Of a stretch of DNA of 64,000 bases, positions 1 to 64,000 are shown piece after piece. The notes below the pieces were generated by a model. The model was not told where the DNA came from, did no database searches, and was given only the letters and a program-made list of their open reading frames with translations. Source of the DNA: Candidatus Omnitrophota bacterium. Its GTDB lineage: Bacteria; Omnitrophota; Gorgyraeia; Zapsychrales; JBDRMG01. The stretch is taken from the NCBI GenBank assembly GCA_043812495.1, contig JBDRMG010000018.1, forward strand, positions 7,651 to 71,650, given 5' to 3'. Both the position numbers and the translations under genes were made by a program. Every line of letters starts with the position of its first letter. Within the stretch, counting starts at the first letter, position 1.

Positions 1-154
1 ACTCATTGCTCATCTTTCTTAACAAAATCTGCTTTATTGGCTTTTTCAATATTAAAGGAACTGTGGAAGCCAATATTAGGTCTTTTTTCTCATATAAAGA
101 GAATATTAATGACTGTTCCATATAATAAGGAAAAGACCCATAGAGCGCCACGAC

Positions 155-1204
155 TTAATTATTCTCCCGGTCCAATTCGTTCCAATATTCGATTTTATCT
201 TGGCCGGCATTATAAACACATCGAATCACTTTTAAAGAATCATCCCGATACAACTTGGCTGAACTCGTAATGGAATAATAGGACGCTTGCCCGCCCAGCA
301 ATCCTAGGACCTCCGGAACGATGCGTAATTCCTCCGGATCAATCAGTGAGTTTTCCAGCATGTAAAGAAATAACTGGCTGCCGTTTGTGAAAACAAGATC
401 ATCTTCGGTGGCTTCAATTCCATCCGATCCTCGTCGTACCGCTAGGATTCTCTGAATCATAGCTTCCTCCAGGCCGAGGGCCGCTAAAACAACTCCGGAA
501 GCCGTGTTGATATTAATTTGCCCATTTCCGTAAACGGTTAGATATTTTGAAAGTCGATCGTAAATATTTCGGTTGATGCCTTTCACGAGCAGAAGCTCAT
601 CTAAGACTTCGAACTGATTATTTTTGATGAGATAAGGAAACTCAAGGTTACTGTAAAATTCATCGGAATAGAAGCCAACCATTTCGCTTTCGTTGACTTC
701 ACGCCAGTCAACAATCGACAAAGCTAATTTTGATGCCTTAGCCTCATCGACACCCAAGACCTTCTTAATCAACTCTTTCAAAAGAGAGGCGTTCGCCGTG
801 TTGATATTGATCTTGCGCTCCTCGTCCAAGACTCCAAAATAATCATCATTCTTCTTAACCGTTTCAACATCAAAAGTAATTTTGCAGAATCCCTCCTTCA
901 AATCGATTTGACGAAAAGCCCGAGGATTATTGTGGCGCAGCTGCTTGCCGAACGCTGTATACTCAGGGCCATTTACAGAGAACTCCTGCTGGATAAGAGC
1001 GACGGCTTTTTTGACACCGGAAGCGGCTATGAGGTTCAGTTGATCGCGCCGTTCAAGCGTCGATAGCAGCATAATTTTCTGCCTGACGATTGAACCCAGC
1101 GTTAGAGCAAAAAGTGAAAGAAGCCCCAAGCTCCACAAGGCCAGAATAAGGATCGTTGCGTTTTTCTTCTTAATGAGCAAGCGGTCAAGATGTTTCATGG
1201 TCAA
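155..1204 (-). CDS. gspK: Type II secretion / type IV filament minor pseudopilin GspK-like
   Basis: 349 aa. Signal-anchor N-terminus. Internal helix-hairpin-helix-like segments (NINTASGVVLAALGLEEAMIQRIL...) typical of GspK. Last gene of the pseudopilin block; overlaps the upstream pseudopilin stop. Confidence 0.7.
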   Translation of the reverse strand: MTMKHLDRLLIKKKNATILILALWSLGLLSLFALTLGSIVRQKIMLLSTLERRDQLNLIAASGVKKAVALIQQEFSVNGPEYTAFGKQLRHNNPRAFRQIDLKEGFCKITFDVETVKKNDDYFGVLDEERKININTANASLLKELIKKVLGVDEAKASKLALSIVDWREVNESEMVGFYSDEFYSNLEFPYLIKNNQFEVLDELLLVKGINRNIYDRLSKYLTVYGNGQININTASGVVLAALGLEEAMIQRILAVRRGSDGIEATEDDLVFTNGSQLFLYMLENSLIDPEELRIVPEVLGLLGGQASYYSITSSAKLYRDDSLKVIRCVYNAGQDKIEYWNELDRENN

Positions 1205-1809
1205 CTTCCGACTGGAATAGATATCAGTTTTGTCATTTTCTTTGGCTGCTTGCCTGAAAACTCAATTTCAATCTTAATCAGCGATGGGACAATTCCCTCT
1301 GCGACCTCTTTCTCAACAAAACCTTTGGATGTTTCATAAAAGTACGTGCATGTCAAACCCCGAACATCGTTCACCAAAACACGCGATCCTTGATAGCCTT
1401 GATCCAACGCCTGGCTATAATTGGCTTGCCGCCGAAGGATTTGATGTTTGAGCGCATCATAAAAGTATTCCACCCGACCGATTTCATCGACAAACTCCTC
1501 ATCCCCATACCCCTTGGCCTTATCCCCCTTGGTCATGACAGATGCGGCAAAGGAGATGCGATCTTTTTCGGCATCAAAGCGCAGGGAGGACATGTTCATG
1601 GTTTTACGCAAATCACCGCTTATTTTATCGAAGAAAATCAGAACATCTTCTTCCTCGATAAAGCGCATCCCCCGATCCCAAATTTTGAGGCCGCTCGATA
1701 ACGCCTGATATAAAGCCAATCCGACAACGGCCATCATCGATGCCGCCAAAAGGGCCTCGACAACGGTAAATCCTTTTTTCTTTCTTTTTCTTAGCAAGCT
1801 GTATAACAT
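1201..1809 (-). CDS. Prepilin-type minor pseudopilin (GspJ-like)
   Basis: 202 aa. N-terminal prepilin cleavage/methylation motif KKKGFTVVEALLAASMMAVVGLAL. Lies between the GspI-like and GspK genes. Confidence 0.7.
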   Translation of the reverse strand: MLYSLLRKRKKKGFTVVEALLAASMMAVVGLALYQALSSGLKIWDRGMRFIEEEDVLIFFDKISGDLRKTMNMSSLRFDAEKDRISFAASVMTKGDKAKGYGDEEFVDEIGRVEYFYDALKHQILRRQANYSQALDQGYQGSRVLVNDVRGLTCTYFYETSKGFVEKEVAEGIVPSLIKIEIEFSGKQPKKMTKLISIPVGS

Positions 1810-1855
1810 GTCTGCCTTATCCTAGGAGCATCACCCGCGAGAAACATATCATTGC

Positions 1856-2272
1856 TTAGTTTTTTTGACGTGAGTCATGTTTTCCTATATAGGTCGTGCG
1901 CGAAATACGGATATCGCGCCCTCTCTCTTGCCAGAAAAGAGCAATATCCAATTGATAGACATTATTTAAATTCTCAACACTGCGAACATCCGTCTGAGTA
2001 CGAAAATCAACTGGCCGCTGATCGAATAGAACGCGATCGACAGGCTGCTGCATCTGCAGCGGAATATCTCCTTTTTCTTCAAAAACTTTCTGCATAAACG
2101 CAATACGATTATCGATCAAGGCCAGAGCGTATAGTCGATGAGTTAAGTGATTCATCGCATCCAGAGAAACAAAAAAGGCTTTATACAAAAGCACGAGGCC
2201 AAAAGACAAAATCGCCATCGTCACCATCACCTCGACAAATGTTACGCCGCATTGATTATTTTTTTTGATCAT
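1856..2272 (-). CDS. Prepilin-type minor pseudopilin (GspI/GspH-like)
   Basis: Long ORF 1856..2407 trimmed to internal Met (MIKKNNQCGVTFVEVMVTMAILS) to avoid overlap with gspG. Class III signal motif G|VTFVE followed by a hydrophobic helix. Confidence 0.65.
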   Translation of the reverse strand: MIKKNNQCGVTFVEVMVTMAILSFGLVLLYKAFFVSLDAMNHLTHRLYALALIDNRIAFMQKVFEEKGDIPLQMQQPVDRVLFDQRPVDFRTQTDVRSVENLNNVYQLDIALFWQERGRDIRISRTTYIGKHDSRQKN

Positions 2273-2282
2273 GCGAAAATTC

Positions 2283-2732
2283 CTAGAGGGCCCAATTGGT
2301 AATGTCGTCCTCTTCGTTCGATTCATTCTTTCCTTTTGAATAGAGGTCATAATCGGCTCTGTTTTCTCCCGGCGAAAGATACTGGTAAGGACGACCCCAC
2401 GGATCAATAGGTTTGCGTTCGATATAGGGACCGTTCCAGTTTGGCGGAAGTGGACTTGTCGTAGGTTTCTTCAATAGAGCGTCCAGGCCCTGGCTGGTGT
2501 TCGGAAAATTTCCGTTATCCAGTTCGTAGAGTTTGAGCGCTGTTGATAAGTGCGCGTCAATATCCGCCTTGGCCGCCACCCGTTTGGCTTGTTCCGAGCG
2601 ACCCGTCAGGCGAGGGATGATCATAGCGGATAACGCGCCGATAATAATCACAACGAGCATGATTTCAATTAACGTAAAACCTCTTGTCGTATTTTTGCTG
2701 GTCCTTCGTTGATTGTTGTTTCGTGATTCCAT
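2283..2732 (-). CDS. gspG: Type II secretion major pseudopilin GspG
   Basis: Leader MESRNNNQRRTSKNTTRG|FTLIEIMLVVIIIGALSA. Conserved GspG core ...QAKRVAAKADI...LDNGNFP...QGLDALL...PPNWNGPY...DPWGRPYQY..PG...DYDLYS.G.... Start moved to M14 of the 162-aa ORF. Confidence 0.9.
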   Translation of the reverse strand: MESRNNNQRRTSKNTTRGFTLIEIMLVVIIIGALSAMIIPRLTGRSEQAKRVAAKADIDAHLSTALKLYELDNGNFPNTSQGLDALLKKPTTSPLPPNWNGPYIERKPIDPWGRPYQYLSPGENRADYDLYSKGKNESNEEDDITNWAL

Positions 2733-2746
2733 CAATAAACCTCCGT

Positions 2747-3556
2747 TCATCGAGACGTTGCTCTTAACCACTTTTCCTCTAAGTCTTTTCTCGAGCTGAT
2801 CGAATAGGTGTAGGCACTGCGCAAGGCCTCATCCATATCCTTTCCTTCCTTAAGATTCCAGCACAAGCGTTCAAACGCGCTGCTTCCGTATGTTCGTATC
2901 AAAAAATCGATGATAGATAAACTTTGGGCATAAAATATCCGGACGATGTCCGCGTTGTTCTGTTGATAAATCTGCATTTGGAACAATGTATCAAAAGGAA
3001 TATGCTGATTCTTTTGCGCTAAAGGCTTCATGATCAATTCACCGAGTCTCTTTCGATCTTTTTCATAGAGTTGCGCAATGCCCTCATCGAACCAAACAGG
3101 AAGCGGTCGATCAAACCCGATAAAATCACGTAAAATCAGATGGCTGATTTCATGCGGCAATAAGCCGTCTAAGAATCCATGCTCCTGGCGATAGGTGACA
3201 ATGATGCGCGATCCGAAAAGCTGAGAATGATGATTGGCGTATCCACGGGACCAAAGAGGCTGTTGCGTATTGTTAACAAACGTTTCTTGATTCGGAAAGA
3301 TAATGATTTTGGCCCGATCGTTCCATGTCCAGAAGTTGGAATAGCGCGTATACCCGATTTGTGCCGCAATCTTGTCGTAGTAGCTTTCGGCTTTACGCAG
3401 AACCCGCCGGGCGGCTGACGTATCTTCTTTAAAATTATAGTAAACGATAAAGTGTTTATCCTTCAGATGCAGCCAGGGTTCGGCGTAAGCCAAGTGCGTC
3501 ATGAGAAAGATCTGAAAAACAATATAAAGATTTATAGCTATTTTGCGGCTGATCAT
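2747..3556 (-). CDS. Secreted HExxH zinc-peptidase-like protein (peptidase MA-like domain)
   Basis: 269 aa. Signal peptide (…LMTHLAYA|EP). Motif LLPHEISHLILRDF...VWFDEGIAQLYE, i.e. HExxH plus a downstream Glu. Paralogue of the CDS at 44273..45055. Embedded between gspF and gspG. Confidence 0.6.
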   Translation of the reverse strand: MISRKIAINLYIVFQIFLMTHLAYAEPWLHLKDKHFIVYYNFKEDTSAARRVLRKAESYYDKIAAQIGYTRYSNFWTWNDRAKIIIFPNQETFVNNTQQPLWSRGYANHHSQLFGSRIIVTYRQEHGFLDGLLPHEISHLILRDFIGFDRPLPVWFDEGIAQLYEKDRKRLGELIMKPLAQKNQHIPFDTLFQMQIYQQNNADIVRIFYAQSLSIIDFLIRTYGSSAFERLCWNLKEGKDMDEALRSAYTYSISSRKDLEEKWLRATSR

Positions 3557-3575
3557 AAATCACTTCGCAGGCCTT

Positions 3576-4784
3576 TTATTGGGCTAAAATATCCATTTGG
3601 AATATGGGAAGCAGCATGGCAATCACCATAAAACCAACGACAGAGCCCACAATGAGAATCATGACGGGTTCCAGCAAGGCGGTCACGGTCCTGATCTTCT
3701 CGTTGGCTTCCTGCTCATAGGAGTCAGCGACATCTCCAAGCGACTCTTCCAGGGATCCTGATTCCTCTCCGATTTTAATCATATCGCAAACCAAGACCGG
3801 GAAAAGATCTGTTTTTCTTAAGCTCTCCCCTAGCGATAATCCTTTCTCCAAATCTTCGCGACAAGGCAGGAGGCCTTCCTGAATAAATCCGTTATTTAAA
3901 GTCGGAATAGAAATGGTCAGGGCCCTCACTAGAGGAACGCCGCTTTTGATCAATAATTCTAATGTCCGTGAAAAGCGCACAATTTCGCTTTTGGAAATGA
4001 TATCACCCAAGAGGGGCAAGCGAAGTTTCAGCCGGCTCAACAAAACGCGCCCGCTTTTGGATTTTGCCCACCTGGAAACCGAAACAAGACCCACGATGAG
4101 GACGACCGAAATAACGGGCCACCCGCGGCGAATCAAGTTGCTGAGATTAATTAATATTTGCGTTGCCAAGGGAAGCTGTTGCTGCATGCTCGCAAATATA
4201 TTTGTGAGCCGGGGCATAACAAACGTCAGAATAAAGATAACGGTCGCACAACCGACGATCGCCATAAACGCGGGATAGGCTATGGCCGCACGGACTTTAC
4301 CGGAAATTTCTTCCTGCTTCTGAAGGTACTCAGAAATGCGAAGCAGCATCTCCCTGAGATTGCCCCCTTCCTCACCGGCTCTGATCATGGCGATGTAAAG
4401 GCCGGAAAAAATATTGGGATAGATGGCCAGGCATTGGGAAAAATTCTCTCCATCCTTAACGCGGCTAACGACAGACTGAATCACACCTTGAAAATAGACA
4501 TTGTGGGTTTGATTCGCCAATAAACTCAAGGCGCGCAAAAGCGGAATACCGGCCTTAAGCAGATTAGCCAGTTGCCGACTAAAAAGATAAATCTCCCTCG
4601 GGCGAACTCGTTGCGGCCTTCCAAAGCTTTTTCGTGCTGACGTTTTTGAGCACTCTTCAACGGAAATAGGAATTAATCCTAAGCGATGAACGATGTCAAT
4701 GGCTTCCTCTTGGTGGCGTGCCTCGAGCGTTCCGGCAACCGTCTCGGTGGCTCCTTTTTTGGCCTTGTAACGATATGTGGGCAT
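3576..4784 (-). CDS. gspF: Type II secretion inner-membrane platform protein GspF (PilC/MshG family)
   Basis: 402 aa. Two GspF-type repeats with three TM segments. N-terminal MPTYRYKAKKGATETVAGTLEA typical of GspF/PilC. Directly downstream of the ATPase gene. Confidence 0.9.
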   Translation of the reverse strand: MPTYRYKAKKGATETVAGTLEARHQEEAIDIVHRLGLIPISVEECSKTSARKSFGRPQRVRPREIYLFSRQLANLLKAGIPLLRALSLLANQTHNVYFQGVIQSVVSRVKDGENFSQCLAIYPNIFSGLYIAMIRAGEEGGNLREMLLRISEYLQKQEEISGKVRAAIAYPAFMAIVGCATVIFILTFVMPRLTNIFASMQQQLPLATQILINLSNLIRRGWPVISVVLIVGLVSVSRWAKSKSGRVLLSRLKLRLPLLGDIISKSEIVRFSRTLELLIKSGVPLVRALTISIPTLNNGFIQEGLLPCREDLEKGLSLGESLRKTDLFPVLVCDMIKIGEESGSLEESLGDVADSYEQEANEKIRTVTALLEPVMILIVGSVVGFMVIAMLLPIFQMDILAQ

Positions 4785-4807
4785 AAGATTGATTCCTCTC
4801 GTAATGC

Positions 4808-7030
4808 CTACGGACTGATTCGTGCGTTGACAAAATCTTTGATATGCGCGCGATCAGCGCTCGATATATCAAGAAAATAGACCGCGATACTGTACATATT
4901 CGAGAGAACGTCCTCCTCGACGCGGCAAACCTTGGCCAAGCAATCAATGCTTGGCTGATCAGACTTAAAATGTATTTTTAACTCCAGAATCGAACCGGCA
5001 GCAATCGAGTAACTCGACGTAAAGAGCAATCCGCCAGCGCTAATGTTTTTTGTCTGCGAGGAATGCTCGATCTCCCCTCGTTTGATCTTTAAATCTTGAG
5101 AATCCGTGGATTCCTCTTCAAAGACCCTGTAGCGAATCTTAACTTTTTCTTTGATCCGCGAATAAGCGCGCTGATCATATTCCTTTCTGGCTTGAGTCAT
5201 GACATTCTTGGAAATGGTGCGAAATTCTCCTATGGCTTCATCGGAAACGGAATGCCCCTTGCCCTCCGGACCCAAGGCCTCCTTGTTTTTGCCTGGCTCT
5301 CCTTTTTTCGGACCATAGTCTTCTTTGCTTGTGACATTGAGAATTTCCATAGGTGTCGTGATCCCCTCGACAACCTTTTGCCAACCGTTTTGCCGCAGCG
5401 TCATCATGCCTTCCTGCATCGCTAAGTGCTTAATATAGTTGGTCCGCGGTTTTTCTAAGATGGCCGCGCGAATCTTTTCGGTGACGATCAGGACTTCATG
5501 GATAGCTGTCCGGCCGTAAAAACCCGTATGGTTACATCGGTCGCATCCCTTGCCGGAATAGAATTTAATATCTTCGATTTTTAATCCCAGAGCTTCGGAA
5601 ATCTCTTTTTTGACTTCAAGAAACGGACTCATCACTTGATTTTTGCAATAGGGGCAAATCAACCGAACTAAACGCTGGGCCACAAAGGCCTCAACGCTTG
5701 AAGCCACCAAATACGGCTCAAGTCCCATATCGATGAGCCTGGTCACGCCGCTAGCCGCGTCATTGGTGTGCAGCGTCGAGAAAACCAAGTGGCCGGTCAA
5801 GGCGGTACGAATCGCGATTTCCGCGGTCTCGATGTCCCTCACCTCTCCGACCATGATAATATCGGGATCGTGTCTTAAAATGCTTCGCAGGCCCCGGGCA
5901 AAATCAAGATCCACCTTGGCATTCACTTGGATTTGCGTCACCCCTTCCATCTCATATTCAATAGGATCCTCGATCGTGATGATTTTGCGCTCCAGGGAGT
6001 TGATTTCATGAAGACAGGCATAGAGCGTTGTTGTCTTACCGCTTCCGGTCGGACCTGTGACAAAAATAATCCCGTGCGGTTTCTTGATGAGTTCGCGAAA
6101 TTTTTTGACATTCTCCTGATCTAATCCTAATTTCTCAAGGCTCAGAAGCATAACTTTTGACGGCAGGATGCGTAACACCATACTCTCGCCCGACGGTGTC
6201 GGCATGGTCGATACGCGCAAGTCCAGGGTCTGATCTTTTGTCTTGACGACGGCGCTTCCATCCTGCGGCAGTCGCTTCTCGACAATGCTCAAATTGGACA
6301 TGATTTTGATGCGCGAAAGAATGGACGGCAAGAAATGCCTGATATCCGCCGGCAGGTTGGCATCGACCAAAACACCGTCGATGCGATAGCGGAACCTCAG
6401 CTTGTTGCGATAGGGTTCGATATGGATATCCGTCGCTCGTTTTTTGTACGCCTCAAGGATGATTTGGTTAACGAGCTTAATGACAGAGGCGTCTTCGGAT
6501 TTTTTCTCCACGTCTTCGATGGCTTGCCGATCCATATCTTGCGGAGTTCTTCTCGCGGGTTCTTTAGTCAGAATCCTCTCAATGGTATCCGAAGCCAAAC
6601 CGTAATATTTCTTAAGCATCTCAACGATATCGGATTCCTTAGCAAGAACCATTTTAGGCTGAAACCCCAGGTTCACCCTAATTTCATCCTGAATCTTGAC
6701 ATCCAGAGGCAAGGCTACCGCGCATGTTAAAAACTTCTCTTCAACTTTGATCGGCATAAAACGATAATACCAGGCAAACCGGACAGGGACTTTTTGAACA
6801 ATGTCCTGATCCATATCGGCTTTTCGGAGATCGATCGTGTCAATCTGAAAGTGTGCGGCACAGACTTTGAGAATTTGGTCTTCGCTCACCAAGCCTTGCG
6901 CGACAATATGCGTAGAACAGGACTCGCCGGACAGCTGAACCTCGCGCAAAGACTTTGCGGCCTGCTCCGGAGTCAGAAGATTTTCTCGGACTAAAATTTC
7001 CAATAATGTTTTCTCGATTTGCTTAATCAT
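4808..7030 (-). CDS. gspE: Type II secretion / MSHA-type ATPase GspE/MshE with N-terminal MshEN-like domain and C-terminal PilZ-like domain
   Basis: 740 aa. Walker A GPTGSGKTTTLYA. Tetracysteine zinc motif CPYC...CDRC. N-terminal LLEILVRENLLTPEQAAKSLREVQ / IVAQGLVSEDQILKV repeats resemble the MshEN c-di-GMP-binding motif. The C-terminal ~110 aa carry PilZ signatures RAYSR(IKEKVKIRYRV)...NISAGGLLF. Confidence 0.9.
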   Translation of the reverse strand: MIKQIEKTLLEILVRENLLTPEQAAKSLREVQLSGESCSTHIVAQGLVSEDQILKVCAAHFQIDTIDLRKADMDQDIVQKVPVRFAWYYRFMPIKVEEKFLTCAVALPLDVKIQDEIRVNLGFQPKMVLAKESDIVEMLKKYYGLASDTIERILTKEPARRTPQDMDRQAIEDVEKKSEDASVIKLVNQIILEAYKKRATDIHIEPYRNKLRFRYRIDGVLVDANLPADIRHFLPSILSRIKIMSNLSIVEKRLPQDGSAVVKTKDQTLDLRVSTMPTPSGESMVLRILPSKVMLLSLEKLGLDQENVKKFRELIKKPHGIIFVTGPTGSGKTTTLYACLHEINSLERKIITIEDPIEYEMEGVTQIQVNAKVDLDFARGLRSILRHDPDIIMVGEVRDIETAEIAIRTALTGHLVFSTLHTNDAASGVTRLIDMGLEPYLVASSVEAFVAQRLVRLICPYCKNQVMSPFLEVKKEISEALGLKIEDIKFYSGKGCDRCNHTGFYGRTAIHEVLIVTEKIRAAILEKPRTNYIKHLAMQEGMMTLRQNGWQKVVEGITTPMEILNVTSKEDYGPKKGEPGKNKEALGPEGKGHSVSDEAIGEFRTISKNVMTQARKEYDQRAYSRIKEKVKIRYRVFEEESTDSQDLKIKRGEIEHSSQTKNISAGGLLFTSSYSIAAGSILELKIHFKSDQPSIDCLAKVCRVEEDVLSNMYSIAVYFLDISSADRAHIKDFVNARISP

Positions 7031-7034
7031 AAGT

Positions 7035-7194
7035 CGAAATATTATAATTTAATTTGTTTAATCCACCGATTCCGCCAATGGGACATTGACGGAATCGGTG
7101 TCAATTCGGCATTATGACTTATGTCGTCCGCCACTGAATCAATGGCGGACTCCATAAGTCATGGCCTCATTGAGATGGAGCGCATGGTGATTGA
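7035..7194. repeat. REP/MITE-like palindromic intergenic element (family A)
   Basis: Contains the ATTATAATTT.ATTTGTTTAATCC motif, hairpin caccgattccg...cggaatcggtg, and nested palindrome catgacttatg-tccgccactgaatcaatggcgga-cataagtcatgg. Related copies at 11318-11662, 21876-21977, 28130-28380, 36545-36620, 37296-37500 and 54515-54675. Confidence 0.7.
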
Positions 7195-8751
<1,557 letters not shown>

Positions 8752-8754
8752 TTA

Positions 8755-9606
8755 TTATCTCTTCGTCATCATTCTCGCTGTAAAGACTTCGCGCATACTT
8801 TTGTCAATATCGCCTTTTTTGGCCTTGCCAAAAGACATCTGAACACCTTTTTTTTGCTTCTGCATTTTCTGCAAGCTCGATTCTAATTGCTGAGACTGGG
8901 CCGCCGCTTCCGAGATGGCCGTATCATGCAGCATTTCGTAAATACGGCAGACAATCCACATATCGGCCAAGTAACCGATAATATCAACGGGATCAGACTC
9001 TTCAATCACCTTCTCGATGGTCTCCACAAAATCGGCTTGTTTGGTTAAGAGTTCCTCACAAGGAAGCAATTTGACAACGCGAGGTTTTTGTATCATAAAG
9101 TTCTTTGACCAGGGATAGACAACATTCGCTCGGCCGATTTTTCCGGTCATGATTTGTTCGATCAAATGATCCTTGATGTGGATGGCCGTCTCATAGAGCC
9201 CCGTTTCTTCAATATCTTCAAAAACCTTCATCTCGACACCCGGCCTTGCCATCTTAACGGCTCCTTTGCGCCCACAGGCAATCAAGAAAGAGTCTTTGTA
9301 TTTGCTTTGTTCGCTTAAGGCCGCACGGATAACGCGGCTATTCAGATCACCCATAAAGCCCGCTTCCGACGTGATCACCACGATTCCTGTAGCCGGATTG
9401 TCATTGGACACAAGCGGGTGCCTGACCCTTGAAAGACTGATCATGCGGAAAAATTCGACAAAAGACTCCCCAAAACGGGCAAAACGATCTTTTCGGTTGG
9501 CCAGCGTATGAAATTTATTGTCCGCAACGTCTTTAAGAACCTGGATGATTTGAAGCAACTCGATAATATCATCCAGATCGCCTTTAATTTTATTGGCTTT
9601 TCCCAT
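8755..9606 (-). CDS. atpG: F-type ATPase gamma subunit
   Basis: 283 aa. ...VVITSEAGFMGDLN... (the ITSDRGLCG equivalent). C-terminal helix ...REVFTARMM. Sits between the b/delta fusion and beta. Confidence 0.75.
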   Translation of the reverse strand: MGKANKIKGDLDDIIELLQIIQVLKDVADNKFHTLANRKDRFARFGESFVEFFRMISLSRVRHPLVSNDNPATGIVVITSEAGFMGDLNSRVIRAALSEQSKYKDSFLIACGRKGAVKMARPGVEMKVFEDIEETGLYETAIHIKDHLIEQIMTGKIGRANVVYPWSKNFMIQKPRVVKLLPCEELLTKQADFVETIEKVIEESDPVDIIGYLADMWIVCRIYEMLHDTAISEAAAQSQQLESSLQKMQKQKKGVQMSFGKAKKGDIDKSMREVFTARMMTKR

Positions 9607-9621
9607 ACAGCAATCCTTTGA

Positions 9622-10365
9622 TCAAGCGCCTTCGGCTCCTTCTTTTAAACTGACAGAAGTTTCCGTAATCAGATTCTGCAAACTTGCGTCCAAGGCCAAA
9701 CTGCCAAACCGTAAGACCACTCCTCCGATCACCTGAGGATCGACAGTCGTTTTGATATCGATGGTGCGCCCTAATTTCTCTTTAATAATATCGGAAATCT
9801 TTTTCTTGATATCTTCGGGCAAAGTACTTGCAACAATGATTTCCGCTGTTTCGATGTCTTTGCCGATTTGTGTCATGTCCACTTTTGTAAGACTCGCGAT
9901 AAACTCATCGGACAGTTGTTGATTGAGCAGGCCTCTGGCTTTCTCGCTTAAGACCTTCGAAAGTAAATCACCGGCATAGGTAATCATTTTGAGCTCAACT
10001 TCTTTTTTGACCTCAGAGCGCATCTGATCTTTTGTTCTCTGAGCCTTGGCGATGATCTCCTCGCTTTCGAACCTGGCTTTCTTGACAATTTCATCCCGTT
10101 CGGCCTTGGCTTTTTTATCAGCTTTTTCCAGCATCTTTTTGGTCAGTTCATCGGCCTCTTTCTTTCTTTTCTCAAGTTCCTCATTGGCGGCCTTGATCTT
10201 CTGGTCCAATTCTGTTTGCTTGGCCCTGGCTTCTTCCGTTTCGCGGTTAAGCCGTTTGACCGCTCCTTCTGTTTGCGAAACAAAAACATTTCGTAAAGTA
10301 AAAATAATGACACCCACCGCGACGACTTGCAGGAGCATAAATTTAAAGATCCACATCCAGGTCAT
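9622..10365 (-). CDS. F-type ATPase peripheral-stalk fusion: subunit b (TM + coiled coil) fused to delta/OSCP C-terminal domain only
   Basis: N-terminal TM MTWMWIFKFMLLQVVAVGVIIF. About 120 aa of charged coiled coil. C-terminus ...LGRTIDIKTTVDPQVIGGVVLRFGSLALDASLQNLI matches the delta C-terminal domain (E. coli ...[30 protein letters not shown]). The delta N-terminal helical bundle is absent. Confidence 0.75.
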   Translation of the reverse strand: MTWMWIFKFMLLQVVAVGVIIFTLRNVFVSQTEGAVKRLNRETEEARAKQTELDQKIKAANEELEKRKKEADELTKKMLEKADKKAKAERDEIVKKARFESEEIIAKAQRTKDQMRSEVKKEVELKMITYAGDLLSKVLSEKARGLLNQQLSDEFIASLTKVDMTQIGKDIETAEIIVASTLPEDIKKKISDIIKEKLGRTIDIKTTVDPQVIGGVVLRFGSLALDASLQNLITETSVSLKEGAEGA

Positions 10366-10468
10366 AGTTTGTTGCCTCCCAAATTTAGAATAATCATAAT
10401 AACGTTCATGGCAGAAATTATTTCCATTGTAATCATTTCTTAATCATTGCGTTTCGGCGAGAATATGA

Positions 10469-10713
10469 TCACTCGCCAAAACTCGACATCACATGGTAAA
10501 ACGTCAATAACATAGTGACTGAAACACCCTCCACCGCGATGAGCTGAAGCAGAATGCTCATCTGAATAGCCGGTGTTTTACTCGGAAAAAGAGAGATAGC
10601 TGCTTAATCATGCGATAACCGATCCAGGCAATAGACACGCAAGGGACCAGAATCATGAAGGCGATGATGGCAACAAGGACTAATCCTGTTGTTAAGGTCT
10701 CGCTAACAGCCAT
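10469..10713 (-). pseudogene. Second F-type ATPase c-subunit copy interrupted by a 1-nt frameshift in a T5 run
   Basis: Frame 1: MAVSETLTTGLVLVAIIAFMILVPCVSIAWIGYRMIKQLS... stops after 51 codons. Shifting by one nt at the T5 homopolymer (~10586-10596) continues as ...PSKTPAIQMSILLQLIAVEGVSVTMLLTFYHVMSSFGE. Helix 1, helix 2 and the conserved carboxylate E all align to the intact c subunit at 10733..10954. Confidence 0.6.
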
Positions 10714-10732
10714 AGGAAATACCTTCTATAAA

Positions 10733-10954
10733 TTACCTTCCGAACAATTGAAAGATGATTAAAATAGCCATAATAGATATGGCCTCGACAAAAATAAGCA
10801 AAACCACCATCCCCATGAAGATCTTAGAGGCCGCGGATGGATTACGTCCTAAAGCTTTAATAACGGAATAACCCAAGACAGCAATCACAACAGACGGTCC
10901 CATGACCGCAATAAACATAATCGAAATAATGATAAAGGATTCTGCCCAACGCAT
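10733..10954 (-). CDS. atpE: F-type ATPase c subunit (proteolipid)
   Basis: 73 aa. Two TM helices and a polar loop GRNPSAASK. Conserved acidic residue in helix 2 (LLIFVEAISIMAIL). Confidence 0.8.
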   Translation of the reverse strand: MRWAESFIIISIMFIAVMGPSVVIAVLGYSVIKALGRNPSAASKIFMGMVVLLIFVEAISIMAILIIFQLFGR

Positions 10955-10990
10955 ATTTTATTGAATTACACTCCTGTCCATGCCAACCAC

Positions 10991-11317
10991 TTAACCCCCA
11001 TCACCCTCGGGTTTCTCCTGAGCAAAAACAATATCTTCTTCTTTGGTTTTCTTAACCTTCTCCTGCTCTTCCTGTTCGACCAGGACAATGCAATCATTCG
11101 CGAAGAATCGGATGACGCCGCCTCTAATCGGAACCGCTTCTTTCCAATCAATAATGATGCTGCCTTTCTGCAAGATACCCAAAACAGGATAGTGATAGGG
11201 CAGCAATTCATATTCGCCCGTATCTCCCGACAAGAAGACACTATGCACTTCGTTCTCGTAAATGAGCGCATCGGGTGTCATAATCGTTAATTTGAATGTT
11301 CCTTTGTATCGAGCCAT
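10991..11317 (-). CDS. atpC: F-type ATPase epsilon subunit (N-terminal beta-sandwich; short acidic C-terminus)
   Basis: MARYKGTFKLTIMTPDALIYENEVHSVFLSGDTGEYELLPYHYPVLGILQKGSII...GGVIRFFANDCIVLVE aligns with the epsilon N-domain (L.VV.P....F.G.V..V...G..GE.GI.P.H.P.L..L..G). The C-terminal helical hairpin is replaced by an E/K-rich tail. Confidence 0.7.
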   Translation of the reverse strand: MARYKGTFKLTIMTPDALIYENEVHSVFLSGDTGEYELLPYHYPVLGILQKGSIIIDWKEAVPIRGGVIRFFANDCIVLVEQEEQEKVKKTKEEDIVFAQEKPEGDGG

Positions 11318-11662
11318 GTTAAGGAAATATTATAATTGCATTTGCTTGATCCCCGCCCGCCATTGATTCAGTGGCGGGCGGGGTCAAACCCAGCGGGGAA
11401 TCCCCGCCTTTATTTAAGGCGGGGAGGAGAGCAAATACCAGCAACAAAGTTGCTGGTCAAGCTCTGCTTGAAAAACAATTTATCAAGTACCACGGCTGTG
11501 GGTATCTATTTCGGTCATGCACTTATGTTTCCGTCAATTCGATAAAATCGAATTGACGAGACCTCGCTAAATTTTGAGAAAATGTGCGGGCACTATCGTT
11601 CCATAAGCGCGGGCCTCATTGATTAGTAAGAGTTCTTGTTGAGTAGCCTTTCTTTGCAATCG
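11318..11662. repeat. Palindromic repeat cluster inside the atp gene array (family A)
   Basis: 345-bp non-coding gap between atpA and atpC. Contains AATATTATAATTGCATTTGCTTGATCC, hairpin ccccgcccgccattgattcagtggcgggcgggg, cggggaatccccg, and the perfect palindrome cgtcaattcgat-aaa-atcgaattgacg (also at 28243-28269). Confidence 0.7.
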
Positions 11663-13204
11663 TCAGCTCCCTTTCGCCGTTGTCGCCTTATCCAGCGCAT
11701 CCTCCCCCACGCCAACTTCCTCGGCTTCCTCTTCTTCATCCTTGGGTCTTTTAGCTTCCGCTTCTTTAATGTAGTCTTTAATCACGCTCTCGAAACCTTT
11801 GGTGATTTCATCGTCTATTTTTTTTCTTTCGCGCAGGATCTTCAATAGATCCGGATTCTTTTTCTGACAAAAGGGCGCAATTTCATTCTGAAAGGCCTTG
11901 ACCTCGTCAATCGTCAATTGCAACAGAAGTTTCTTAGTGTAGGCATAAAGAACAAAAGCCAGTGCCTCCAGGGAAACCGGGCTATCTTTGTCTTGCTTGA
12001 TGATTTCAGTTAAAATTTCGCCTGTCTTCATCTGTTGCTGGGCTTCTTCGGACTGTCCGGATGATTTTAATTTAGAAACCCGCAATAATTCCCTGAATTG
12101 GATATAATCCAAACGCAAAGAACCGGTGAATTTCTTGATGACAGGCCATTGGACTTTACTTCCGACGCGAGAAACGGAAAGACCGATATCCACGGCGGGC
12201 TTCTGCCCTTCTCCGAAAAGCGGCGTGCTTAACATGATTTGGCCATCGGTCATCGAAATAAGATTCGAGGAAATATATCCCGTCAAATCTCCTTCTAGAA
12301 TTTCGACAATAGGCAAAAATGTCATCGAACCTCCTCCATGGTCTTGGTCCAAGAAGGCGGCTCGCTCAATCATCTTCGAGTGCAAGTAAAAAATATCTCC
12401 CGGATAAGAGTCGCGGCCGGGCGGACGTCCCAATAATAGAGAAATTTCACGATAACACCAGGCATGTTTAGTAAAATCGTCAAAGCCGACAATCACATCT
12501 TTTCCCTGATTCATAAAATGCTCGCCGATAGAACAGGCCACGTAGGGAGCCAAGTATTGTTGTCCGGGCGGACAGGAAGCAGTGGCCGAAACAATGATCG
12601 TGTACCTAAAGCACTCGTGATCTTGGAATAGCTGTACAACCTTAGCTAAGGATGATCTTGATTTTCCGATGCAGCAATAGATACAAACAACATTTTTTCC
12701 CTTTTGATTCAGAATAGTATCTGTAATAATTGTTGTTTTCCCCGTCATTTTGTCGCCAAGAATGAGCTCTCTTTGACCATAACCAATAGGGATCATGGTA
12801 TCCAATACCTTAATCCCAGTCTCTAAAGTTTTACACAAAGGAACTCGGGCCAAAATAGGAGGGGCATTAATAAAAATAGGCGCCATTTTATCATGCTCAA
12901 GAGGCCCTAAGCCGTCAAGCGACTCCCCCAAAGGATTGACAATCCGCCCCAATAATTTGTCGCCAACGGGAACAAGAAACGGCTCCAGAGAAGCGACCGC
13001 CTTATCACCAGTCTTGATCTTCTCTGTCTCCTTAACGATCAGAACCTGGGCCTCGGTCTCGTCAAAACCAATGATGGTTCCTTCTGTCCCATATCCAAAT
13101 TTGATGAGCTGTCCGCTGATGCAGTGTTTAAAACCCGTCACCACAACGATACATCCGCGGATACACCGGACCCGTCCAATCTCTGTATAACGTAAATCTG
13201 CCAT
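11663..13204 (-). CDS. atpA: F-type ATPase alpha subunit (N-terminally truncated, Cys-rich variant)
   Basis: Aligns to canonical alpha from the beta-barrel onward. Walker A GDKMTGKTTIITDTILNQ. ...ATASCPPGQQYLAPYVACSIGEHF..., ...LLLGRPPGRDSYPGDIFYLHSKMIERAA, ...SVSRVGS. The ~30 N-terminal residues that normally bind delta are missing. RBS GGAGC 8 nt upstream of the ATG. Confidence 0.85.
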   Translation of the reverse strand: MADLRYTEIGRVRCIRGCIVVVTGFKHCISGQLIKFGYGTEGTIIGFDETEAQVLIVKETEKIKTGDKAVASLEPFLVPVGDKLLGRIVNPLGESLDGLGPLEHDKMAPIFINAPPILARVPLCKTLETGIKVLDTMIPIGYGQRELILGDKMTGKTTIITDTILNQKGKNVVCIYCCIGKSRSSLAKVVQLFQDHECFRYTIIVSATASCPPGQQYLAPYVACSIGEHFMNQGKDVIVGFDDFTKHAWCYREISLLLGRPPGRDSYPGDIFYLHSKMIERAAFLDQDHGGGSMTFLPIVEILEGDLTGYISSNLISMTDGQIMLSTPLFGEGQKPAVDIGLSVSRVGSKVQWPVIKKFTGSLRLDYIQFRELLRVSKLKSSGQSEEAQQQMKTGEILTEIIKQDKDSPVSLEALAFVLYAYTKKLLLQLTIDEVKAFQNEIAPFCQKKNPDLLKILRERKKIDDEITKGFESVIKDYIKEAEAKRPKDEEEEAEEVGVGEDALDKATTAKGS

Positions 13205-13225
13205 AAATCCATTTGCTCCTAAGTG

Positions 13226-13231
13226 ATTATA
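13226..13231 (-). promoter_or_regulatory. Possible -10 box (TATAAT) upstream of atpA
   Basis: Minus-strand reading ggccatgaTATAATcacttaGGAGCaaatggatttATG. A TATAAT hexamer sits 22-27 nt upstream of the alpha start. No convincing -35 found. Confidence 0.2.
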
Positions 13232-13290
13232 TCATGGCCATTTAGAAATACTACGGCAAAATAAGAAAATACACCCCTCTTAAGGTTTTT

Positions 13291-14658
13291 TTAAGTTTTT
13301 TCTTCTTCAGGATTCTCTGCTGCCTTCACTTTCTTGATGGTCCCTCCGGCCTTAACGGCCAATTCCTCTCCCATGATTTGAGATTTTTTCCACCACGTAA
13401 AGAAGTGAATGGATGTAAAGAAGACGATAAAGATCAGGATGCCGTAAATAATTCTCCAGGTTGTGGTCATGGTCGGTTTTTTGCCGAAGATCGCTTCCGA
13501 AATAGCCGCGATTCCGCGCAAGGCCTGTAATTTCTGCAGGATATTCGTGACTTTACTATTCTCTAATTTTTCGAGTTTCTTGGCCTTGACCCGCGCCAAC
13601 AATAATTCGAGCTTATCGATTTCTTCTTGAACATCTTTGAACCGCTCTTGATTTGTTCGAAAAGCGCCGATATAACGGCTCATATTCTGACGATTTTGCT
13701 GCGTTTGCTGAATAAGATCAAGCAAATTAAGAATTCTGTCTGAGATAAAACTGGCTCCTCCCTCGTATTCTGAGCCCTCCATTTGCTTAACGATATCTTC
13801 CGTGTGCATGAGAAAGGCGTCAATTTTCTCTTGAGATATTTGCCAAATGTCTTTAATCTCAATGGTGTATTTCTTCTTCTCGTGGGGTCCAAGCTCCTCG
13901 CTTTTTGTTAAATAGGATTGTTGCTTTTCCTGGCTAAAGCGCATATCAAATCCTTGAAGCTCAATAATATGCTCGGCCCTCACTTCTTGAGGCAGAAAAT
14001 GTCTTTGGGTAAACGTTTTTTTCTCATCATAAGGATTCTCGATTTCAATCACAAACCGCACCGTTTGTGTTGTTTCTGTCGCGGGCCGCTGTTCCGATTT
14101 GAAGTAATCGGCAGAGAAGGCATTTTTTCTTATTTTCTCTATCGAATCCACGTTCGCGCGATATTCTTCGATGCGACGCTCGATATTATCCGAATAGTTG
14201 ACCTGCGAGGCAAGGATGCGATCAAGCTTATCGATCATATTTTGCCCTAAAATTCCTGCGCTGGCTTGATAATCCGTCCCTTGAAGTTGGGAAACATTCT
14301 CTTCGATCTGTGTCCTAAGAATGTCCACTTCTTCTTGGGTGATCCGCCAGACATCCTTGACTTCGATTTTAATCGTTTTTGATTCCTTGGGCTGAAGCTC
14401 AACAGTTCCAAAAAGAAAATATTGTGATTTATCTAAGTCGTAATCAAGTTCCAGCCCACCGCTATTAACGACATTATCGGGTGTTATTTCTTTAGGGAGA
14501 GGATATTTGATGGGTTCGGTTTTCGTTTCATCTGGTGAAGCGTTCACGGCAACCAAGTTAATATAGATATTGGCGTAAGTGACATGACTAAAGACAAAGA
14601 CGGAGAGCATGAAGAAAAAAGCAAGAATTGTGTGTTTAAAAAAGATATTTCTCAGCAT
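13291..14658 (-). CDS. Hypothetical secreted, C-terminally membrane-anchored protein with a tandem internal duplication
   Basis: 455 aa. N-terminal signal peptide. Two ~130-aa homologous segments (...VELQPKESKTIKIEVKDVWRITQEEVDILRTQIEENVSQLQGTDYQASAGILG... / ...EELGPHEKKKYTIEIKDIWQISQEKIDAFLMHTEDIVKQMEGSEYEGGASFISD...). Coiled coil, then C-terminal TM WRIIYGILIFIVFFTSIHFFTWW. Confidence 0.55.
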   Translation of the reverse strand: MLRNIFFKHTILAFFFMLSVFVFSHVTYANIYINLVAVNASPDETKTEPIKYPLPKEITPDNVVNSGGLELDYDLDKSQYFLFGTVELQPKESKTIKIEVKDVWRITQEEVDILRTQIEENVSQLQGTDYQASAGILGQNMIDKLDRILASQVNYSDNIERRIEEYRANVDSIEKIRKNAFSADYFKSEQRPATETTQTVRFVIEIENPYDEKKTFTQRHFLPQEVRAEHIIELQGFDMRFSQEKQQSYLTKSEELGPHEKKKYTIEIKDIWQISQEKIDAFLMHTEDIVKQMEGSEYEGGASFISDRILNLLDLIQQTQQNRQNMSRYIGAFRTNQERFKDVQEEIDKLELLLARVKAKKLEKLENSKVTNILQKLQALRGIAAISEAIFGKKPTMTTTWRIIYGILIFIVFFTSIHFFTWWKKSQIMGEELAVKAGGTIKKVKAAENPEEEKT

Positions 14659-14666
14659 AATAACAA

Positions 14667-17600
14667 TTATTCTCCACTTTCAAAATATGTTTTAACGACA
14701 ACGTCTTGTTTCTCGACAGACTCTTTAATGGCAGAAACTTTCACGATAATCTCACTAAGTTTATTGTCGATTTTCGCCGCATCGACAATTGCTCCGCTTT
14801 CAAAAGGTTGAACCTCAACGCCTTCGCCGACCAAACCCACAGCCTTGGCGCTCTCGTTGACAAAATTCGTCAATGTATCAATGATCTCTGCAGCCAATGT
14901 ATTGGATTCGACTTGACTTGCGGAAATCGCTTCTGCGGAAGTCCTCAATTCTGCCATGAGCTTTTGAATATTTCCGACCTTCTCATAAAAGACGTCGGCC
15001 CTCCCTTGAGCGCCGATTTCAGCGCGAATACCTTGGACCTCCTGCAAAACGGCGCCCGCATTGCTTTTGGCCGTATCGATATTATCCGCCATATCGCTTA
15101 AACCCGATAATGAACCAAAGATTGTTGTCGTGTCTGCATCGGCATCTGTTCCCATAAGCGTCTCGACATTTGAAACAGTTGTATCAATAGTATTAATAGT
15201 GCCGAAGAGCGTTGTTGAGCTTGTATCTGTTGAGCTTCCGACCGTTGTTGTCAGAGTACTTAAAGACGTCTTGATGAGTGTAATATCACTTGACAAATTA
15301 ACACCGCTAATATTATTCACAGCATCAAGCACACCGGCGATTTTTCCAAAAAGGGTATTGCTGGAGGACGTGTCGGTGGCCGCGCCAATTAACGTGTTCA
15401 TGTTTTGTACGCTTGTGAGAATGCTTGCGACATTGGCAACCAGAGCACGCGCATTGTCCGCAAGATAGGCGATGTCGCTCCAATTGACGTTCGCATTGCT
15501 CATAAAAGCAAGATCGCTCCAGTTAATCCCGGTCGTGCTTGACGCGCCCATGTCAGTCCAATTGATCCCGGTTCCCGACATATAAGAAATATCAGCCCAG
15601 TTAACCCCGGAATCGGTCATCACATCAATATCGGCCCAGTTGATGCCTGTGTCACTCATGGCATCGATATCGGCCCAGTTGATGCCCGCGTCAGACATCA
15701 CGCCAATATCGGCCCAGTTGATGCCAGCGTCAGACATAATATTGATATCATCCCAATTAATACCGCTTTCGCTTAAAACTTCGATATCTTCCCAATTGAT
15801 GCCTGCTGCGCTAAGATCGCGAATACTGGTCCAATTCACGCCTGCCTTGGTCAAGACATTGATATCTACCCAATTGACCCCTGTCTCACTTAAGACTTGA
15901 AGATCATCCCAGTTGATACCGGCTACAGATAACATCATCATGTCGGTCCAATTAATACCCGCTTGCGCTAATTCTCCCAAATTATCCCAATTAACTCCAG
16001 CCCCTGACATTTCATTAATATTATCCCAGTTGATGCCGGCAGAACTTAAATCATCGATACTTGTCCAATTTATCCCCTTATCAGACATAATCTGAATATC
16101 ATCCCAGTTGATTCCTTTGTCTGATAGGACATCAATATCTGCCCAGTTGATGCCGGCATCCGAAAGGACATCAATATCCGCCCAGTTGATGCCGGCATCC
16201 GACATGTCGTTGATGCTGGTCCAGTTGATGCCTTTATCGCTCAAGACATCGATATCCGCCCAGTTAATACCCGTGTCCGAGAGGACATCCAAGTCCGCCC
16301 AGTTGATGCCAGCATCCGACATGTCGTTGATGCTGGTCCAGTTGATGCCCTTATCCGAAAGCACATCGATATCGGCCCAATTGATGCCCGCATCGCTCAT
16401 GACATCTAAGTCTGCCCAGTTGATGCCGGCACCAGAAAGAACCTGCCAATCCGCCCAATTGACGCTGGCCTTGGTCATGATCTCCAGGTCATACCAATTT
16501 AGGCCTGCATCGCTCATAAGATCCAGGTCGTTCCAATTGACGCCGGCTGTGGTTAATTCAGCTAGATTATCCCAATTCACCTGCTCGGTCCAGTTGACAC
16601 CTGATCCGGTCATATAGGCTAAGTCGTACCAGTTGACCGCGGCCTCGCTCATATACTCGAGGTCTTCCCAGTTGATGCCGGCGTCCGAGAGGACATCCAA
16701 GTCCGCCCAGTTGATACCCGCATCCGAAAGGACATCGATATCCGCCCAGTTGATGCCTTTATCACTCATGACATCGATATCCGCCCAGTTGATGCCTTTT
16801 TCGCTCATGGTATAAATGTCTGTCCAGTTGACGCCGGCGGTGGTCAGGTCATAGAGGTCGTCCCAGTTGACACCGGCATCGGACATTTCCGCGATATCGT
16901 CCCAGTTGATGCCGCCTAAGGTCAACTCCTCAATATCGGTCCAGTTGATGCCTTCGGTCGTGAGGACGTTCAAATCCGTCCAGTTGACACCTTTTGTGGT
17001 CAAGACCGCCATATCGGTCCAATTGATGCCTTTTTTGGTCATGATTTGGATATCGTCCCAATTGGCCTTGTCGATTTCGGTATAAATCGCCGCGACTTGG
17101 GTGTTGATGTCCGTCGCGTAATCCAAGATTTGACCGATTTGTTTTGCCGCGGATACGTTTAATGCAAAAGAACCGCCGTAAGCGGTCGTACAGGTTATTG
17201 TTGGTTGCGCAAAATAGGTATAATCTTCATCGGCCGGCGTCCATCCTGAATAACTAAAAACATCCACGTCAAGATTCCGGTAAGTCATGCTTTTGTCATT
17301 GCAGCTACCGGAACAGCCGGTTGTTACGGCAAGCGTGTTTGGGTCAACAATATCTAATGTGGCTGAGCAGCCTGAAAGGTCTTGCGGTACACCGTTTTTC
17401 TCAAGCCAGGAAATCACATTGAACGCCCCTGCCGTATCTTCATAAATCAAATACCCTTTTATTTCATAGATATCCGTGCCGCCAGGATTATAGAAAATGT
17501 AAAACGTATTGGAATCGCAGGTAATGCTTGTATCAGTGCTCAAAGTCGCACGTAAACTATAATTAACACCAGGGTTATCTATATTGATTCCATCACCCGT

Positions 17601-18641
17601 AAAATCCGCCACGCCATCCACCAGATTCATGGAACAGGTGCCGCTGGTACAGACCGCGCCGGCATCCACAAGCGTGCCGTTGGCCGGATTATTTAAGATC
17701 GTAAAACTCATGGAATCATCCGACCACGTTCCTATGGAGATTGTTTCGGGATTATCGTTGTAAAGAGTGATAATAGGCTGGGGGGCAAAAGCGGTGTCTT
17801 CGATTGTATCGGGAATCGTGTTCCAACCGCAGCTAGCGGGTGTGGTATCCATCAACGGCGTCCAGGCCATAGCGCTCGAATAGGATAAGAAGGTATTGCC
17901 AAATGCGTAACATCCTGCCGGAAGGCACGAACAACTCAAACTATTGTCGTTTTGACTATAATCTCTTGCTGTGCTAAAGTTAAAGCTATTCCCATCTGAT
18001 TTATCGTCAAAAGGCCAATAGGCTTGAAGATTGGCAGGGCGTATTTGAAGGGGCATCCCCTTGATGTAGGATTTATAAAGCAAGCCAACATCTGTTGAAT
18101 TTAATTCTGTGTTCCAAATGGCTAATTCGGTTACCCGACCATCGAAAAACTGGCCAGCAGATCCGCTTTGACCAAAAGAGAGGGTGGTTGAACTAGTATT
18201 AACTGCTAATGAACAATTATTCGTTCCCTGGCTAACGCCATTGACATACCACGTAATGGTGTCTGGGGTTGCATCCACATCCCGAACGGCTACGATGTGT
18301 TGCCAAGCTGTTGTTGCTGTATATGAACTTGTGCAGTCTGCGCCATCTTGATGCATAAAAACGAGGTTTGCTAATCCGTCCCAGCCGATGCCAAAGTTAC
18401 CCGTTCTACCGGCCGCTGTTCCTTTAATGAGAACTGTTGTTGCGGAAGCCACGGTATCGGGTTCAATCCAAAGACTAATGGTCATGTCCCCTGCGATTTG
18501 AAGAGAAGCGTCGTTCGCTTCGGTGCAAGAGTCGGAACCGTCCATTTCAATCATAGCAAAGCATAGACGACTGCTTAGAAAAAAGGCCGTAGCGATGATT
18601 GAGATGCTAAGCCAAATTTTGAGATTTTTTGATTTGATCAC
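14667..18641 (-). CDS. Giant secreted surface/adhesin-like protein: LamG/ConA-like lectin domain + Cys-rich region + ~42 x 13-residue INW-repeat array + C-terminal TLFG repeats
   Basis: 1324 aa. Signal peptide. LamG-like segment (…WQHIVAVRD…WYVNG…FFDGRVTELAIWNTELNSTDV). Long array of units like SDAGINWADIDVL. Three C-terminal D(T)SSTTLFGxI... repeats. Acidic, Thr/Ser-rich. Confidence 0.7.
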   Translation of the reverse strand: MIKSKNLKIWLSISIIATAFFLSSRLCFAMIEMDGSDSCTEANDASLQIAGDMTISLWIEPDTVASATTVLIKGTAAGRTGNFGIGWDGLANLVFMHQDGADCTSSYTATTAWQHIVAVRDVDATPDTITWYVNGVSQGTNNCSLAVNTSSTTLSFGQSGSAGQFFDGRVTELAIWNTELNSTDVGLLYKSYIKGMPLQIRPANLQAYWPFDDKSDGNSFNFSTARDYSQNDNSLSCSCLPAGCYAFGNTFLSYSSAMAWTPLMDTTPASCGWNTIPDTIEDTAFAPQPIITLYNDNPETISIGTWSDDSMSFTILNNPANGTLVDAGAVCTSGTCSMNLVDGVADFTGDGINIDNPGVNYSLRATLSTDTSITCDSNTFYIFYNPGGTDIYEIKGYLIYEDTAGAFNVISWLEKNGVPQDLSGCSATLDIVDPNTLAVTTGCSGSCNDKSMTYRNLDVDVFSYSGWTPADEDYTYFAQPTITCTTAYGGSFALNVSAAKQIGQILDYATDINTQVAAIYTEIDKANWDDIQIMTKKGINWTDMAVLTTKGVNWTDLNVLTTEGINWTDIEELTLGGINWDDIAEMSDAGVNWDDLYDLTTAGVNWTDIYTMSEKGINWADIDVMSDKGINWADIDVLSDAGINWADLDVLSDAGINWEDLEYMSEAAVNWYDLAYMTGSGVNWTEQVNWDNLAELTTAGVNWNDLDLMSDAGLNWYDLEIMTKASVNWADWQVLSGAGINWADLDVMSDAGINWADIDVLSDKGINWTSINDMSDAGINWADLDVLSDTGINWADIDVLSDKGINWTSINDMSDAGINWADIDVLSDAGINWADIDVLSDKGINWDDIQIMSDKGINWTSIDDLSSAGINWDNINEMSGAGVNWDNLGELAQAGINWTDMMMLSVAGINWDDLQVLSETGVNWVDINVLTKAGVNWTSIRDLSAAGINWEDIEVLSESGINWDDINIMSDAGINWADIGVMSDAGINWADIDAMSDTGINWADIDVMTDSGVNWADISYMSGTGINWTDMGASSTTGINWSDLAFMSNANVNWSDIAYLADNARALVANVASILTSVQNMNTLIGAATDTSSSNTLFGKIAGVLDAVNNISGVNLSSDITLIKTSLSTLTTTVGSSTDTSSTTLFGTINTIDTTVSNVETLMGTDADADTTTIFGSLSGLSDMADNIDTAKSNAGAVLQEVQGIRAEIGAQGRADVFYEKVGNIQKLMAELRTSAEAISASQVESNTLAAEIIDTLTNFVNESAKAVGLVGEGVEVQPFESGAIVDAAKIDNKLSEIIVKVSAIKESVEKQDVVVKTYFESGE
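15470..17075. repeat. In-frame 39-bp tandem coding repeats (~42 copies) encoding the 13-aa INW(A/T)D(I/L)DV(L/M)SD(A/K)G unit
   Basis: Visible as a periodic DNA run (…gatatcggcccagttgatgcc(g/t)gcatccga(a/g)agga/cat…). It produces the spurious plus-strand ORFs 15640-17085 in the ORF track. Near-identical copies make this region prone to assembly collapse or expansion. Confidence 0.8.
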
Positions 18642-18665
18642 GATTATAGGAAATTCAATTTTTTG

Positions 18666-19232
18666 TTAATTGGTTGTGTATTCTAGCGAAAAGGCCCGGA
18701 GCTCCAAATCACCTGTGGCCGTATCATCGGCATCATCGTGGTCTCGATTGACTCTAATAATCACTAAATCATTAGCGGCCACGCTATCGGCATTGGTCAA
18801 TGTAATGCTGATTTCATCGATAATTCCTGCCGTCCCCGGAACAGCCGTTCCCCCTGAGACTTCATTGACCGCATCAAAGCTTGCCGTGTCCGGATCGCTT
18901 TCGCCAACTGTTAAGGCCATCACTTCCACTTCTAAATCTACATTACCGCTCGTGGCCGATGCCATCGTATAGATTAATTTGGCACTCAAGGCAGAAGAAT
19001 AATTGGTCGGCATACGGAACATCCATGTCGCGCTTTCTGTCTGTGTCGTTGAAAACAGCAAATTCCAAGACGCGCTTGTTCCGTCTATCCTTGCTGAGTT
19101 TGTTATATAAGAACCGTATATTCTTGCCGCATGAACCGGAAGGATCATTGTGCTCGTTGTTCCCGCAAAACTATTAATCGCTGGGGTCATCCATAAGAAG
19201 AAAATAACAAATAAAAAAAGTCTTTTTTTCAT
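18666..19232 (-). CDS. Secreted hypothetical protein, paralogue 1 of a tandem triplet
   Basis: 188 aa. Signal peptide (…INSFA|GTTSTMILPV). Shares with 19294..19869 and 19899..20489 the motifs GT(T/A)xT(x)ILP(V/I)..A, SW(R/N)LLF, (Q/T)(D/N)Y(S/F)S, KL(L/I)Y(T/S)M(A/V)S(A/T)TSG(K/N)VD(M/L)EV(E/Y)V(M/H)AL, ESDPD(T/S)A, AANDLVIIRVNRDHDD.DDT and the C-terminus DLELRA(F/V)(S/T)LEYT(T/S)N. Confidence 0.6.
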   Translation of the reverse strand: MKKRLFLFVIFFLWMTPAINSFAGTTSTMILPVHAARIYGSYITNSARIDGTSASWNLLFSTTQTESATWMFRMPTNYSSALSAKLIYTMASATSGNVDLEVEVMALTVGESDPDTASFDAVNEVSGGTAVPGTAGIIDEISITLTNADSVAANDLVIIRVNRDHDDADDTATGDLELRAFSLEYTTN

Positions 19233-19293
19233 TGATTCTCCTTAGCGCTATCCATTCTTTTTTTCATACAAAGATTCTTCCTAGAGCCATGCC

Positions 19294-19869
19294 TTATCTA
19301 TTTGATGTGTATTCTAAAGTCACTGCCCTCAGTTCTAAATCCGTTGTTGCCGTATCGTCACTATCGCTGGGATCTCTCTTGATTCTCAAACGGACCCAAT
19401 CATTGGCAGCCATACTATCGTCATTGGCTAACGAAATGCTTATCTCATCTAAGATGCCGGCTGTTCCGGGGACGGTTGTCCCCCCCAAAACTTCATTGAG
19501 AGAATCAAACTGAACGGCGGAGTCCGGATCGCTTTCATCATCGGAAAGGGCGTGCACATAGACCTCCATATCGACTTTTCCGCTTGTCGCTGATACCATT
19601 GTATACAATAACTTGATGACAGGAGCGGAAGAATAATCTTGCGGTAGAGCAAATATAAACTCGACTATTTCCCCCAATGATGTTCCATCAAATAACAGGC
19701 GCCAGGCTCCGTTTTGAGCATCCAGGTTGGGAAGATTTGTCATTCCATGAAATTTTGCGGCTTCGATGGGTAATATCAGCGTTGCTGTCGCTGTCCCGGC
19801 ATAAGCCGCTCGGTTAAAAAGACCCACCGATATCAATGTGAACATGAATAAAAAGATATAACGTTTCAC
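19294..19869 (-). CDS. Secreted hypothetical protein, paralogue 2 of a tandem triplet
   Basis: 191 aa. Signal peptide (…NRAAYA|GTATATLILPI). Same conserved blocks and C-terminal LELRAVTLEYTSNR. Confidence 0.6.
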   Translation of the reverse strand: MKRYIFLFMFTLISVGLFNRAAYAGTATATLILPIEAAKFHGMTNLPNLDAQNGAWRLLFDGTSLGEIVEFIFALPQDYSSAPVIKLLYTMVSATSGKVDMEVYVHALSDDESDPDSAVQFDSLNEVLGGTTVPGTAGILDEISISLANDDSMAANDWVRLRIKRDPSDSDDTATTDLELRAVTLEYTSNR

Positions 19870-19898
19870 GCGATCTCCTTATGTTTAATTCGTTATAT

Positions 19899-20489
19899 TT
19901 AATTCGTTGTATATTCCAATGAAAATGCTCTAAGTTCTAGGTCACTGGCGGAGGTATCATCAATGTCGTCATGATCTCTGTTGACTCTAATAATCACTAA
20001 ATCATTAGCGGCTACGCTATCGTCATTGGTTAATGTTATGCTAATGGTATCGATTTTCCCGAGTGTTGTCGGCACGGTTGTTCCTCCTGAGATCTCATTG
20101 ACCGCACCAAAACTCGCTGTGTCTGGATCGCTTTCGCCATCTGTTAAGGCCATGACTTCGACTTCCATATCTACTTTATTAGTCGTGGTTGACACCATTG
20201 AGTAAAGCAATTTAGCTGTTAATCCGGAGAAATAGTTTTGTGGCATCCGGAACTGCCACGCAGCGCTTTCGGTTTGAGTATCGTCAAACAATAATCTCCA
20301 TGACAAAGTTGAGTTATTGTCAATTCTTGCAGGATTGGTAATGAAGCTACCGTTGATTTTGGCAGTTTCAACGGGTAGAACAATGGTTGCGGTGGTCCCG
20401 GCGTATATACAACGCGCGGTGATTAAGAACAAAACATTAATTACTATTATTAAAGTTATTAAAGTAATCAATAGAATTCGTTTTGTCAC
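19899..20489 (-). CDS. Secreted hypothetical protein, paralogue 3 of a tandem triplet
   Basis: 196 aa. GTG start (rc of cac at 20487-20489) preceded by AAGGAGGG. Signal peptide (…ITARCIYA|GTTATIVLPV). Same conserved blocks and C-terminal LELRAFSLEYTTN. Confidence 0.6.
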   Translation of the reverse strand: MTKRILLITLITLIIVINVLFLITARCIYAGTTATIVLPVETAKINGSFITNPARIDNNSTLSWRLLFDDTQTESAAWQFRMPQNYFSGLTAKLLYSMVSTTTNKVDMEVEVMALTDGESDPDTASFGAVNEISGGTTVPTTLGKIDTISITLTNDDSVAANDLVIIRVNRDHDDIDDTSASDLELRAFSLEYTTN

Positions 20490-20659
20490 AAACCCTCCTT
20501 ATCGATAATTATTAAGAATAATTTTTGTAAGGATCAACCAACGCCAATTGCCATACGAGTGAATAAGAGAAGCAGATTTTGCTTCCGGGTCTTTTGGCGA
20601 CCGCTCAAGATGGGAATAATAGAAATTGTCTTTGAATGTGGTTGGCCGCGCACAACGTA

Positions 20660-20687
20660 AGTATATTTTATATATAAAGTCTAACAA
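20660..20687 (-). promoter_or_regulatory. Candidate sigma70-type promoter for the paralogue/giant-protein/atp transcription unit
   Basis: Minus-strand TTGTTA-(16 nt)-TATACT (plus-strand TAACAA at 20682-20687 and AGTATA at 20660-20665). About 165 nt upstream of the GTG start at 20489, which carries a strong SD. Confidence 0.3.
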
Positions 20688-20714
20688 CTTTTTAATAAGA
20701 AAAATAAAGGTTTA

Positions 20715-20730
20715 AAGAAAACGTTTTCTT
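20715..20730 (-). terminator. Weak AT-rich hairpin + U-tract downstream of the TPR gene
   Basis: Perfect palindrome aagaaaacgttttctt. On the minus strand it is followed by taaacctttatttttcttatt. Could separate the secretin/TPR unit from the downstream unit. Confidence 0.2.
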
Positions 20731-20788
20731 GCGCAGAAATCTTGTAACTTCAATAATTTGTCGACTTATGGAAAAATCGTAAAAATCT

Positions 20789-21859
20789 CTAAAACGGCGT
20801 ATCGATGATGGAGTCAATGGTTGTTTTTAACGCCAATTTTGCTTCCAAAATCTTCTCCTTGACCAGATACGCGTCATCGGCCTCGGGTTCCAGGTACAGG
20901 TACATCTGATAATGCTCGATGGCGGTTTCATAATCCTGCAAGAACTCCCCGCTGATAAACGCCAAATTGTAATGCGCGCTTGCGTCGAAGGGTAAGAGCT
21001 CTATCACGCGCATATACTCCAAAGCGGCCTGGGTAAATTTCTTTTGCTCAAAAAAAGTATTGCCCAGATTGTAATGGAGCTTGGCCGAGTCTTCCAAAAG
21101 GCGTTTATTTTCCTGCCTGAGTTCCGTGATTTTTGAGGCGGCCTTGCGGGCCGTGCTTTCGACTTTGTGAAGCGTCTTTCTTGTTTTGTCCCGCAATTCC
21201 TTCTGGGTCTCTTTTTCGGCGGATGTGTGCTTCTTGTCCTTGAGGGTCGGCAAGATCTCCTGGATGGTGACGAGATCCTCCTTTTCTTGCTGAATTTTTT
21301 CTTTCTCCGTAACTTCAAGAGTTTCCTGAAATTGTTTCTCCTTCTGATCGAGGAGATTTCTTAATTCCTTGATTTGCGTCTCATATTTGCTTTGCATGGC
21401 ATCCAATTCCTGCAGTTGTCTCGATAAGTCGTCGCGCTGACGGCTGAGGGCATTGATGCGGTTGGAACGGATCTCTGTCTGACCGCGCAGGGACCCAATC
21501 TCTTTTTCTACCGATTCCTTCTCATCGATCAATCTTTTATTTTCCTCGATCATGTTTTTGAGGCTTTCATTGATCATAAGGATTTGCTTTTCTTCAACGG
21601 AAAGCTCAGCATCGGCCTTTTGGCCTTGCGGTAAGACAGCCTCTTTGCCCCCTACGGGTTCTTCGGAAAGAATCATCTGGTCCAAACCAATTTCTGTTTG
21701 AATCAGTTCTCCTTGCATATCATCTTCCTGAACGCCAAGGTCTTCCTGCTGAGCCCACAGGGCCGGCAGCGCAGCTACGCACAAACCTATCATGCAGGTC
21801 AAAAGGCAAAATGCCCAAAGCCAGATTTTCCCTCTCCAACCTTTCCGCTTTTTTTCCAT
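20789..21859 (-). CDS. Membrane-anchored coiled-coil + TPR protein (MshN/PilF-like secretin-associated protein)
   Basis: Start set to internal MEKKRKGWRGKIWLWAFCLLTCMIGL (signal/anchor), preceded by AGGATAAG. The longer 382-aa ORF would run through the intergenic repeat element. About 200 aa of coiled coil. C-terminal TPR-like AKLHYNLGNTFFEQKKFTQAALEYMRVIELLPFDASAHYNLAF...AIEHYQMYLYLEPE. Confidence 0.6.
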   Translation of the reverse strand: MEKKRKGWRGKIWLWAFCLLTCMIGLCVAALPALWAQQEDLGVQEDDMQGELIQTEIGLDQMILSEEPVGGKEAVLPQGQKADAELSVEEKQILMINESLKNMIEENKRLIDEKESVEKEIGSLRGQTEIRSNRINALSRQRDDLSRQLQELDAMQSKYETQIKELRNLLDQKEKQFQETLEVTEKEKIQQEKEDLVTIQEILPTLKDKKHTSAEKETQKELRDKTRKTLHKVESTARKAASKITELRQENKRLLEDSAKLHYNLGNTFFEQKKFTQAALEYMRVIELLPFDASAHYNLAFISGEFLQDYETAIEHYQMYLYLEPEADDAYLVKEKILEAKLALKTTIDSIIDTPF

Positions 21860-21875
21860 AATCTTATCCTTTTTT

Positions 21876-21977
21876 GAAATATTATGATTGTATTTGCTTG
21901 ATCCCCAGAGTCCGCCACTGATTGAGCGGCGGGACATCCGTAAGTCGCGGCCTCATTAAGATTTGTTTAATATTCTT
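21876..21977. repeat. REP/MITE-like element (family A) between secretin and TPR genes
   Basis: AAATATTATGATTGTATTTGCTTGATCCCC + ccgccactgattgagcggcgg hairpin + ...cggcctcattaag. Confidence 0.65.
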
Positions 21978-23609
21978 TCACTTGCGTAAATCAATTGTCT
22001 TTTGGCGATAATCTTTCATGGGTTTAATCGAACCGCGCCACTCATCGTAGGGTTCGGTCGCCTGGACGATGTGCGGCGTAATAAAGATTACGATTTCCGT
22101 ATTTGTGATGGTATCGCTTTTGCTGCCAAAAAGATTGCCCACAAAAGGAATATCCATTAAGAACGGTATTCCTTTTTTAATTCCGCTTTTGTCTGCCTTT
22201 TTCAGGCCGCCTAAGATCACCGTGTTTCCGTCTTTGACCATGACGGTCGTCTCCACAAGTGTTTTGTTGACCTGCGGAATACCGCCGCCTTGCGAACTGA
22301 TTCTGGCGACAACCGTTGAGATCTCGGGCAAAAGACGCATCGTGACATAACCGTCATCATTGATTGTCGGTGTGACATTCAATTTCAAACCCACATCCAC
22401 AAAGCGCACGTCTTCTGAAGTGATGGCATTGTCTCCTGTACCCGATGTTGTAGAAATAATATAGGGCACGGTATCCCCGATATGGATTTTGGCCTCTTCA
22501 TTATTGGTCACCAGAAGTTTTGGATTCGATAAAATACGCGTATCGCTGATCTGCTTGAGAGCGCGCAAAGACATTTGAAAGGCATCCTGCGTAAAGTTGC
22601 CCACAGCGACCTTGCTGAACATGGAATAGAGATTGTCGCTCGTGGATAAATTGCTTTCATCCAAAAAGGCATTATTAAAGGAGACTTTTTTGATCTCATC
22701 GTCCGCGCTGTATCTGAAGTCCAGATTCCAATCCACGCCTGCATCAAACTGGGGCTTAAAGGTCAATTGCAAAACACGCGCCTCAATCATGACTTCCTTG
22801 GTTTTGACATCCAGGCTTTTCACTAATTCATCCACATCCTTGCGCCGGCCCGGAAAGGCGCGGACAATGAGCTGATTGGAGCGTTCGTCGGCCACAACAG
22901 AACCCACGGCATTGGCATCGATGCGGCTTCTTAATTTTTCCGCGACCACATCGGCCTTGGCGTATTGCAGATTGTAAATATACGTTTCCAGGGGTTTTTC
23001 GATTTGGATGATGGCCTCTTTCATTCGCGCGATGGCCTCGGGCGTATCGATCATCACAACCGAACCCGTATCCTCATCAATGATAATTTTGCCCAGATTG
23101 CTTTTGATATTATCCAGGGTTGCCAGCGCATAGCTGGGCTTGGCGTAATCCAGATGAACGATGCTCACCTGAGAACGGTCATTGAATTTGCGACCATACA
23201 TTTCCTGGTATTCGGCCTCGGACATGACAAAGATGATTTCATTCTGGAGCGTATACGCTAGGCCGTTGGAAATCAAAATGATGTCCAAGACATCTTCGAT
23301 CGAAACGCTTTGCAGATACAGGGTGATGCGGCCGCCCACGGCCCGGGAGGTGACCACATTGAATTCGCCTTTGAGCGCCAGAAATTTAATGACATCGATG
23401 ATGTTCATGTCGCGCACATCCAGGGTGATTTTGCGCTCCAGGCGTTTTTCGAGAGCATCCTGAACATTTTTGGACTTGATGGGAATCGGGGCTTCGATCA
23501 GTTCTTGATCTAATTCTTGAGCATACGCTACGGTGCATGCCCATAGGATCGCCGTCAGACACAATGTCCGACACAAAACATTCATTCTGCTTTTGTGTAT
23601 TTTTCTCAT
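21978..23609 (-). CDS. gspD: Secretin (GspD/MshL/PilQ family outer-membrane channel)
   Basis: 543 aa. Signal peptide. N0-type domain. C-terminal secretin domain ...NPKLLVTNNEEAKIHIGDTVPY...VGLKLNVTPTINDDGYVTMRLLPEIS...VMVKDGNTVILGGL...IPFLMDIPFVGNLFGS...EIVIFITPHIV. Confidence 0.9.
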   Translation of the reverse strand: MRKIHKSRMNVLCRTLCLTAILWACTVAYAQELDQELIEAPIPIKSKNVQDALEKRLERKITLDVRDMNIIDVIKFLALKGEFNVVTSRAVGGRITLYLQSVSIEDVLDIILISNGLAYTLQNEIIFVMSEAEYQEMYGRKFNDRSQVSIVHLDYAKPSYALATLDNIKSNLGKIIIDEDTGSVVMIDTPEAIARMKEAIIQIEKPLETYIYNLQYAKADVVAEKLRSRIDANAVGSVVADERSNQLIVRAFPGRRKDVDELVKSLDVKTKEVMIEARVLQLTFKPQFDAGVDWNLDFRYSADDEIKKVSFNNAFLDESNLSTSDNLYSMFSKVAVGNFTQDAFQMSLRALKQISDTRILSNPKLLVTNNEEAKIHIGDTVPYIISTTSGTGDNAITSEDVRFVDVGLKLNVTPTINDDGYVTMRLLPEISTVVARISSQGGGIPQVNKTLVETTVMVKDGNTVILGGLKKADKSGIKKGIPFLMDIPFVGNLFGSKSDTITNTEIVIFITPHIVQATEPYDEWRGSIKPMKDYRQKTIDLRK

Positions 23610-24373
23610 AGTTTCAACACCCGCTCCTCGTTTTCATACGTCAGGATGATCCGGTCGGCATAGATAGTTTTAATGGCCACATCATTAATTGTTTCGCCTT
23701 GTTTGAGGAAAAATGTCACTTGGCTTACGGTATTTTCAATCATGGCCGATGCCGATTCCGGGGTCTCGGACCAGGAGATCCCCACCAGCTTTAGGTCTTT
23801 GGTCATTGTTTCTATTTCACTGGCCTGAAGCTCGACAATGAGATCTTCGGTCGGCTTTTTCTTCTCATAAGGCTGAAACAGGTTGCGCCGTTTAAAATTC
23901 TCCAGGTAGTCGCTGATTTGCTTGATCGGAAGAAGCGCCATTATCATTTGCCCTTTTTGATTTTGGTCGACTTCAAAAATTACCTTTCCTTTGACGGACT
24001 TGAAATCTTTGATGACGTTGATCGTCAGAATCACCGCTGTGACCATGACTATGACACCTAAGAGGTGATTGATTTCTTTTAATCCTAAAGACAACGAGGC
24101 GGGGAATTGCGGAGGCTTTCCTTTGAGCAAATCCATCAGGGGCGATAAAAAAGACGGAAGATTGAGGGGTGGCAACCCTGTTCCTTTGACGGCTTGAGCT
24201 ACTTGCTGGGCCGCATCCTGGCTTTGAGGCGCCGGAGACGCCTGAGGCTGAGGTTGAGCTTGAGGCGATTGCGGGGTTTGCGGAGCTTGCTGGGCTTGGG
24301 CGGCTTGCTCTTGCTGGCCCTGGCTTTCAATGATTTTTAAAAGTTTTTGTTCAGCGGTTTCTTTTTTGGCCAT
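23606..24373 (-). CDS. Bitopic Q/P-rich inner-membrane protein, putative GspC/PilP-like secretin-interacting component
   Basis: 255 aa. Cytoplasmic Gln/Pro-rich N-terminus, single TM (LLGVIVMVTAVILTINVI), ~130-aa periplasmic domain. Stop overlaps the secretin start (translational coupling). Assignment is by topology and context only. Confidence 0.4.
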   Translation of the reverse strand: MAKKETAEQKLLKIIESQGQQEQAAQAQQAPQTPQSPQAQPQPQASPAPQSQDAAQQVAQAVKGTGLPPLNLPSFLSPLMDLLKGKPPQFPASLSLGLKEINHLLGVIVMVTAVILTINVIKDFKSVKGKVIFEVDQNQKGQMIMALLPIKQISDYLENFKRRNLFQPYEKKKPTEDLIVELQASEIETMTKDLKLVGISWSETPESASAMIENTVSQVTFFLKQGETINDVAIKTIYADRIILTYENEERVLKL

Positions 24374-24384
24374 GGCTCATTTTC

Positions 24385-25326
24385 TTACATCTTTGTTTTT
24401 TGAATGTTCGGATGACGATCGAGGCCGACTTGTCTTTCCTTTTCGATCACATCGCGCACAATGATGCGGTCCACCATCGGCTTATTCTGCATGACCATCT
24501 CTTTTAAAACCTTATGGCACAAAAGCGTGATCGCGCGCGGATACCCTTTGGAATAGTTATAAATTTCGCTCACGGCCTCATCATGAAAGAATTCCATGCG
24601 ACCGCTGTAGCCCGCTTTTTGAATACGGTAGTGAATCATGGCTTTTGTTTCCTGCGGCCCTAAAGGATTCAGCGTATATTTGAAACTGATCCGGTCTAGG
24701 AAGTTGGGCATGTTGACAATCTTGGGATACAATTCCATCTGCCCTAAGAGAACCAGTTGAATCAATTTGTATTCGTTGGTTTCGAAATTGAGAAGCAGGC
24801 GCAAAACTTCCAAGGTGGTGAGGCTCAGTTTTTGCGCTTCATCGATAATGAGAATGACTGTACTTTTTTCTTCCACACATTTTTGAATCAGGAACCGCTC
24901 GATGGTATCGCGCAGTTCCAAAATATTGGTCATATTGGTTTGGGTTTCCTGGTCGTACTCCAAGCTAAAATTTTTCACCAGAGAAAATAAAAACTGCTCT
25001 TCGCTTTCAAAGGACGGATTGAGGATCATATGAAAAATCATGTCGCCGCGCGCGCGAAGTTCTTGGACGAGTTTGCGCGAGAGAGATGTCTTTCCCGTTC
25101 CTATATCTCCAAAGATGACTGTGAGTCCGCGCTTTAAGCGCAGTTCAATCAGGATATTGGTGAGGGCCATGTCGTGTTCCCGGGTGAGATAAAAGAATTC
25201 CGGATCAGGGCTTGTGGAGAAGGGTTCCTTTTGAAATCCTAATAATTTATAATAACTCATATTCAGCTTACTATTAATATTAATTAACAGAACTAAAAAA
25301 ATTTTGCCTATCCGACGGATGAGCAA
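24385..25326 (-). CDS. ExeA/GspA/MshM-like AAA ATPase
   Basis: 313 aa. MSYYKLLGFQKEPFSTSPDPEFFYLTREHDMAL...VIFGDIGTGKTSLSRKL (ExeA-type N-terminal block and P-loop). Walker B IIDEAQKL. No TM or PG-binding extension, which makes it MshM-sized. Confidence 0.75.
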   Translation of the reverse strand: MLIRRIGKIFLVLLININSKLNMSYYKLLGFQKEPFSTSPDPEFFYLTREHDMALTNILIELRLKRGLTVIFGDIGTGKTSLSRKLVQELRARGDMIFHMILNPSFESEEQFLFSLVKNFSLEYDQETQTNMTNILELRDTIERFLIQKCVEEKSTVILIIDEAQKLSLTTLEVLRLLLNFETNEYKLIQLVLLGQMELYPKIVNMPNFLDRISFKYTLNPLGPQETKAMIHYRIQKAGYSGRMEFFHDEAVSEIYNYSKGYPRAITLLCHKVLKEMVMQNKPMVDRIIVRDVIEKERQVGLDRHPNIQKTKM

Positions 25327-25388
25327 CTATCATAAAATGAGTGTATGAGTAATTTTATTTTAGCATAAGTGGTATGCTTGGGAAGGAT

Positions 25389-26378
25389 TTATTTCACTTT
25401 TTTGGAAAGAAAATTCAAAAGACAGGAAGGAATCCCGGCTAAAAAACCGGATGTTCTTGCCCATGCGCGAAGACCCATGACCCAAGACCAGAAAAATGCC
25501 TCTTTCGTCTTTTTTGTCATATCTAATGCATAGAAAATTTCCATGATACTCAAAAAAAGCATGCTACTTGCAAGGATTCTGAAGGCCCATGGCCTCAGCT
25601 GAGGGATTAAGCACAAGATCACACTCAATAAAATCAATAAAATCAGCGGCGGTTCGATCATATCTTTCCAGAATGTGTAGTCATCCCCGAGGCTCATCCG
25701 GGGGTGGTCTCTATACATCATGACACGCCAGAATCCATGGCGGAATTGTTCTTTTAAATACTTTCTTAGTTCGGTTGTGTGTTGGTGGGCAACTAAAATT
25801 TCTTGCGCAAAGTAAATTTTGTAACCCTTGTTTAGAATTTTGTAGCTTAAATCATTATCCTCTCCGCTTGCATGGCGGTATTGTTCATTAAAACCGCCAA
25901 CCTCCTCAAACACATTTCTTCTAACGCAAAAGTTATAGCTACCAAAGGATTTAGGATAAAGAGGCATTAATTTGATGTGACGATACATTATTTCTTTTTG
26001 TATGCACCGAGCCAGTAAACTGTCTTTATTGTACAATGTATAGCTTCCGGCAACAACTCCGATGGCAGGGTCCTTAAAATGCTTAAGAGCGCGCTGAATC
26101 CAATCCTTCTGAGGCATGCAATCCGCATCTGTAAAGAATATCCATTCCCCTTTTGATTCTTTGAATCCCCGATTTCGCGCACAGGCAGGTCCTTGATTTT
26201 CTTGTCGAATATAAAGAATGCCAGGAGCAAATTTCAGAATATTTTGCGTATTATCCGTCGAGCCATCATCTACCACAATCAATTCATGCTCTTGTGGATT
26301 GATCTGACTTTTGACGGCTTCAATTGTCTTTTCAATCGTTTTTTCACCGTTATAAACGGGAATAATGATGCTGATCAT
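25389..26378 (-). CDS. Family 2 glycosyltransferase with C-terminal membrane region
   Basis: MISIIIPVYNGEKTIEKTIEAVKSQ...ELIVVDDGSTDNT...FTDADC. C-terminal hydrophobic segments. Confidence 0.8.
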   Translation of the reverse strand: MISIIIPVYNGEKTIEKTIEAVKSQINPQEHELIVVDDGSTDNTQNILKFAPGILYIRQENQGPACARNRGFKESKGEWIFFTDADCMPQKDWIQRALKHFKDPAIGVVAGSYTLYNKDSLLARCIQKEIMYRHIKLMPLYPKSFGSYNFCVRRNVFEEVGGFNEQYRHASGEDNDLSYKILNKGYKIYFAQEILVAHQHTTELRKYLKEQFRHGFWRVMMYRDHPRMSLGDDYTFWKDMIEPPLILLILLSVILCLIPQLRPWAFRILASSMLFLSIMEIFYALDMTKKTKEAFFWSWVMGLRAWARTSGFLAGIPSCLLNFLSKKVK

Positions 26379-26386
26379 TTATTTTC

Positions 26387-27064
26387 CTAATCGTTGATTA
26401 TCTTTTTCTTTTTCGCAATAACATAAAGCAGCATGCCAAATGATTGACCGCAAATGCGGTCGGGGGAGATTGCAAAAGGAATGGTATTGATGCCACCTTT
26501 TTGAATAACATCTAATTCATTAATTTCATGAACAGAGATCAAAGTCCTTGTCGTAAAAGGAGTTTCGTAAATCCCTGGCATAAGAAAGGGACGCAACAGC
26601 TGCCAGGGTGACCAGCGATTCGGAACAAAAGTTGCTAAGATGCCGTCATCGCCCAGCAAACCTGCGAGATTTCTAAGAATCCTAATTTGATGACTTTGAT
26701 CAAAATGTTCCAGGAGTCCATCGGAAAAGATCAGGGAAAACCTTTCAGGCAGACACGACGCCAATTCGTCTTTTGTGAGATCGCATTGGATGGTCTTTGC
26801 GCGGCCATCGGTCTTCTCGCTTGTCATCTTGAGAGCCTGCTCGGAATAATCGCAGGCTGTTGTGTTCATGCCCTGATCGCAGAAATATTTCGCAAAAAAG
26901 CCGCTTCCGCAGCCGGCATCGAGCGCATTCTTTCCTTTTTGCGCAAAGGGCTCAACGACTTTTATGATCCTTCTTTTGGACCAGCTAGCGTTTTCGCTTG
27001 TCTTTGATTCTTCACTGCTCCAGAATTGATTCCAAGAATTTTTTGTTGTCTGCTTTTGTGTCAT
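26387..27064 (-). CDS. Class I SAM-dependent methyltransferase
   Basis: Motif I ALDAGCGSGFFAKYF. Post-I acidic residue CDYSE. Motif II LIFSDGLLEHF. Confidence 0.75.
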   Translation of the reverse strand: MTQKQTTKNSWNQFWSSEESKTSENASWSKRRIIKVVEPFAQKGKNALDAGCGSGFFAKYFCDQGMNTTACDYSEQALKMTSEKTDGRAKTIQCDLTKDELASCLPERFSLIFSDGLLEHFDQSHQIRILRNLAGLLGDDGILATFVPNRWSPWQLLRPFLMPGIYETPFTTRTLISVHEINELDVIQKGGINTIPFAISPDRICGQSFGMLLYVIAKKKKIIND

Positions 27065-27414
27065 ACCATCTTCTTTTCCTTTAAATCATTAATTTCTTTC
27101 TCAAGCAATGCCATTTTCTGCGCCATAATTTCATTGCGTCGTTCCTGCTGATAAAGGAATGTTGTTGATAGCAAACTCAAGAAAATAAAAAAGCTTAGCA
27201 ACGAGAAGAAAATAAAATTGCTCGGTAACTCAAAACCAAGAAACGTGGCCATCCGGAATAACGCTTGATCAAAGATGACAAAGAACAAACCCGCAACGAA
27301 AAGGATCATCCATCCAAAAGCGTATTTGAATGTCAGTTTTTCCTGACGGATTAATTCGATCAAGAATGCAAGAAATCCGAGCAATATGCCCGCGCTGATT
27401 ATTTTGACATGCAT
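27061..27414 (-). CDS. Small 3-4 TM membrane protein (DUF2304-like partner of polyprenyl-phosphate glycosyltransferases)
   Basis: 117 aa, hydrophobic, ELIRQEKLTFKYAFGW motif. C-terminal coiled tail. Sits directly downstream of the DPM1-like GT2, as such proteins typically do. Confidence 0.45.
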   Translation of the reverse strand: MHVKIISAGILLGFLAFLIELIRQEKLTFKYAFGWMILFVAGLFFVIFDQALFRMATFLGFELPSNFIFFSLLSFFIFLSLLSTTFLYQQERRNEIMAQKMALLEKEINDLKEKKMV

Positions 27415-27418
27415 CGTG

Positions 27419-28129
27419 CTATCCTTTCTTCTTTAAGGTATTCATCAGAATCGCAAATGTCACTTTTATCATATAGTAGAGCGTGCTCAAATAACGAATT
27501 GACGAGAGTCCTTGCTGACGCTTGCGCATTTCAACAGGGACTTCCTGAAATCGAACGCCTGCTTTTTTCGCCATCATGATTTCTTCGGGTTCCGGAAAAT
27601 CCGTCGGATAGTCATCGGCAAACAGGCGAATCATCTTTTGATTATAAGCTCGAAATCCCGATGTGGAATCTGTTACGGCCAAGTGCGTTAACCCGCTGAT
27701 GAGCCATGCAAAGAAATTGATTCCTATGCGCCGGACAAAGGAGGATTGATACCCCAAAAACGGCGGGATAAAACGGCTTCCGACCGTAAGATCGGCCCGG
27801 TCATTCAGCACAGGTTCGGCGAGTGCTGCCAGATAGCGGACATCATGCTGGCCGTCGGCATCCACGCGCAGAACAAAATCATATTTTTCCTTAAGGGCGT
27901 ATTTAAATCCTGTTTGCACAGCGCCGCCGATGCCCACATTAAAAGGAAGGCGCACAACCAAGGCCCCGCTGTCTTTAGCTCTTTGCCTCGTCTCATCCTG
28001 TGAGCCGTCGTCAATCACAAGGAAATCATACGGGAGATGAAGATCCTGTATTTCGGTGAGAATCTGCCTGATATTCTTTTCTTCATTGAAGGCGGGAATG
28101 ATGATTAAAACTCTTTTGTTTTGTATCAT
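27419..28129 (-). CDS. GT2 polyprenyl-phosphate sugar transferase (DPM1/GtrB-like)
   Basis: VLIIIPAFNEEKNI...FLVIDDGSQDETRQ...LRVDADGQHD. About 236 aa, soluble, with C-terminal amphipathic end. Confidence 0.8.
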   Translation of the reverse strand: MIQNKRVLIIIPAFNEEKNIRQILTEIQDLHLPYDFLVIDDGSQDETRQRAKDSGALVVRLPFNVGIGGAVQTGFKYALKEKYDFVLRVDADGQHDVRYLAALAEPVLNDRADLTVGSRFIPPFLGYQSSFVRRIGINFFAWLISGLTHLAVTDSTSGFRAYNQKMIRLFADDYPTDFPEPEEIMMAKKAGVRFQEVPVEMRKRQQGLSSIRYLSTLYYMIKVTFAILMNTLKKKG

Positions 28130-28380
28130 GATTTAAATAAGATGTTATGATTACATTCGTTTTCATCCCCGCCATTGATTTTAGCGGCGAGCCTCTCGCT
28201 CATTATCATTCGCTCGAGGTAAATTCCGGCATTTGAGTTACGTTCCGTCAATTCGATAAAATCGAATTGACGAGACCTCGCGAAAATATTGAGAAAAAGG
28301 CGGGCGTTTCACTCCGTAACTCAAGCCGTCATTTATCGGCCATATGACTTATGTCGCTTCGCTGACCATAAGTCATGGCC
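28130..28380. repeat. REP/MITE-like element (family A) including perfect 27-bp palindrome
   Basis: Shares gtt(t)ccgtcaattcgataaaatcgaattgacgagacctcgc with 11520-11566. Ends with catatgacttatgtcgcttcgctgaccataagtcatggcctcatgg, the cataagtcatggcctcat module seen at 7035-7194 and 54515-54675. Confidence 0.7.
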
Positions 28381-28767
28381 TCATGGATATTTAATCACGC
28401 CAGCTTCTTGAAGGCGGGATATCAAACTGTGATCAATAATTTGTTTGCCCATGTTGATAATGACTCCCCCTTTAATGGATTTATCGATACGGATCTCAAG
28501 CGGTATGTTCCTTCCGCATTTCTTGAGTAAAGAATCCGTGATTTTGGCTTTGTCTTGGGGCGCAAGATCGCTGTACGCAATGATTTCGACTTTCGACAGC
28601 TGAAGGTCGAGTGCGCTTGGATAAATGGTGAGAACCTTCTGAATGGCGCTTTCCATCAACTGTTTGTGCAAGATTTTGACAAGAACAAAGACGATGATCG
28701 AAATGACAGCGATCTGTCCGCAGAATACAATCACAAATACTTTTCCCATTAATAAACCTGTTTCCAT
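28381..28767 (-). CDS. Membrane-anchored protein consisting of one TM helix plus an ATP-synthase delta/OSCP C-terminal-like domain
   Basis: 128 aa. TM VFVIVFCGQIAVISIIVFVLV. Residues ~55-125, SKVEIIAYSDLAPQDKAKITDSLLKKCGRNIPLEIRIDKSIKGGVIINMGKQIIDHSLISRLQE, align to E. coli delta [65 protein letters not shown]. Start overlaps the stop of the S41 peptidase. Confidence 0.55.
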   Translation of the reverse strand: METGLLMGKVFVIVFCGQIAVISIIVFVLVKILHKQLMESAIQKVLTIYPSALDLQLSKVEIIAYSDLAPQDKAKITDSLLKKCGRNIPLEIRIDKSIKGGVIINMGKQIIDHSLISRLQEAGVIKYP

Positions 28768-29963
28768 TAAGGCTTCCTTTTAAGCGGATCGAGCTCTTTG
28801 AGATACGTAGCGGCAAATCGAATGAGATCGATCTCTTTGTTGTCGATATATTCATTGGGGACCAGGCCGCTAAAATCAAAGACCTCCCCATCGGGATGAT
28901 GACCCCGGGCCGTGACCAAGAGCACCATCGAATCGTCATCAAAATGAAACATGCTTTTGAGGAACACTTGGCCGGCGGTATTTTTTCCTATGAGAACCGC
29001 CCGCTTTCTTTTCTGCAAAACGCCCGCAAACAGCTCGGAAGCGCTTCCGCTTTCTTGATTGACGAGAATCGCGATCGGCCCCTCATAGTGATAACGCGTA
29101 GGGATCTTGGGAACCGACAGCATGGCTTTGGGCTGTCCTTTTTTCTGAAAATAAGCGAATTCTTCATTGGGCGGCAAGAAAAACGAGGAAATTTCACACG
29201 CCGCTAAAGGCGGACCTCCGGGATTTCCGCGCAGATCTAAAATCAAACCCGAATCTCCTTGTTTTTCAATATAAGATAAGTAATTGAACATATCTTCGCT
29301 TGTCTTTCGGTTGAATGTGCGGATTTCCAGGCAATATATTCCCGGAATATCGACGGGAACTAGAAATACGGATTGCCGGAAGTATTCCTTGCTTGTCACG
29401 CTGATTTTCCTCTTTTTCTTTGTCTCGGCATCAATGTAGGCGAGGCGGACCATGGTATCTTCAAGCGGCATGAGCAATTCAGCGATTTCTTTTTCGGTCA
29501 TAGTCAACACATCGACACTGTTGATTTGAGTGATGATATCCTTAACCCTTAAGCCTTTTTTGTAGGCATCGGAACGCGGCTCCAGGCGCACGATGAAGTA
29601 TCCCTCATCGGTGAACCTGCCTTCGATGCCTAAATTAATCTTTTTCCCCAGAACCTTTTCTTCAAATTTCTTGGCGTCTTTCGGAGGGAAAAAGGCTGAG
29701 AAGCGATCGTCCGGATTTTTGAGATAATCAATCATATAGGCCGCGCTTCGCCATTTGATATAGTTGCTTGATTTTCCTTTACTATTCAAATTATTATATA
29801 TTTCCTTATTGAACCACTGGATGAAGTTGTCAAAATTCTCTCTTGAAACGGGAAAAAAGTAATTTTCATCCACAACTTTATAGACTTCATTAAAGAAAGC
29901 TACATATTCGTCGTAAACGGCTTGCGTCCGGTCTTCTATGGCTCCAAGAGGCGCTGCAACCAT
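28767..29963 (-). CDS. S41 family C-terminal processing (tail-specific) peptidase
   Basis: Start set to MVAAPLGAIEDRT..., preceded by GGGAGG 8 nt upstream. PDZ region (…GLRVKDIITQINSVDVLTMTEKE…). Catalytic block GLILDLRGNPGGPPLAACEISSFFL. The upstream 144 codons of the long ORF lie in palindromic repeat DNA and are rejected. Confidence 0.8.
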   Translation of the reverse strand: MVAAPLGAIEDRTQAVYDEYVAFFNEVYKVVDENYFFPVSRENFDNFIQWFNKEIYNNLNSKGKSSNYIKWRSAAYMIDYLKNPDDRFSAFFPPKDAKKFEEKVLGKKINLGIEGRFTDEGYFIVRLEPRSDAYKKGLRVKDIITQINSVDVLTMTEKEIAELLMPLEDTMVRLAYIDAETKKKRKISVTSKEYFRQSVFLVPVDIPGIYCLEIRTFNRKTSEDMFNYLSYIEKQGDSGLILDLRGNPGGPPLAACEISSFFLPPNEEFAYFQKKGQPKAMLSVPKIPTRYHYEGPIAILVNQESGSASELFAGVLQKRKRAVLIGKNTAGQVFLKSMFHFDDDSMVLLVTARGHHPDGEVFDFSGLVPNEYIDNKEIDLIRFAATYLKELDPLKRKP

Positions 29964-30420
29964 TAATGAACCTCCCCGTAGCAAGCTACGGAGTCTCTTA
30001 AAGGAAGTCCTGGATGGTTCATTCTTCGAAGCCGAATACCCAACCCTACTACGCTCAAAAACTTCACTTCGTTGCGTGTTTGAGTCCGCCTTCGTCCAAT
30101 ACTTTTCGTGTTGGACTTCGGCGGGATCTCGGCGAAGCCAAATGCGAAAGCAATTTGGCGGAGACGGACTTAGTAGGGTTCTACTTCCGCCTTCATCCTC
30201 CTTCGCCAAATACCTTTCGTATTTGGCTTCGGAGGATAGTCCTTCGGAGCGAAAGGCAAAAGCACTTTCGCGAAGTAGGACATCCCCGCAGCAAGCTGCG
30301 GGGTATTCGGCGAAGTAGAATAAAGAAAGGCTTAACCCAAATAGTTTAAGCCTTGCGGATGCATCCCTGAAATATCTTAAAATCTTTTTTCCCATAGAGA
30401 TATTATAACATAGGATAATT
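29964..30420. repeat. Palindromic repeat cluster (family B: CTTCG-hairpin units)
   Basis: Three copies of a ~33-bp hairpin unit (cttcgtccaatacttttcgtgttggacttcggcgg / cttcgccaaatacctttcgtatttggcttcggagg / cggcgaagccaaatgcgaaagcaatttggcggag). Also ccccgcagcaagctgcgggg and ggcgaagtagaa, the latter shared with 36620-36756. Confidence 0.65.
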
Positions 30421-30551
30421 TGTAGTCTTGTAAATTTTGGTTCTTTCTTGATTAAGTTAAAGGAAAGAACCTGATTGCAGTGATTAAAATTCCGATTACA
30501 GAGATTTTATTATAGATATTAATCTTTGGAATCTTAAGCCATCATTGAAAT

Positions 30552-30613
30552 CAGGGCCATTCTTTCATCGTTATTGATATTCCGCAAGGTATTGGAAAAT
30601 ATGAAAGAATGGC
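30552..30613. repeat. 15-bp perfect inverted repeat flanking a 30-bp spacer
   Basis: gggccattctttcat (30553-30567) ... atgaaagaatggccc (30598-30612) in a 360-bp non-coding gap. Confidence 0.5.
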
Positions 30614-30728
30614 CCTAAATTTATAAAACTTTAGGCCCTGTTTTTGGCTATTTTTATGGAATAAACGGTTTTAACGTGCTGCTTGCGAAGTGAATGCGAA
30701 GACTAGAAATGTTCTCAGATCAAAGACA

Positions 30729-30769
30729 AAGCCCCCGCCCGCCAATGCTTCAATGGCGGGCGGGGGCTT
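30729..30769 (-). terminator. GC-rich stem-loop, probable (bidirectional) intrinsic terminator after the EF-hand gene
   Basis: aagcccccgcccgcca-atgcttca-atggcgggcgggggctt, a 16-bp stem. T-run on the plus side (tttctgctgttttttta). U-rich ttgtctttg on the minus side, 20 nt after the stop at 30788. Confidence 0.6.
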
Positions 30770-30787
30770 TAAGTTTCTGCTGTTTTT

Positions 30788-31210
30788 TTATTTTGCCTGA
30801 GTTTTGATCAGACTGGCCTCGGATCGGCTAATCGTTCCGTCACGATTTTTGTCATATTCTTTAAGAATATCTGAATCGATCACGTAGCTGCCTTTTTTAT
30901 CAACTTGCGCAACAACATCTTTGAGCAAGACCTTGGCTTCCCAGGACTGAAGACGTCCATCGCGATTCACATCATACGCTTTTTCATTGCGATTTTTAAC
31001 TGAGGATTCTGTCGTCATCCATTTGGGAGTTGATTCGCTCGCTACCGGTTGCGGCACGGATACCTTCGGTTTGGTTTCTCTAACCACCCTCTCGGTTTGA
31101 TTATTGGTATTTTTTAATCTTTTGTAATTGACCATCTGCGCATCGCACCAAGGAGTGATCGCGAGAGAGAAAATAACCCATATCGCAATGACAATAATCT
31201 TTTTTCTCAT
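30788..31210 (-). CDS. Secreted EF-hand calcium-binding protein
   Basis: 140 aa. Signal peptide (…TPWCDA|QM). Two canonical 12-residue EF-hand loops DVNRDGRLQSWE and DKNRDGTISRSE. Confidence 0.6.
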   Translation of the reverse strand: MRKKIIVIAIWVIFSLAITPWCDAQMVNYKRLKNTNNQTERVVRETKPKVSVPQPVASESTPKWMTTESSVKNRNEKAYDVNRDGRLQSWEAKVLLKDVVAQVDKKGSYVIDSDILKEYDKNRDGTISRSEASLIKTQAK

Positions 31211-31235
31211 TTCTCACCTCTCTTCTTTTCTTAAT

Positions 31236-31469
31236 TTATTTGGATTTCAGCCGTCGTCTTCTGGCTGCCAAACTAATTTTTCTTTTTGTTTCAGCGCTAT
31301 GTCGTCGGCCAGACATAGGATTTTGCTTGCCGCTATTGATACGGCTAAGCTTAATTTTCGTTGAGGTCTTGTGCCGTCGGCCGTACATCGAATTCTTTTT
31401 GCCCTTCTGGGACAGGCTTATTCTTCTTTTTGTGGCTAAAGAATGTTTTTTGCCTCGTGCCATATTCAC
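31236..31469 (-). CDS. Small basic protein composed of three NUMOD3-like repeats
   Basis: 77 aa, highly basic. Repeats KHSLATKRRISLSQKGKKN / RRHKTSTKIKLSRINSGKQNP / RRHSAETKRKISLAAR match the H-S-x-E-T-K-x-K-I-S NUMOD3 DNA-binding motif of homing-endonuclease C-terminal regions. Could be non-coding. Confidence 0.35.
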   Translation of the reverse strand: MNMARGKKHSLATKRRISLSQKGKKNSMYGRRHKTSTKIKLSRINSGKQNPMSGRRHSAETKRKISLAARRRRLKSK

Positions 31470-31507
31470 CTCTCCTTGTTAATCGGTTAACCACCCTGAC
31501 TTGTATT

Positions 31508-32236
31508 TTATACTGACCCGACATCAACTGCAGTCTTTTTTTGCTGAACAAGATTTTTCAATAAAGCGCTCTCTTCTTGTGTCATTTTATTGTCTCCCTG
31601 GGTTGCCTGAAAAATACGCCCACAGGATTGCTTAAATTTCTCCGGAACAAGGGGAACGTTAATGAGAAAATCTCGATGCGCTCTTTGTTTTCGATAATCG
31701 GGCATCATTTGCGGCCTACGCAAATATCGCTCGATTTTCAGGATATCAAACGCATACAAAATTGTCCCGTGATGCAATATAAATTTTCTTGCCCGCCTCT
31801 GCGCATTGCCGGAAAACTTTCGAAAATGCGGAAGGGTTGCTATATCAGAAATCGGCTGAAAGATCGCCCGGATATTCAGTTCTTTGAAAACCTTGATCAG
31901 CTGCCCGATGATCCATGCATAAGATTTCGGTATTTTGCTCAGTTCAGAGCGTTTTTCTTTGGAGAGAATAAGCGCATAATTCAAACATCCGCACCCTTGC
32001 ATCACTGTTCCGCCGCCGGAACACCTGCGCAAAATAGGTATTTTATCTTTTTGCACCGTTTCAAGATTGATATCATCCTGTAGTTTGCTGATTTTGCCCA
32101 GAACTATGAAAGAAACTGGTGATTCCCAAAACCGTAAGGTCTCAAGGCAACCGTTTTTTTCCGCGAGGGCAAGAAGCACTTCATCGAATAGAATATTTTC
32201 CTGAGGCGTGCCCAGGGTAATTTCGCGAGCAACCAT
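31508..32236 (-). CDS. Lipoate/octanoate-protein ligase (LplA/LipM family, BPL_LplA_LipB domain)
   Basis: 242 aa. ...ILRRCSGGGTVMQ... and ...KFSGNAQRRARKFILHHGTIL... (lipoyl-AMP binding Lys region). Sits directly downstream of the gcv operon, consistent with GcvH lipoylation. Confidence 0.75.
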   Translation of the reverse strand: MVAREITLGTPQENILFDEVLLALAEKNGCLETLRFWESPVSFIVLGKISKLQDDINLETVQKDKIPILRRCSGGGTVMQGCGCLNYALILSKEKRSELSKIPKSYAWIIGQLIKVFKELNIRAIFQPISDIATLPHFRKFSGNAQRRARKFILHHGTILYAFDILKIERYLRRPQMMPDYRKQRAHRDFLINVPLVPEKFKQSCGRIFQATQGDNKMTQEESALLKNLVQQKKTAVDVGSV

Positions 32237-32247
32237 CCAGACCTTCT

Positions 32248-33711
32248 TTATTTAACCTTTTTGAAAGAAAAATAGTTGGTGTTGAGGCTCTTGGCCGCAT
32301 AAACTTCATCAGGCCGGCTGATGGATCTTGTCAGCGGGAAATCCTTAAAGCATCCGGGGTCTTTTTCGGATAATTCATCCGCGCGGATCATGGCATCGAT
32401 AAACGTATCCATGGTTTCTTTTGATTCTGTTTCCGTGGGTTCGATCATCATCGCTTCTTTGACAATCAAAGGAAAATAAACCGTGGGAGGATGCATACCT
32501 TGGTCGATTAAGAATTTGGCGATATCCAAAGCGTGGACACCCCGCTTGGCCTGCCGGGAGGCCGAAAAAACACATTCATGCATACAGCGTCGATTAAAGG
32601 GAAGATCGTAGAATTTCTTCAGCCGCTCCATGATATAATTGGCATTCAGAACCGCATGATCGCTTGTTTCCTTTAATCCCTGCTTTCCTAATAATAATAT
32701 ATAGGCATAGGCGCGCAAGATGACGGCGAAGTTTCCGTAAAACGAAGCGATATATCCGATAGAATCGGAATAGTCATAATTCAGTGCAAATGTTCCGTCA
32801 TTGCGTATCTCCACTCTTGAAATCGGGCAAAATCGGCTTAAATGTTTCTTCATGCCCACAGGCCCCGCCCCGGGTCCGCCTCCTCCATGCGGCGCAGAGA
32901 ATGTCTTATGGAGATTGATATGAACAATATCAAACCCTAAGTCTCCCGGCCGAGCCCGGCCCATCAAGGCATTGAGATTGGCTCCGTCATAATACATCAG
33001 CCCATCAACGGCATGAACCATTTCAGCCACTTGATCAATATCTGAATTAAAAATTCCAAGCGTGTTGGGACACGTGAGCATCACGCCGGCGACATCTTTG
33101 GATATTTTTTCTTTGAGAATTTTGATATCCATTACGCCTTGTTGATCCGAAGGAACCGAGATGATTTTATAACCGGCAATAGCCGCGGAAGCCGGATTGG
33201 TGCCATGGGCCGAATCAGGCACAATAATAAATTTCTTCTTTTGACCCTTGGCTTTATGATAAGCGGCCATAAGCATGACGCCTGTAAGCTCGCCGTGAGC
33301 GCCGGCCATCGGCTGCATGGTAAACTCATCCATACCCGTAATCTCACAGAGCAAACGGTCCATCTCATAGAGGACATGCAGGGCCCCCTGAGTAAAACGC
33401 TCACCGCCTTTGAGCTGAGCCAGCATAGGATGAAGCCCTGCAAACCCAAAACTCCCCGCCAATTTTTCCGTAAAGCGCGGGTTATATTTCATGGTGCAGG
33501 ACCCCAAGGGATAAAAATTCGTGTCCACGGAATAATTCAAATGAGACAGCTTAGTAAAGTGGCGAATGAGATCCAGTTCTGTCACCTGGGGCCATTGGCA
33601 CTCTTGGGTCCTTTGATAGGTAACCGGAATTTCGCCTTTGGCGGGCACATCGGATTGTTGAATCTTCAACCCTTTTCTTCCCGAAACAGATTTTTCAAAA
33701 ATTAACTGCAT
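32248..33711 (-). CDS. gcvPB: Glycine dehydrogenase (decarboxylating) subunit 2
   Basis: ...NFYPLGSCTMKYNPRFTEKLAG...; PLP-lysine region ...NLHKTFSAPHGGGGPGAGPVG.... Start trimmed to MQLIFEKS to remove overlap with gcvPA. Confidence 0.9.
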   Translation of the reverse strand: MQLIFEKSVSGRKGLKIQQSDVPAKGEIPVTYQRTQECQWPQVTELDLIRHFTKLSHLNYSVDTNFYPLGSCTMKYNPRFTEKLAGSFGFAGLHPMLAQLKGGERFTQGALHVLYEMDRLLCEITGMDEFTMQPMAGAHGELTGVMLMAAYHKAKGQKKKFIIVPDSAHGTNPASAAIAGYKIISVPSDQQGVMDIKILKEKISKDVAGVMLTCPNTLGIFNSDIDQVAEMVHAVDGLMYYDGANLNALMGRARPGDLGFDIVHINLHKTFSAPHGGGGPGAGPVGMKKHLSRFCPISRVEIRNDGTFALNYDYSDSIGYIASFYGNFAVILRAYAYILLLGKQGLKETSDHAVLNANYIMERLKKFYDLPFNRRCMHECVFSASRQAKRGVHALDIAKFLIDQGMHPPTVYFPLIVKEAMMIEPTETESKETMDTFIDAMIRADELSEKDPGCFKDFPLTRSISRPDEVYAAKSLNTNYFSFKKVK

Positions 33712-35042
33712 AGAACTTCCTTCAGATTTTCGGCAAAACATTCGATCTCTTCTTTTGTTCTTTTTTCGGTTACGGCAATAATCATATAGTTTTCCATTTC
33801 CGGGTAATAACGGCCCAGCGGAAAACCTGCGGCAAAACCTCTCTGGATCATGGCTTCAACGACCTTAGAGGCATTTTGAGATAAATCCACCGTAAACTCA
33901 TTAAAAACGGGAGAACTCCTCTTAACCTTGATGCCTTTGATTTTTCCCAATGTCTTTCGGGCAAACTCCGCCTTATCCAGATTCAACTGCGCCAATTCCT
34001 TAAGCCCTTCCTGACCTACAATCGTCATATACATCAGAGATTGAATCGCGCATAAAGCGACATTGGTGCAGATATTGGACATGGCCTTTTCCCGTCGGAT
34101 GTGCTGTTCCCTGGCCTGCAGGGTATTCACGAAACATCTTCTGCCCAGACGGTCCACGGTCTGCCCCACAATCCGGCCGGGCATTTTGCGCATATACTCT
34201 TTTTTTGTGGCCATGAAACCAAGATACGGACCGCCAAAGTTTAGAGATAACCCCAGGCTCTGGCCTTCCCCGGTGACAATATCAACATCCATTTCTCCCG
34301 GTGTTTTTAAGATTCCCAAGGCAATAGGATAGACGCTCTGAATGGCCAGAATTCCTTTCTTATGTGCCTTGTGAATGATATCCCCGTGATCATCAATAGC
34401 CCCAAAAAAATTGGGATTTTGTAAAATAACGGCTGCGGTCTTATGGTCTAACATTTTATCCATCTCTTCTCGAGCGCTTTGACCGTGCCGGACAGGCGTT
34501 TCCTGAAATTCGACATCTAAATTGCTTGTATAAGATCGAAGGATTTTGCGATAGATCGGGCTGACGCCGCCATCCATGATAATTTTGTTGCGCCCGGTGA
34601 TACGCAACGACATCATCGCTGCTTCGTAGAGGGCTGTTCCGCCATCGTACAAAGAGGCATTGGCGATATCCATTTGCGTGAGCGTACATATACAACTTTG
34701 ATATTCGTATAGGGCCTGGAGGGTCCCTTGGGCACATTCCGGCTGATAGGGGGTGTACGCGGTCAAGAATTCTCCGCGGGAAATAAGGGCGCTCACAGCC
34801 GCAGGAACATAATGATCATAATATCCGCCGCCGATAAAAAGAATCAGATCGCGCGAATTTTTTGCGGCAAGCTTGTGGATATCCTGCGTGACTTCAAACT
34901 CAGATTTTCCTTGAGGAAGGTTAAAAGATTTGGGATGATGGCGGGGTTGAATGTCTGCAAAGAGATCGTCTATGGACCGAACACCAACCGCCTCAAGCAT
35001 CTTTTTAACATCATTTTGCGTATTGGCGATATACGGATTCAA
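33702..35042 (-). CDS. gcvPA: Glycine dehydrogenase (decarboxylating) subunit 1
   Basis: MNPYIANTQNDVKKMLEAVGVRSIDDLFADI...YTPYQPE... typical of GcvPA. Confidence 0.9.
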   Translation of the reverse strand: MNPYIANTQNDVKKMLEAVGVRSIDDLFADIQPRHHPKSFNLPQGKSEFEVTQDIHKLAAKNSRDLILFIGGGYYDHYVPAAVSALISRGEFLTAYTPYQPECAQGTLQALYEYQSCICTLTQMDIANASLYDGGTALYEAAMMSLRITGRNKIIMDGGVSPIYRKILRSYTSNLDVEFQETPVRHGQSAREEMDKMLDHKTAAVILQNPNFFGAIDDHGDIIHKAHKKGILAIQSVYPIALGILKTPGEMDVDIVTGEGQSLGLSLNFGGPYLGFMATKKEYMRKMPGRIVGQTVDRLGRRCFVNTLQAREQHIRREKAMSNICTNVALCAIQSLMYMTIVGQEGLKELAQLNLDKAEFARKTLGKIKGIKVKRSSPVFNEFTVDLSQNASKVVEAMIQRGFAAGFPLGRYYPEMENYMIIAVTEKRTKEEIECFAENLKEVLCS

Positions 35043-35428
35043 TCCTCAAGACCTTCCAGAAAATGTTCGTAATCCCCTGCGTTCATGAGGTTGGATTTTT
35101 CGCTAGGATCGGATATTTCTATTTTGGCAATCCAGCCTTTTTCATAACACGACTGATTGATCAATTCAGGGTTTTGCTCCAAATCAGTATTGACTTCAAT
35201 GATTTTTCCTGCCATCGGACAAAAGATATCATTGGCCGCCTTGACTGATTCCAGGGTTGTAATTTGTTCGAACTGATCGACTTCTGTGCCAATCGACGGC
35301 GGTTCAACAAACGTAATATCCCCGAGTGCATCCTGGGCATAATCCGTGATGCCAATCGTTGCGGTCTTTCCATCGATGTTGATCCATTCATGTTCTTTGG
35401 TGTAGAGAAAATATTGCGGAACTTCCAT
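35039..35428 (-). CDS. gcvH: Glycine cleavage system H protein
   Basis: ...YTKEHEWI..., lipoyl-lysine motif ...LESVKAANDIFCPMAGKIIEVN.... Start likely the internal MEVPQYF. Confidence 0.9.
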   Translation of the reverse strand: MEVPQYFLYTKEHEWINIDGKTATIGITDYAQDALGDITFVEPPSIGTEVDQFEQITTLESVKAANDIFCPMAGKIIEVNTDLEQNPELINQSCYEKGWIAKIEISDPSEKSNLMNAGDYEHFLEGLED

Positions 35429-35441
35429 TTCACCTCCTCTT

Positions 35442-36542
35442 TTAGCCACGTAAAGTTCCTTTCTGATAAAAAGGTTTTTTCACTATCTCTGCCTTCAAAT
35501 GATGCTCTATTTCTCCGATGAATATCGCTCCTTTGTTTTTATCAAGTTCTTCTTTAACCAATCCCATGCCAATGCCTTTTTTTAGAGCGAAAGAAAACGT
35601 ACCGCTTGTGACATGACCTATGGGGGTCCCATCATCCTTAAGAATGGCTTGATGATGACGCGGCGAACGTCGGGACTCGGAGGTAAAGAAGATCGTTTTT
35701 CTCTTCAATCCATCTTTTTGTTGCTTTAAAAGAGCGTCCTTGCCAATAAAATCTTTTTCAAAGTCGATAAAACGGCTTAGCCCTACTTCAAGAGGCGAAA
35801 TGGTTTCATCCATATCCTGGCCGTACAAGCCATAACCCATTTCCAATCTCAGGACATCGCGCGCGCCTAAGCCAGCTGGTTTTACATTATCATCTTCTAA
35901 TAATTTTTTCCACAATTCTTTTGTTTTTTGCCAGGGAAAATAAATTTCATAACCCAGCTCGCCGGTGTAACCCGTGCGGCTAATCAACGCCTGCTCTCCC
36001 AGAAGATGAAAAACATCAAACGTGTAATACGTCAACCGCTCAATGCCCGGCGCGAGAGTCTTTAAAATGTCCCTTGCCAGAGGCCCCTGGAGATCCAGCT
36101 TTCCCGTTTTCATGGAGATATTCTCGAAACTGGACTCATCGGCTAAGTGCTTGCGAAAATGTTTTTCATCTTTGTCCGTGGTAGCCGCATTGACAACAAT
36201 CATCCATTGTTTGTCCTTCATACGAAAAACAACGCAGTCATCAATGATACCGCCTTGCTCGTTACAAAGGGCGCCGTAACGACATGATCCCAGAGGTGCA
36301 TCTTTTATTTTCGAAGTTACAAGGCGATCTAATCCGTTTTTTTGAGCATCCACTTTGATCAGGAATTCTCCCATGTGACAGATATCGAATAACGCGGCTT
36401 TTGTACGGGTGGCCTCATATTCCTTATATATAGTCGTGTAGGAAATAGGCATCTGCCATTCGCCAAAAGGAGCCATTTTGGCGCCAAGCTTTAGATGTTC
36501 ATCGTAAAGAGGTGTTTGTTTGAGATTTTTTTGTCTAGACAT
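35442..36542 (-). CDS. gcvT: Glycine cleavage system T protein (aminomethyltransferase)
   Basis: MSRQKNLKQTPLYDEHLKLGAKMAPFGEWQMPISY...RTGYTGELGYEIYF... Confidence 0.9.
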   Translation of the reverse strand: MSRQKNLKQTPLYDEHLKLGAKMAPFGEWQMPISYTTIYKEYEATRTKAALFDICHMGEFLIKVDAQKNGLDRLVTSKIKDAPLGSCRYGALCNEQGGIIDDCVVFRMKDKQWMIVVNAATTDKDEKHFRKHLADESSFENISMKTGKLDLQGPLARDILKTLAPGIERLTYYTFDVFHLLGEQALISRTGYTGELGYEIYFPWQKTKELWKKLLEDDNVKPAGLGARDVLRLEMGYGLYGQDMDETISPLEVGLSRFIDFEKDFIGKDALLKQQKDGLKRKTIFFTSESRRSPRHHQAILKDDGTPIGHVTSGTFSFALKKGIGMGLVKEELDKNKGAIFIGEIEHHLKAEIVKKPFYQKGTLRG

Positions 36543-36544
36543 GT

Positions 36545-36756
36545 GGAAGAATTAACATCGCAGGATTTCATGCGCCTGGGCCTACTTCGCCCGCCATTGA
36601 TGCAGTGGCGGGCTTCGTAGCCCTCACATACTAAGATATTTTCGCAGTTCTATGAAGCCAAAGGCGAAAGTTCTGCTTCGCAGAATATTTTCCATGTTCT
36701 GCTTCGCAGAATTCTTCGAAGCTTCATGCGAAGAAGAACACTTTGGCGAAGTAGAA
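36545..36756. repeat. Mixed palindromic repeat cluster (family A ccgccattgatgcagtggcgg hairpin + family B CTTCG/ttctgcttcgcagaa units)
   Basis: cgcccgccattgatgcagtggcgggc hairpin at ~36585-36612. Two copies of ttctgcttcgcagaa. ggcgaagtagaac shared with 30300. Confidence 0.6.
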
Positions 36757-36830
36757 CCCGCCCAGGAGGACTCGAACCTCCAACACCTAGCTCCGAAGGC
36801 TAGTGCTCTATCCAATTGAACTATGGGCGG
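36757..36830 (-). tRNA. tRNA-Arg (anticodon TCG)
   Basis: Minus-strand 74 nt: CCGCCCA-TA-GTTC-AATTGGATA-GAGC-A-CTAGC-CTTCGGA-GCTAG-GTGTT-GGAGG-TTCGAGT-CCTCC-TGGGCGG-G. 7-bp acceptor, perfect anticodon and T stems, TTCGAGT T-loop, U33, anticodon TCG. CCA not encoded. Confidence 0.85.
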
Positions 36831-36831
36831 T

Positions 36832-37101
36832 TTAATTGATATTCCTTAAATTAATTTCACCACTTTTTACAATTTTTATTAAATAATCTTTTCGCTTGAG
36901 CCGCTTTAATTTATATTCAATCTTTTGAGCAATTTTTGAATCCGAATACTCTTTCTTGAAAACTAACTTTACAGGTAAAAATCTCTTTGTTGTATGAACA
37001 GCACCTTCATTATGTTTGCGTATCCTTTTTTCTATATTGGTAGTACTTCCAATATAGTATCTACCATTTTTTTCACTTTCGAGAATATAAACATATGTCA
37101 T
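36832..37101 (-). CDS. Stand-alone GIY-YIG nuclease-domain protein
   Basis: 89 aa. MTYVYILESEKNGRYYIGSTTNIEKRIRKHNEG... gives GIY...YIG...R..H..E. Immediately 5' of tRNA-Arg. Confidence 0.75.
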   Translation of the reverse strand: MTYVYILESEKNGRYYIGSTTNIEKRIRKHNEGAVHTTKRFLPVKLVFKKEYSDSKIAQKIEYKLKRLKRKDYLIKIVKSGEINLRNIN

Positions 37102-37295
37102 TATATTTCTTTTGATTCTCCATCCAACTCCGACACTCCGACTTCCATACTATATTTTAGAAGATGTCGGAGGTCGGAGCCCCGACTGAGTCTTACGACG
37201 AGTGTCGGGGTTGAGCTACAGGCGCAAATACCTTTAATCTATTTCTATAAAATCTTTATCGATTATACACTTAAATCATTTTTATGGAAATAGTA

Positions 37296-37500
37296 TTTTT
37301 CTATTTGCTTGATCCCCGCCCGTCAAAATGGTCAAACAATTTTAATGGGCGGGGTTAATTCAGCCAGTGACTTACGCTTAGCCCCGCTTCTTGCCCCGCC
37401 GTCTGCCTGTCGGCCCGGCCTCGACTCGGCCAAGGGCCGAGGCGGGCAGACAAGCGGCGGGGCAGCGGGGCACGCGTAAGTCACGGCTTCATTAATTTGA
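37296..37500. repeat. Family A element with long GC-rich imperfect hairpin
   Basis: TTTTCTATTTGCTTGATCCCCGCCCGTC...GGGCGGGG, then an outer 11-bp IR gtgacttacgc...gcgtaagtcac enclosing a ~100-bp GC-rich imperfect palindrome (gccccgcttcttgccccgccgtctgcctg...caggcgggcagacaagcggcggggcagcggggc). Local GC is far above the window average. Confidence 0.6.
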
Positions 37501-37573
37501 AGTCATTTTGCACAATCTCAATCTTTGTTAAATTCTTCTCTCTTTTTTCAAAAAATAAGATAAAATATATTTT

Positions 37574-39445
37574 ATGTCAAAGGACAAAATCAGGAAAATA
37601 TTATTGAACGATTTTGCCATCGCTCTTTATTTGCTTGTCCTCTTCCTTTTGAGCCACGGCTACCTGTACGGATGGGACGACCAACACCTTGAAATCCCGC
37701 TTTTAAAAAGTCTCATCGATCCCACGCTCTATGCTCACGATTACTACGTGCAAAGCCTGAAGGCCAATTTTATTACTTATTTTTATCCCCTTCTTGCTCA
37801 CCTCATATCCATCCGTCAGATTCCCGTTGTTTATTTTTGCTTATTCTTACTTTCCCGCTATTTCATGTTTTTCTGGATGTATAAATTTTGGCTTTTGATT
37901 TCCAAAAATCAATCCAAGGCCTTTCTATGCACATTCTCTTTTATTGTTTTGACGCGCGTGGAGCCTTTTCTCTACAGAACCTTTTCTCATCAGGAATTTG
38001 CTTTTGCTTTTATTTTCGCCGCCCTTTACTTCTTTTATAAAGAAAGATTTGTTTTAGCCGCTATCATTTTAGGCCTCAGCGCCAATATTCATGCGCTTTA
38101 TTGCCTTTTTCCGATGATCTACATGGCCTGTTACCTTCTGCTGGCTCATAAAAAGCATGGGTGGGCCATACTTTTTAAATCTTGCGCGACATTTATTCTG
38201 TGTTGTATTCCTCTGTTGATCTGGATTGCGCGTAAAACCCTATCGACTCCCGTACTTCCTGAGCTTTTCGTCGTCGAGAATTGGCTTCCTTTTTACAAAA
38301 TCGTCCTTCCGGATGCCTTCCCTTTTGATCACATCCATTTTGAGGGGGTGACGATTCCCCTCTTAAACTTCTTGATTGCTGCTGAGCTTTATCTTTCTTT
38401 GATTGCGCTCTATTTTCTCAATCATCTTTATAACGAAACGTTTAGATCAAATCAAAAGAATTATGTGATCGCTTGCATGGCTTTCCTCTTCATGGCGCTT
38501 TCTTTTGCCGTGTGCTACATCGTTCCCAATAAATTCTTGATTGATTTGAATCTATTAAGAAATAACGAGTTTTATTTCTTTTTGATCGGGGGATTTACCC
38601 TGTTGCTTTTGCTGGAAACGGTCCAGCGGGAAAAGCTATGGATGGGGTTCTTGCTCTGCATCGTTTATCCTTTTATTTTTGTCGAGAATATCCTCGCAGC
38701 CATCACCGCATGCGCCCTGATTCTCCTTTTCTCTTTGAGGCAACTTTTGAAAAAAGAGAAAACACGACTCATCACATCTTTCATTACGCTTGAATCCATC
38801 TTACTGCTGGGTTGTATAATCCTTTACGGATTTCTTTGTTTTGCTTCGCGGATCACTTTTTATACGAACGGTTTATTGATCTGGCGGGCTCTCTTGGCTC
38901 TTATTCTTTTTTTCGTTTGCGCGCTGCGCCTAAAAAACCAAGACTTGTCTTGCCGGCAATGGTTTGTCATTATCCCGATCATTCTTTTTTCGATGGCCTA
39001 CATGCATGCCTATTACCAGAAAGTCACGGGACAAAACAAGCAGCCCTTTGACACCTTTCAGGAGCGGTGGGAAAACATTCAACATGTGACGGCCCAGAAG
39101 ACACCCAAAGAGGCAATGATTCTTGTTCCTTACGACATGGAGATGGGGGGGGGATTTCGCATTTTTTCCGAACGCAGCGTTGTTTGTTCCTATCGTGACA
39201 TCGGGATTATCGGCTTTGATCTTGCGGCGGCACTCGAATGGCAAAAAAGAATTAAGGATATCGAGCCTTTTCGTATCCGAAGGCAATCATCCATTATTCC
39301 CGCCGTGGGTAAGGCCGTCTCGCGTTATAAGGCCGATTATATTGTTTTTATGAATTACTATGCCCCTCAGCCCAATGACACTTTTGAGCTGATCTATGCC
39401 AATCGAGATTTTTCGCTCTTTAAGATCAACAAAATGCGCCGCTGA
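37574..39445 (+). CDS. Large polytopic membrane protein (>=12 TM) with C-terminal soluble domain; function unknown, possibly a glycosyl/mannosyl-transferase-like protein
   Basis: 623 aa, highly hydrophobic (F/L/I/Y-rich) first ~480 aa, then a ~140-aa soluble tail. Contains a G9 homopolymer at 39145-39153. Only plus-strand gene of note in the window. Confidence 0.55.
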   Translation: MSKDKIRKILLNDFAIALYLLVLFLLSHGYLYGWDDQHLEIPLLKSLIDPTLYAHDYYVQSLKANFITYFYPLLAHLISIRQIPVVYFCLFLLSRYFMFFWMYKFWLLISKNQSKAFLCTFSFIVLTRVEPFLYRTFSHQEFAFAFIFAALYFFYKERFVLAAIILGLSANIHALYCLFPMIYMACYLLLAHKKHGWAILFKSCATFILCCIPLLIWIARKTLSTPVLPELFVVENWLPFYKIVLPDAFPFDHIHFEGVTIPLLNFLIAAELYLSLIALYFLNHLYNETFRSNQKNYVIACMAFLFMALSFAVCYIVPNKFLIDLNLLRNNEFYFFLIGGFTLLLLLETVQREKLWMGFLLCIVYPFIFVENILAAITACALILLFSLRQLLKKEKTRLITSFITLESILLLGCIILYGFLCFASRITFYTNGLLIWRALLALILFFVCALRLKNQDLSCRQWFVIIPIILFSMAYMHAYYQKVTGQNKQPFDTFQERWENIQHVTAQKTPKEAMILVPYDMEMGGGFRIFSERSVVCSYRDIGIIGFDLAAALEWQKRIKDIEPFRIRRQSSIIPAVGKAVSRYKADYIVFMNYYAPQPNDTFELIYANRDFSLFKINKMRR

Positions 39446-39538
39446 CCATCCTTAGGAAAAAAGGACATCCAAACCTTCTTTTGTTAAATTTCTCAAAAAT
39501 CTTTTCTTTAAACAATCAATTTATTGTAGAATAAAACT

Positions 39539-39883
39539 ATGTCCTTCAATGATGTGATGATGAAAATTCGGCATTGGGATAACCGAGCCGCCAAGTGGAT
39601 GGTGCGCCACTTTTATCTTTTATTTTTTGAGGTTTTGCTGGGTATTATCTTCGTTATTTTTTTCGTTATTTCTATTCATGCCATTGACGTCGGGATTGAT
39701 GCGGCTAAAGAAGGCATTGTTGAGCGCCTTTTGATGCTGCAGACATTCGGTCTTTCTGTTCTTATCCTTCTCATGCTCATGAATTCCTTCTGGATGCTTT
39801 ATATTTTTAACAGCATCCTGCGCATCCGCACGCTTTTGAAGGAGCTTAATTTTCATTTCTCGCGAAGGCATCCCCGCGGATAA
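39539..39883 (+). CDS. Small membrane protein (2-3 TM), hypothetical
   Basis: 114 aa. Hydrophobic helices LLFFEVLLGIIFVIFFVISI and LSVLILLMLMNSFWMLYIF. No recognisable motif. Confidence 0.35.
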   Translation: MSFNDVMMKIRHWDNRAAKWMVRHFYLLFFEVLLGIIFVIFFVISIHAIDVGIDAAKEGIVERLLMLQTFGLSVLILLMLMNSFWMLYIFNSILRIRTLLKELNFHFSRRHPRG

Positions 39884-39958
39884 ATTTTCACTATCTAGAC
39901 GAATTCGTTCTTATCCCCTCATTTCTTGTTTGAAGTGAAGCGGGCAGGTTGAGCGTTT

Positions 39959-41185
39959 CTAGAAATATTCCTGATACCACTCTTTGACGGAATTCATCAG
40001 GCGGCCGATAGGTGTTGTGTGTTCGCCTGAAGTTAAGGCAGGCTGCAGAGATTGATCAAATCCGCTTTGAGCTAAACCCACAGCGGCCGAATAAACCGCC
40101 GGGCTGTTTAATCGATTGGCGGCGCAGTTCGTCTTTCCTAAGGCCACCGGAAGATGGACAGCTTTTTCGATGCGTTCGATCAACCCGGGAAGAAGCGAAC
40201 CACCGCCAACCATCACAACTCCTGATTCGATGGTTTCGTAAAATTTAGAGCATTTGATCGTGTTTTCGATGCAATTGACTAGTCGGGCAATCTCGGGTTC
40301 AACGGATTGGTATACGCTTTTTCGTTTGATGGGCATATATTCCGTCTCTCGCTTAACAAGAATTTCTCTATTTGGCTGGGAATCTTCATCCACAGCGGCT
40401 GCGTAGGATTTTTTGATTTCCTCAGCCAGGCCTAAAGGCAGATTCAAGGTCTTGGCTAAGCAGGCCGTCACATGGTCACCGCCTAAATGAATAACGTCCA
40501 ACTCCTTTAAGAATCCCTCTTGATAAATCAATATATCCGTTGTGCCTGAACCGATATCAATCAGCGCGCATCCTTTCTCCTTCATTTTCTTATTCAAGGA
40601 GGCTTCGCCGGCACAAAGACTCGAAAAGGCTACTTTCGCAACTTCATACCCAGCCTGATGAACAGCTTTAGCGATATTATTCACCAGGTTGGCTTTGCAA
40701 ATCATAAGAAGAAAACGTGCCCCGAGCTTGTGGCCAACCAAGCCAATAGGATTTCTGACGGCCTCATTATCATCCACGATATAGTTCTGAGAGAAGCCGT
40801 GCAGAATTTCTTCCTCGATATTAACGCCCAAAAGACAAGTCTGCTTGTTAACCTTTTTGACATCACTCGTTAAAATAATTTTGTTTCCTCGATCGACAAG
40901 AGGAATCATGGTATCAGAAAAACGGGATTCGATGAGGTGCCCGCCGATGCCAAGGTTCACATCTTTGACTTTGCATGAGGCTTTCTTCATCAATCCTTTT
41001 AAGCAATAATGAATGCAATCCGCGAGCTCTCCTAAATCATTCACCGTAGATTTACCCAGACCCCGCGTCAGGGATTCGTTAACCCCCAAAAGCTCGCAAT
41101 GGTCTTTTTTGCGGCGGATGAGACTCGCCTTAATCCGCTGAGAACCGATATCGCATCCACAAAATATTTTTTCTCCGATCATCAT
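39959..41185 (-). CDS. ftsA: Cell division protein FtsA
   Basis: Actin-fold ATPase. ...CGCDIGSQRIKASL..., ...ALIDIGSGTTDILIY..., ...GVVMVGGGSLLPGLIERIEKAVHLPVALG. Confidence 0.9.
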   Translation of the reverse strand: MMIGEKIFCGCDIGSQRIKASLIRRKKDHCELLGVNESLTRGLGKSTVNDLGELADCIHYCLKGLMKKASCKVKDVNLGIGGHLIESRFSDTMIPLVDRGNKIILTSDVKKVNKQTCLLGVNIEEEILHGFSQNYIVDDNEAVRNPIGLVGHKLGARFLLMICKANLVNNIAKAVHQAGYEVAKVAFSSLCAGEASLNKKMKEKGCALIDIGSGTTDILIYQEGFLKELDVIHLGGDHVTACLAKTLNLPLGLAEEIKKSYAAAVDEDSQPNREILVKRETEYMPIKRKSVYQSVEPEIARLVNCIENTIKCSKFYETIESGVVMVGGGSLLPGLIERIEKAVHLPVALGKTNCAANRLNSPAVYSAAVGLAQSGFDQSLQPALTSGEHTTPIGRLMNSVKEWYQEYF

Positions 41186-41940
41186 TTTTTGCCTAAAGGT
41201 TTGGTGAACCTCACATCAATTTTATTCATCACGCTTAAGTCCTTTTGTCCTTGCGACAAAATCAGTCCGCATTGTTTAATTTTTTCAGGGATATTCTCTT
41301 GGCCGATGACAATCATGATGCCGCCTGTAAGAAACATTTCTATCTCCGTTAAACGGCCAACATCCAGTCTTTCGATGCGATAATTTGATAAGTTGGATTC
41401 GTCACGAAAAGTTTCTATAATAAAAACAGCGACACGCAAGCGGCTATCCTTAATCCTGCGGCCCACATTGAGGCTGTCTTGGTCCAGAGAAAGCCCCTCG
41501 ATGATGGGCAATACAAAGGAAGAAGCTTTTGGGTCGGATAAAACAACGAGTTCTTTATCGATGATAACGGTTTTTCCATTGATTTTGACGCGGACAAAAG
41601 GGAGGCGCTCTTTGGCTGTAACGTAAATTGTATTAGGAAAACGACGAGTGATGCGCAGCTTTGCAATGTCCGGGTAGCGCGCTTGGACTTGATTCTGTAT
41701 CTTTTGAAGATTAACGGAAAATATGCTTTTTCCTTCCAGCTCTCTCAGTTCGCGAGAAGCAATAAATTTCAATGAAGGATCGAAATCAACCTTTTGAATG
41801 GTAAAATAATCCATTTCTTTTGCCAAGCGGATGATTTTTTGCCACGCCACAAAGACCAAAAAGACGACAACAAGGCCAATGATCAACTTGGTTACAAAAG
41901 CATTCGGCATCTTGGAGGTTTTTCTATTTCTTCTTTTCAT
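41182..41940 (-). CDS. ftsQ: Cell division protein FtsQ/DivIB (POTRA)
   Basis: 252 aa. N-terminal TM LIIGLVVVFLVFVAW. POTRA-like region following. Located between ddl and ftsA. Confidence 0.75.
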   Translation of the reverse strand: MKRRNRKTSKMPNAFVTKLIIGLVVVFLVFVAWQKIIRLAKEMDYFTIQKVDFDPSLKFIASRELRELEGKSIFSVNLQKIQNQVQARYPDIAKLRITRRFPNTIYVTAKERLPFVRVKINGKTVIIDKELVVLSDPKASSFVLPIIEGLSLDQDSLNVGRRIKDSRLRVAVFIIETFRDESNLSNYRIERLDVGRLTEIEMFLTGGIMIVIGQENIPEKIKQCGLILSQGQKDLSVMNKIDVRFTKPLGKK

Positions 41941-42916
41941 GGGCTAAATCGATTAATTTTAAGCATAATTGAGTAAAACTGAAGCCTTGTATTTTTGCCG
42001 CTTTGGGCAAGAGACTTGTCGAGGTAAATCCGGGAATGGTATTGACTTCCAGAACAAATGGTTGTTGTTGTTCGTCCACCATCATATCAACCCGTGAAAA
42101 ATCCCTGCACCCCAATGCCTGATGCGCTCTTAAAGCCAGCCTTTTGAGTTGATCGCTCAAATTTTGAGGAATCTCCGCCGGGACAATATATTCGGTCATG
42201 CCCTCTTGATATTTGGCCGTAAAATCAAAGAAAGATCGTTTGGGCTTAATCTCGATGACCGGGAGAGCTTCTTCGTTCAGAATACCGACCGTCATCTCCC
42301 GTCCTTCGATCAATCGCTCCACCAAAACATCCGGACCAAATTGAAAAGCCAATTTCAAAGCTTTTCGTAGATCGCGTGAGTTGTCGGCAAAAGATATGCC
42401 TATACTGGAGCCTTCCATGGCCGGCTTAACAACAACGGGGAACTCGCGAAGCTCCTCAATCATGCTGGATATTTTTCGCTTCTGATTTTGATGCGCAACC
42501 CAGAAAGGCGCAATAGGAATCTGGTGTTTTTGGAAAATCTCCTGAGAAATAATTTTGTTGAGGGCCTGGCCACTGGCCCGAGGCCCTGAGCCGGTATAGG
42601 GAATCTTGAGGTCCTCCAAAATCGATTGGATTGTTCCGTCCTCCCCCAATTTGCCATGCAGCGCAATAAAGGCCACATTGATGCCTGATTTTCGTATCAA
42701 TGTTTTTATGGCCTGATGGTTCTTCGCACGGATATCAAGGTCACTGACCCAACAACCGCATTCTTTCAGAGCCGCAAATATCGCTTTTCCGCTTTTTAAA
42801 GATATCTCGCGTTCCGAAGAATAGCCCCCCATGAGAACGCCGATGTGGCCGATAGAAGATTGATCATCGTTCATTGATTTTTTTAAAGACGAAGCGATTT
42901 TACGTTTTGGGGGCAT
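41924..42916 (-). CDS. ddl: D-alanine--D-alanine ligase
   Basis: ...HIGVLMGGYSSEREISLKSG..., ...VFIALHGKLGEDGTIQSILEDLKIPYTGSG..., ATP-grasp C-terminal region ...FSRVDMMVDEQQQPFVLEVNTIPGFT. Confidence 0.9.
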   Translation of the reverse strand: MPPKRKIASSLKKSMNDDQSSIGHIGVLMGGYSSEREISLKSGKAIFAALKECGCWVSDLDIRAKNHQAIKTLIRKSGINVAFIALHGKLGEDGTIQSILEDLKIPYTGSGPRASGQALNKIISQEIFQKHQIPIAPFWVAHQNQKRKISSMIEELREFPVVVKPAMEGSSIGISFADNSRDLRKALKLAFQFGPDVLVERLIEGREMTVGILNEEALPVIEIKPKRSFFDFTAKYQEGMTEYIVPAEIPQNLSDQLKRLALRAHQALGCRDFSRVDMMVDEQQQPFVLEVNTIPGFTSTSLLPKAAKIQGFSFTQLCLKLIDLAHEKKK

Positions 42917-44276
42917 AGACTTGATTAAACTTCTCGGCCAACTGATCCGAAATCTGATTGATATCTCCGGCTCCCAAAGTCAAAATGAGGTCACCTTCTC
43001 TGGCCATATTGAAGAGATGATCCGTTATCAGCTCTTTTCTTATGTATTCGACGGGCATTCTGTTTAATTTCTTTATTTTTTCATACAGAACTTTAGCGGA
43101 TACTCCCGGAATCGGCTTCTCGCTCGCCGCATAGATATCCGTTATGATCAGATGATCGCTCAAGCATAAAGGCTCGATAAAATCATTCAATAACAGTTTT
43201 GTTCGGCTATAGCGATGAGGCTGAAAAGCCACGATGAGTCTTTTGCGCCCAAAGGACCGGGCGGCCTTTAACGTGGCTTGGATTTCCGTCGGATGGTGAC
43301 CGTAATCATCCACCACCAGAATTCCCTGGGTATCGGCTTTGAGCTGAAAACGACGCTGAACTCCTTCGTATTTATTCAAACTCATATTGATCACATCAAA
43401 ATCGATATGAAGTGCCATCCCCAGACAAATGCACGCCAAGGCATTAAGAATATTGTGATGGCCGGGCACCCGAAGCGTCACAAACCCGATATCCTTTTGA
43501 TGATAAATGCAGCGAAAGCGGCTTGTAAATCCATCCACGCTGATATCCTTGGCATAGACATCGGCTTCTTCGCTTAAATCATAACTGGTGTACTCGCGCT
43601 TACTTTCCTTTAATAATTGCGCTAGATAGGGATCGCCCGCATAGGTAAAAATGCGGCCGTCAAAATTGGTTTGGTCGATGAATTTCCTATAGGCCTTCAA
43701 AAGCTTTTCAAATGTCCCATAATAATCCAAATGTTCCCGGTCGATATTGGTTATCACGGAGTAATACGGCGAGAAATTCAAGAAGGATCCGTCGCTTTCA
43801 TCGACTTCGGCCACAAAATAATGTCCTTTGCCCAAAGAGGCCGCATAGGTCTGGCCTTGGATAATTCCGCCGACAGCCGTCGTGGGCTCCAACCCGGCTT
43901 TGATCAGAAGATGAGATATCATGGATGTCGTTGTCGTCTTGCCATGGGCCCCGGCGACCGTAATGCATTTTTGGCCGCTGGCCAAGTTCGCCAACATCTG
44001 CGCGCGCTGAAAGAGGGTAATCTTCTTTTGTTTGGCTATTTTGATTTCCGGATTATCCGATTTTACGGCCGAGGAATAGATCACGACATCGGCATCGCCC
44101 ACATGATCCGCCTGATGCCCGATAAAGATCACAGCTCCCTTTTCTTTCAAATCATGCGTGATCTTGTTTTCTTTGACATCGGATCCCGATACGCGATGAC
44201 CTTTGGCCAGAAGCAAAGACGCGATCGCGCCCATACCGATTCCGCCGATGCCCACAAAATGAAAATGCTTACTCAT
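42900..44276 (-). CDS. murC: UDP-N-acetylmuramate--L-alanine ligase
   Basis: MSKHFHFVGIGGIGMGAIASLL...GSD.... Mur ligase middle domain ...VAGAHGKTTTTSMISHLL.... Start trimmed to MSKHF. Confidence 0.9.
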   Translation of the reverse strand: MSKHFHFVGIGGIGMGAIASLLLAKGHRVSGSDVKENKITHDLKEKGAVIFIGHQADHVGDADVVIYSSAVKSDNPEIKIAKQKKITLFQRAQMLANLASGQKCITVAGAHGKTTTTSMISHLLIKAGLEPTTAVGGIIQGQTYAASLGKGHYFVAEVDESDGSFLNFSPYYSVITNIDREHLDYYGTFEKLLKAYRKFIDQTNFDGRIFTYAGDPYLAQLLKESKREYTSYDLSEEADVYAKDISVDGFTSRFRCIYHQKDIGFVTLRVPGHHNILNALACICLGMALHIDFDVINMSLNKYEGVQRRFQLKADTQGILVVDDYGHHPTEIQATLKAARSFGRKRLIVAFQPHRYSRTKLLLNDFIEPLCLSDHLIITDIYAASEKPIPGVSAKVLYEKIKKLNRMPVEYIRKELITDHLFNMAREGDLILTLGAGDINQISDQLAEKFNQVYAPKT

Positions 44277-45055
44277 TGTCTTTTTAAATAATCTTTCCAC
44301 GCCTTATCCAGATCTTCAAGAGTCTCGAATCGGCCATAGGTCTTGGACAAGGCATAATCAAAACGGTTCCCCTCTTTGAGATATTTACAAAATTGAACAA
44401 AATGGTATTGCCCGAACTCTGTGATTAGATAATAAACAATGCTTGCCGCTTCCGCGTAAAATAGCTCAACATAACCCTTGGGTGTCGCGCTGTCTAATCG
44501 CTTAACCTCTGACAATTCGGGGATTGAGATAAATTCTTCACTGTCCATAGCTTCTTTAACCAGACGATTGGCACCCCAGCGTTTGGCTTTTTCCTGATAC
44601 ATAGCCACCCCTTCGTCCATCCAAATAGGGATATTGGATTTAAATCCAACAAATTCCCGAAAAATGATGTGACCGAGCTCGTGCGGTAAGGTCGAATCAA
44701 AGAATCCGTGAGCAGCAGGAAAAGTTCGTATAATTTTATCTTTAGCCTGAGCGGCCCCGTGCGACCACGTCGCCTGCTTGGCGTTCTCTATATAATTATC
44801 CATATCGTCATAAATATATATTTGGGCGCGCTGATCCCACGACCAGCTCTCGGTCCGATAGAATCCAAGATTTTTTGTGATTTCGTAATAATAATTTTCC
44901 GCTGTTTCTGCGACTGATTTAATAAAATCCTCCGGGGCCTCATCATAATAGAGGATAAAATGACTGCTACGATATTCCTTCCAATTGTCTGCGGCGCTGG
45001 CTGGATTCAATCCGAAGAGAAACAGAATCAACGTAAGCAGAAATGTCGTTTTCAT
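44273..45055 (-). CDS. Secreted HExxH zinc-peptidase-like protein (peptidase MA-like), paralogue of 2747..3556, embedded in the dcw cluster
   Basis: Start set to MKTTFLLTLILFLFGLNPASA (signal peptide). ATG overlaps the murG stop (TAATG), with AAGGGA upstream. STLPHELGHIIFREFVGFKSNIPIWMDEGVAMYQE gives HExxH + E. Collinear similarity to the first paralogue (…HF(I/I)(V/L)YY…, …DEG(I/V)A(Q/M)(L/Y)(Y/Q)EK…). Confidence 0.6.
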   Translation of the reverse strand: MKTTFLLTLILFLFGLNPASAADNWKEYRSSHFILYYDEAPEDFIKSVAETAENYYYEITKNLGFYRTESWSWDQRAQIYIYDDMDNYIENAKQATWSHGAAQAKDKIIRTFPAAHGFFDSTLPHELGHIIFREFVGFKSNIPIWMDEGVAMYQEKAKRWGANRLVKEAMDSEEFISIPELSEVKRLDSATPKGYVELFYAEAASIVYYLITEFGQYHFVQFCKYLKEGNRFDYALSKTYGRFETLEDLDKAWKDYLKRQ

Positions 45056-46122
45056 TAGGCCAATTCCCTTATGACTTTTGCAACATTCTTTGCCGCCTCG
45101 GGCAAGAAGAGTTGACGTATTTTTTGGCTTATGGCTTGCGGACGATTCCCCAACCAATGCATCACTTCTTCCATTAAAATTTTTTCCGAAAGATCCTTCT
45201 CTTCTATGACCTTAGCCAGACCTGCCTGCTTGAGAACTTTTGCATTCTCTTTTTGGTGTCCTTGCGCAAAAGGATACGGGATAATGACGGCAGGGATTTC
45301 AAAGTCAGCGATCTCCGTTATGGTCGCAGCCCCCGCCCGGGAAATCACGCAATCCGCGATTTCGTAGGCCTCTTGCACGTTATCCAAGAAGTCTGTTAAA
45401 TAATAAACAAGATTCAGCTGCTTATATCTTTCTTTTATTTTATCAAAATCCAACTTACCCGCACTATGAATCACTTGAAAATTGCACGGCGTCTTCAAGG
45501 CGCTTATTCCCTGAATAAACGTTTCATTGAGGATGGCGCACCCCTGACTTCCCCCTAAAACCATAACGGTTGGCAGGCCTTCGCGCAACTGAAATCTTCT
45601 TAAAATTTCTTGTTTTGATTTTAGGCTTCTCTGGACGTGGACCGGACATCCTGTGTGCAGGGTCTTTTCTTTGTCAAAATATTTTGTGCTCTCCTGAAAG
45701 CTGACCGCGATCTTGTCTGCGAAAACAGAAAGGCATCGATTCGCTCGGCCAGGAATGACATTCTGCTCATGAATCAGCGTCGGCAGCCGAAGAGCGACCG
45801 CACCCATCATAGGAGCAAACGCCCCATATCCTCCAAAACCTACCACAACATCCGGTCTGTGCTTCTTTAAATACTGATAAGATTTGACAATGGCGATTCC
45901 CATATAAATCATGGACTTAATCGACCGAATGGCAGAGCTAAAATGAAGGCCCTGCGCCTTAATGGTTTTGACGTCAAATCCTTCTTCTTTTATTTTTTCT
46001 TCCCAATCCTTAAGCGCCCCTATGAATTCGACGAGATGATGTTCCTTTTTTAATTCCCTTGCAACGCTTAACGCTGGGAAAATATGCCCCCCGCTAGCCC
46101 CCGTTGCCATAATAATTTTCAT
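45055..46122 (-). CDS. murG: UDP-GlcNAc:lipid I GlcNAc transferase MurG
   Basis: MKIIMATGASGGHIFPALSVARELKK... and ...GGSQGC... motifs. Confidence 0.9.
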   Translation of the reverse strand: MKIIMATGASGGHIFPALSVARELKKEHHLVEFIGALKDWEEKIKEEGFDVKTIKAQGLHFSSAIRSIKSMIYMGIAIVKSYQYLKKHRPDVVVGFGGYGAFAPMMGAVALRLPTLIHEQNVIPGRANRCLSVFADKIAVSFQESTKYFDKEKTLHTGCPVHVQRSLKSKQEILRRFQLREGLPTVMVLGGSQGCAILNETFIQGISALKTPCNFQVIHSAGKLDFDKIKERYKQLNLVYYLTDFLDNVQEAYEIADCVISRAGAATITEIADFEIPAVIIPYPFAQGHQKENAKVLKQAGLAKVIEEKDLSEKILMEEVMHWLGNRPQAISQKIRQLFLPEAAKNVAKVIRELA

Positions 46123-47207
46123 AGTTCTTCAATCCGCGAAATATTTAAGAGCAGGCCAATGGCCGTTATGTTTACAATCAACGCCGAACCGCCGTAGCTC
46201 ACAAAGGGTAAAGGCAATCCCTTGGTCGGCAAGGCTCCGATGCTCACGCCGATATTCACAACGGCTTGCAAGCCGATCATCGCCACAATGCCGACGCTTA
46301 AGTAATATCCAAAAGGATCTTGTGTTCTTTTGGCAATTCGCGCGCCCTGCCAGATCAGGAACACAAACAACAGGATAATCGTCATCGTCCCTAAAAGACC
46401 GAGCTCTTCGCCAATGATAGAGAAAATAAAATCCGTGTGGGCCGCCGGTAAATAAAAAAGTTTTTGAAGACTTTTTCCCAGGCCGACGCCTAGCAATCCT
46501 CCGGATCCCAGGGCAATTTGCGATTGGGTCAGCTGAAAACCGATGCCCTGACTATCCTGCCAGGGATCAAGAAACGCAAGAATTCTCCTGAGCCGATAAG
46601 GAACCCGTGCAATCAAAAGGGTGATCGCCGGTATCGCCAAAAGGCAGACCAAACCCAGATGCGCTAAGTTTGTTCCGGCTACAAAAAACATGATCAATAG
46701 GATAAAGGCGATACTGAGCGAAGTCCCAAGGTCAGGCTGTTTTAATATCAATAAGCACACAACACCCAGCACGCCCATCAGTGGCATAAACCCTTGCGTC
46801 AAATCTCTGATTTTATTGCGCTTGCGGGCCAAATAATCAGCGGCATAGATAATCATGACCAATTTGGTAAATTCCGACGGCTGAAAACTAAAACTCCCGA
46901 TTCTAAACCACCGACGGGCTCCATGAATTTCACGTCCGATTCCCGGAATCAAAACCAAGACCAGCAAGGCCAGAGCCATGAGCAATAAGGGTTTTGCATA
47001 TTTTTGCAGTTCCCGGTAATCAAAAGACATCATGATGACGGCGCTCACCAGACCGATCATGACAAAAACCAGATGGCGCTTCAGAAAATAGCCGCTATCG
47101 CCTTCTTCTTGAAGCGCATACACCCCACTTGCGCTAAAAATCATCACAACGCCGATGCAGACTAACATCGACACCATGATGGCTATAGATATTCTTAAAT
47201 CGCGCAT
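46119..47207 (-). CDS. ftsW: Peptidoglycan glycosyltransferase FtsW (SEDS family)
   Basis: 362 aa, 10 TM. ...GIGREIHGARRWFRIGSFSFQPSEFTKL..., ...LPAAHTDFIFSIIGEELGLLG.... Sits between murD and murG. Confidence 0.9.
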   Translation of the reverse strand: MRDLRISIAIMVSMLVCIGVVMIFSASGVYALQEEGDSGYFLKRHLVFVMIGLVSAVIMMSFDYRELQKYAKPLLLMALALLVLVLIPGIGREIHGARRWFRIGSFSFQPSEFTKLVMIIYAADYLARKRNKIRDLTQGFMPLMGVLGVVCLLILKQPDLGTSLSIAFILLIMFFVAGTNLAHLGLVCLLAIPAITLLIARVPYRLRRILAFLDPWQDSQGIGFQLTQSQIALGSGGLLGVGLGKSLQKLFYLPAAHTDFIFSIIGEELGLLGTMTIILLFVFLIWQGARIAKRTQDPFGYYLSVGIVAMIGLQAVVNIGVSIGALPTKGLPLPFVSYGGSALIVNITAIGLLLNISRIEEL

Positions 47208-47210
47208 TGC

Positions 47211-48467
47211 TTAAAGCGCTCCGACAAGTTCTTTAAAGACCGTTCCGCGTTCTTCAAAATTTTTGAACATATCAAAGCTGGCGCACATCGGCGAAAGGAC
47301 CACCGTGTCTCCTTGGGCGGCGGCTTTTTGGGCCGCCAGGACAGCCTCCTTAAGGGAAGTGCACTCCTTCGTATTCACAACATCCCCAAATGTATTCTTT
47401 AATTTTTGTTTGGCTTCGCCAATCAAAATCATTTTTTTGACTTTTTGCGAAACCAAATCCCTTAAAGGCGCAAAATTAATATTCTTATCGCGACCGCCGC
47501 AAATCATAATGATGGGATCGGAAATACTTTCCAAGGCCCATCGACCGGATTCGGCGGTTGTGGATTTTGAATCATTAATAAAATGCACTCCCCGGATACA
47601 ACGGACATATTCCAGTCGGTGCTCGACACCGCCAAATTCCCGGACAACTTGTCGCGAAATTTTTTCATCGACCTGGAAAATACCAGCCACTTTCAAGGCT
47701 GCCAGATGATTTGGATTCTTCCCGTTTTGACCAGTGCCCGGCTCATTAAAATAAACAACCTTAGACTTGATATCTGAATGCAACGCCTGTATCAAAGGAT
47801 CCTGAAAATTGAGCACGGCAAAATCATTTTCCGTTTGGTTTTGAAAAATTCGTTTTTTGGCCTGAAAATATTCCTCGTTGTCCTTATGGCGATCCAAATG
47901 ATTCTGGCTAAAGTTCAAAAACACAGCCACAAAGGGACGAAAATCGACAATCGATTCAAGCTGGAAAGAACTCACCTCCATCACAACAATGTCCTTGGAT
48001 TCACAATCCAAGACATAGCTTGAACAAGGCGTTCCGATGTTTCCGCAGAGAATAACTTTTCGGCCCGCTCGAACGAGAATCTCCCTGATAAGGGTTGAGA
48101 CAGTGGTTTTGCCGTTACTGCCAGTAACGGCGACGATAGGGGCTTTGCAAAATCGGTAGGCGAACTCAATTTCTCCCCACACGGGAATATGTTTCTCTTT
48201 GGCCCACTGGACGCACGGAGCATCCCGTCGAACACCCGGGCTCAAAATGACATAATCGCTTTCCTGGATGAAGGCTCGGGTATGCCCGCCCCATTCAACT
48301 TGAACTTGATCTTTGTGGGGAAAATGATCCCAAAGATCTTTTTTGTCCTTTTGATCGGACTGCTCAGAAATCCGGGCTAAACCTCCCAGGCGATGAGTTA
48401 GTTGGGCAATGGCTAATCCGCTACGTGCCAAACCAATGGCCGTCACTTTTTTCCCTTTGAGATCCAT
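47211..48467 (-). CDS. murD: UDP-N-acetylmuramoylalanine--D-glutamate ligase
   Basis: MDLKGKKVTAIGLARSGLA...; ...VAVTGSNGKTTVSTLI... Confidence 0.9.
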   Translation of the reverse strand: MDLKGKKVTAIGLARSGLAIAQLTHRLGGLARISEQSDQKDKKDLWDHFPHKDQVQVEWGGHTRAFIQESDYVILSPGVRRDAPCVQWAKEKHIPVWGEIEFAYRFCKAPIVAVTGSNGKTTVSTLIREILVRAGRKVILCGNIGTPCSSYVLDCESKDIVVMEVSSFQLESIVDFRPFVAVFLNFSQNHLDRHKDNEEYFQAKKRIFQNQTENDFAVLNFQDPLIQALHSDIKSKVVYFNEPGTGQNGKNPNHLAALKVAGIFQVDEKISRQVVREFGGVEHRLEYVRCIRGVHFINDSKSTTAESGRWALESISDPIIMICGGRDKNINFAPLRDLVSQKVKKMILIGEAKQKLKNTFGDVVNTKECTSLKEAVLAAQKAAAQGDTVVLSPMCASFDMFKNFEERGTVFKELVGAL

Positions 48468-48477
48468 TTTTTTGTCT

Positions 48478-49569
48478 TTAGCGAATTTTCAGTGTCGTCA
48501 GGGTTAGAAGGATGAATATGATTCCGATGATCCAAAACCGTATGATAATTTTGGATTCACTCCAGCCGATCAGCTGAAGATGGTGATGTAACGGCGACAC
48601 CTTGAGAAAGCGTTTATGCCGAATTTTAATCGACAGAATCTGCAAGAGGACGGATAACACTTCGATGACAAAAATTCCTCCCAAAAGAATAAGCAAAAAT
48701 TCTTTTTTGATCAGCACCGCGATAACGCCCAGCATCCCCCCCAAGGCCAAGGATCCTACATCTCCCATAAAAATGGAAGCGGGATAACAATTGAACCACA
48801 AGAAGCCGAGACTCGCGCCGACAATCGCGGCCGAAAAAATCAATAATTCTCCTGCCCCGGACACATAGGGAATAAATAAATATTTACTAAAGTTGACGTT
48901 TCCTGTGATATAGCTCAGGGCTCCTAAACCCAGGGCCACCATGAGGACATTTCCGATGGCCAGGCCATCAAGCCCATCGGTGACATTCACGGCATTGGAC
49001 GCACTAACGATGACTAAGATCACAAAGGGAATATAAAAGATCCCAAGATCGATAACGATATTCTTAAAAAACGGAATGTCGATTTTTGTCGTCGTTGCCG
49101 GATCGAGATAAAGAATGAGCCCAACGCAAAACCCCAAAAGACATTGCCAAAAGAATTTTGTTCGCGCCCCCAGACCTCTTTTGCCTTTGCGCCGACGCGT
49201 CAATTTTATATAATCATCCGTCCAGCCCAAGAGGGCCATCCATAGACATGTCAACAACGTCAATTGCACAAAACGATTGGCTAAGTCGCACCACATCAGA
49301 ACCGAAACAATGATACTTCCTACGATAAAAACGCCGCCCATCGTCGGCGTTCCTTCCTTATAACAATGCAGCGGGTCCAGCTGAGGGCAATCGTCTCTTT
49401 TGAGGCACTCTTCTATGCGCCAGGCTTTAAATTTTTGAATCACGGCCGACCCGAATATCATGCAAAACAAAAATGTTGTCACCGCCGCCATACCGGCCCG
49501 AAAGGTGATATAGCGAAAGATGTTAAAACCAAAGAAGTAATCTCTCAATTGCGCTAAGTAATAAAACAT
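48478..49569 (-). CDS. mraY: Phospho-N-acetylmuramoyl-pentapeptide transferase
   Basis: 363 aa polytopic. ...KEGTPTMGG..., ...NAVNVTDGLDGLA..., ...GDVGSLALGG... Confidence 0.9.
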   Translation of the reverse strand: MFYYLAQLRDYFFGFNIFRYITFRAGMAAVTTFLFCMIFGSAVIQKFKAWRIEECLKRDDCPQLDPLHCYKEGTPTMGGVFIVGSIIVSVLMWCDLANRFVQLTLLTCLWMALLGWTDDYIKLTRRRKGKRGLGARTKFFWQCLLGFCVGLILYLDPATTTKIDIPFFKNIVIDLGIFYIPFVILVIVSASNAVNVTDGLDGLAIGNVLMVALGLGALSYITGNVNFSKYLFIPYVSGAGELLIFSAAIVGASLGFLWFNCYPASIFMGDVGSLALGGMLGVIAVLIKKEFLLILLGGIFVIEVLSVLLQILSIKIRHKRFLKVSPLHHHLQLIGWSESKIIIRFWIIGIIFILLTLTTLKIR

Positions 49570-49572
49570 TTC

Positions 49573-50940
49573 TTAACTCCCGTATTCGTTCTTAATCAGT
49601 GAAATCATTCTCTCCAGGCGAAGGCCGCGTGATCCTTTAATCAAAATCAAGTCGCCTCGGATCAGATATCGTTTAAGTTTCCGAAAGGCTTTTTGAACCG
49701 AAGAGTAACCATAGGCTAGCGAGGCTTTATTGGTCCTGCGAAATCCCTGAACAACCGATGATGAATATCGACCGATGGCGATCAGCATATCAGGAGCGAT
49801 TGTTCCTACGGTTTCTCCAGCCTGGCGATGCAATTTCTCTGAAGCATTTCCAAGCTCCAGCATATCCCCGCAAATAATTATTTTCCGTCCTTTGTTTCCT
49901 ATTTGGCGAAAAGTTTCCAGAGCGCTTCTTAAAGAGGTCGGATTGGAGTTATACGTATCGTCCATAATCCAAAAACCGGCGATTCGCATAAGATTTTGTC
50001 GCCCTTTTAAGAAGGAAAAACGATTTAGGGCTGTCTTGATTTCATTATAACGGATTTTAAACAAACGGCCACAACTAATCGCAGCTAATGCATTGTCAAC
50101 GTTATGGAAAGCCCTGGTCTGCAATTGAAATTTCTCATTGCGCAGTTGAAAATGGATTCTGTTATTGGCCCGCCGAACCTTTGTTGCGTGGGACTGCGCG
50201 TGAGAGCGCCATCCGTAGAAAATAAACTTATGTTTTTTCGTCATGGATGGAATCCGTCCTAAAAAAGGATCATCCGCATTCAATATCACTGTTCCGCGCT
50301 TAGGCATATACCTGATCACATCGCATTTTTCTCGAAATACTCCCGCTCGGCTTTTCAAAAACTCAAGATGCGAGTCACCGATATTGGTAATCACCGAAAC
50401 CGTCGGTTGCGTAATCTGCGTTAGCCACCGAATTTCCCCCGGATGATTCGTCCCTAATTCCAAGACGACCATTTGATGTGATTTCTTTAACTGCAAAAGG
50501 GTTCGAGGGACGCCGAGGAAATTATTTTGCGTAGCCTGGTTCTTCAAAACCCGATAACGTCGACCCAGGACAGCGGCGATCATTTCCTTGGTGGTCGTCT
50601 TCCCGTTACTGCCTGTCACGGCCACAAGCGGGATATCAAACTGCCTGCGATAATAGTAAGCGATTTGGCCAAAAGCTTTAGTCGTATCTTTGACGCGAAT
50701 GATCGGAATTTTAGTTTTTATTTTTAGAGAAGCTGCACAGACGATAAGCCCAGAGGCCTTCTTCCTAATCGCTTGCTTGAGAAACCGATGGCCGTCAAAA
50801 TATTTGCCTTTGATCGCAACAAATAGTTCTCCTTTTTTAAGTGTGCGCGAATCAATGGATATACCGCTTATCCTGGCCGTATCCGGGCCCTGGAGCAATG
50901 TTCCGCTTGTTTCTTCGATGATGTTTTTTAGGATGAACAT
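49573..50940 (-). CDS. murF: UDP-MurNAc-tripeptide--D-Ala-D-Ala ligase
   Basis: ...LVAVTGSNGKTTTKEMIAAVL...; Mur ligase C-domain. Confidence 0.85.
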   Translation of the reverse strand: MFILKNIIEETSGTLLQGPDTARISGISIDSRTLKKGELFVAIKGKYFDGHRFLKQAIRKKASGLIVCAASLKIKTKIPIIRVKDTTKAFGQIAYYYRRQFDIPLVAVTGSNGKTTTKEMIAAVLGRRYRVLKNQATQNNFLGVPRTLLQLKKSHQMVVLELGTNHPGEIRWLTQITQPTVSVITNIGDSHLEFLKSRAGVFREKCDVIRYMPKRGTVILNADDPFLGRIPSMTKKHKFIFYGWRSHAQSHATKVRRANNRIHFQLRNEKFQLQTRAFHNVDNALAAISCGRLFKIRYNEIKTALNRFSFLKGRQNLMRIAGFWIMDDTYNSNPTSLRSALETFRQIGNKGRKIIICGDMLELGNASEKLHRQAGETVGTIAPDMLIAIGRYSSSVVQGFRRTNKASLAYGYSSVQKAFRKLKRYLIRGDLILIKGSRGLRLERMISLIKNEYGS

Positions 50941-52388
50941 TTCAAATAATGGGTGATGACCTCCCGGTCATCAAAGTGAATCTTTTTATCCTTAAAAATT
51001 TGATAATCCTCATGTCCCTTGCCCGCCACAAGAACAATGTCGTCTGCCTTGGCCTGGGAAAGGGCCTTGGCGATAGCCTCTTCCCGATCAAAAATCACCG
51101 TATAATTTGGCTTCGGGAAGCCCTCTTTGATTTGATTCATGATAAACTGCGGATCTTCTCCCCGAGGATTGTCATTGGTCAGGATAGAAAAATCGGCCAG
51201 TTGGCAAGCCACACGGCCCATTTTTGCCCTTTTGGTCTGATCACGTTCTCCTCCGCAGCCAAAAACCAAAATGATCTTTCCCCGGCTAACATTCTTCAAG
51301 TTTAACAGAACGTTTTTTAAGGCATCTTCCGTGTGCGCATAATCCACAAAAATATGATAATCCTGACCGCAATGAATTCTCTCCAGGCGCCCCGGCACAC
51401 CTTTTAAAGCCTTGATTCCTTTGGCGATGATTTTGGAATCGATTCCGTAAGCAGCGGATTGTGCGCATGCAGCCAGAATATTATAGGCATTATACCGGCC
51501 AATGAGTTCTGTTTTGATGGCGATTGGTCCTTGCGGAGTAACAACCGTCATCGTCGAATTGGCCGCGTTCAGATCGAGATCACGGACTTTGACGTCACAC
51601 GATGGATCAAATCCATAAGTCATCACTTTGGCCTTCGTTAGATTCATCAATCGTTTTCCATAGGGATCATCGGCATTAATCACCGCTGTCGCTTCTGGAG
51701 ATAGCCCCTGAAAAAGCTTTGCTTTTGCTTCAAAATAATTCTCCATCGTCTGGTGATAATCCAAATGGTCTTGGGTGAGATTGGTAAAGATAGCTGAATC
51801 AAAATCAATGGCCTCAGCGCGTCCTTGGTCCAGGCCGTGGGAAGAAACTTCCATCACGCAATAGGGAATATGTTTTTCGACCATCTCGGATAAAAAGCGT
51901 AAATTGTCTATCAAGCCAGGTGTTGTGTTCTTTGACGGAATGATTTGGGAGCCTATGTGCACATTAACGGTCCCGATTACGGCGCATTTTTTTGCGGCCG
52001 CGGTAAGAATGGTCTCCAGAAGATATGTGATGGTTGTCTTCCCGTTTGTCCCTGTGATTCCAATACACTTGATCTTTTTTGAGGGATCATCAAAGAAGCG
52101 TTTGGCTACAACAATCATTAATTGCCTTGGATCTTCAACTTTTAATAAGTAAAATTTTTGGGGATCCACCTGGAGGTGACTTTGACGACTCACAACTACA
52201 GCGATGGCCCCTTTCCGGATGGCGTCATCGATAAAATTCTCCCCATGACTTTGAGGGCCTTTCAAGGCAATAAAAAGAGAATTTTTTCTAACATCGCGGG
52301 AATCGGATGTGATGGCCTGAATATCCAAATCACAAGATTCACCTTCTGTTTCCACAACAATATCTTTCAATAAGTCTCTTAATCTCAC
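50928..52388 (-). CDS. murE: UDP-MurNAc-L-Ala-D-Glu--2,6-diaminopimelate ligase
   Basis: ...IGITGTNGKTTITYLLE..., ...DYAHTEDAL.... Confidence 0.85.
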   Translation of the reverse strand: MRLRDLLKDIVVETEGESCDLDIQAITSDSRDVRKNSLFIALKGPQSHGENFIDDAIRKGAIAVVVSRQSHLQVDPQKFYLLKVEDPRQLMIVVAKRFFDDPSKKIKCIGITGTNGKTTITYLLETILTAAAKKCAVIGTVNVHIGSQIIPSKNTTPGLIDNLRFLSEMVEKHIPYCVMEVSSHGLDQGRAEAIDFDSAIFTNLTQDHLDYHQTMENYFEAKAKLFQGLSPEATAVINADDPYGKRLMNLTKAKVMTYGFDPSCDVKVRDLDLNAANSTMTVVTPQGPIAIKTELIGRYNAYNILAACAQSAAYGIDSKIIAKGIKALKGVPGRLERIHCGQDYHIFVDYAHTEDALKNVLLNLKNVSRGKIILVFGCGGERDQTKRAKMGRVACQLADFSILTNDNPRGEDPQFIMNQIKEGFPKPNYTVIFDREEAIAKALSQAKADDIVLVAGKGHEDYQIFKDKKIHFDDREVITHYLKCSS

Positions 52389-52402
52389 TTTAAACTTCCT
52401 CT

Positions 52403-54079
52403 TTAGTCAGCGGTTTTCATGTACTTCAAAGCGTCCTCTAGCACTTCTTTAAAAACGGGCGCTGCCACTGTTCCGCCAAAATGATTGGGATGAGGTTCGT
52501 CAAAGACAACCACGGCCGCAATTTGCGGATCATCCACAGGGGCAAATCCGATAAAAGACGCATAAAATTTGTTTTGTGAATATCGACCGTCAACGACTTT
52601 TTGCGCGGTTCCTGTTTTTCCGGCCACGCTGACATTTTTAATCCGGGCCATACGACCGGTCCCTTGCTCCACCACCTTCGTAAGAATATTTTTGAGGCGC
52701 ACGGCGGTTTCCTGGCTAATCACCTGCGCTTGCGCTTTAGGTTGATATTCATCGATAATTTCTCCTTTTTGATCTTGAATATATTTTACCACAAATGGTT
52801 TCATATAAATGCCATCATTTGCAATGGTCGCGATGGCACAAACAAGCTGAAGCGCGGTTACGGTCACTTCTTGACCGATGGGAAATGCGCCGATCGTGGT
52901 CTTGGACCACTGGGAAGGCTTTTTGAGGATACCGCCAATCTCGCCCGGCAAATTGATCCCTGTGAGCTGTCCAAAACGAAACAGACTGGCGTATTTATAG
53001 ACGATTGCGGGGCCCAATTTCTGGGCAATCTTCGTAACGCCGATATTACTCGACTGTTCAAAGACTTCGCTGAATGTTAAGGTTCCGTAAGGATGATAAT
53101 CGTGGAGAATATGGTTGGCCACGCGGTATTCACCGTTTTCGCAGAAAATTTTGTCCTTTTCATTAAATATCTTCTCTTCCAAGGCTGCGGCCGCCGTAAC
53201 GATCTTAAAAACCGATCCAGGCTCATACATATCTACGAGTGCGCGATTACGATGCGCATCGGAAGGGCTTTCATAAGCCTTGTTTCCATCAAAGCTTGGC
53301 TGATTGGCCATGGCCAAAATTTCACCGGTCTTGGGATTCATCAGAATGATGCTTGCCCCTTTGGCGTTATGTTTTTTGAAAGCCTTCTCGAGGGCGCGCT
53401 CAGCAATATATTGAATGGTTTCATCGATGGTCAGAACGAGATCAAATCCATCCTTGGCGGGAATGAACTTTTTCTCGATCAATAGCTCTCTGTGTTTGGC
53501 GTCACGGATGATTTGAGACCAACCGGATTCTCCCTTGAGCTGGCGGTCAAAGAGCAGCTCTAAAGCTTCCAATCCATGATGATCCATACCAACAAAACCC
53601 AGAACATGCATCCCCAGCGACTGATTAGGATAGAATCTCTTGCTTTCCTTTAGAAAGTCTAAACCATGAAGCTGCAGATCTTTGATTTTCTGCATATCGT
53701 CCGGAGATAATTTTCGTGCCAGCCAAATAAAATATTTGTTGCGATCGAGGCGATCATTTAAGTAACTTTCCTTGAGATGCAGAAGACGCGATAGCTCATC
53801 GATGGCCTTTTCTTTGTCCTGGAGCGTCATCATCCTGGGCTTGGCATACAGAGAATAGGCGGTGACATTAAGAGCCAGGGGCCGTCTGTGACGATCATAG
53901 ATGCCGCCTCTTTTAGGCTCAAGCTCGATCAAATGATCATGTTGTTTTTTGGCAATATTGGCGAGAAACGAAGAGCTAAAAATCTGAATAAATAACAATT
54001 TAACGGTAAAGACGAGAAGAAGGACAAAAAAGGTGAGAAAAATTAGACTGAATCGGAGAGAATGCTTTCGTATGTGCAC
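52403..54079 (-). CDS. ftsI: Penicillin-binding protein (class B transpeptidase, FtsI/PBP3-like)
   Basis: N-terminal TM. Dimerisation domain. Transpeptidase motifs ...EPGSVFK (SxxK), ...SSN..., ...KTGTAQ (KTG). Confidence 0.9.
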   Translation of the reverse strand: MHIRKHSLRFSLIFLTFFVLLLVFTVKLLFIQIFSSSFLANIAKKQHDHLIELEPKRGGIYDRHRRPLALNVTAYSLYAKPRMMTLQDKEKAIDELSRLLHLKESYLNDRLDRNKYFIWLARKLSPDDMQKIKDLQLHGLDFLKESKRFYPNQSLGMHVLGFVGMDHHGLEALELLFDRQLKGESGWSQIIRDAKHRELLIEKKFIPAKDGFDLVLTIDETIQYIAERALEKAFKKHNAKGASIILMNPKTGEILAMANQPSFDGNKAYESPSDAHRNRALVDMYEPGSVFKIVTAAAALEEKIFNEKDKIFCENGEYRVANHILHDYHPYGTLTFSEVFEQSSNIGVTKIAQKLGPAIVYKYASLFRFGQLTGINLPGEIGGILKKPSQWSKTTIGAFPIGQEVTVTALQLVCAIATIANDGIYMKPFVVKYIQDQKGEIIDEYQPKAQAQVISQETAVRLKNILTKVVEQGTGRMARIKNVSVAGKTGTAQKVVDGRYSQNKFYASFIGFAPVDDPQIAAVVVFDEPHPNHFGGTVAAPVFKEVLEDALKYMKTAD

Positions 54080-54133
54080 GAGTAACTCAAGTTGTTCAAT
54101 CGCTTGAAGCGATGAGGATCATCGGATCTGTGA

Positions 54134-54514
54134 CTATTTGATGGTCCTGGCTTCGGCTTGGGCTTTTAACGAAAATAGTTTTGCAAAAATGTTTGGTTCT
54201 TTTTTGGGCGAAACCGCTGAGGCCAATCGGGCATCTCCCGCGCGGTCCCGGACCTTCACTTCCACGATTTGATCTTTGTCCAAGAATTGCATGTCGGATC
54301 CATCCGTCAATAATGTCACCCCCAAGTGATTGGCGCTTTTGAGCATGCAGATATCATAAACGGTGTCCCCTTTATCATCCAGGAGATTGCGTATCTTCTT
54401 TTGTTTATTTTTTCCCTGATAGGCCAAGTCATAAATTTGGACTTGGAGATGAATGTAAATCAACGACATGAGGGTGACCATCATGAGGACCCGTAAACAG
54501 CGGCATAATTTCAT
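54134..54514 (-). CDS. ftsL: Cell division protein FtsL-like (small bitopic protein)
   Basis: Single TM (MMVTLMSLIYIHLQV) + short coiled region. Conserved position between rsmH and ftsI. True start may be the internal MM (about 54484). Confidence 0.55.
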   Translation of the reverse strand: MKLCRCLRVLMMVTLMSLIYIHLQVQIYDLAYQGKNKQKKIRNLLDDKGDTVYDICMLKSANHLGVTLLTDGSDMQFLDKDQIVEVKVRDRAGDARLASAVSPKKEPNIFAKLFSLKAQAEARTIK

Positions 54515-54675
54515 TGGATTTCCTTTTCAATGAGGCCATGACTTATGGAGTCCGCCATTGATCCAGTGGCGGGCGACATAAGTCATATGGCCGAATTGAC
54601 CTCGCCCACCAAAATTGTTAAACAATTTTGGTGAGGCGGGGGATTAAGCAAATACAATTATAATATTTCAACTTG
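54515..54675. repeat. REP/MITE-like element (family A, inverted orientation)
   Basis: catgacttatggagtccgccattgatccagtggcgggcgacataagtcat nested palindrome. gcccaccaaaattgttaaacaattttggtgaggcggggg hairpin. GGGGGATTAAGCAAATACAATTATAATATTTC is the reverse-orientation copy of the motif at 11322, 21876 and 37296. Confidence 0.7.
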
Positions 54676-55590
54676 TCAGATCCGTTCGATGACGCGCAAT
54701 CGTGCGCTGCGCGACCGCGGATTCTCGCTGATTTCTTCTTCTGTAGCGCGCAAAGGTTTTTTGGTGATCAGTTTTGCTTGGTGTGCCCTGGATAACGTGC
54801 GAAATTTCTCTTTGACAATTCGATCTTCAAGAGAATGAAACGAAATCACGCACAACCGGGCCCCCTTTTTTAAGTAGACAAAACATTTGTCCAAAGCTAT
54901 TTCCAGGGCCTCCAGCTCCCGATTGACGGCAATGCGAAAAGCTTGGAAGGTGCGCGTCGCCGGATGAATGCGCTGATGTCTCTGAGCGTGCGGAATAGCC
55001 TTTAAAACACTATTTGTCAATTCCTGCGTAGAAGCGATCGGGCTTCTGGCCCGCTGAGCAACCAGATAATGGGCGATGCGATAAGACCAGCGCTCCTGTC
55101 CGAAGGCCTTTAAAATCAAGGCAATTTCTTTCTCTGATAACGAATTCACGAGATCATAAGCTGAAATATAACTGTTTTGGTCCATGCGCATGTCCAAAGG
55201 ACCGTCCGCCTGCAAGCTGAATCCACGAACTGGATTGCTCAACTGATAACTGGATATTCCTAAATCAAAAAGCATCCCGTTCACATTTTCGATTCCGAAA
55301 TCTTGTAGAATATTGTCTATCTGCCGAAAATCTTGATGCACAAAATGACAGGAACCGCTAAATTCTTTCAACCGCTCTTGGGCTATTGTCAGAGAATCGA
55401 GATCCCGATCAATGCCGATCAGGCAACCTTTGGATCCGATTCTTTTTAAGATTTCTAAGGCATGCCCGCCGGTGCCCATGGTGCCATCCACCAGGCAGTC
55501 CCCCGGTTTTGGATCCAAATAGTCCAAGACCTCCTTGAGCATCACAGGAATATGGATTGTTTGATTCATGATTTCACATTCTTGGGTCAT
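54676..55590 (-). CDS. rsmH: 16S rRNA (cytosine1402-N4)-methyltransferase RsmH (MraW)
   Basis: ...HIPVMLKEVLDYL...DGTMGTGGHALEIL...FDLGISSYQL... RsmH signature. Confidence 0.9.
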   Translation of the reverse strand: MTQECEIMNQTIHIPVMLKEVLDYLDPKPGDCLVDGTMGTGGHALEILKRIGSKGCLIGIDRDLDSLTIAQERLKEFSGSCHFVHQDFRQIDNILQDFGIENVNGMLFDLGISSYQLSNPVRGFSLQADGPLDMRMDQNSYISAYDLVNSLSEKEIALILKAFGQERWSYRIAHYLVAQRARSPIASTQELTNSVLKAIPHAQRHQRIHPATRTFQAFRIAVNRELEALEIALDKCFVYLKKGARLCVISFHSLEDRIVKEKFRTLSRAHQAKLITKKPLRATEEEISENPRSRSARLRVIERI

Positions 55591-55619
55591 GTTCTGATTC
55601 TGTTTTGCGGTCGACGGTG

Positions 55620-56057
55620 CTAAATGTTGATCATTTTCTCGGCAATCTCTTCAAATGAATCTTTTGTGTCGGCATAAAATGTCCGCCATGTTGTTTGATC
55701 CCAGATCTCGATTCTGTTGGAAATGCCGATGACAATCGCATCACGTTTAATCAACGCGTATTCTTTAAGAAATTCCGGAATGATAAAACGCCCTTGCCGA
55801 TCGGGAACAACTTCAACCGCCCCTGAAAAAAACATACGATTAAAAGAGCGCGCTTCTTGCTTGGTGAATGAAAGGCCTCGGAATTTTTGTTCTTGAAGAT
55901 TCCACTCATCTTCGCTGAACATAAAAATACATTTGTCCAAACCTCGGGTTAAGTAAAATTTCTCTATCCCTTGCTCTTTGGAAATTTCACGAAACCTAGC
56001 CGGAAGGATAAGGCGGCCTTTACGATCTATGCCATGGTTATATTCACCGTAAAACAT
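55620..56057 (-). CDS. mraZ: Transcriptional regulator MraZ
   Basis: MFYGEYNHGIDRKGRLILPARFRE... and a second ...DRQGRFIIPEFL... repeat. Confidence 0.9.
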   Translation of the reverse strand: MFYGEYNHGIDRKGRLILPARFREISKEQGIEKFYLTRGLDKCIFMFSEDEWNLQEQKFRGLSFTKQEARSFNRMFFSGAVEVVPDRQGRFIIPEFLKEYALIKRDAIVIGISNRIEIWDQTTWRTFYADTKDSFEEIAEKMINI

Positions 56058-56253
56058 ATCGCTCTCTTGTTAAACCACTTTAAACCACTTTATTCCACTT
56101 TAAGTGCATTTTATGGCCAAAAGAGGGTCCTGTCAATAATTTATTTCCCTATTTTTATGAAATACAATAAGTTGCGTAAATTTCGAAAAGATTCTCTATG
56201 GGCAGGAAACAAACGAAGGATAATCAATCAGGTGAGATTTATTGAAGGAAATA

Positions 56254-57207
56254 TTACGAAGATTTTCTACCAAAATTGATTCTTCTTAATAACTTCTTGG
56301 CGTTTTGTTCGTCTTTCTTAAGCTGTTCGATGAGAAGTTTTCTTGTACTAAATTTCTTTTCATCTCGAATCTTCTTCAAAAAACTGATTTCTATCTTTTG
56401 TCCGTAAATATTTTTATGAAAATGAAAAATATGCACCTCCACATTAATTTTTCTTTTTCTTTTTTTAAATGACGGACGGAATCCGACATTGGCTATCCCC
56501 ACGAAAAATTTTCTTTTGATCTCAATCTTAACAAGATAGACGCCACAAGGCGGAATCACTTCCCTGAATGGATCGATATTGGCCGTCGGATACCCAAGGT
56601 TTTTTCCCCGTCGATCACCGCGCTTAACGCGACCGAAAACGGAAACTGGCCTCCCCAAAAGTCGAGCCGCCAATTCAATATTTCCTTGCGTGATGATTTG
56701 TCGAATCCTTGTACTGCTGATCATTCGCCCGTTACTTTTGATGGGAGCAATGCTCGTGACTTTAAAACCTCTTGCGCGTCCTAACTTTTGGAGCAGTTGC
56801 CAATCGCCCAACCGCTTCTTGCCGAAATGAAAGTCTTGTCCCACAAACACTTCCTGCGGCCTAATTCCTTTAACGAGATATTTTTCAAGGAAACTTTTCG
56901 GACTCAGACGCGAAAACTTTTTCGTGAAGTCTATCACAATGCAAACATCGATGCCTAAGTTTTCGATGAGTTTCAAGCGATGCTCCAGGGAGACGAGAAA
57001 AGGTAAATAAGCCTTGGGCTTGAGGACATGGACCGGGTGGGGAAAGAAAGTCATCGCCATGCTTGTGCCCTTGATGGATTTGGCTCTCTTAATAACCTTT
57101 CGAATCAGAAACTGATGACCGCGATGCAGGCCATCAAAGACACCGATCGCCACAACAGGTCTTTGAAATTTCTGCTTAACGCTTCCAATGGCGGATATAA
57201 CTTTCAT
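56254..57207 (-). CDS. ribF: Bifunctional riboflavin kinase / FMN adenylyltransferase
   Basis: ...VVAIGVFDGLHRGHQFLI.... C-terminal riboflavin-kinase block ...GYPTANI.... Start trimmed to MKVISAIG to limit overlap with truB. Confidence 0.85.
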   Translation of the reverse strand: MKVISAIGSVKQKFQRPVVAIGVFDGLHRGHQFLIRKVIKRAKSIKGTSMAMTFFPHPVHVLKPKAYLPFLVSLEHRLKLIENLGIDVCIVIDFTKKFSRLSPKSFLEKYLVKGIRPQEVFVGQDFHFGKKRLGDWQLLQKLGRARGFKVTSIAPIKSNGRMISSTRIRQIITQGNIELAARLLGRPVSVFGRVKRGDRRGKNLGYPTANIDPFREVIPPCGVYLVKIEIKRKFFVGIANVGFRPSFKKRKRKINVEVHIFHFHKNIYGQKIEISFLKKIRDEKKFSTRKLLIEQLKKDEQNAKKLLRRINFGRKSS

Positions 57208-57841
57208 TGACATCCTCAAGGCTAACGGCCTCATCGATCAAGAAGGAGCCGACTTGCGTACGTTTGATTTGGGAAATGCAGCCACCGCAACCCAGTGCTT
57301 CACCTACATCTTCGGCGATTGTCCGGATATAAGTACCTTTCGAGCAGCGAACAAAAAGGCGCACATCAGGCAGATTAAAATCAACAAGTCTCAATTCTTT
57401 AATCGTGACGGTTCGCGGTTCCCTTGCGATTTCTATTCCTGAACGCGCCAATTGATAAAGTCTTTTGCCTTTAAATTTCACAGCCGACACCATAGGCGGA
57501 ATCTGCTGTATGGTTCCTGTCAAGCGTTCAAAAGCCTTTTGGACCTCTTCTTGTATAATTTGTGTACAATCGGATTCTTTTATGGTTTGTCCATTAATAT
57601 CCGCCGTTGTTGTTTTTAGGCCTAGGCGCAATGTTGCCTCGTAAGCCTTATCGAAGGCAGAGAATTCATTGAATAGCTTTGTCGCTTTTCCCAGTAAAAT
57701 AACCAGTACACCCGTCGCGAGAGGATCCAGCGTTCCCGCATGGCCTATGCGACGCATACGGAATTTTCTGCGCATAAAGTTCACAACATCATGCGAAGTA
57801 ATTCCGCTTGGTTTGTCGATAATCAGAAATCCTTCTTTCAT
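57176..57841 (-). CDS. truB: tRNA pseudouridine(55) synthase
   Basis: ...GFLIIDKPSGITSHDVV...GHAGTLDPLATGVLVILLGKATK.... Confidence 0.9.
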   Translation of the reverse strand: MKEGFLIIDKPSGITSHDVVNFMRRKFRMRRIGHAGTLDPLATGVLVILLGKATKLFNEFSAFDKAYEATLRLGLKTTTADINGQTIKESDCTQIIQEEVQKAFERLTGTIQQIPPMVSAVKFKGKRLYQLARSGIEIAREPRTVTIKELRLVDFNLPDVRLFVRCSKGTYIRTIAEDVGEALGCGGCISQIKRTQVGSFLIDEAVSLEDVNESYIRHWKR

Positions 57842-58800
57842 GTCAATGTCCTGTGAAGTTGTTTCAGAATGATTTGTTTGGCTGTCTTAAGATCTTCATT
57901 GATCCGGCAACCGCTCGCTCTTTTATGTCCCCCTCCTTCGAAATCATGAGCCAGCCGGGCGACATCAACTTTTTCTTGCGAACGGAAATTGACCCGTGTT
58001 TGTTTTTTACTGACTTCCGTGAAAATGACAACGACTTCAACGCCTTTGATGGCTCGCAAGAAAGTAAAAATTCTATCACGCAAATCAAAACTTTGAGTAA
58101 AGCGCCGGCTCTTCGCTCTTGTCAGATCGAATGTGATGACCCGGTCTTTAACATGAATTTCGAAATCTTTGATCATCGACGCAAATTCTTTCATATCGCG
58201 CAAAGGGATATCTTCGTACGATTTTCGATACATTTGATAGATGGGAATATCGAATTTCAACAACTGGCTAATAATCTCATGCGTACGCGAGCTTGTGCTG
58301 TCGTAGCGAAATGAGCCCGTATCGGTCATGATGCCTAAGTAAAGAAGCCGGGCAATCGTCTTATTCAATGGGAATCGGGCATGTTGCAATAAATCAAAAA
58401 TGATTTCTGCCGTAGACGATGCCTTGGGGTAAACGCAATTGGGATGCCCAAAATAATTATTGGTGATATGATGATCGATATTGATTATTTTCTTGTCTTT
58501 GGCAAGAAGCTCCCTCACTTGGGCAATGCGGCTCAACGACCCGCAGTCAAGAATAATCGCCACATCATAGCTGATGTTTTGCTTCTTGAATCGCTCAATG
58601 CTCTTAACGCCGGGGAAAAAAGAAAACATTTTCGGCATGTCTTGCGCATTAACGATATGAACTTTTTTTTTCATGGCCCTGAGCCATTGGGCTAAGGCTA
58701 ATTCACCGGCGAGGGCATCGGCATCCACGTTGACATGCGTACTGATAAGAAAAACTTTGTTCTTCTTAATTTCTTCGATCACGTGTCGATAGCTCATCAA
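57838..58800 (-). CDS. nrnA: DHH/DHHA1 family phosphoesterase (NrnA-type oligoribonuclease / pAp phosphatase)
   Basis: ...FLISTHVNVDADALAGELAL..., ...IDHHITN... (DHH), ...GGGHKRASGC... (DHHA1 GGGH). Confidence 0.8.
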   Translation of the reverse strand: MMSYRHVIEEIKKNKVFLISTHVNVDADALAGELALAQWLRAMKKKVHIVNAQDMPKMFSFFPGVKSIERFKKQNISYDVAIILDCGSLSRIAQVRELLAKDKKIINIDHHITNNYFGHPNCVYPKASSTAEIIFDLLQHARFPLNKTIARLLYLGIMTDTGSFRYDSTSSRTHEIISQLLKFDIPIYQMYRKSYEDIPLRDMKEFASMIKDFEIHVKDRVITFDLTRAKSRRFTQSFDLRDRIFTFLRAIKGVEVVVIFTEVSKKQTRVNFRSQEKVDVARLAHDFEGGGHKRASGCRINEDLKTAKQIILKQLHRTLT

Positions 58801-58815
58801 GCGACCTTTCTTCTT

Positions 58816-59178
58816 TTACTCGTTCTCGGGATTCTGCCGAGTGTTTTCCTTAATTTCTCCCAAAGCCTCTTCGATACGCGCCCCATATTCGATCGATTGA
58901 TCAAAAACAAATTCCAGTTCGGGCGTTAAACGCAATCGTACGCGCTGACCCACAAGCCGACGAATAAATCCCTTGGCGCTATCTAATCCACTTTGGGCTG
59001 ATTTTGCTTTTTCCGCATTGCCGAGCGCGCTATAGAAAATCCTGGCGTGCTGCAGATCGCGGCTGACCTGAACTTCGGTGATCGTGACAAACCCAAGCCT
59101 TGGGTCTTTAACGTCCCTTAGAATAATATCAGAAATTTCCTTCTTCATTTGTTGATTGATTCTGTTCATTCGGTCCAT
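58816..59178 (-). CDS. rbfA: Ribosome-binding factor A
   Basis: ...DPRLGFVTITEVQVSRDLQHARIFYS... KH-like RbfA signature. Confidence 0.85.
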   Translation of the reverse strand: MDRMNRINQQMKKEISDIILRDVKDPRLGFVTITEVQVSRDLQHARIFYSALGNAEKAKSAQSGLDSAKGFIRRLVGQRVRLRLTPELEFVFDQSIEYGARIEEALGEIKENTRQNPENE

Positions 59179-59181
59179 GGC

Positions 59182-60456
59182 TTAGTCCTTGTCGCGTTGT
59201 ATCCATTTTTGCGCATATCGCATTTCTTGTTTTTTGGATCGAACTTTTCCGTCAAGCTTGGCGTCAAAACATTTCTTGAGAATATCTCCGATCATCCTGC
59301 CCTCCTTGATTCCAAGCCTTTTTAAGTCTTCGCCGTTTACGCTTAATGCGACTGATTGATCTTGTTTAAGAAAACCAAAAATGCGTTTTTGTATTCTCGG
59401 ATTTTTTGTTTGCGTTGTTAAGAAAGCAACTGTCTCATAGCTAAGCGGTTTTAAAATTCGATACACATCGCTCGGCCGCATGCGCTTGACGGATAAGCGG
59501 CGACTCAAGGAAATAACGTTTCGGCTTTCAAGTATCCTTTTCTTGTCCTCACGCGTGAAATGAAACCGAGACATCGTTTTCTCGGTAGACTTACCGGATC
59601 TCTTGTGCCATAAGGCCATCAGATACAGTATTTGGAGATCGAATTGTTTTAACGCGAATCTTTTTTTTAATGCCTTCCTATTCTTTTCAATATTCTTCAG
59701 GCTCTTTTTAATGGAAGGGGTCATTCGATAGTTATCTCCCAAGAATTCCAACCCTTTAAACTGGTGGAGTCTTTCAAGGCAGCGGACCGGCTGGTCTTCT
59801 TTTAAGATTTTCTTAAATTCTTCAAAATACCGCGGCGGCTTGACGTCATCATCCGCGTGTTTGCTTAAAGCTTTTTTCATTAAGTCAAGCGTGTGTCTTT
59901 CGATTTTAAAATGCAATCGCTGTTCAAAACGGACCGCGCGTAAAATCCTGGTCGGATCATCCTTGAAGCTTTGATCATGAAGAACGCGGATACTTTTTTC
60001 ATCCAGGTCTTTTTGTCCGCGGAAATCATCAATGACCATTCCAAATTGATCCGGATGGATAGAAATCGCCATGGCGTTGATGGCAAAGTCCCGACGAAAA
60101 AGATCGTCATGAATGGATCCCAACGTCACGGCCGGTAAGGCCCCAGAGTAAGCGTAATGCTCTTTTCTTGCGCTCGATAAATCAAGCTGGCCTCCCTGGG
60201 CATCCATCAATGTTGCTGTTTTAAAAACAGGATAAATTGTTACTTTTGCTTTCTTTCTTTGGGCAAGGAGTTGGGCGAGCTTGACGGCATCGCCCTCAAC
60301 GACGACATCCACATCAAAATTGTTTTTATGGAGCAATAAATCTCTGACAAAACCGCCCACCACATAGGCGTTCATTTTATTTTTCTCTGCTTCCCAGCCG
60401 ATTTCTCTGAGACGTCTGAGAATATTGCGATCACATCGTGCCAATACAGATTTCAT
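59182..60456 (-). CDS. cca: CCA-adding tRNA nucleotidyltransferase / poly(A) polymerase family
   Basis: ...AYVVGGFVRDLLL...DVDVVV... polβ-type head (GGxVRD, DxD). About 424 aa without HD domain. Confidence 0.8.
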   Translation of the reverse strand: MKSVLARCDRNILRRLREIGWEAEKNKMNAYVVGGFVRDLLLHKNNFDVDVVVEGDAVKLAQLLAQRKKAKVTIYPVFKTATLMDAQGGQLDLSSARKEHYAYSGALPAVTLGSIHDDLFRRDFAINAMAISIHPDQFGMVIDDFRGQKDLDEKSIRVLHDQSFKDDPTRILRAVRFEQRLHFKIERHTLDLMKKALSKHADDDVKPPRYFEEFKKILKEDQPVRCLERLHQFKGLEFLGDNYRMTPSIKKSLKNIEKNRKALKKRFALKQFDLQILYLMALWHKRSGKSTEKTMSRFHFTREDKKRILESRNVISLSRRLSVKRMRPSDVYRILKPLSYETVAFLTTQTKNPRIQKRIFGFLKQDQSVALSVNGEDLKRLGIKEGRMIGDILKKCFDAKLDGKVRSKKQEMRYAQKWIQRDKD

Positions 60457-60462
60457 GATGCT

Positions 60463-61353
60463 TTATCCCCGCGGATGAAATTGTTTATGAACGGTCTTTA
60501 ACCTTTCCCGATCGACATGGGTATAAATTTGTGTCGTCGAGATGTCCGAATGCCCCAGCATTTCCTGAACGGAGCGCAAATCCGCCCCATGTTCCAACAG
60601 ATGCGTTGCAAACGAATGTCTAATCGTGTGCGGTTTAATCACCTTCTTAATTCTTGCCTTCTTGGCATAGCGTTTGATGATTTTCCAGACGCTTTGACGG
60701 CTGATCTTTTTCCCGAGCCGACTGATAAATAAGCTATTAGTAAAATTGGATTTGATTAATTTGGCTCTGACCTTGTCTGTGTATCGCCTCAAGGATATCT
60801 GCGCCCGCTTTCCAATGGGAATGATGCGCTCTTTACGTCCCTTTCCTATGCAGCGGACATAACCGACATCCATATTGACATTATCTGTCTTCAGACTAAC
60901 TAATTCCGAAACACGCATGCCGCTCGCATAGAGCAATTCCAAAATAGCATTGTCTCTGATCTCCTGCCAATGCCGGCCGTAAGAGGCCTTGATCATGGAT
61001 TCAATCTCAGGCAAAGAAAGAACCTCCGGTACTCGCTTCCAAAGCTTGGGTGTTTCTAAGAGATTTGTGGGGTCTTCTTTTGCCAATCGTTCGCGCACAC
61101 AAAAACGGTGAAACATCTTGATCGCCGAAAGAGCCCGACTAATAGACGTTGCCGTTAGACCTTTTTCCTTTTGTTGATGCATATAATTTGTGATATCCGC
61201 GCGTTTTATCAGATCAATGTCTTTGATGCCTTTCTGTGCTAATTGTTTCGTGTATTTTGTCAGATCCCGTCGATAGGCCAGGATCGTGTTTGGGGACAAT
61301 CCCCGCTCAACAGACAAAAAATTCATAAAGTCATCAATCAGTTCTTTCATCAA
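60463..61353 (-). CDS. xerD: Tyrosine recombinase XerD/XerC family
   Basis: ...LSPNTILAYRRDL..., catalytic ...HTIRHSFATHLLEHGADLRSVQEMLGHSDISTTQIYTHV... (R..H..R..Y). Confidence 0.85.
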   Translation of the reverse strand: MMKELIDDFMNFLSVERGLSPNTILAYRRDLTKYTKQLAQKGIKDIDLIKRADITNYMHQQKEKGLTATSISRALSAIKMFHRFCVRERLAKEDPTNLLETPKLWKRVPEVLSLPEIESMIKASYGRHWQEIRDNAILELLYASGMRVSELVSLKTDNVNMDVGYVRCIGKGRKERIIPIGKRAQISLRRYTDKVRAKLIKSNFTNSLFISRLGKKISRQSVWKIIKRYAKKARIKKVIKPHTIRHSFATHLLEHGADLRSVQEMLGHSDISTTQIYTHVDRERLKTVHKQFHPRG

Positions 61354-61368
61354 AAACCCTTCGGTCCT

Positions 61369-63898
<2,530 letters not shown>

Positions 63899-64000
63899 TT
63901 AATGAAGCCGTCCCAAATTTGATACTAGGCGAGTTTTGGATCCCTTATATTTTCAATTAGTTATGAAACTGGTTAAAGTTTCGAGAAAGCCGTTGAGGTA

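Follow-up and report, generated by a model that had tools for sequence, protein, structure and literature searches.

In rotary ATPases, the C-terminal domain (CTD) of the delta (OSCP) subunit acts as a clamp on a stator partner that is anchored in the membrane, holding it by its helical end. Delta itself, e.g., E. coli AtpH (PF00213, TIGR01145), binds alpha through an N-terminal helical bundle and never carries a transmembrane (TM) helix, while subunit b/b' (PF00430) has a single N-terminal TM segment followed by a long (>100 residue) helical stalk to the top of F1. Mycobacterial b-delta keeps a full delta, including the N-domain, and Omnitrophota possess b/delta fusions of 240-247 aa with a coiled coil of ~110 residues. 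FliH/YscL and the V/A-type subunit E, in which a long N-terminal helix precedes a small alpha/beta domain, have no TM helix; they are encoded with their alpha/beta-type ATPases, which they tether to another structure. Finally, the mycoplasma Type 2/3 “F1-like X0” ATPases are F-like enzymes without a normal Fo that work with surface machinery, and the antibody-cleaving MIB-MIP protease system depends on Type 3 (PMC3369863, PMC12994834). The Omnitrophota alpha subunit was grouped with this mycoplasma type in a survey that recorded the F-like ATPase for only around half of the species of Velamenicoccia, and for fewer species outside that group (PMC10066038). The mycoplasma clusters, however, contain no recognisable b or delta homologue, whereas the Omnitrophota cluster keeps c and b/delta.

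Here, we compare with these systems the product of a small gene, X, in the window, i.e., the whole stretch of 64,000 nucleotides of Omnitrophota DNA that was analysed (Table 1). The original prediction had described X as a stand-alone protein made of a TM helix and a delta C-domain, with residues ~55-125 collinear with the E. coli delta C-domain. Both points were borne out by Pfam, by phmmer against the PDB and by AF2/Foldseek. The Pfam OSCP profile (PF00213) matched X at 49.6 bits (E 6.3e-13), above its gathering cut-off of 22.3 bits, with residues 29-121 on profile positions 72-167 of 172. The phmmer matches in the PDB were all delta/OSCP or b-delta chains, with E values of 1.2e-8 for Paracoccus delta and 2.5e-8 for E. 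coli delta, the latter reproducing the predicted alignment. An AF2 model based on a 60-sequence alignment (mean pLDDT 95.2) consisted of a single helix (residues 2-47), most of it TM, followed by beta-alpha-beta-beta-beta-alpha. When this model was compared with the PDB by Foldseek, delta/OSCP C-domains ranked first; over 65 columns, X fitted E. coli delta 6oqr_W with an rmsd of 1.4 Å and 37% identity. The linker helix and C-terminal domain are homologous to those of delta, and X keeps the conserved positions (GG and D-x-S…RL). Given the high Pfam, PDB and fold matches, this similarity is not a low-complexity patch. The top Foldseek matches included the mycobacterial b-delta chains 7jg5_d and 9vkp_d, a more distant likeness in which, unlike in X, the N-domain is present. 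Weak matches were also obtained with 5b0o_E (FliH, E 1.8e-2) and 9b8p_K/I; with FliH/YscL and subunit E, X shares the general plan only, and no sequence-level match to them was detected.

Table 1. Gene X, its neighbours and its long paralogue in the window.
Feature	Position	Strand	Remarks
b/delta-CTD fusion, long paralogue of X	9622..10365	-	247 aa; in F-like ATPase cluster 7195-13204
Second GT2	25389-26378	-	later gene, same co-directional block
Methyltransferase	26387-27064	-	later gene, same co-directional block
DUF2304 small membrane protein (GacJ-like)	27061..27414	-	charged C-terminal helix
GT2 glycosyltransferase (GacI-like)	27419..28129	-	invariant downstream neighbour of X
Gene X (TM + delta-CTD protein)	28381..28767	-	128 aa, or 122 aa from the alternative start Met7 (28749)
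Delta/OSCP C-terminal alpha/beta domain of X	28402..28605	-	residues 55-122; conserved GG (100-101), D112, S114, R118, L119
Juxtamembrane helix of X	28627..28677	-	residues 31-47; homologous to delta linker helix (OSCP profile from position 72)
Subunit-b-type TM helix of X	28678..28746	-	about residues 8-30; Gln18 (28714-28716), motif Q-x10-L-[KR][KR]
S41 C-terminal-processing-type peptidase + PDZ	28767..29963	-	part conserved with orthologues, from Met145
5' extension of S41 ORF	29964..30395	-	signal-peptide-like start (Met1 at 30395), then insert
Terminator-like hairpin after upstream EF-hand gene	30728..30770	-	marks start of S41-X transcription unit here

No delta N-domain was found in X, the PF00213 match beginning only at profile position 72. 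There was likewise no PF00430 (subunit b) match, even at E<=10, and no coiled coil in the AF2 model, in which the helix stops at residue 47. Without the N-terminal bundle of delta and without the coiled coil of b, X is not a delta subunit, nor is it a peripheral stalk. Unlike delta/OSCP, it lacks the alpha-binding part, has a TM helix, falls below the equivalog cut-offs and is encoded outside any atp operon; like b/b', it has a single N-terminal TM segment in a predicted N-out/C-in orientation, but not the long stalk. That X is a bitopic inner-membrane protein, in which a b-type TM helix runs directly into the delta linker helix and CTD, is well supported.

The same domain had been predicted in the b/delta fusion, and hhalign agreed, placing residues 29-122 of the X family on residues 144-237 of the fusions (E 1.1e-19). 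The N-terminal regions (47 residues in the X family, 45 in the fusions) also aligned in a profile-profile comparison, at a probability of 92.5% (E 6.6e-8) and with the TM Gln in register. Thus, X has the same end modules as the fusions (that of the window, P0057 and P0090), in the same order and register. It lacks their coiled coil, however: the fusion model comprised helix 3-138, helix 141-161 and then the CTD, and its long helix measures 136 residues against about 46 in X. With a helix of only about 46 residues X is unable to reach the F1 crown, and the suggestion of a second minimal stalk protein (b and b') is not borne out. We conclude, with good support, that X and the stator protein (b/delta-CTD) of the F-like, pilus-linked ATPase of Omnitrophota are paralogues, X being the one without a stalk. 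Together, the two offer the same end modules with and without a stalk in one genome, a natural experiment in stator evolution.

The neighbourhoods of the two genes also differ, the fusion gene but not X being located between the c and gamma genes. The distance of 18.0 kb from X to the atp genes was as originally given, but these do not encode a normal ATP synthase. The cluster (alpha-epsilon-c-b/delta-gamma-beta, with alpha at 11663-13204 and beta carrying an N-terminal extension of roughly 57 aa) lacks subunit a, and the genes are embedded in a type IV pilus/T2SS-like cluster (PMC10066038).

It is also well supported that X defines a conserved family, known so far only from Omnitrophota-type contigs. 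With X alone as query, a word-indexed search returned only X, and a 60-sequence profile returned 11 proteins. A 12-sequence query led to true X relatives at 1 of 5 loci in a genome scan and 1 of 15 in a metagenome scan, the others being ordinary delta subunits. An exhaustive search of representative proteins gave 243 matches at E<=1e-3, 160 of which underlie the family counts reported here. Amongst these 160, 119 were 100-140 aa long, and 111 of the 119 had an N-terminal TM helix. Other architectures among the matches were delta subunits with two or three C-domains in tandem and fragments truncated at the N-terminus; none of the matches was a Rosetta-stone fusion joining the X domain to GT2, DUF2304 or S41. 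A literature search found no described family combining a TM helix with the OSCP C-domain, and no mycoplasma counterpart of X was found.

Four positions (Q18, L29, L37 and G101) were invariant in the family alignment. The TM Gln (Gln18 of X) was present in each of 60 family members and each of 12 b/delta fusions, and the motif Q-x10-L-[KR] in 94 of the 119 short proteins and 11 of the 12 fusions. Lys and Arg were more numerous after the TM helix than before it in 108 of 111 members (2.9 vs 0.1). By the positive-inside rule, the CTD is therefore predicted to be cytoplasmic (N-out/C-in), and the 17-residue juxtamembrane helix would, as estimated from its length, hold it ~2-3 nm from the membrane. 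A PilN/PilO/GspM-like alignment protein was also considered as the identity of X and was rejected, given the opposite predicted topology and the clear delta homology.

As originally predicted, X adjoins an S41 protease gene rather than ATPase genes, and the pair is conserved in relatives. At all 13 independent loci, X was situated between S41 and GT2 within a core of S41 – X – GT2 – DUF2304, at X identities down to 26%, and at none was it beside atp genes. Neighbours encoding EF-hand, methyltransferase and ExeA-like proteins come and go between loci. The downstream GT2/DUF2304 pair had gone unmentioned in the original prediction. The X-GT2 junction usually measures -5 to +7 nt (loci L001, L027, L028, L030, L038, L039, L040), and the coupling of X to this pair is no looser than that to S41. 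In the window, the X-GT2 spacing is 251 nt, and X overlaps S41. Over the loci, the S41-X spacing ranged from -20 to +122 nt, the two genes overlapping or lying no more than 15 nt apart in the window, L001, L012, L027, L028, L039 and L040, and being separated by 84-122 nt in L006, L008, L032 and L037. Coupling to S41 by overlap is thus not general in the family; in the window, the predicted 1-nt overlap (TAATG) is present, but it depends on Met1. The N-termini of the family line up not with Met1 but with the in-frame Met7 (28749), a start that leaves a gap of 17 nt to S41, similar to the 15 nt of the closest relative, L001. X is the fastest-evolving gene of the block (26-48% identity, compared with 54-70% for S41 and 56-60% for GT2). 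Synteny between these genomes extends over about 25 kb around X and takes in unrelated glycine-cleavage genes (GcvP 68-70% identical), so that the adjacency of X is in part a matter of shared ancestry.

From these features we infer a binding partner and a functional consequence for X. Our favoured reading, tentative and held at somewhat less than even confidence, is that the S41/GT2/DUF2304 envelope operon has taken over the delta clamp for docking close to the membrane. Re-used near the membrane, the clamp would serve as a docking or scaffold module of the S41 – X – GT2 – DUF2304 core, in which the GacI-like GT2 would be a polyprenyl-phosphate sugar synthase and the GacJ-like DUF2304 protein its activator. 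The cytoplasmic CTD of X would bind a partner at the cytoplasmic face; the best candidate is the GT2/DUF2304 complex, in which the C-terminal helix of DUF2304 is charged and cytoplasmic. The Gln-bearing TM helix could pack against the TM segment of DUF2304, the S41 signal anchor or the long b/delta protein. Such a role is favoured by the invariant core at 13/13 loci, the tight X-GT2 junctions and the conservation of the X fold and family. It is weakened by the ~25-kb synteny of unrelated genes, by the 251-nt distance to GT2 in the window, where X overlaps S41 instead, and by the lack of X-domain fusions to GT2, DUF2304 or S41 among the matches. Moreover, the homology of X points to an ATPase stator, and the long paralogue lies in the same co-directional supercluster. 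To our knowledge, GacI/GacJ pairs elsewhere work without an X-like protein. Of the two original alternatives, an OSCP-C fold probably recruited to a different membrane complex fits the evidence best. If the clamp does serve a non-ATPase complex, the delta C-domain would be a portable protein-docking module.

The main rival, which we consider rather unlikely, is that X serves the pilus-linked F-like ATPase as a short additional stator or anchor. Its TM helix might pair via the Gln with that of the long b/delta protein to give a b/b'-like heterodimer lacking one leg, or its membrane-proximal CTD might dock part of the F1-like head or rotor; in both versions X would substitute for the missing subunit a as the membrane anchor point. 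This is attractive because both modules of X have homologues, in the same register, in the stator protein of the ATPase itself, and because an F-like ATPase without subunit a has a stator without its usual membrane partner. In the window, X and the ATPase are on the same strand of one ~55-kb secretin/pilus/ATPase supercluster, and contigs from the X side and the ATPase side break inside the same repetitive giant gene between them. The presence of FliH-like tethers among the Foldseek matches also fits. However, X was absent from the ATPase cluster in L034, L035 and the window, being encoded 18 kb off in a tight operon with S41/GT2/DUF2304, and its helix is too short for the crown. In L039, the genes past the secretin/TPR genes differ, with no ATPase within 4.8 kb. 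In addition, the X family is large, yet only about half of Velamenicoccia species have the ATPase (PMC10066038). Were X to serve this enzyme, it would provide a handle on how a subunit-a-less rotary motor is anchored, which bears on the “symbiotic” ATPases of Omnitrophota and mycoplasmas. X may be the first case of a delta/OSCP clamp outside a rotary ATPase, although we rate this at a little under an even chance. It would be either an envelope-operon docking module or a stalk-less leg tying a subunit-a-less F-like motor to the secretin/pilus of these ultra-small, host-dependent bacteria.

Less probable still is that X is a dedicated partner of S41 (a membrane anchor, regulator or substrate), kept at a fixed ratio by translational coupling, the view of the operon stressed in the original prediction. 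S41 is immediately upstream of X at 13/13 loci, with the short junctions listed above. Nevertheless, signal peptides or lipoboxes mark the S41 orthologues as exported, which would place the soluble part of S41 and the predicted cytoplasmic CTD of X on opposite sides of the membrane, with only about four X residues in the periplasm. The gaps of up to 84-122 nt at four loci (L006, L008, L032, L037) and the dependence of the window overlap on Met1 rather than Met7 also speak against this possibility, as does the disruption of the S41 5' end by an insert while X is intact.

It is very improbable that X is a functionless, decaying remnant of a duplicated b/delta gene: the rapid divergence of X would fit this, but the reading frame is unbroken, the 119 relatives of 100-140 aa keep a length close to 120 aa, both modules hold invariant residues, the AF2 model reached a pLDDT of 95 and the operon position is fixed across all loci. 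Equally improbable is that X belongs to a chemiosmotic F1Fo ATP synthase, whether as a true delta subunit or as a second b' stalk: despite the Pfam OSCP score and a product name of “F0F1 ATP synthase subunit delta” at NCBI, X has neither the alpha-binding N-domain (profile positions 1-71) nor a coiled coil, lies in an atp operon at 0/13 loci, and scored under the cut-off of all 13 NCBIfam delta equivalog models (e.g., TIGR01145, 43.5 vs 57.5; NF004402, 44.2 vs 115), while the sole F-type genes in the window are without subunit a. This product name inflates F-ATPase calls in Omnitrophota metabolic reconstructions, which treating the X family as separate corrects.

The S41 ORF (PF03572, E 3.5e-33) is open up to 30395, across a palindromic, strongly structured insert of ~330 nt that is missing from the S41 orthologues. 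No further copies of the insert were found in the window or in the relatives' loci, and no Rfam matches in the region. A start at 29963 (Met145) is plausible, with a GGAGG motif 8 nt upstream.

The TM helix and ATP-synthase delta (OSCP) C-terminal domain originally predicted for the product of the X gene (hereafter, the small protein) were borne out by profile, sequence and structure searches. The Pfam profile PF00213 (delta/OSCP) matched residues 29-121 (E 6.3e-13; 49.6 bits, gathering score 22.3) over profile positions 72-167 of 172 i.e., the linker helix and C-terminal domain only, and the NCBIfam delta equivalogs all matched this part, all below their cut-offs. By phmmer against PDB sequences, only delta/OSCP and b-delta chains were recovered, with the same collinear alignment to E. 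coli delta as had been proposed previously. An AF2 model generated from 60 family members (mean pLDDT 95.2) comprised a single helix (residues 2-47) followed by beta-alpha-beta-beta-beta-alpha. Delta/OSCP C-domains were the top Foldseek matches in the PDB, and E. coli 6oqr_W superposed at an rmsd of 1.4 Å over 65 columns. Given these Pfam, phmmer, AF2 and Foldseek results, the protein carries a real delta C-domain and not a low-complexity artefact.

When 1.84 billion representatives were searched exhaustively with HMMER, 243 matched at E<=1e-3, and the best 150 of these were mostly 113-131 aa long and aligned end to end. Amongst 160 analysed proteins from these matches, 119 were 100-140 aa in length, and 111 of the 119 had an N-terminal TM helix. 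In a 60-sequence alignment, Gln18 (within the TM helix), Leu29, Leu37 and Gly101 were invariant, with Gly100, Ser114, Arg118 and Leu119 near-invariant. Judging by source names and contig labels, the family probably belongs to Omnitrophota (the names include Ca. Aceula meridiana and 'Candidatus Omnitrophota bacterium'), with one source MAG bearing a Planctomycetales label. A literature search for a TM + delta-C-domain family found no description. Seven proteins of the representative library (P0036, P0038, P0066, P0085, P0103, P0115, P0142) are full-length deltas of 272-412 aa with 2-3 tandem C-terminal domains, and three shorter proteins (P0084, P0091, P0118; 151-251 aa) have two copies apiece.

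We compared the small-protein family with the window's 247-aa b/delta fusion and its relatives. In profile-profile alignments, family residues 29-122 matched fusion residues 144-237 (E 1.1e-19), and an N-terminal region of 47 residues in the family matched one of 45 residues in the fusions (probability 92.5%, E 6.6e-8), with the Gln and the subsequent L-[KR]-[KR] membrane exit in register. A Q-x10-hydrophobic-[KRNHQ] motif was present in 94/119 short proteins and 11/12 fusions, as against 3/18 ordinary deltas. The fusion was modelled as two successive helices (3-138 and 141-161) ahead of the delta C-domain, with no delta N-domain. The alignment of both modules and the shared motif argue that the small protein is the fusion without its ~110-residue coiled coil. 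Only ~17 helical residues extend beyond the membrane, placing the top of an F1-like head out of reach; the suggestion of a second stalk protein (b and b') is therefore ruled out in the usual sense of a peripheral stalk.

With regard to topology, N-terminal flanks in the family average 4 residues and 0.1 K/R, and the 15 residues past the TM helix contain 2.9 K/R, a bias followed by 108/111 members. The C-domain is hence predicted by the positive-inside rule to be cytoplasmic, as in subunit b; the charged C-terminal helix of the window's DUF2304 protein would likewise be cytoplasmic. S41 orthologues possess signal peptides or lipobox-like N-termini, so that their catalytic domains would lie on the opposite side of the membrane. 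That the small protein is a delta C-domain tethered to the membrane and facing the cytoplasm, paralogous to the stator protein of the pilus-linked F-like ATPase but stalk-less, seems secure.

Features of the window discussed in the text
Feature	Position	Strand	Description
Supercluster	155-31210	-	co-directional: EF-hand/dockerin-like protein, S41, X, GT2, DUF2304, MT, GT2, ExeA-like AAA_22, T2SSC-like, secretin, TPR; three paralogous 190-aa secreted proteins, 1324-aa 'GINW' repeat protein, 455-aa protein; F-like ATPase, PilB-PilZ, PilC, on to T2SSK
F-like ATPase cluster	7195-13204	-	alpha-epsilon-c-(51-aa ORF)-b/delta-CTD-gamma-beta, without subunit a; order repeated in relatives' loci L034, L035
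X gene	28381..28767	-	encodes 128 aa
X–GT2 spacer	28130-28380		251 nt
S41 ORF	28767-30395	-	open up to 30395, with a signal-peptide-like start there
Insert	29964-30345	-	palindromic, very strongly structured, ~330 nt; 5' part of S41 ORF, before conserved domain

The pairing with S41 noted earlier was conserved amongst relatives: the order S41 – X – GT2 – DUF2304 was found in 13/13 independent loci (the window, L001, L006, L008/L011, L012, L027, L028, L030, L032, L037, L038, L039 and L040), in which identity to the window's small protein fell from 48% to ~26%. The EF-hand gene was absent from L030, L039 and L040, the methyltransferase from L028, L039 and L040, and the ExeA-like ATPase from L039 and L040; in L037, TPR genes split the gcvP pair. 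The S41-to-X gaps were -20, -4, -1, 2, 3, 9, 15, 30, 84, 84, 88, 101 and 122 nt, and the X-to-GT2 gaps were usually -5 to +7 nt (27, 84, 251 and 348 nt in four loci). From these junctions, X is coupled to GT2 at least as tightly as to S41. Since ~25 kb around X is syntenic, glycine-cleavage genes included, with GcvP 68-70% identical among loci, the adjacency partly reflects shared ancestry. The window's X–GT2 spacer, nearly nil in most relatives, contains a 14-bp perfect hairpin (GGCCATGACTTATG…CATAAGTCATATGGCC) immediately 3' of the stop codon and a second inverted repeat (TCGTCAATTCGAT…ATCGAATTGACGG).

The GT2 + DUF2304 pair has the arrangement of GacI/GacJ, of which GacI produces GlcNAc-P-undecaprenol and GacJ (DUF2304) binds and stimulates GacI (bioRxiv 10.1101/180810). 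We tentatively suggest, with rather less than even confidence, that the delta clamp was recruited to the four-gene envelope core to serve as a docking module. The GT2/DUF2304 complex would be its most accessible partner, and the Gln-bearing TM helix would pack on the TM helix of a partner protein.

The main rival, which we consider somewhat less likely, is that the small protein belongs to the F-like ATPase, a motor without subunit a whose genes lie 15-21 kb away, and either anchors it in the membrane or acts as a short leg of its stator. The ATPase genes are flanked on one side by a giant repeat protein and a 455-aa bitopic protein and on the other by PilB (MshEN-T2SSE-PilZ), PilC and T2SSK-like genes, matching the non-respiratory 'symbiotic' F-type ATPase reported beside type IV pilus clusters in Omnitrophota (Seymour et al., PMC10066038). 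Both modules of the small protein are homologous to the ATPase stator protein, and X lies in the same supercluster; however, X is never inside the ATPase cluster, the enzyme is reported from only part of the phylum (PMC10066038), and L039 continues differently past the secretin/TPR genes. The Omnitrophota enzyme is usually compared with the F1-like X0 ATPases of mycoplasmas, which have no b or delta homologue; these set a precedent in which an F-like ATPase works for a surface protease system (PMC12994834). In the Omnitrophota cluster (window, L034 and L035), alpha begins at the beta-barrel without the N-terminal helix, beta has an N-terminal extension of ~57 aa, and the conserved bitopic protein preceding alpha (419-455 aa) has no family assignment. 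The relatives' assemblies consistently end within the giant repeat gene.

It is improbable that the small protein is a dedicated partner of the S41 protease, a reading that agrees with their constant pairing but sits poorly with their predicted placement on opposite sides of the membrane. An identical public record, from a Candidatus Omnitrophota MAG at NCBI, is named 'F0F1 ATP synthase subunit delta'; the protein is unlikely to be a true delta subunit, or a dead remnant, and correcting this annotation for X-type proteins is the immediate practical use of these findings.

The proposed translational coupling of S41 and X held in part: the window has a 1-nt TAATG overlap, but family N-termini align with in-frame Met7 (28749), a start that gives a 17-nt gap (15 nt in the closest relative). 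The conserved S41 domain starts at Met145 (29963), with GGAGG upstream. The preceding insert (RNA fold z-score -8.6) has TIR-like arms (30018-30041 and 30301-30324) and two CGCAGCTTGCTGCG-type hairpins, and leaves the frame open. It was absent from S41 orthologues, and neither the window nor the loci contained a second copy. A MITE-like insertion and a structured leader are both possible identities for the insert, which may deprive this genome's S41 of a normal signal peptide. Canonical S41 peptidases have a T-x-G-K-G catalytic-lysine motif. At this site, the S41 subgroup (window 28767-29963 and the L001-L040 orthologues), a putative peptidase, has 'NTAGQVFLKS'; K occupies the catalytic-lysine position in L001 only, and a conserved Lys lies four residues downstream.
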